From Bdellovibrionota bacterium (GTDB lineage Bacteria > Bdellovibrionota_C > UBA2361 > JBGSMV01): DNA of 14,574 nt. How positions within the stretch are numbered: the stretch's first letter is position 1; each line of letters starts with the position of its first letter. Under the pieces are notes generated by a model that saw only the letters and a list, made by a program, of their open reading frames with translations, did not search any database and had not been told where the DNA came from. Positions 1 through 14,574 of this stretch are shown here, piece by piece. Where the stretch lies: contig JBIKWF010000110.1 in NCBI GenBank assembly GCA_044356455.1, forward strand, positions 1 to 14,574. Reading direction: 5' to 3'. A program made the translations under genes and the position numbers.

Positions 1-119
1 CGTAAGAACTCCATCGGAGAGCCGGATGCGGGAAAGCCGCACGTCCGGTTCGATGAGCGGATGCAGGGAATCGGCGCGCGCCGCACGGCGCGGACGCTGC
101 GCCCTGAATTCGACTCTAC
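1..119 (+). mobile_element. 3' end (domains V and VI) of a group II intron, continuing upstream of the window
   Basis: GAGCCGGATGCGGGAAAGCCGCACGTCCGGTTC (19-51) has the domain V signature: AGC triad, GAAA-containing loop and AC bulge. It is followed by a domain VI-like stem ending ...CGACTCTAC, with a putative branch A at 113 and terminal AY at 118-119. Confidence 0.9.
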
Positions 120-179
120 CGAGATCCCTTCGGGTTCGTGAGATTACCGCTGGAAATTAGCCGTCCGGGCCAATTTCCA

Positions 180-235
180 ACATCGCCCCCTCTCCGTTCG
201 CCACGGCAGAGTGTCGAACGGAGAGGGGGCGATGT
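180..235. repeat. Long GC-rich inverted repeat (REP-like hairpin or possible terminator for the GNAT gene)
   Basis: ACATCGCCCCCTCTCCGTTCG (180-200) and CGAACGGAGAGGGGGCGATGT (215-235) are a perfect 21-bp inverted repeat. There is no poly-U tail. Confidence 0.75.
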
Positions 236-359
236 CGCGTACTTTACGCGCAAATCGGAGTGTCCTTTTAAAAAGCTTAAGAAATCAGGAATGACGCAGA
301 ATGCGCGGAGGGAAATTTTTCTTCTAAGGTCCTTGGATCTAGCGATTCGATATCGAGGC

Positions 360-998
360 TCATGGGGCACTTTCCGAGAATCCAAGCGCTCGGTAGAGCT
401 GGCGGGCGGCATAATTGTCCTCTCTCACGCAAAGGACAATCTCAGCTTTACCGAGCCGCGAAGCCAGCGCCCCGAACTCAACCAAAAGTGCACGCGCTAA
501 GCCCCTTCCACGATAATTGGGATCTGTGAATATATCAGTAACAAAGAGGGAATCTGTGGCCTTTCCCCAGGGCGGACCTGTCACTGCGAACAGTGCTGAA
601 ATAATGCTTCCCCCTTCATTTTCCACAACAAAACAGCCACCAGGAAGAAATGCACCAAAGTCTCCTCGATACAGAGCTCGGAATTCATCTCGACTGCCTG
701 CGTCCGACTGATAGGTTCTATCTGCCTGAAAGCAGCGGAAGTGAAGCGCCGCGACCTGTGCAAAATCCTCTGGTTCAAAGAGCCTTTGGCGAAACCCAGC
801 TGGGATGATCGGCTGAGTCGGGGGCAAGAGCGAAGAGGTCTGTGCAACAAGACATAAACGCTTCCCTGGCGAGACTACCGAACTTAGGCCGTCACACAAA
901 TCTGGGAATCGATACGGCTTTCCACAAATGGTGAGGTCAACAAATTCGAAGGAAGTGTTGGTACTCCTGCCGAAACGCGCATCGTTGCCAAGTGCCAT
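360..998 (-). CDS. GNAT-family N-acetyltransferase
   Basis: 212-aa ORF with acetyl-CoA binding motif A (IFTDPNYRGRGLARALL) and C-terminal VREDNYAARQLYRALGF. Confidence 0.9.
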   Translation of the reverse strand: MALGNDARFGRSTNTSFEFVDLTICGKPYRFPDLCDGLSSVVSPGKRLCLVAQTSSLLPPTQPIIPAGFRQRLFEPEDFAQVAALHFRCFQADRTYQSDAGSRDEFRALYRGDFGAFLPGGCFVVENEGGSIISALFAVTGPPWGKATDSLFVTDIFTDPNYRGRGLARALLVEFGALASRLGKAEIVLCVREDNYAARQLYRALGFSESAP

Positions 999-1016
999 AT
1001 TGAAGTTCCCTTTACG

Positions 1017-1056
1017 TAGCCTCTTTTTCCACGCGCAGTGTGAGAAAAAGAGGCTA
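1017..1056. other. Stem-loop immediately upstream of the GNAT start
   Basis: TAGCCTCTTTTTC (1017-1029) and GAAAAAGAGGCTA (1044-1056) form a perfect 13-bp inverted repeat, extendable by CACGC/GTGTG. Its function is unknown. Confidence 0.55.
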
Positions 1057-1300
1057 GTCTTTGTTCAAGTTATCCCTATTGTTATGCATCGTTGACTCGA
1101 AGATGTTTCACAGGTTTAACGCGCACGGCCCTTTAATAATCAGGTGCTTACAAGGCTAGCAGAATTCTCCATTAAGCCTCTTCGCCCAAGGAATCTTTGG
1201 AATGACGGCATCCCTCATCGATTTCGGTAAGTCAGCAGCCAAGAACCATGTCCATGTAGGCCCCCGTCATCACCCCCACCCCCAAAAAACTATTGACCAT

Positions 1301-1328
1301 TTGTCAGCAGCAAGTTCCGCGCTATCAT
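1301..1328 (+). promoter_or_regulatory. Possible sigma70-type promoter for tldD-tldE
   Basis: TTGTCA (1301-1306), 16-nt spacer, TATCAT (1323-1328), ending 8 nt before the ATG at 1337. Confidence 0.3.
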
Positions 1329-1336
1329 TATAGGCG

Positions 1337-2824
1337 ATGAGTATTCGAGACGGAAAATTTCTAGAGCAAGACCAATTTGTTAAGTTCCTGGCGCTCTGCT
1401 GCGAAGAGGCGCAGAGAGGTGGAGCTACCTTCAGCGACATGAGATTCTCTCGAGTTGCAGAGGAGCGATTTATCTGCCGCGATCGCGAGGTGGAGGAGTC
1501 CGAGATAGGAACTACCCACAGATTTGGCATTCGGGTTTGGATTGATGGTGCCATGGGGTTTGCGTCGGGCGCAGCCTTTGATGAGGAGACCGTCCGAGCT
1601 ATGGCTCGAGAAGCCTGCCTAATAGCCCATGCGCATGCCAAACGAACACGCCTTATTGCTGCCCCACCTGTCCATCCACGGGTCTTACCTTCTTGGGTAA
1701 GCCCTCACGTTATAGACCCATTTTCAGTTAATGTGAGAGAAAAAGAAGAATGGCTTCTTGGCGCGAATGGAACGGCTCTTTCCGCAGGAGCGACGCACTG
1801 TGAATCGCATCTTTGGTTTGTAAAGGATTTTCGACTTTACGGTTCCTCGGACGGAGTTGTTTTATCCCAAGAGGCAATTCGTTCATGGGCGGAGGTCAGA
1901 CCTTCTATCGTTGACTCCCAGGCGGGTAAGCATGCTGAACGCAAGACCCTCATCCCCCCCCAAGCCTGCGGCTACGAACTCCTCGAGAAATTCCCTCCTA
2001 CAGAAATAGAGATTGCGACGGAGCATGCCAAAATGAAACTCAAGTCGCCGACGGTTAGGTCTGGGACCAAGGATCTTGTTATTGCGCCGTCCAATCTGTG
2101 GCTTACCATCCATGAGACCGTGGGCCATTCTACTGAGTCTGATCGGATATTAGGATTCGAAGCCAACTTTGCGGGGACGACATTTGTCAAACCAGTGGAC
2201 ATTGGTCATTTGGTATTTGGGTCTCCCCTAGTCAACTTTACTGCCGATCGTACTTCAACAAACGGCCTCGCAAGCTCCGGATTCGATGACGAAGGGATTC
2301 CGACCTCGAAGTTCCAGCTTGTGAAGGATGGTATTCTTGTCGACGTCCCAACCTCCAGTGATACGGCTCGGATCCTCGGTTTCGAACGTTCGAATGGCTG
2401 TGCGTTCTGCGAAACCGCCGGCAGAATCCCCATTCTTAGAATGCCCAATATATCGCTTGAGCCTGGCGCTCGCGCATGCTCGCTCGAGAACCTGATTTCT
2501 GCCGTAGAGGATGGGCTCCTCGTCATTGGCGATGATTGTTGGAGTATCGATCAGAAACGCCATCAATTTCAGTTTTCTGCGCAAGAGCTATGGGAAATAA
2601 GGAGGGGGCGAATTACTAACCTCGTTAAAGATGGCGCTTATCACGGGAGGACTCGCGAGTTCTGGTCCTCTCTCACTGCGCTTGGGGACGCAAGTACAGT
2701 CGGTTCTGGGGGCACTTTCTTCTGCGGCAAGGGCGAGCCGCTTCAGGCTTCCCCGGTAAGTCATGGTGCCCCCGCCGCGCTTTTTCGCAATGTGGAGGTT
2801 TCTCAGCTGGGAACTGCGCGATGA
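1337..2824 (+). CDS. tldD: TldD-family metalloprotease, catalytic subunit
   Basis: 495 aa with HExxxH motif (TIHETVGHSTESDRILG, nt 2111-2128), FDDEG, RMPN and the C-terminal CGKGEP...VSHG motif typical of TldD. Confidence 0.93.
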   Translation: MSIRDGKFLEQDQFVKFLALCCEEAQRGGATFSDMRFSRVAEERFICRDREVEESEIGTTHRFGIRVWIDGAMGFASGAAFDEETVRAMAREACLIAHAHAKRTRLIAAPPVHPRVLPSWVSPHVIDPFSVNVREKEEWLLGANGTALSAGATHCESHLWFVKDFRLYGSSDGVVLSQEAIRSWAEVRPSIVDSQAGKHAERKTLIPPQACGYELLEKFPPTEIEIATEHAKMKLKSPTVRSGTKDLVIAPSNLWLTIHETVGHSTESDRILGFEANFAGTTFVKPVDIGHLVFGSPLVNFTADRTSTNGLASSGFDDEGIPTSKFQLVKDGILVDVPTSSDTARILGFERSNGCAFCETAGRIPILRMPNISLEPGARACSLENLISAVEDGLLVIGDDCWSIDQKRHQFQFSAQELWEIRRGRITNLVKDGAYHGRTREFWSSLTALGDASTVGSGGTFFCGKGEPLQASPVSHGAPAALFRNVEVSQLGTAR

Positions 2825-4143
2825 CGATCACTTCCCCCACCGCATTGCAAGCCTTAGTTGAAGCTGGAGTCGCCTACGTCCGAGACAGAGACCTGTCTGT
2901 AATCGCCTCGACAACTACGCGTCGGCACATTCGGTTTTCTGAAGAGAACCTCCTTCTTGGGAGTTTAGAAACAGGCTCTTGTCTTCAAGTCAACTCCAGC
3001 AGTCAAGGGAGAACTCATCGAATAGAACTGACTTCCCTCGACCTACTGGCACTCCGCACCGCAATCGATTCGGTGGAATCCAACGCCCCAGCCATTTTTT
3101 CTAATACTCAAGCTTCCCCGCCTGAACTGTATACTTGCCATGCAGTATCGGAAGCGAAACAGCCGGCTTCGCACTCTCGATATCTTGATCTGCTTTCCGA
3201 AAGCGTTGAAAGGCTTGTCGCGGCCGGATTCTCGATATCAGGGCACCTGTGCGATTCAATAGAGACGGAGGCGATCGGAAGCCCGCAGCATGGAGTTGGC
3301 TGCTTTTCCAATCAAGAAGTTACGTTCTCTTGCACTCTCCAATCGCGTGAATCAGGTAGAACGAGCAAATGCCGATTAGCCGCCAGCTCGATCGACGAGC
3401 TCGATATCGCCCCAGCCCTAGCTGCTGCGGCCTTTCGCTGCAAGCTCGGCCCAACCTTGGCTCAAGTCCCATCCGAGGATCTGCCCATCATATTAGAGTC
3501 TGGGGCGGTAGCGGATCTGATGAATGTTATGTTCTGGAACTTCAATTTGCGCTCAGCCCAAGAGGGACGAAGCGGCCTTTCTCTCAGGGAAGGGGGGACG
3601 TTGATCGGAAGCAGAATTACATCTCCTGCCGTTCATTTATTCTCTGATCCGAACGTTTCACACCTGCGATGTAAGCCTTGGGATCCGCAAGGCTTACCCT
3701 TAACCCGAACGGTATGGATCTCAGAGGGTGTTCTTCGAGCTCTCTGCTGTGATCGCATGTGGGCCCGCAAGCAATCGCTCCCCGCAATTGGTGAACCGCG
3801 AAACCTCCTCCTCAAGGGAACAAACAAGCCTTTAGAAGACTTAATTGGAGGCGTGAAACATGGGCTTCTCATTACGAACCTGTGGTACCTGAGGCTTATC
3901 CAATCCGAATCTATGCTATTTACCGGCGTAACACGCGACGGAGTGTTTCTCATTCAAGATGGAAAGGCAGTCCAGCCGGTAAGAGATTTTCGCTTCAACA
4001 TTTCCGCACTTCAGATTCTCTCAAACATTACTGACCTTTCCTGCTCAGCTCGAACCTTCTGCTATGAACCTGGTCTTGAGCGAGTCGACGTTCCCGCCTT
4101 GCTCACGAAAGGGCTTAAGATAGTAGGCGAAGTTTCAACTTAA
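2821..4143 (+). CDS. tldE: TldE/PmbA-family non-catalytic partner subunit
   Basis: 440 aa with ATGA overlap with tldD. It has PWDPQG, GLLITNLWYLR, TGVTRDGVFLIQDG and PVRDFRFN motifs and lacks the HExxxH motif. Confidence 0.88.
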   Translation: MTITSPTALQALVEAGVAYVRDRDLSVIASTTTRRHIRFSEENLLLGSLETGSCLQVNSSSQGRTHRIELTSLDLLALRTAIDSVESNAPAIFSNTQASPPELYTCHAVSEAKQPASHSRYLDLLSESVERLVAAGFSISGHLCDSIETEAIGSPQHGVGCFSNQEVTFSCTLQSRESGRTSKCRLAASSIDELDIAPALAAAAFRCKLGPTLAQVPSEDLPIILESGAVADLMNVMFWNFNLRSAQEGRSGLSLREGGTLIGSRITSPAVHLFSDPNVSHLRCKPWDPQGLPLTRTVWISEGVLRALCCDRMWARKQSLPAIGEPRNLLLKGTNKPLEDLIGGVKHGLLITNLWYLRLIQSESMLFTGVTRDGVFLIQDGKAVQPVRDFRFNISALQILSNITDLSCSARTFCYEPGLERVDVPALLTKGLKIVGEVST

Positions 4144-4473
4144 AAGGAACTCAGCGCCTGGTCACCCCGAAGCTCTTCTCAAACTCCCTCAGCAGCACTA
4201 GACCCCCATCAGAGGACATCTCTCCGCCGCTAAATTTTCCTACCACTTTCTTCGATTTTTCAGCTTGAAACAGGAGAACTTGCTCTCTACACTCTGTCAT
4301 ATCCCCAGCGCCCTTTTCCCATTACAACAGTAAGCGCCGCACGAGAGGCGTTCTATTTGATGTTCGTGAGAGTTCTCTTAAAAGTGAAGTGAATTCAAAA
4401 GAGAACTCCTGACCAGAAATATTTATTGATCTTCAAGAAGTAGTGAAGTAGCTTCTGCGGCGAGAGCCGAACT

Positions 4474-5388
4474 ATGCAGGAACATCTCACTTTAAACTTT
4501 TGGCAACAAGCGGTCGCGTCGCTCGAGCTTTCAGAAACGCTACTCCCCTCTCCAGAGCGGTTCGATTTTACCGAAGAAGAGATCACTGACTACGTCGAAT
4601 GCCTGCGTTCTGAGGCATACTTTATAACTGGTCGTTCGTTACTACCGCGGGCGATGCGAGTGAAAATGCTAGACGCTATCGACAGTGTGATGGCTAAGCA
4701 GTTAGATCCCATTTGGACTCTGTTGTACGATGAGTTCTGGATTACCGCTGCTCAATTCAGCACTCTCATCGAGAGAATACTCGGACCTGACTATAAATAC
4801 GTTACTGGCAACTACATCTTCGTTATTCCTAATGAAGATAGTGCTAGCGGATGGGGGCCTCACCGGGACGTGATGCATAAAAAGTCATTAGCCGCTGATG
4901 GTCTTCCGGAAGTTATGACGTTCTGGACGGCACTGACAGACGCCACGCCACTCAATAGCTGTTTATATTGCGTACCTGGGTCGAGAGACAAGAACTACCC
5001 TAATAACGTGCAAGAGCGTTCGGTCGAGAATGTTAAAGACATTGTGTGCATGGCTGTGTCAGCAGGGCAGACCATCGGATTGAATCATTCGCTTCTTCAC
5101 TGGGGAAGCCGTAGTAGTAAGCGAGGAGCCGAACGACGGGTTAGTTTCGTTTTTGATGTTCAGCGAGGAGACGTTCCAAAGTATCAAGAAGTAACTTTAG
5201 ATCCTCGGAAGCCGCTTTCATTCGAGGAAAGAGCTGGGTACTTGGGACATGTAGTCCCATGGTTACATAAATACGGGGTTAAGTTTGCATACAAAGATCT
5301 CGCCATAGCGGGGGACTTTGTCCGCGCGTACGGTGAAGCTATAAATTTGCGGACTGACTATCTTACGGACTATCCCGATATACCGTGA
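4474..5388 (+). CDS. Phytanoyl-CoA dioxygenase (PhyH)-family Fe(II)/2-oxoglutarate oxygenase
   Basis: 304 aa with HxD (GWGPHRD), FWTALTDATPLNSCLYCVPGS, distal His (LLHWGS) and a downstream Arg (RRVS). Confidence 0.85.
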   Translation: MQEHLTLNFWQQAVASLELSETLLPSPERFDFTEEEITDYVECLRSEAYFITGRSLLPRAMRVKMLDAIDSVMAKQLDPIWTLLYDEFWITAAQFSTLIERILGPDYKYVTGNYIFVIPNEDSASGWGPHRDVMHKKSLAADGLPEVMTFWTALTDATPLNSCLYCVPGSRDKNYPNNVQERSVENVKDIVCMAVSAGQTIGLNHSLLHWGSRSSKRGAERRVSFVFDVQRGDVPKYQEVTLDPRKPLSFEERAGYLGHVVPWLHKYGVKFAYKDLAIAGDFVRAYGEAINLRTDYLTDYPDIP

Positions 5389-5392
5389 CCTT

Positions 5393-5428
5393 GCCTTCGT
5401 GTGTCATGTGGCCTTCGTGTGTCATGTG
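5393..5428. repeat. Perfect 18-bp tandem duplication
   Basis: GCCTTCGTGTGTCATGTG at 5393-5410 and 5411-5428. Confidence 0.95.
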
Positions 5429-5670
5429 GTTCTGAATGAGCTTTTTGGGTGGTCAGGTAGCGGCGTTACTTCCCCATCAATCATCATCCCGGAGTATTCG
5501 ACACCATCAGGTACGCTAGGCCTATCGTCACCGATGAGGTGCCTGGGCAGATACTATCCCAAGAACACTCCGGCTTCGGTACCTGGGTAGGCGAGCCGTT
5601 TGAAGAGGCAGACCGTACTAGGTTCGTCGCTCGCTATATTGAACGCGGACCGCACGCGTGGGCGTCGTAA
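5429..5670 (+). pseudogene. Possible degraded C-terminus (maturase domain X) of a group II intron reverse transcriptase
   Basis: Broken frames give LNELFGW and RRYF...GVFDTIRY...HAWAS*, resembling the LN...GW..YF...F..I..Y pattern of domain X. The stop at 5668-5670 lies just before domain V, where intron ORFs normally end. Confidence 0.45.
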
Positions 5671-5783
5671 GAACTCCATCGGAGAGCCGGATGCGGGAAA
5701 GTCGCACGTCCGGTTCGATGAGCAGATGCAGGGAATCGGCACGCGCCGCACGGCTCGGAGCTGAGCCCTGACTTCGACTCTAC
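5666..5783 (+). mobile_element. Second group II intron 3' end (domains V-VI) of a 5'-truncated or deleted copy
   Basis: 5666-5798 aligns with 1-134 with 7 substitutions and 1 indel by manual count. Domain V is at 5684-5716 and the copy ends CGACTCTAC at 5783. Confidence 0.9.
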
Positions 5784-6268
5784 CGGGATCCCTTCGGGCG
5801 AACTTTTTTTCTAATAACAGGCTTACGTGAGACTTGCAGATTCTTCTTTGACTGGCACGCTTTGACCAAACCTGCCAATTTTTTGCACTGCAGCTTCGAG
5901 CCCTTCCAGCGCAGAGGCACTCCTTTGCGGCGAGCTCTTCGAGCATTTTTAAAGGGGTCGTTATAGAACCGCTCGGGAAGGAAGCCGCACCACCGAAAAA
6001 TCTGTTCCTCGATCAAACACGCCTGATACTCTCGCAAAATCGACCAGCGATTCTTGAGGTCAAGATTATATCTTTCACGCTCTCTAGGCGTTGCCACTAC
6101 CCAATGGCAAAATTCATGAATGAGTCCCTCAGTGTCTTTTCTCTTAACAAGAATGCAATCAGGCCTCTGCTCTGACTCCTTTCCAAGTCTGACCTTGAGC
6201 CCAGTTGCCCTCTCAACTTCCTTTTTTACCGCCTCAAAGGCCCCGGAAACATCAACTCCCTTGGTCAT
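5780..6268 (-). CDS. Small HExxH-motif protein, loosely EpmC/YfcM-like putative metalloenzyme
   Basis: 162 aa with LIHEFCHWVVATPRER and a downstream Glu (REYQAC). It has a 4-nt overlap with the methyltransferase stop, and its own stop lies within the intron end. Confidence 0.6.
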   Translation of the reverse strand: MTKGVDVSGAFEAVKKEVERATGLKVRLGKESEQRPDCILVKRKDTEGLIHEFCHWVVATPRERERYNLDLKNRWSILREYQACLIEEQIFRWCGFLPERFYNDPFKNARRARRKGVPLRWKGSKLQCKKLAGLVKACQSKKNLQVSRKPVIRKKVRPKGSR

Positions 6269-7203
6269 GAAACCCTCCTGAGCAGAAACCAGAAATTGCC
6301 CCTTGCTTCCCGGTCGACGGATGCCCTCTCAAATCTATCGTCAAACGTTGCCTCTAACTTCCAAGGACACCCATCGCGGAAAAGGGACAAAAGTGTCGCA
6401 ATTGGGAAATATCCTTGACGCTGATATTCTCTCGTCACCTCAACTTGTCGCTCGACATCTTCAATTACTACCTCCTCGATTATTTGACTTGAGAGGTGAT
6501 CAAATGAGTGCAGTAACCAAGTTGCTCGATGCGGTCTCCCTTCCCAGGCAAAATCCCAAGAGCTCCTGTACGGTGTGGCTGGATCAGGCCTTAGATCGAG
6601 ATGGAATAAGTAGGCGCCCCCGGGAATCACAGAGTTTCCAAGACTACCAAGATGGGCGCGAAGCTGATGCATGCTCGTAAGATAGCGAATGGAGTTCATG
6701 CACGCGAATGCATAGGAATAGGAATTCGGGGAACAGAAGTACTCAACTCTTGCGCGAAAAATTCGGCACCCATTTGAGGAAGGCAACTTGGACTGTACCC
6801 AGCGGGTGGAGCTCAGGCTCTCATCTATTCCATCAACACACCATCCACGCTGTAGCACACAGGGGAGAAGAATCCTTCCATTCCCACAGCCGACGTCTAG
6901 CCCTCTACCTTTAAGGAGACTGCCAAACTGCTCTTCAAAAAAGTTCAACTCGGGTTCTGGCGACCAATTGAAAAGCGCCTCCATCAGCTCTGGGTGTTCA
7001 AAGATTTTCCTTGCACCCATGGTGCCATACCCTTGATTCTCAAGCTCTTTCGCATTGTCAAGGTGTAGTGAACCATCCCTAAGAAGGGATATCAAAACCG
7101 TTCTTTCTCCCTGACGCAGCACCAGGCAGGTGGGGGTGTGTGCACTGCGGACACGGGGATCAAGCTCAAAAACTGATCCATCATTTACTAGTATTGATTC
7201 CAC
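6265..7203 (-). CDS. Class I SAM-dependent methyltransferase with N-terminal extension
   Basis: 312 aa with motif I (LDVGCGNGR), VDGIDES, NSIRYL and PGGAYLF. It overlaps the arginase gene end. Confidence 0.9.
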   Translation of the reverse strand: MESILVNDGSVFELDPRVRSAHTPTCLVLRQGERTVLISLLRDGSLHLDNAKELENQGYGTMGARKIFEHPELMEALFNWSPEPELNFFEEQFGSLLKGRGLDVGCGNGRILLPCVLQRGWCVDGIDESLSSTRWVQSKLPSSNGCRIFRARVEYFCSPNSYSYAFACMNSIRYLTSMHQLRAHLGSLGNSVIPGGAYLFHLDLRPDPATPYRSSWDFAWEGRPHRATWLLHSFDHLSSQIIEEVVIEDVERQVEVTREYQRQGYFPIATLLSLFRDGCPWKLEATFDDRFERASVDREARGNFWFLLRRVS

Positions 7204-7903
7204 TGCCTACCATTCCTTTGCTCAACACACGCAACACTGAGCCTACAAACTGAAACTCCCTACTTTCCTCCGCCGCTCCATGCCATTCCACAATATCAGC
7301 TCCAACAATGGGGCCCCGAATTCTAGCAAGAGACTCAGTAAATGACTCGAAGGAGGTCGCGCAATCAGGAGCGCACTCGGCAGGATACGAAACCGAGGGA
7401 ACAGTAGAAGGAGGAAAATAGTCGAGATCTAGGGAAATAAAGGTAGGTCCAATGATATCCTTCTCAAGTAAACAAGGTCGAGGCTCCTTGACATCATGAC
7501 GTACTCCCAAAGAGATAACCCGAGATTGAAGAATACGGGAACAATGAAAAAAAACAGTGTAGTTCGTCAGCTGCAAATCTTCATAGCAATCATGGTGGGC
7601 ATCAAAATGAAGAATGGTAAGGGGGCCATAATGAGAGGTGAGCGCCTCGACTGAAAAGAATGTAAGGCTATGATCTCCTCCCAGACACAATGGAACGTCT
7701 CCCCTTGACGCAACTTCCGCCATGTCCCAGCCAAGCAACTTTGGCAAAAAGGGACCCATTTCTCGGGGATATTCTATGCAAGATTCTTTTTCACAGAGTT
7801 TCCGCCAGGCGCGAGCCGAACCAGCGCTCCCCGGTTTTTTTGAGTAGCCATCAAATGGAGAGATAATAGGAACGACTTTTTTCATTTCAAAATCTTTCTT
7901 CAC
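7181..7903 (-). CDS. Arginase/agmatinase (ureohydrolase)-family protein
   Basis: 240 aa with all hallmark metal-binding motifs: GGDHS, FDAHHD, SLDLD and GADIVE. Confidence 0.9.
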   Translation of the reverse strand: MKKDFEMKKVVPIISPFDGYSKKPGSAGSARAWRKLCEKESCIEYPREMGPFLPKLLGWDMAEVASRGDVPLCLGGDHSLTFFSVEALTSHYGPLTILHFDAHHDCYEDLQLTNYTVFFHCSRILQSRVISLGVRHDVKEPRPCLLEKDIIGPTFISLDLDYFPPSTVPSVSYPAECAPDCATSFESFTESLARIRGPIVGADIVEWHGAAEESREFQFVGSVLRVLSKGMVGSGINTSK

Positions 7904-7912
7904 TGTCGTTCT

Positions 7913-8563
7913 TTAAGAGTGCATTTCGACTATTTTACGTCGAAAGAGCTCCTCCAGGAATGTAGCTCGGTGTTCTGTGTTTATCCCGGCCGGTAAGAGT
8001 GCACTCACTCGAAGGGCGCCTGCCCGTGCGAGCCTCCCCAACGCTCTCTGGGCCACTTGGTTTGAAATGAATAGGGAGGAACCGCAACATACGCCTAACG
8101 TCCCGTCAATCACCCCTACGGCGCACAATGGAGACAGCACCAACAAGGGGTCATCATCAAGGTTTAAGACCGAAAGGACCTTAATCTGAAAAATGAGATC
8201 TGAATTGGGCGGCACCTCCTCAGGGACCCCACGTGATCCATACCCGAGCTCAGATGGCACACGAACAAGCGCAAAGTCTCCTTGCCTCAGTAAAGTCAGG
8301 GCTTTGCTAAATCCTAGAATGAGAGATCTGGAAGGCACGGAAGTGACCATCTTCACCGGCCGAGCGCCCGTCCCATCGAGTGAAGCGCCCCCCATTAACC
8401 ACGCGCGATAAGAAAGCTCAACAATTGCATTTTCTCCCACCCTTTTCCCATGTCCATGCGCCCGCCACGCGCACACGAGACCACTCGGATCCGTCACCAC
8501 ATGCCGCCCCTCTGAGAGCATCTGAGCAAACAAGGCAGGGCCAACTACCCATCCATACTTCAT
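7913..8563 (-). CDS. FKBP-type peptidyl-prolyl cis-trans isomerase with extra C-terminal domain
   Basis: Residues ~22-132 match the FKBP pattern (VELSY...LDGT...LILGF...VPSELGYGSRG...VPPNSDLIFQIKVL). An additional ~80 aa follows at the C-terminus, and the start overlaps the upstream gene by 4 nt. Confidence 0.88.
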   Translation of the reverse strand: MKYGWVVGPALFAQMLSEGRHVVTDPSGLVCAWRAHGHGKRVGENAIVELSYRAWLMGGASLDGTGARPVKMVTSVPSRSLILGFSKALTLLRQGDFALVRVPSELGYGSRGVPEEVPPNSDLIFQIKVLSVLNLDDDPLLVLSPLCAVGVIDGTLGVCCGSSLFISNQVAQRALGRLARAGALRVSALLPAGINTEHRATFLEELFRRKIVEMHS

Positions 8564-10824
8564 ATTTGCGGTAGCCTCCGCTCAGATGCAAAGGAGCTGA
8601 TACCAGGCTCAAAGAACTCGCTTCGTGATTTCACTGAGGATCCATCCGAGCGAATCCAAAGAGAAGGAGCGCGATCTTCTATGGGGCTGAGATAGGCTCC
8701 TCGGTAGAGAGTGCCCTTTTCTACAAGATGCAATACGGGCAGGTCGCTTTGCTGAGTCGAGAGAAGCTCTGCATTTCTGTAATAGGAGTCGCTGCCAAAA
8801 ACAAGACAAGCGCCCTCCGCCCCAAGCATCCTCGTTTCCGGAGTAATAGATCTCCAATAAGCGAGTCTGTCTTCTATTTTTCCGGGCATGGCATGACTGC
8901 CTACAATCAGAGGCAAAGCTCTCGATGGAAAAAGACTCTCGGAGCTAAGAGCAGCCTGCGGCTCCGGCGGCTGCCCCCCATCGAGGAGGCCCTCATCAAG
9001 TAAGCCCTCATCAAGTAAGCCCTCATCAAGTAAGCCCTCATCAAGTAAGATTGCCCGACTAAGATTGGCAACTGCCGCAGTGGACACTCGGGGCTTCCTG
9101 AATGGCTCAGCGGAGAATGCGGGCTTATCAAGAGGCATGCGAGAAACCGCGCGACTAAATATTGCAAACGGCAACTCTTGCTCCACCCATCGAGAGGGTG
9201 AGAGGCCCACTACGATTTCCAATTTGGTAAAGGGCTCCCAATTCTTAAATTGCTGCCTGATTATTGCAGCAAGTTCAGAAAAATAGTCGGCTTCCGGGAA
9301 GCGCAGAATTAGGGAAATGGTGCAGGTAAAGGAAGCATTCTTTAACGCATTGCCGAGCGTCTGGACCCACGCAGCGCCGGGTAGGTCCTGGAGAACCGTG
9401 ATCATTGAGTATCCGGTTGAGTCGGAACTACAAGAGCGACGCTCGCTTTGGTAGATCCGTCGCATGTTTCTAATTTCTGGCCACGGAAGAGCAAAGGAAG
9501 CGCGAGCATTAAGACCCCAAGACTCCTTTTGCTTAATATGGCAATCACGCATTTGGGCCAGAAATAGCTCAGAGATGCGGCGTCTCTCAACTCGACGCTT
9601 CTCACGGTTCGTCATGTGCGGAATTTCAATTAAAGAACCCGGGGAGAGGTATTTGGGCCAAGAGCCTCTCTGCACCACGGGCTTGAGTCGAATCCCACTG
9701 TGGGCAGGATCGGTTGTATCGGGAGACCCGAAATAAAGCTGGTTCCAATTGCCAGTGTTGTTTCCATTGAAAAACAGCCCCTTACTTCGAATAAAGTCAA
9801 AGGTGGATAAAATTGAGGGCTCCGAGTCCCCCGCGTTTCCCATCATATGAAGAAATTCGACTTGAATTCCCTCTTTGAAAATAGCATCCACTGTGGCAGA
9901 GAATCCGTCCAGAGTCTGGCCTTTCCCCATGCGCGCCAAGGCTTGGTTATCGGCGGACTCAAGTCCCATCGCAATTTTTGAAACCCCTGCCAACTTCATT
10001 GCGCTGAGCATTTGAGCATCAAGAAGATCTGCGCGTGTTTCACACCAGAAATCCAGGCTGAGACCAAGCTTTGCGATCGCGTCGAAGAGCTCCAAGCAGC
10101 GCTTGCGGTTGACGCTGAATAATGGGTCTGCGATCCAGAAGCTGCGCACGCCTTTACCATAGAGCCAACGCACCTCTTCGATAACGCGAGAGATTGAGTG
10201 GTATCTAACTCGTCTCTGACTCAAGAAAGGTGTTACGCAGAATCTACAGCTAAAGGAACATCCTCGAGAAGTTAACAATAGTGCCCGCTCATGGGGCGAC
10301 ACGGCAATAATTCCCTCAAGGTAGGGCGAAGGATACGAATCGAGATCGTCCGGTAGCGTTGGCCATGGCCGCTCCGCTATGGTCCCAAGCGAGTTTCTAA
10401 AGGCGATTCCTGGAACTGTGTCGACCGGGTCACCCCTATCAAGCCGCAGGAGCAACTCGCTGGTGACGATTTCCCCCTCCCCACGACAAAGATAATCAAT
10501 GTTAGGCATCTCAAGCAGCGCGCTTCCCGGCATTGCGGGCACCTGCGGTCCTCCCAATAATATGTGAGAGCCGAGCAGCTCCTTTGCAAGTTTCGCGAGG
10601 CAGAGGACCTGGTGCATCGACTCATTGTAAGCGGCAATTCCCAAAAGAAGCGGCCGCTCTCGATTAAGAATTTCGAGAAATCCTGAAAGTGAGGGCCTGT
10701 CACGTGCAAAATCAATGATGGTTGCTCTCGCTCCTAGTTTGGCAACGTAGGCGGCGATATACCCAAGCGCGATATCGTTTCGGGTATGGGAGCAGGGATT
10801 TACAAGAAGGACAGATGACTTCAT
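8560..10824 (-). CDS. Cobalamin-dependent (class B) radical SAM enzyme, probable C-methyltransferase, with long C-terminal extension
   Basis: 754 aa with an N-terminal B12-binding domain (LLVNP...LGYIAAY...LLGGPQ...RGEGE), TSRGCSFSCRFC (CxxxCxxC), ETRAD and GLESAD. Confidence 0.92.
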   Translation of the reverse strand: MKSSVLLVNPCSHTRNDIALGYIAAYVAKLGARATIIDFARDRPSLSGFLEILNRERPLLLGIAAYNESMHQVLCLAKLAKELLGSHILLGGPQVPAMPGSALLEMPNIDYLCRGEGEIVTSELLLRLDRGDPVDTVPGIAFRNSLGTIAERPWPTLPDDLDSYPSPYLEGIIAVSPHERALLLTSRGCSFSCRFCVTPFLSQRRVRYHSISRVIEEVRWLYGKGVRSFWIADPLFSVNRKRCLELFDAIAKLGLSLDFWCETRADLLDAQMLSAMKLAGVSKIAMGLESADNQALARMGKGQTLDGFSATVDAIFKEGIQVEFLHMMGNAGDSEPSILSTFDFIRSKGLFFNGNNTGNWNQLYFGSPDTTDPAHSGIRLKPVVQRGSWPKYLSPGSLIEIPHMTNREKRRVERRRISELFLAQMRDCHIKQKESWGLNARASFALPWPEIRNMRRIYQSERRSCSSDSTGYSMITVLQDLPGAAWVQTLGNALKNASFTCTISLILRFPEADYFSELAAIIRQQFKNWEPFTKLEIVVGLSPSRWVEQELPFAIFSRAVSRMPLDKPAFSAEPFRKPRVSTAAVANLSRAILLDEGLLDEGLLDEGLLDEGLLDGGQPPEPQAALSSESLFPSRALPLIVGSHAMPGKIEDRLAYWRSITPETRMLGAEGACLVFGSDSYYRNAELLSTQQSDLPVLHLVEKGTLYRGAYLSPIEDRAPSLWIRSDGSSVKSRSEFFEPGISSFASERRLPQI
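8974..9048. repeat. In-frame 15-bp tandem repeat (VNTR) encoding (LLDEG)4-LLDGG
   Basis: GCCCTCATCAAGTAA occurs 4 times exactly at 8989-9048, with one degenerate unit at 8974-8988. Confidence 0.95.
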
Positions 10825-10833
10825 TGGGGCAGT

Positions 10834-10862
10834 ATCATCGGGTAGCTCTCGGTCTCAGTCAA
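10834..10862 (-). promoter_or_regulatory. Possible sigma70-type promoter for the minus-strand operon
   Basis: Minus strand TTGACT (10862-10857), 17-nt spacer, GATGAT (10839-10834), ending 9 nt before the ATG at 10824. Confidence 0.3.
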
Positions 10863-11042
10863 TTTCTCACTGAGAAAGACCGAGTCAGCTAAGTACTTAG
10901 CGAATGAAGGTTCGATTTTTAGTAATTACCTGAAAGCAAACGATGTTTGAGTCGGTTGCCCTGAGATTGAAGATATATGTTGACGCAAGACGCAGCCTTT
11001 CATACCCTTGTTTCTGTATATTTTTTTGGAGGGATACCTACC

Positions 11043-11222
11043 ATGACCCCGCGTTTACCTGGATCTGATATTGATTCTATTTCCGAGAGTGACTCTGCTG
11101 AGGAACTCGCATCGAATGACGTCCGAGAGGAAGAAGCTCCACGTATTATTGAGCTTAAGAAATCCGTAGAAGGGATGAAGGTTTCGGAAGAATCCCGCTG
11201 TCGTCCGCATCATTTGCTGTAG
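11043..11222 (+). CDS. Small acidic peptide (59 aa), candidate RiPP precursor
   Basis: GGAGGG Shine-Dalgarno at 11028-11033, 9 nt before ATG 11043. Sequence MTPRLPGSDIDSISESDSAEELASNDVREEEAPRIIELKKSVEGMKVSEESRCRPHHLL. It lies upstream of the rSAM/SPASM gene on the same strand. Confidence 0.7.
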   Translation: MTPRLPGSDIDSISESDSAEELASNDVREEEAPRIIELKKSVEGMKVSEESRCRPHHLL

Positions 11223-11380
11223 TTGAGTGTATTTGCTGCTTGTGAGCGAGTTCGATTTTTAATTTCTTCGTGATTGTTTTTTTGTTTACCGTTATCGAAC
11301 TAGAACCTCATTTGCGGGCGCTGCATCAATGATAGTGGCCTAGTTCAGCTGTACAAAATTGAGATTCAGGAGACTTTATT

Positions 11381-11764
11381 ATGAGAAAAACGCCTAAGTA
11401 TCTGAAAAGATTCTCTGCGATTGCTGCTGCGATGTCAGCTTCGCTTGTTGCGAGTTCTGCGATGGCAGCACCGACAGTGGCTGCTGAGGGCGCTGTGGTG
11501 ATGTCGATTCAGCAGGTAATGGAGGCGATAAACAATGGCTGTCAAGTTTCATTAGTTGGGCCTGCAACCGCGTCAGGGGAGCTTCTTGCTCCATATAATC
11601 GCGAAAAAGGTGCAGCTGACGCGAAAGTTGCCGCCAAGTGGGATGGAGCCGCTGCCCCCGCGGGTCCAAGTTCTGGCCCATCGCCATTCTATCTTGCTAA
11701 AGTATCGAACCAGAGTGGAGGACCGGCCGCATCGATTGCCGTTGCCGACTGCGATAGGGCTTAG
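11381..11764 (+). CDS. Small Ala/Gly-rich secreted protein of unknown function
   Basis: AGGAG Shine-Dalgarno at 11368-11372. Basic N-terminus, hydrophobic stretch and AMA/A signal peptidase I-type site after residue 29. The mature part has two Cys. Confidence 0.8.
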   Translation: MRKTPKYLKRFSAIAAAMSASLVASSAMAAPTVAAEGAVVMSIQQVMEAINNGCQVSLVGPATASGELLAPYNREKGAADAKVAAKWDGAAAPAGPSSGPSPFYLAKVSNQSGGPAASIAVADCDRA

Positions 11765-11791
11765 ATACTGACGCTGATCTAATTGTCTAAG

Positions 11792-11834
11792 GTGCAGGGA
11801 TGCAATGAGTAATTGCTTCCCTGCACTCAGTTTT
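11792..11834 (+). terminator. Stem-loop after the secreted-protein gene (intrinsic terminator or mRNA-stabilising hairpin)
   Basis: GTGCAGGGA-T-GCAAT / ATTGC-T-TCCCTGCAC stem (11792-11826) followed by TCAGTTTT. Confidence 0.6.
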
Positions 11835-11882
11835 CCTTACGCCTCCTCTGACATCAACATTGACTCCCGATGAGGAGAGCAC

Positions 11883-13256
11883 GTGACTTTGAGTGAAGCC
11901 ATCCCGGCAGATACTAACGCGTACCGCGTAGTCTGGAATTCGAGGCTAGGAGAGGTGGTCATCCTCGCTGCATCGCCCTTTGGCTCGGACGGAATTCTCA
12001 ACAACTCGGCGGGCAAAATACTAGATCGGCTCTCAACCGAGCCTGAAAATTGCGCTCAAATTATCAAGCAATTTCCGGAATTTTTCTCGACGCTTCAGAC
12101 TCATCATCTCATTGGGCCTTTGGGCGATATGAGAGCGTCGTTTCGCGCGTTCCGTGGGAAAGAGCAACTCAAATCGATACAAATAGAGCTGACAAGAGTT
12201 TGCAATCTTCGTTGCTCTTATTGTTATTCTGAGAGTGGCCCCTGGCAGAAAGGATCCGGCTTGCCCCTCGAACAGGTGTATAGAGTCCTCAAGGAGGCAG
12301 AGGAGCTGGGTTGCATTACCGTTGATTTTACGGGTGGGGAGCCCCTTGCATATCGCTGGTGGAAAGAGGTTCTTACAGAGGCACGCCGCCTCGGCTTGGT
12401 GACTACGCTGCACACCAACGGGACACTTCTCACTGAGCCAACAGTAGAGTTTCTCGCAAAACTCCCGCTGCGCCATCTTCAGGTCTCGCTTGATTCTCAC
12501 CTTCCGGAAGTCCACGATCGAATTCGCGGCATGCCCGGAGCTTGGGAAAAGGCTGTTGCCGGCATCAAAATCGCTCAGAGACTTGGGATTTTTGTGCGTG
12601 TTGCAATTGTTGCTCACAAGGAGAACCGAGATCACTTCCGGGAGGCCGTTAGTTTTTTCAACGAATCGTTAGGTGTCTCCACGAAGATGGACCGTATTAT
12701 TAAGACTGGCGGAGAGAAGACTGCCAATTTAGGCATTTCTACCAAGGAGTACTACGAACTAATTGCTCCGCTCACCGCTAAGGGGGCCGTGGATGCTCGA
12801 GTTTGCGAATCTTCAGTTCGAACACACCGAGAGCGTATAGAACCTGCGTGTGGCGTAGCACACAGCTTCCTTTACATCACGGCAGAGGGAGAAATTGCTC
12901 TTTGTCCAACAATGACATCTCGTGACGACCCAAGGTTTGGATCTCCTCGCCTCGCCGATGTTGGAATTCGTGAGGCCTGGGAAAGAAGTCCCTACATCGA
13001 GTCCTATCGGTTCTTAAACTGTCGCAATGTCGACTCCTGTCCTACTGGGGCCGCATGTGGAGGCGGATGTCGCTCTAATGCCTATTTTGAAACAGGAGAG
13101 CTCGATAGCCCCGATCAGTTGCATTGCAATCTTAACAAGAATGGTGAGTTGCAATTTAAGGATTTTCTGGGAGAGTATGCCAAGGCGCAATCTGAATTGG
13201 TATCGATAAAGCCAAGATCCATCAAGCCAAGATCCGTCGCAGCAAGGACGTCTTAA
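11883..13256 (+). CDS. Radical SAM/SPASM-domain peptide maturase
   Basis: 457 aa with GTG start and GAGGAG Shine-Dalgarno. It has CNLRCSYC, FTGGEPL, TNGTLL, QVSLDS and SPASM cysteines (CGVA...GEIALCP...CRNVDSC...CGGGCR...HC), plus a ~90-aa N-terminal extension. Confidence 0.93.
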   Translation: MTLSEAIPADTNAYRVVWNSRLGEVVILAASPFGSDGILNNSAGKILDRLSTEPENCAQIIKQFPEFFSTLQTHHLIGPLGDMRASFRAFRGKEQLKSIQIELTRVCNLRCSYCYSESGPWQKGSGLPLEQVYRVLKEAEELGCITVDFTGGEPLAYRWWKEVLTEARRLGLVTTLHTNGTLLTEPTVEFLAKLPLRHLQVSLDSHLPEVHDRIRGMPGAWEKAVAGIKIAQRLGIFVRVAIVAHKENRDHFREAVSFFNESLGVSTKMDRIIKTGGEKTANLGISTKEYYELIAPLTAKGAVDARVCESSVRTHRERIEPACGVAHSFLYITAEGEIALCPTMTSRDDPRFGSPRLADVGIREAWERSPYIESYRFLNCRNVDSCPTGAACGGGCRSNAYFETGELDSPDQLHCNLNKNGELQFKDFLGEYAKAQSELVSIKPRSIKPRSVAARTS

Positions 13257-13295
13257 GTCCAGGACATTATTCACACTCATTCGCAATATTAGAAC

Positions 13296-14144
13296 TTGGA
13301 TAGACCAATGAGTCTCCCCACAAGATATCGACTTATTAACCCACCACACGCCGGGTTGGAATGGCAAGTTCAGCATCAGTTATCGCCTGTAGAGCGGCGC
13401 GAGCTTTCCGAAAATGGTTTTATTGTTCGGACCGATCTCTTTGATTCGCAAACAATTCTCAAAATGCGCGCCGCGGTAGACGATCTCGCCGCGATGGAAG
13501 CCTCGAGAGGGATCGCCGAGTTCACCCGATGGGGTCAATACATCCCATTCCTTATTGAGAAGCACGAAGTCTTTTTGCAGCTCGTGTATCATAAAAAACT
13601 TATCGGGATTGCTCGTGAAGCGCTTGGGCCTCAAGTTCAATTTGACCTTGTGGATGCTCGCATCACCAAATCAGCCAAAGAAGTTGTCGAGTGGCACATC
13701 CATAACCAGTGCGTAGTAGAACCTGCTCCACTATTCCCCTGTTACCCGCACTCTATTCACGTCTTAGTTTACCTAGATGATATTAGCGAAGACAACGGCG
13801 CACTTTGTGTGATGCCTGGCTCGCACCGCAATCCTTCTAACCCGTGCCCCGTTGGGGACAGGGCGCACGAAGATCTGCCGGGACAGGTTGTGATTTCATG
13901 TCCGGCTGGAACTTCTGTTGTGGTCCATGCCCACCTTTGGCATCGCACTATTTCTCCTCGTCAAAGAGAAATAGACCGTAGGATGCTTATCGTTGGCTTC
14001 CTACCGGCATGTGTAAAGAGTACCACTCATCAGTCTGATGAATTTTATCGCCGAGGGTCTCCCTCCGAAAGATTGACCTCGCAATTGCGGGTGGGTGACG
14101 ACCCCGAGATTAGGGAGCTCCTGGGGGAGTACTTTTGGCCCTAA
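13296..14144 (+). CDS. PhyH-family Fe(II)/2-oxoglutarate oxygenase-like protein (start may be ATG 13308)
   Basis: ENGFIV, VYLDDISEDNGALCVMPGSH, PAGTSVVVHAHLWH and RRMLI match PhyH. The first metal motif reads WHIH rather than WHxD. Confidence 0.85.
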   Translation: MDRPMSLPTRYRLINPPHAGLEWQVQHQLSPVERRELSENGFIVRTDLFDSQTILKMRAAVDDLAAMEASRGIAEFTRWGQYIPFLIEKHEVFLQLVYHKKLIGIAREALGPQVQFDLVDARITKSAKEVVEWHIHNQCVVEPAPLFPCYPHSIHVLVYLDDISEDNGALCVMPGSHRNPSNPCPVGDRAHEDLPGQVVISCPAGTSVVVHAHLWHRTISPRQREIDRRMLIVGFLPACVKSTTHQSDEFYRRGSPSERLTSQLRVGDDPEIRELLGEYFWP

Positions 14145-14384
14145 CGCCCGATGGCGTTAGCAAATCGCGACCAACGGGTGTGCACTGTGGATGTGTACTG
14201 TTGTAGATTGGCCCGGCCCGCCTTCGCCAAGCATGCTCAGCCAAAGCTCGAAGAGCGACGGCTAGACTGCGGCGCGGTCGCCTCGCTGCAGAGCTCCGCC
14301 GCAGCGCTTTCGGCGCGGAGGCGAGGTGGCCAACTTACAACGGAAATCTCAAGGCCCCGATAGGGCTCCCGTGAGAGGTAAGGG

Positions 14385-14485
14385 CTAGGAGTCTGTCCCG
14401 TAAAAATTCTGACCACTACAATTTGTGGTGGCAACGGGACAGCCCACCTAGGAGTCTGTCCCGTAGGACGGGCCAGACTCCATAG
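14385..14485. mobile_element. Two adjacent miniature inverted-repeat elements (IS-end remnants or MITE-like) bounded by CTAG
   Basis: CTAG-GAGTCTGTCCCGT...ACGGGACAGCCCAC-CTAG-GAGTCTGTCCCGT-AGG-ACGGGCCAGACTC-CATAG. CTAGGAGTCTGTCCCGTA is directly repeated at 14385-14402 and 14448-14465. Confidence 0.5.
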
Positions 14486-14574
14486 GTACAGCGCTCCCCG
14501 AAGGTCGCGCGGGTGAAGTAATAGATTTTATAGTCTTACGCGCCTAATTTTTAGGCTTCTTTCCAATACATCAG

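Follow-up and report, generated by a model that had tools for sequence, protein, structure and literature searches.

The described systems that come closest to the locus considered here are the enteropeptins, the products of kgr clusters, which have been reported from two Bacillota species in the literature surveyed (Enterococcus cecorum and Streptococcus thermophilus) and whose chemistry is documented (PMC12703449, PMC12445099). For enteropeptin D, a net mass change of -30.02 Da is on record (PMC12445099). In these clusters, an acidic precursor (KgrA) with a single Cys in an Arg-Cys pair is accompanied by a radical SAM/SPASM enzyme (KgrC), a PF00491 Mn arginase (KgrD), an Fe-S methyltransferase (KgrB) and an MFS exporter. 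One compendium omitted KgrA for want of single-Cys examples (PMC10288494). Some elements also recur in the biphenomycin clusters (bpm/bip, pbs), which hold an accessory arginase of family PF12640, a radical SAM enzyme that depends on B12 (B12-rSAM), hydroxylases, among them one of the HExxH type, and a protease of the TldD type, and in which loss of the Arg goes with loss of the arginase (PMC12257519, PMC12707348). Finally, OspR-type pathways (landornamide, phaeornamide) turn an Arg of a ribosomal peptide into ornithine, followed in the case of phaeornamide by hydroxylation and GNAT acylation, and their peptide arginases belong to PF12640, with the motif EEH(N/H)EAF (PMC12703449).

The window analysed here is an entire contig of 14,574 nt from a Bdellovibrionota bacterium, which begins and ends in multi-copy repeats, so that the cluster could reach past it. 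Its features are as follows:

17..119, plus strand: group II intron 3' end, a multi-copy element at the contig start
360..998, minus strand: GNAT acetyltransferase, weakly linked to the peptide
1337..2824, plus strand: TldD, HExxxH intact; with TldE, a candidate leader protease
2821..4143, plus strand: TldE, paired with TldD
4474..5388, plus strand: PhyH-type oxygenase 1 (PhyH1), H-x-D...H motif; accessory family member
5518..5783, plus strand: mobile-element scar, in which a group II intron 3' end comes after a transposase fragment of 45 codons
5780..6268, minus strand: HExxH protein of 162 aa (motif read from the sequence), last gene of the minus-strand operon
6265..7203, minus strand: SAM-dependent methyltransferase of class I, predicted to N-methylate ornithine, unrelated to the kgr Fe-S type
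7181..7903, minus strand: PF00491 ureohydrolase, KgrD-like, predicted peptide arginase
7913..8563, minus strand: FKBP-type PPIase domain with a C-terminal extension of ~80 aa
8560..10824, minus strand: B12-rSAM of 754 aa, CxxxCxxC intact
11043..11222, plus strand: precursor peptide of 59 aa with an acidic leader, a PRIIEL motif and a single Cys; Arg52-Cys53 (11196-11201), then R-P-H
11381..11764, plus strand: orphan 127-aa ORF between the peptide and the SPASM gene, with an RBS, a signal-peptide-like N-terminus and two Cys
11883..13256, plus strand: KgrC-like maturase of the radical SAM/SPASM type, predicted to be a thiomorpholine synthase
13308..14144 (alternative start at 13296), plus strand: PhyH-type oxygenase 2 (PhyH2), H-x-H...H metal motif

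An earlier, sequence-only reading had named 12 of these ORFs (rSAM/SPASM, B12-rSAM, ureohydrolase, FKBP, methyltransferase, HExxH, two PhyH, GNAT, TldD, TldE and the peptide), all of which are present, open and intact, with the families as stated, according to a Pfam/NCBIfam scan of 15 ORFs. Its other structural claims also hold: overlaps of 4, 23 and 4 nt and a single 9-nt gap fit a translationally coupled minus-strand operon, the small acidic ORF with a strong RBS has GGAGGG upstream, and none of the 15 ORFs matches YcaO, Lan, lasso, NRPS/PKS or exporter families. That reading noticed neither the two intron ends nor the transposase fragment, which divide the region into two blocks. The fragment (5518-5652), which we take to be IS91-like, is 78% identical to an intact ORF on another contig of the same genome (C178), an RF00029 match at 5682-5778 marks the intron end in which the HExxH gene has its stop codon, and the intron end at 17-119 is the likely cause of the assembly break. 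The 127-aa ORF was overlooked as well; it has no family match and no look-alike was found, and it shares RNA-library contigs with the precursor. As an alternative precursor it was discarded, given that it has no R-C motif and no homologue and is missing from the paralogous locus described below.

The 59-aa ORF is very likely a real precursor, because another contig of the genome (C204) carries a diverged copy of it next to SPASM and PhyH paralogs. In this second peptide EEEAPRIIELKKS and CRPH are kept, their codons differing by nothing but silent changes, and Met stands where the window peptide has the Arg before Cys, giving Met-Cys. The window precursor is covered by contigs from the RNA libraries, which hints weakly at expression; stretches of the window left uncovered in these runs are not read as silence. 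As in the enteropeptin precursors, the only Cys of the window peptide is directly preceded by Arg, and the pair lies in register with that of KgrA, the Cys being 13 residues after IIEL in the former and 14 after ILEI in the latter. The core differs (K-G-R-C-P-P in enteropeptins, R-C-R-P-H in the window), and the window peptide has no NCBIfam match at E<=0.01, so that the KGR precursor model NF050045 misses it. R-C is found in KgrA, in the window peptide and in 20/20 hand-curated peptides of the family, 19 of which have Pro after the Cys, where the window peptide has Arg. A mechanical search recovered a small acidic ORF with RC[PR] within 3 kb in 21 of the 28 family loci, three of these matches looking spurious (L009, L016, L020), and in 2/58 background loci; six of the eight family loci in which no peptide was found lie near contig edges. 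A scan of the related loci for C-R-P-H returned noise only, and the common motif turned out to be R-C. Arg52-Cys53 is the predicted modified pair.

The window SPASM enzyme is 28.7% identical over 331 aa to the radical SAM enzyme of the E. cecorum locus (E 1e-39), whose identity as kgr was confirmed by NF050045 (80.4 bits, cut-off 50). A profile of the family scores KgrC at 225 bits and background SPASMs at 154 or less, and a FastTree phylogeny places KgrC as the sister of the 31-row family that includes the window enzyme (SH 89, not a strong value, with KgrC on a long branch and of unusual composition). Two signatures are common to both: the unusual Cys spacing C-x5-C-x5-C-x3-C (28/31 family rows, 2/2 kgr rows) and CPT[ML] (29/31 and 2/2), neither of which occurs in any of the 44 background rows. 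The sequence-only reading recognised no characterised RiPP class in this enzyme set, a statement that these results do not support: judged by sequence, the cluster does not represent a class without precedent, and at its core lies a cassette of the enteropeptin (kgr) type. Orthologues of the SPASM gene were recovered when GTDB contigs were scanned with an alignment (a single-protein scan gave none), in Actinomycetota, Pseudomonadota, Myxococcota and Acidobacteriota, unlike the Bacillota origin of the enteropeptins; none was found among plasmids or among viral contigs (best E 2e-12).

The arginase supports the same relationship. It is 24.6% identical to the E. cecorum kgr arginase (E 1e-9), retains the six metal ligands (H78, D101, H103, D105, D159 and D161), which do not vary across 8 aligned sequences, the kgr enzyme among them, and adjoins the SPASM orthologue in 26/28 loci versus 0/67 background loci. 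The methyltransferase is likewise present in 24/28 loci, versus two weak matches in 67 background loci, but shows no similarity (E 5.8) to the Cys-rich 274-aa ORF of the kgr locus, which we infer from its position to be KgrB. Relatives of the three core enzyme genes occur together in at least four phyla, in loci that are partly redundant (five actinobacterial ones are nearly identical, and there are two close pairs). One locus, L028, has R-C but lacks both the arginase and the methyltransferase, so that an Arg does not in every case imply ornithine. Membership in the other two groups of pathways was rejected. The window arginase matches PF00491 only, in contrast to the PF12640 enzymes of both, and no lanthionine synthetase or epimerase of the OspR-type pathways is present. 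Resemblance to the biphenomycin clusters lies in the presence of B12-rSAM and TldD families, whereas the window has no MNIO (DUF692) among its 15 ORFs, no aromatic F-x-F motif (Phe, Tyr and Trp are all absent from the peptide) and a SPASM enzyme in the central place.

In the light of these data, the window probably encodes an enteropeptin-like RiPP cassette whose SPASM enzyme, arginase and methyltransferase would modify Arg52-Cys53 of the 59-aa peptide. The SPASM enzyme is likely to bond the Cys53 sulfur to the Arg52 alpha-carbon, yielding an Arg-Cys thiomorpholine; the Arg would be converted to ornithine by the arginase, and the ornithine would be N-methylated by the class I methyltransferase. 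The ring, the order of the steps and the methylation site are proposed by analogy to enteropeptins, and, because the methyltransferase is unrelated to that of kgr, its site is placed through co-occurrence only. This agrees with the earlier suggestions that the locus is of RiPP type and that the peptide is a likely substrate, the latter as far as these three enzymes are concerned, in view of the paralogous locus and the co-occurrence. The 14.3-kb C204 locus, with Met-Cys and neither arginase nor methyltransferase nearby, therefore constitutes a natural control, from which a Met-Cys ring would be expected with no ornithine step.

To the enteropeptin set the window adds PhyH, B12-rSAM, FKBP, HExxH, TldD/E and GNAT genes. 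The proposed participation of the PhyH enzymes finds support: orthologues of PhyH1 (31-55% identity) occur in 5/29 SPASM loci, and a 52% identical paralog of PhyH2 adjoins the paralogous peptide on C204. PhyH2 belongs to a subfamily with H-x-H (34/36 best matches) in place of the usual H-x-D (PMC2938197). Among the loci examined it occurs only with the window and C204 peptides; a scan of GTDB contigs gave 74 candidate stretches, none confirmed, and 0/5 genomes of related loci match the PhyH2 or B12-rSAM profile. Its AlphaFold model is poor (pLDDT 39.7). For each oxygenase the chances are somewhat better than even that it adds oxygen to the core; PhyH2 likely acts on the C-R-P-H region, where the R-P-H tail would be its target, and PhyH1 would act on the ornithine or a proline.

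The co-conservation anticipated for FKBP, TldD/E, B12-rSAM and HExxH failed to appear, since none of them is found in the 29 orthologous SPASM loci, even with a more sensitive search. It is nonetheless conceivable that all ten enzymes serve one peptide, with C-methylation or cross-linking by the B12-rSAM helped by FKBP, HExxH hydroxylation, GNAT acylation and release by TldD/E. The B12-rSAM, FKBP and HExxH genes do lie in one operon of overlapping genes together with those for the arginase and the methyltransferase, none of SPASM, B12-rSAM and TldD turned up in the relatives searched (for TldD/E, 20 relatives gave nothing at E<=1e-40), the biphenomycin cluster unites arginase, B12-rSAM, HExxH hydroxylase, JmjC hydroxylase and TldD protease (PMC12257519), and the phaeornamide route combines arginase, ornithine hydroxylase and GNAT (PMC10373908). 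However, besides the lack of co-conservation, the transposase and intron scar part GNAT, TldD/E and PhyH1 from the other genes, a second TldD/E pair exists in the genome (contig C117; 40% and 29%), and no other window gene occurs in 80 loci from B12-rSAM relatives that are more distant, all of which makes such a concerted route improbable. Those relatives, the only clade that the B12-rSAM scan matched, are mostly from Desulfobacterota and other deltaproteobacteria, and the sole match in Myxococcota is a short form that adjoins a TPR-like ORF. FKBP is probably linked to the B12-rSAM, as FKBP domains are fused to it in 4/16 scanned relatives and the FKBP tail resembles that of one relative (P0092) with a score reached by 5/2000 shuffles; an RRE suspected by eye in this tail or in the methyltransferase N-terminus found no backing in Pfam and profile comparisons. 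The two look like a separately acquired pair, and their action on the precursor is doubtful, while trimming of the leader by TldD/E is a possibility rated a little below even. The HExxH protein has no Pfam or NCBIfam match, a poor AlphaFold model (pLDDT 41.3) and an Atlas structure likeness to EpmC (TM 0.60) below the bar of the tool, and a GNAT homologue occurs in 1/29 loci, at a distance of some 7 kb from SPASM.

Two other readings depart from the enteropeptin-like one at the peptide itself. In the two SPASM paralogs of this genome the chemistry might have shifted to C-R-P-H, with the Cys either joined to one of Arg54, Pro55 and His56 or else undergoing oxidation by the H-x-H oxygenase, and with Arg54 as the arginase target. 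This would fit the conservation of C-R-P-H, instead of R-C-P, with silent changes in both peptides, as well as the restriction of PhyH2 to them; yet the C204 peptide has an Arg after its Cys and no arginase nearby, having lost the Arg before the Cys, and both SPASM enzymes nest within the R-C-P family and keep its signatures, so we regard this shift as improbable too. A small-molecule pathway, or a silent island, in which the peptide is not a substrate, seems highly improbable: PF00491, PhyH, GNAT and class I methyltransferases are mostly small-molecule enzyme families, and the region holds mobile-element scars, but every ORF is intact, the precursor is covered by RNA-library contigs (the weak hint above), and the peptide is found together with SPASM, arginase and methyltransferase in different phyla. 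A more ambitious extension of the preferred reading, rather unlikely as a whole, would be a cross-phylum family of thiomorpholine sactipeptides with N-methylornithine made by a different methyltransferase fold, of which this genome would be the most elaborated member, with a duplicated module, a three-histidine PhyH-fold oxygenase with new C-R-P-H chemistry, and recruited B12-rSAM/FKBP, HExxH and TldD/E finishing a heavily decorated product.

Returning to the enteropeptin-like cassette, its product is likely a small ring-containing modified peptide akin to the enteropeptins of gut bacteria, made with a different methylating enzyme and probably with extra oxygenases. About 20 candidate precursors and their enzymes are now available in at least four further phyla, and a non-homologous replacement of the methyltransferase is indicated. 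Moreover, a single genome offers a natural control pair, Arg-Cys with an arginase and Met-Cys without it, and the H-x-H oxygenase PhyH2 has here a candidate substrate, which makes its chemistry directly testable.

All twelve ORFs named in the sequence-only reading are open and belong to the families it stated, the minus-strand genes being joined by overlaps of 4, 23 and 4 nt, plus one 9-nt gap. Two features that it overlooked, the scar and the 127-aa ORF, are listed here among the genes discussed below:

4474-5388, plus strand, oxygenase PhyH1
5518-5783, scar: transposase fragment and group II intron 3' end
6265-7203, minus strand, class I SAM-dependent methyltransferase
7181-7903, minus strand, arginase
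11043-11222, plus strand, 59-aa peptide
11381-11764, plus strand, 127-aa ORF
11883-13256, plus strand, radical SAM/SPASM gene (SPASM)
13308-14144, plus strand, oxygenase PhyH2

The 127-aa ORF is an orphan between the precursor and the SPASM gene, with an RBS, two Cys and, by eye, a signal-peptide-like start. The transposase fragment of the scar, presumably IS91-like, shows 78% identity over 45 residues to an ORF of contig C178. The window is an entire contig (C103) of a 4.7-Mb genome and both of its ends lie in multi-copy repeats, so the cluster possibly extends past it. An independent lake metagenome covers 30/30 window bins and its listed pieces match exactly; none of these pieces spans the scar, and the joining of the two blocks thus depends on how the window itself was assembled. 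The group II intron is multi-copy (window 1-123 and 5661-5783, and the ends of contigs C37, C55, C90, C150, C198 and C204), and since one ~110-nt dispersed repeat (window 120-235) follows several of its copies, targeting of this repeat by the intron is suggested. Dispersed palindromic repeats form two families (window 120-235 and 14385-14461), with dozens of genomic copies.

The 59-aa peptide is in all likelihood genuine. The same genome has another such module:

L003 9096-11919 (contig C204), paralogous SPASM - peptide - PhyH2 module, core Met-Cys

Here, paralogs of SPASM (58%) and PhyH2 (52%) enclose another 59-aa peptide, and both peptides contain EEEAPRIIELKKS and CRPH. Among the 17 residues common to them, 8 codons differ, all silently (the codon lists being read with a one-codon offset). 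The window peptide carries Arg52-Cys53, its sole Cys, followed by R-P-H, and Met-Cys takes the matching position in the C204 peptide; neither arginase nor methyltransferase occurs in the 14.3-kb C204 locus. This module adjoins genes for a DUF6445 protein and an APH-like phosphotransferase, and a further intron end. Two contigs from RNA libraries (11035-11911 and 11031-12002, zero mismatches) start just upstream of the peptide start codon and run through the peptide and the 127-aa ORF into the SPASM gene, the two runs showing depth in 5/30 and 4/30 window bins; because the contigs give neither strand nor level, and both runs share year and habitat, they are a weak hint.

A protein search returned 87 SPASM relatives at E<=1e-40, and a 60-sequence alignment led to 16 orthologous GTDB loci (18 returned) and 13 orthologous metagenome loci (80 returned; 34/64 parts scanned), those with names belonging to Actinomycetota, Pseudomonadota, Myxococcota and Acidobacteriota. 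With the window proteins as queries, arginase was found in 26 of the 29 loci, methyltransferase in 22, PhyH1 in 5 and GNAT in 1, and B12-rSAM, FKBP, HExxH, TldD, TldE, PhyH2 and the 127-aa ORF in none, although only 11/28 loci reach 15 kb and absences in short loci therefore mean little. Profiles built partly from these loci gave 26/28 for arginase and 24/28 for methyltransferase (the 1.2-kb L035 dropped), against 0/67 and 2/67 (weak matches) in background loci; five near-identical actinobacterial loci and two close pairs leave roughly 20 cases that are independent. At least 10/28 loci have some 2-oxoglutarate oxygenase (selected ORFs scanned). In the closest related locus (L024 1178-6299), two PhyH genes flank the precursor, neither orthologous to the window pair.

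The substrate motif also recurs. A small acidic ORF with RC[PR] within 3 kb was detected mechanically in 21/28 family loci versus 2/58 background loci; 3 of the 21 seem to be false hits, and the filter passed over two plausible peptides. All 20 hand-curated peptides contain Arg-Cys, with Pro as the next residue in 19 and Ala in one; 8/28 loci gave no peptide, and 6 of these lie close to a contig edge. A counter-example is locus L028 (1985-5475), with an R-C-P peptide and both arginase and methyltransferase absent; it has instead a 419-aa ORF without Pfam match (resembling ATP-grasp by eye) together with an MFS-like gene. In some family precursors the R-C-P core occurs three times or twice, or the precursor genes lie in tandem (L006 5471-5689, L007 13787-13984, L015 903-1076, L032 1479-1992).

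Enteropeptins are described in excerpts of PMC12395415 as (S)MKG-O-CPP(S) peptides. The E. cecorum kgr locus was 1 of 30 pattern matches, its identity confirmed by the KGR precursor model NF050045. The claim that no characterised class resembles this set gives way as regards the core: window SPASM and arginase share 28.7% and 24.6% identity with their E. cecorum counterparts, C-x5-C-x5-C-x3-C spacing occurs in 28/31 family rows, 2/2 kgr and 0/44 background, and CPT[ML] in 29/31, 2/2 and 0/44. The family profile scores the kgr rSAM, KgrC, at 225 bits (background maximum 154), and in a 77-row FastTree KgrC, on a long branch, is the sister of the family (SH 89), this genome's two SPASM paralogs being sisters (support 98). 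Six arginase metal ligands are invariant across 8 aligned sequences. The methyltransferase, however, is class I, unrelated to the kgr ORF, and NF050045 does not match the peptide; the cassette thus likely works like kgr yet falls outside the KGR family. A kgr cluster that nearly equals the E. cecorum one (L106 3418-6634) lies on a contig labelled Candidatus Ligilactobacillus excrementigallinarum; excerpts of PMC13361665 and PMC9811515 name only Enterococcus and Streptococcus for enteropeptins. The listings and excerpts given by full-text literature searches, mostly of non-subscription papers, describe no enteropeptin-like cluster whose methyltransferase is class I, and tables of the primary enteropeptin paper or the rSAM compendium may already list these loci. 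We regard an enteropeptin-like core chemistry as quite probable: SPASM would first form a bond between the sulfur of Cys53 and the alpha-carbon of Arg52 (-2.016 Da), arginase would then remove urea (-42.022) and finally the methyltransferase would add a methyl (+14.016).

That all the enzymes act on one peptide, as initially proposed, appears improbable, and is retained because of biphenomycin clusters, where a TldD-type protease occurs together with arginase, B12-rSAM and hydroxylases (excerpts of PMC12257519 and PMC12707348). The window itself is not a biphenomycin cluster, since it lacks an MNIO and Phe, Tyr and Trp are all missing from its peptide. The genes for TldD/E mostly lie apart from the RiPP clusters they serve (excerpts of PMC10885120); the window TldD keeps the HExxxH motif, a second copy exists elsewhere in the genome, and 20 relatives gave no match to it. 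Eight close full-length relatives of the B12-rSAM, itself intact, were found, and none of the other window genes occurs in 80 loci of its more distant relatives. An FKBP domain is fused in 4/16 scanned distant relatives (P0106, P0108, P0109 and P0110, three also with TPR repeats), and the FKBP tail resembles that of one close relative (5/2000 shuffles; pairwise E 0.44), so that B12-rSAM and FKBP may be a separate pair. A 15-nt tandem repeat encoding LLDEG units (8975-9049, minus strand), not in relatives, lies in the C-terminal part of B12-rSAM.

PhyH1 has an ordinary H-x-D motif, and five family loci contain an orthologue of it. The superfamily of PhyH2 usually shows H-x-D (excerpts of PMC2938197); both PhyH2 paralogs have H-x-H instead. 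Across 1.84 billion representatives searched, H-x-H occurs in 34 of the best 36 matches (two being this genome's own) versus 6 of the weakest 74 listed, the distal His and downstream Arg being mostly retained. The same literature listings and excerpts describe no RiPP pathway that uses an H-x-H PhyH enzyme. In the loci covered, PhyH2 is present only beside the two C-R-P-H peptides, which makes that tail its likely site. Within its own phylum the SPASM family is found in 1/124, this genome only, which fits a horizontal gain.

Follow-up and report, generated by a model that had tools for sequence, protein, structure and literature searches.

The window analysed here is the whole of one contig of a Bdellovibrionota genome (G000:C103, 14,574 nucleotides). 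It contains a gene module arranged in two divergent arms (Table 1). The plus-strand arm consists of a small peptide gene, an ORF for 127 aa, a radical SAM (rSAM) gene and a PhyH-family dioxygenase gene. The minus-strand arm is headed by a B12-binding rSAM gene, which is followed by genes for an FKBP isomerase, an arginase, a methyltransferase and a 162-aa ORF, with ends that adjoin or overlap.

Table 1. Positions of the precursor gene, its elements and the accompanying genes in the window.
Feature	Position	Strand	Basis or predicted role
Shine-Dalgarno GGAGG	11028-11032	+	sequence; 10 bases upstream of ATG 11043
Precursor peptide, 59 aa	11043..11222	+	ATG 11043, paralogue alignment, synonymous changes, RNA contigs
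Leader motif PRIIEL, residues 33-38	11139..11156	+	identical in the C204 paralogue; likely RRE-binding strand
Core S-R-C-R-P-H-H-L-L	11193..11219	+	conserved dipeptide Arg52-Cys53 at 11196-11201
127-aa ORF	11381..11764	+	signal-peptide-like N-terminus; between precursor and rSAM genes
Radical SAM/SPASM maturase with N-terminal RRE-type domain	11883..13256	+	PF04055 and SPASM; predicted ring-forming enzyme
PhyH-family Fe/2OG dioxygenase, accessory	13296..14144	+	PF05721; candidate hydroxylase of the C-R-P-H tail
B12-binding radical SAM, locus-specific accessory	8560..10824	-	PF02310 and PF04055; candidate C-methylase
FKBP peptidyl-prolyl isomerase, locus-specific accessory	7913..8563	-	PF00254
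Arginase-family hydrolase	7181..7903	-	PF00491; predicted to convert Arg52 to ornithine
Class I SAM methyltransferase	6265..7203	-	predicted ornithine N-methylase; homologue in 15/17 loci

The open frame that contains the peptide gene spans 10977-11222 and gives 81 aa when counted from its first ATG. It was annotated in the 81-aa form in one database and in the 59-aa form in others. We rejected the start at 10977, since a paralogue on another contig of the same genome (C204:24597-24776) aligned from Met 11043 and itself starts at the equivalent Met. This paralogue was 48% identical to the peptide (E = 2e-8, search of the same genome), and it was also the only non-self match in a library of 1.84 billion representatives (E = 5.7e-5). 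We compared the codons of the 13-residue leader block around PRIIEL and of C-R-P-H between the two copies. Eight of the 17 codons differed and all eight changes were synonymous. The C204 peptide is flanked by an rSAM and a PhyH dioxygenase which are 58% and 52% identical, respectively, to those of the window, and we found no counterpart of the 127-aa ORF there. The C204 cluster is followed by genes for a DUF6445 oxygenase-like protein (L108:7951-8622, minus strand) and an APH-family kinase (L108:9082-10140, plus strand).

An earlier note on this DNA had described a putative precursor peptide of 59 aa starting at 11043, with an acidic N-terminus, the PRIIEL motif and a distinct tail holding the only Cys and His residues. 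All of these features were confirmed: D, E and S account for 16 of the first 31 residues, and the tail contains the single Cys and both His. The peptide matched no family of Pfam or NCBIfam, and no promoter or terminator of note was seen around its gene.

The expression of the gene was assessed in public RNA data. Seven lake or freshwater RNA runs contain part of 10900-13300, and the contigs of four of them were compared with the window; the shares of the other three runs were small. In all four metatranscriptomes we observed contigs over the precursor gene with at least 99% identity. These contigs began at 11031, 11035, 11036 and 11043, one of them reached 12002, and in some runs the same contigs covered the 127-aa ORF; they demonstrate presence and cannot show strand, level, true start or a single transcript. 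The four studies come from one year and one habitat and possibly belong to a single campaign. The region 5810-10813 and most of the rSAM gene were without RNA contigs in these four runs, which is no proof of silence; the runs had been picked using 10900-13300. The ORF at 11043..11222 is therefore a real gene with its start at 11043, because this start fits the C204 copy, in which the PRIIEL block and C-R-P-H are kept, and because RNA contigs cover the ORF.

The structure model of the rSAM protein had a pLDDT of 91.5. Residues 14-73 formed three strands followed by three helices (pLDDT 93-97 in this block), which is the layout of an RRE. In the model, the N-terminus thus has RRE topology; no Pfam PqqD match was found. 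The nearest solved folds were those of a CteB-type enzyme (5why), SkfB (6efn) and SuiB (5v1s). The database search gave 86 close relatives, including the C204 copy, with E values of up to 6e-65, after which there was a gap to 2e-31. A quick tree with 112 rows placed 103 of them in one clade (SH-aLRT 97), within which the rSAM of the window was sister to that of C204 (support 99). In view of this gap and this clade we regard the enzymes as a discrete family. Its hosts belong to Actinomycetota, Pseudomonadota, Myxococcota and Acidobacteriota. Eleven Cys residues were invariant (77/77), namely three of the SAM cluster and eight of the SPASM domain. With all eight SPASM Cys kept, an iron site might not be available to the substrate thiol; in the open-site model such a site is free to take this thiol. 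The rSAM P0266 (433 aa, 24 cluster members) bridges the family and generic SPASM enzymes (E = 2e-84) and may lead to KgrC, the maturase of the enteropeptin cluster; it was present in 0/401 genomes sampled around Bacillota loci. Only generic rSAM clusters were found in the ESM Atlas. Among 40 relatives of the host, one weak rSAM match was detected (L100, E = 1.5e-45). It was rejected as a family member, as the tree placed it elsewhere and 4.1 kb of its locus contained no arginase, no methyltransferase and no peptide of the expected type.

We compared gene neighbourhoods between 17 family loci (16 of 18 genome loci and one among the 80 metagenome matches listed) and 81 control rSAM loci (the other 79 metagenome loci, L017 and L018). 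The metagenome scan used a generic pattern, and at least one family locus is contained among the 80 matches listed. In profile searches, an arginase homologue was found in 17/17 family loci and 0/81 control loci, and a methyltransferase homologue in 15/17 family loci. The methyltransferase was missing in L008 and L019, the latter sequence being cut 17 bases before the methyltransferase match. The profiles were built with 11 arginases and 11 methyltransferases from the family loci, and held-out proteins also scored strongly (six loci outside the arginase profile, all E ≤ 7e-54). Moreover, for 8 of the 18 closest arginase matches the longest contig is equal in length to that of an rSAM relative, which suggests that the two lie on the same contigs.

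The metal ligands of the arginase (H78, D101, H103, D105, D159, D161) were invariant. It scored best against agmatinase models, below cut-off, and no PF12640 match was obtained. The methyltransferase has a class I fold which resembles CcbJ, CypM and CgnL. It holds one invariant Cys among 12 aligned homologues, and two members have only two Cys.

The remaining genes of the window were less widespread. Tblastn searches of the 17 other loci gave no match for the dioxygenase at 13296..14144, the FKBP, the B12 rSAM, TldD/TldE, or the 127-aa and 162-aa ORFs. The earlier note had linked Pro and the FKBP to a core step, and this idea was not upheld (0/17 loci). The B12 rSAM gave below-cut-off matches to ApyD, KedN5 and TIGR03975; a perfect 15-base repeat (4.1 copies, 8989-9049) lies in frame in its C-terminal part. 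The 127-aa ORF matched no Pfam or NCBIfam family over cut-off, the ESM Atlas gave no usable match, and no relatives of it were found. The 162-aa ORF (5780-6268, minus strand), last of its run, contains an HExxH motif (HEFCH) and may be a metal-dependent tailoring enzyme; it had no Pfam, NCBIfam or PDB sequence match. The TldD/TldE protease pair (1337-4143, plus strand), of which a second pair lies on C117, could remove a leader and was rejected as part of the core module (0/17 related loci). We also rejected as core members a GNAT acetyltransferase (360-998, minus strand; homologue in L004, 1/17) and a second PhyH (4474-5388, plus strand; homologues in L013 and L019, 2/17), both of which may be accessory genes of the cluster. 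Pfam detected no exporter gene in the window. Two group II intron 3' ends (RF00029) are located at 17-119 and 5682-5778 (plus strand), and the 134-base repeat recurs at the ends of many contigs of the host genome. An 18-base duplication is located at 5393-5429.

A Pfam scan of 72 of the 157 called ORFs of the family loci detected MFS transporters in nine loci, C39-ABC exporters in two, further oxygenases in L001 and L004, and MNIO enzymes in L005 and L007. The MNIO genes (PF05114) are at L005:13100-14080 and L007:13352-14350, and the precursors of these loci have Y-R-C-P cores and long followers. In L012-L015, which form a separate sub-clade, the genes are ordered precursor, methyltransferase, rSAM, arginase; two precursors apiece and an additional methyltransferase are found in L012 and L013.

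Thirteen of the 17 family loci contained small peptides with Arg-Cys, most of which are acidic (15 peptides). The four loci without a peptide (L003, L006, L010, L019) end shortly upstream of the rSAM gene. Together with the own paralogue, these peptides beside homologous maturases bear out the assignment of the ORF as a RiPP precursor. A peptide pattern defined post hoc matched 12/17 family loci and 0/81 control loci (14 matches, 1.4 expected); one match among the 12, in L006, was judged to be chance and the peptides of L005 and L007 were missed. Two matches were dropped as chance, namely L002:4283-4531 and L006:9330-9566, the latter lying on the other strand at a distance of 7.7 kb from the rSAM gene.

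We then counted cores in 17 peptides, the window and C204 included, which gave 26 Cys. The start codons in the related peptides were assigned by visual inspection, and the number 26 is inflated by repeated cores and by related genomes; L002 alone contributes seven cores. In L002, L004 and L013 we did not count in-frame extensions upstream that hold further Cys. Arg directly preceded Cys in 25 of the 26 cores, the exception being the Met-Cys of the C204 paralogue. As background, Arg precedes Cys in 754 of 11897 cases (6.3%) in long frames of the host. Position -2 was occupied by G (15), S (7) or Y (4). Pro was found at +1 in 21 and at +2 in 17 cores, while the window's core is atypical, as R at +1 occurs in 2/26 cores. 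His at +3 was found in 2/26 cores. The tail is thus the core, as the earlier note had suggested, with the Arg-Cys dipeptide as its conserved unit instead of RCRPHHLL itself. Of the Cys and His that had been named as rSAM targets, Cys is supported (25/26 follow Arg) and His as a family-wide partner is not (2/26).

The motif P-x-[IVL]-[IVL]-x-[LIVM] was found ahead of the core in 8/17 peptides, 15-20 residues before the next Cys. The P-x-I-I-x-L element, which the earlier note had likened to lasso and PqqA leaders, is therefore conserved in part of the family; no P-x-I-I/L-x-L-like motif was present in the actinobacterial peptides. The precursor of Bradyrhizobium tunisiense (L002:11787-12377, minus strand) has seven repeated G-R-C-P-P cores, with a leader-like P-G-I-L-S-V after and not before them. 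In the 126-aa precursor L015:6518-6898 (plus strand), the N-terminus resembles a signal peptide and the core, G-R-C-K-P, is C-terminal.

The C204 locus helped to assign the enzymes to residues. Its core has Met in place of Arg before Cys and keeps the Arg after Cys, and no family arginase or methyltransferase was detected in 10.3 kb of this locus by profile search. The arginase was predicted earlier to act on Arg, and its absence next to a Met-Cys core that retains the following Arg points to Arg52, the residue before Cys, as its target. The host genome encodes one family arginase and one family methyltransferase, both in the window, so action on the C204 peptide in trans is possible.

We consider it likely that the product of 11043..11222 is a precursor from which an enteropeptin-type sactipeptide with a single ring is made, in which the sulfur of Cys53 is joined to the alpha-carbon of Arg52 and Arg52 then becomes N-methylornithine. 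The link to enteropeptin was missed in the earlier note. The PRIIEL strand would dock on the RRE of the rSAM, and this enzyme would abstract a hydrogen from the alpha-carbon of Arg52 and join it to the Cys53 sulfur in a six-membered thiomorpholine (-2.016 Da). The arginase would convert the ring-bound Arg52 to ornithine (-42.022) and the class I methyltransferase would N-methylate it (+14.016), with a net shift of -30.022. Locus-specific tailoring by the PhyH dioxygenase (+16, on Arg54, Pro55 or His56) and by the B12 rSAM (+14) is likely too, on weaker grounds. A protease outside the conserved module may release a short product that probably acts as a signal or inhibits growth with a narrow spectrum. 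Points against this reading are the atypical core of the window, the eight invariant SPASM Cys, the methyltransferase, in which the several Cys of an Fe-S enzyme are missing, and the result that Pfam gave no exporter in the window.

Enteropeptins, which are gut antibiotics reported from Enterococcus cecorum and Streptococcus thermophilus (KGR subfamily, kgr cluster), have the core MKGOCPPS, where O is N-methylornithine (Table 2 of PMC12395415). In their pathway, ring formation is followed by a PF00491 arginase and N-methylation (PMC12703449). Table 4 of PMC12445099 gives the enteropeptin D core as LKGRCPPSV with a shift of -30.0218. The shifts of -2, -42 and +14 listed in the earlier note, when computed for ring, ornithine and methyl on Arg52-Cys53, sum to exactly this value (-30.0218). 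The single Cys right after Arg, the G-R-C-P-P of most relatives of the window peptide, and the set of rSAM, PF00491 arginase and methyltransferase are also common to both systems.

It is rather unlikely, in our estimation, that the same Arg-Cys target undergoes other chemistry, i.e. that Cys53 is joined to the beta or gamma carbon of Arg52 or another radical step occurs, and/or that the methyl goes to the released N-terminus or to carbon. Such chemistry would agree with the orthology of the rSAM to KgrC being putative, with solved folds near the rSAM that include enzymes of different chemistry (5why, SuiB), with the full conservation of the eight SPASM Cys, and with fold neighbours of the methyltransferase that include the N-terminal methylase CypM and the C-methylases PsmD/SgMT. 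Against it, G-R-C-P-P, the PF00491 arginase and the methyltransferase recur exactly as in enteropeptin, and the Met-Cys locus without arginase and methyltransferase ties both enzymes to the Arg before Cys. A His-carbon or Cys-His crosslink within C-R-P-H, restricted to the window and C204 sub-clade, appears improbable. The synonymous-only change in C-R-P-H, while the residue before Cys differs, and the sister position of the two rSAMs (support 99) would fit it; however, His occurs in 2/26 cores, both rSAMs nest in a family in which the remaining substrates have no His at this place, and the shared PhyH dioxygenase is another reason to keep the tail. Finally, it is very improbable that the ORF codes for a small protein which is not a substrate, or that it is the remnant of a decayed gene, beside enzymes acting on a small molecule, as the missing family match of the peptide, the agmatinase-like scores of the arginase and the intron remnants around the cluster are opposed by the synonymous-only change in conserved blocks, the peptides in 13/17 family loci, the post-hoc pattern, the RRE-type domain and the RNA cover.

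The proposed enteropeptin-type pathway differs from the known systems in several respects. The window core is E-S-R-C-R-P-H and that of enteropeptins K-G-R-C-P-P, and no relative has Lys before G-R-C. KgrB is described as an Fe-S-containing enzyme, whereas the methyltransferase of the window is of class I, with a Rossmann fold and a single invariant Cys; the two may still be distantly homologous. The family occurs in the four phyla named above, the window adds the B12 rSAM, FKBP and dioxygenase, and some relatives have 2-7 cores per precursor. The pathway would work like that of enteropeptin and is not filed as a KGR member, because the K-G-R motif is absent, the methyltransferase is of class I with one invariant Cys, and orthology of the rSAM to KgrC is putative. 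Threoglucins and rotapeptides (TQQ, TqqB) have a Thr oxygen-Gln ether instead of a thioether, and no arginase. SkfB, the sporulation killing factor sactisynthase (6efn), scored best among PDB sequences against the family profile (E = 4e-34) and was the second fold match; this similarity is of a generic rSAM level, and the SkfB product is macrocyclic with no Arg-Cys core or arginase. The PF12640 peptide arginases (OspR, FlmR, OhkR) likewise convert Arg to ornithine on a RiPP core; the enzyme of the window belongs to PF00491, for which KgrD is the precedent.

No named Streptococcus or Enterococcus protein was present among the named matches of the word-filtered searches for rSAM and arginase relatives, in which most matches carried no name, and no kgr locus was found among plasmids, phages and viral contigs. 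In samples around two Bacillota loci, the marker family was over cut-off in 0/251 and 0/200 genomes. In the accessible literature, such clusters were reported from no genus other than Enterococcus and Streptococcus, and the original enteropeptin description may already map relatives. PMC10288494, a genome-mining study, states that KgrA was left out of training, as single-Cys sactipeptides did not have enough data, and one supplementary spreadsheet of this study gave no match for the accessions of two family members or for the core motifs. Tentatively, and with more doubt than confidence, we propose an undescribed cross-phylum thiomorpholine family, in which a class I methyltransferase without a cluster would take the place of KgrB in making N-methylornithine. 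In the window, the tail of nine residues would in addition be hydroxylated and, in a B12-dependent step, C-methylated, and the Met-Cys version would be a RiPP with its thiomorpholine on an acceptor other than Arg.

In summary, these results supply about 100 related maturases and 17 precursors, some of them multi-core, together with cultured hosts in which the product may be sought (Nonomuraea zeae, Stackebrandtia soli, Nocardiopsis eucommiae and Bradyrhizobium tunisiense). The RNA contigs are evidence for transcription of the precursor gene in lake water. The C204 pair, with Met in place of Arg, provides a natural test of the tolerance of the ring enzyme, and the methyltransferase may represent a second route to N-methylornithine.
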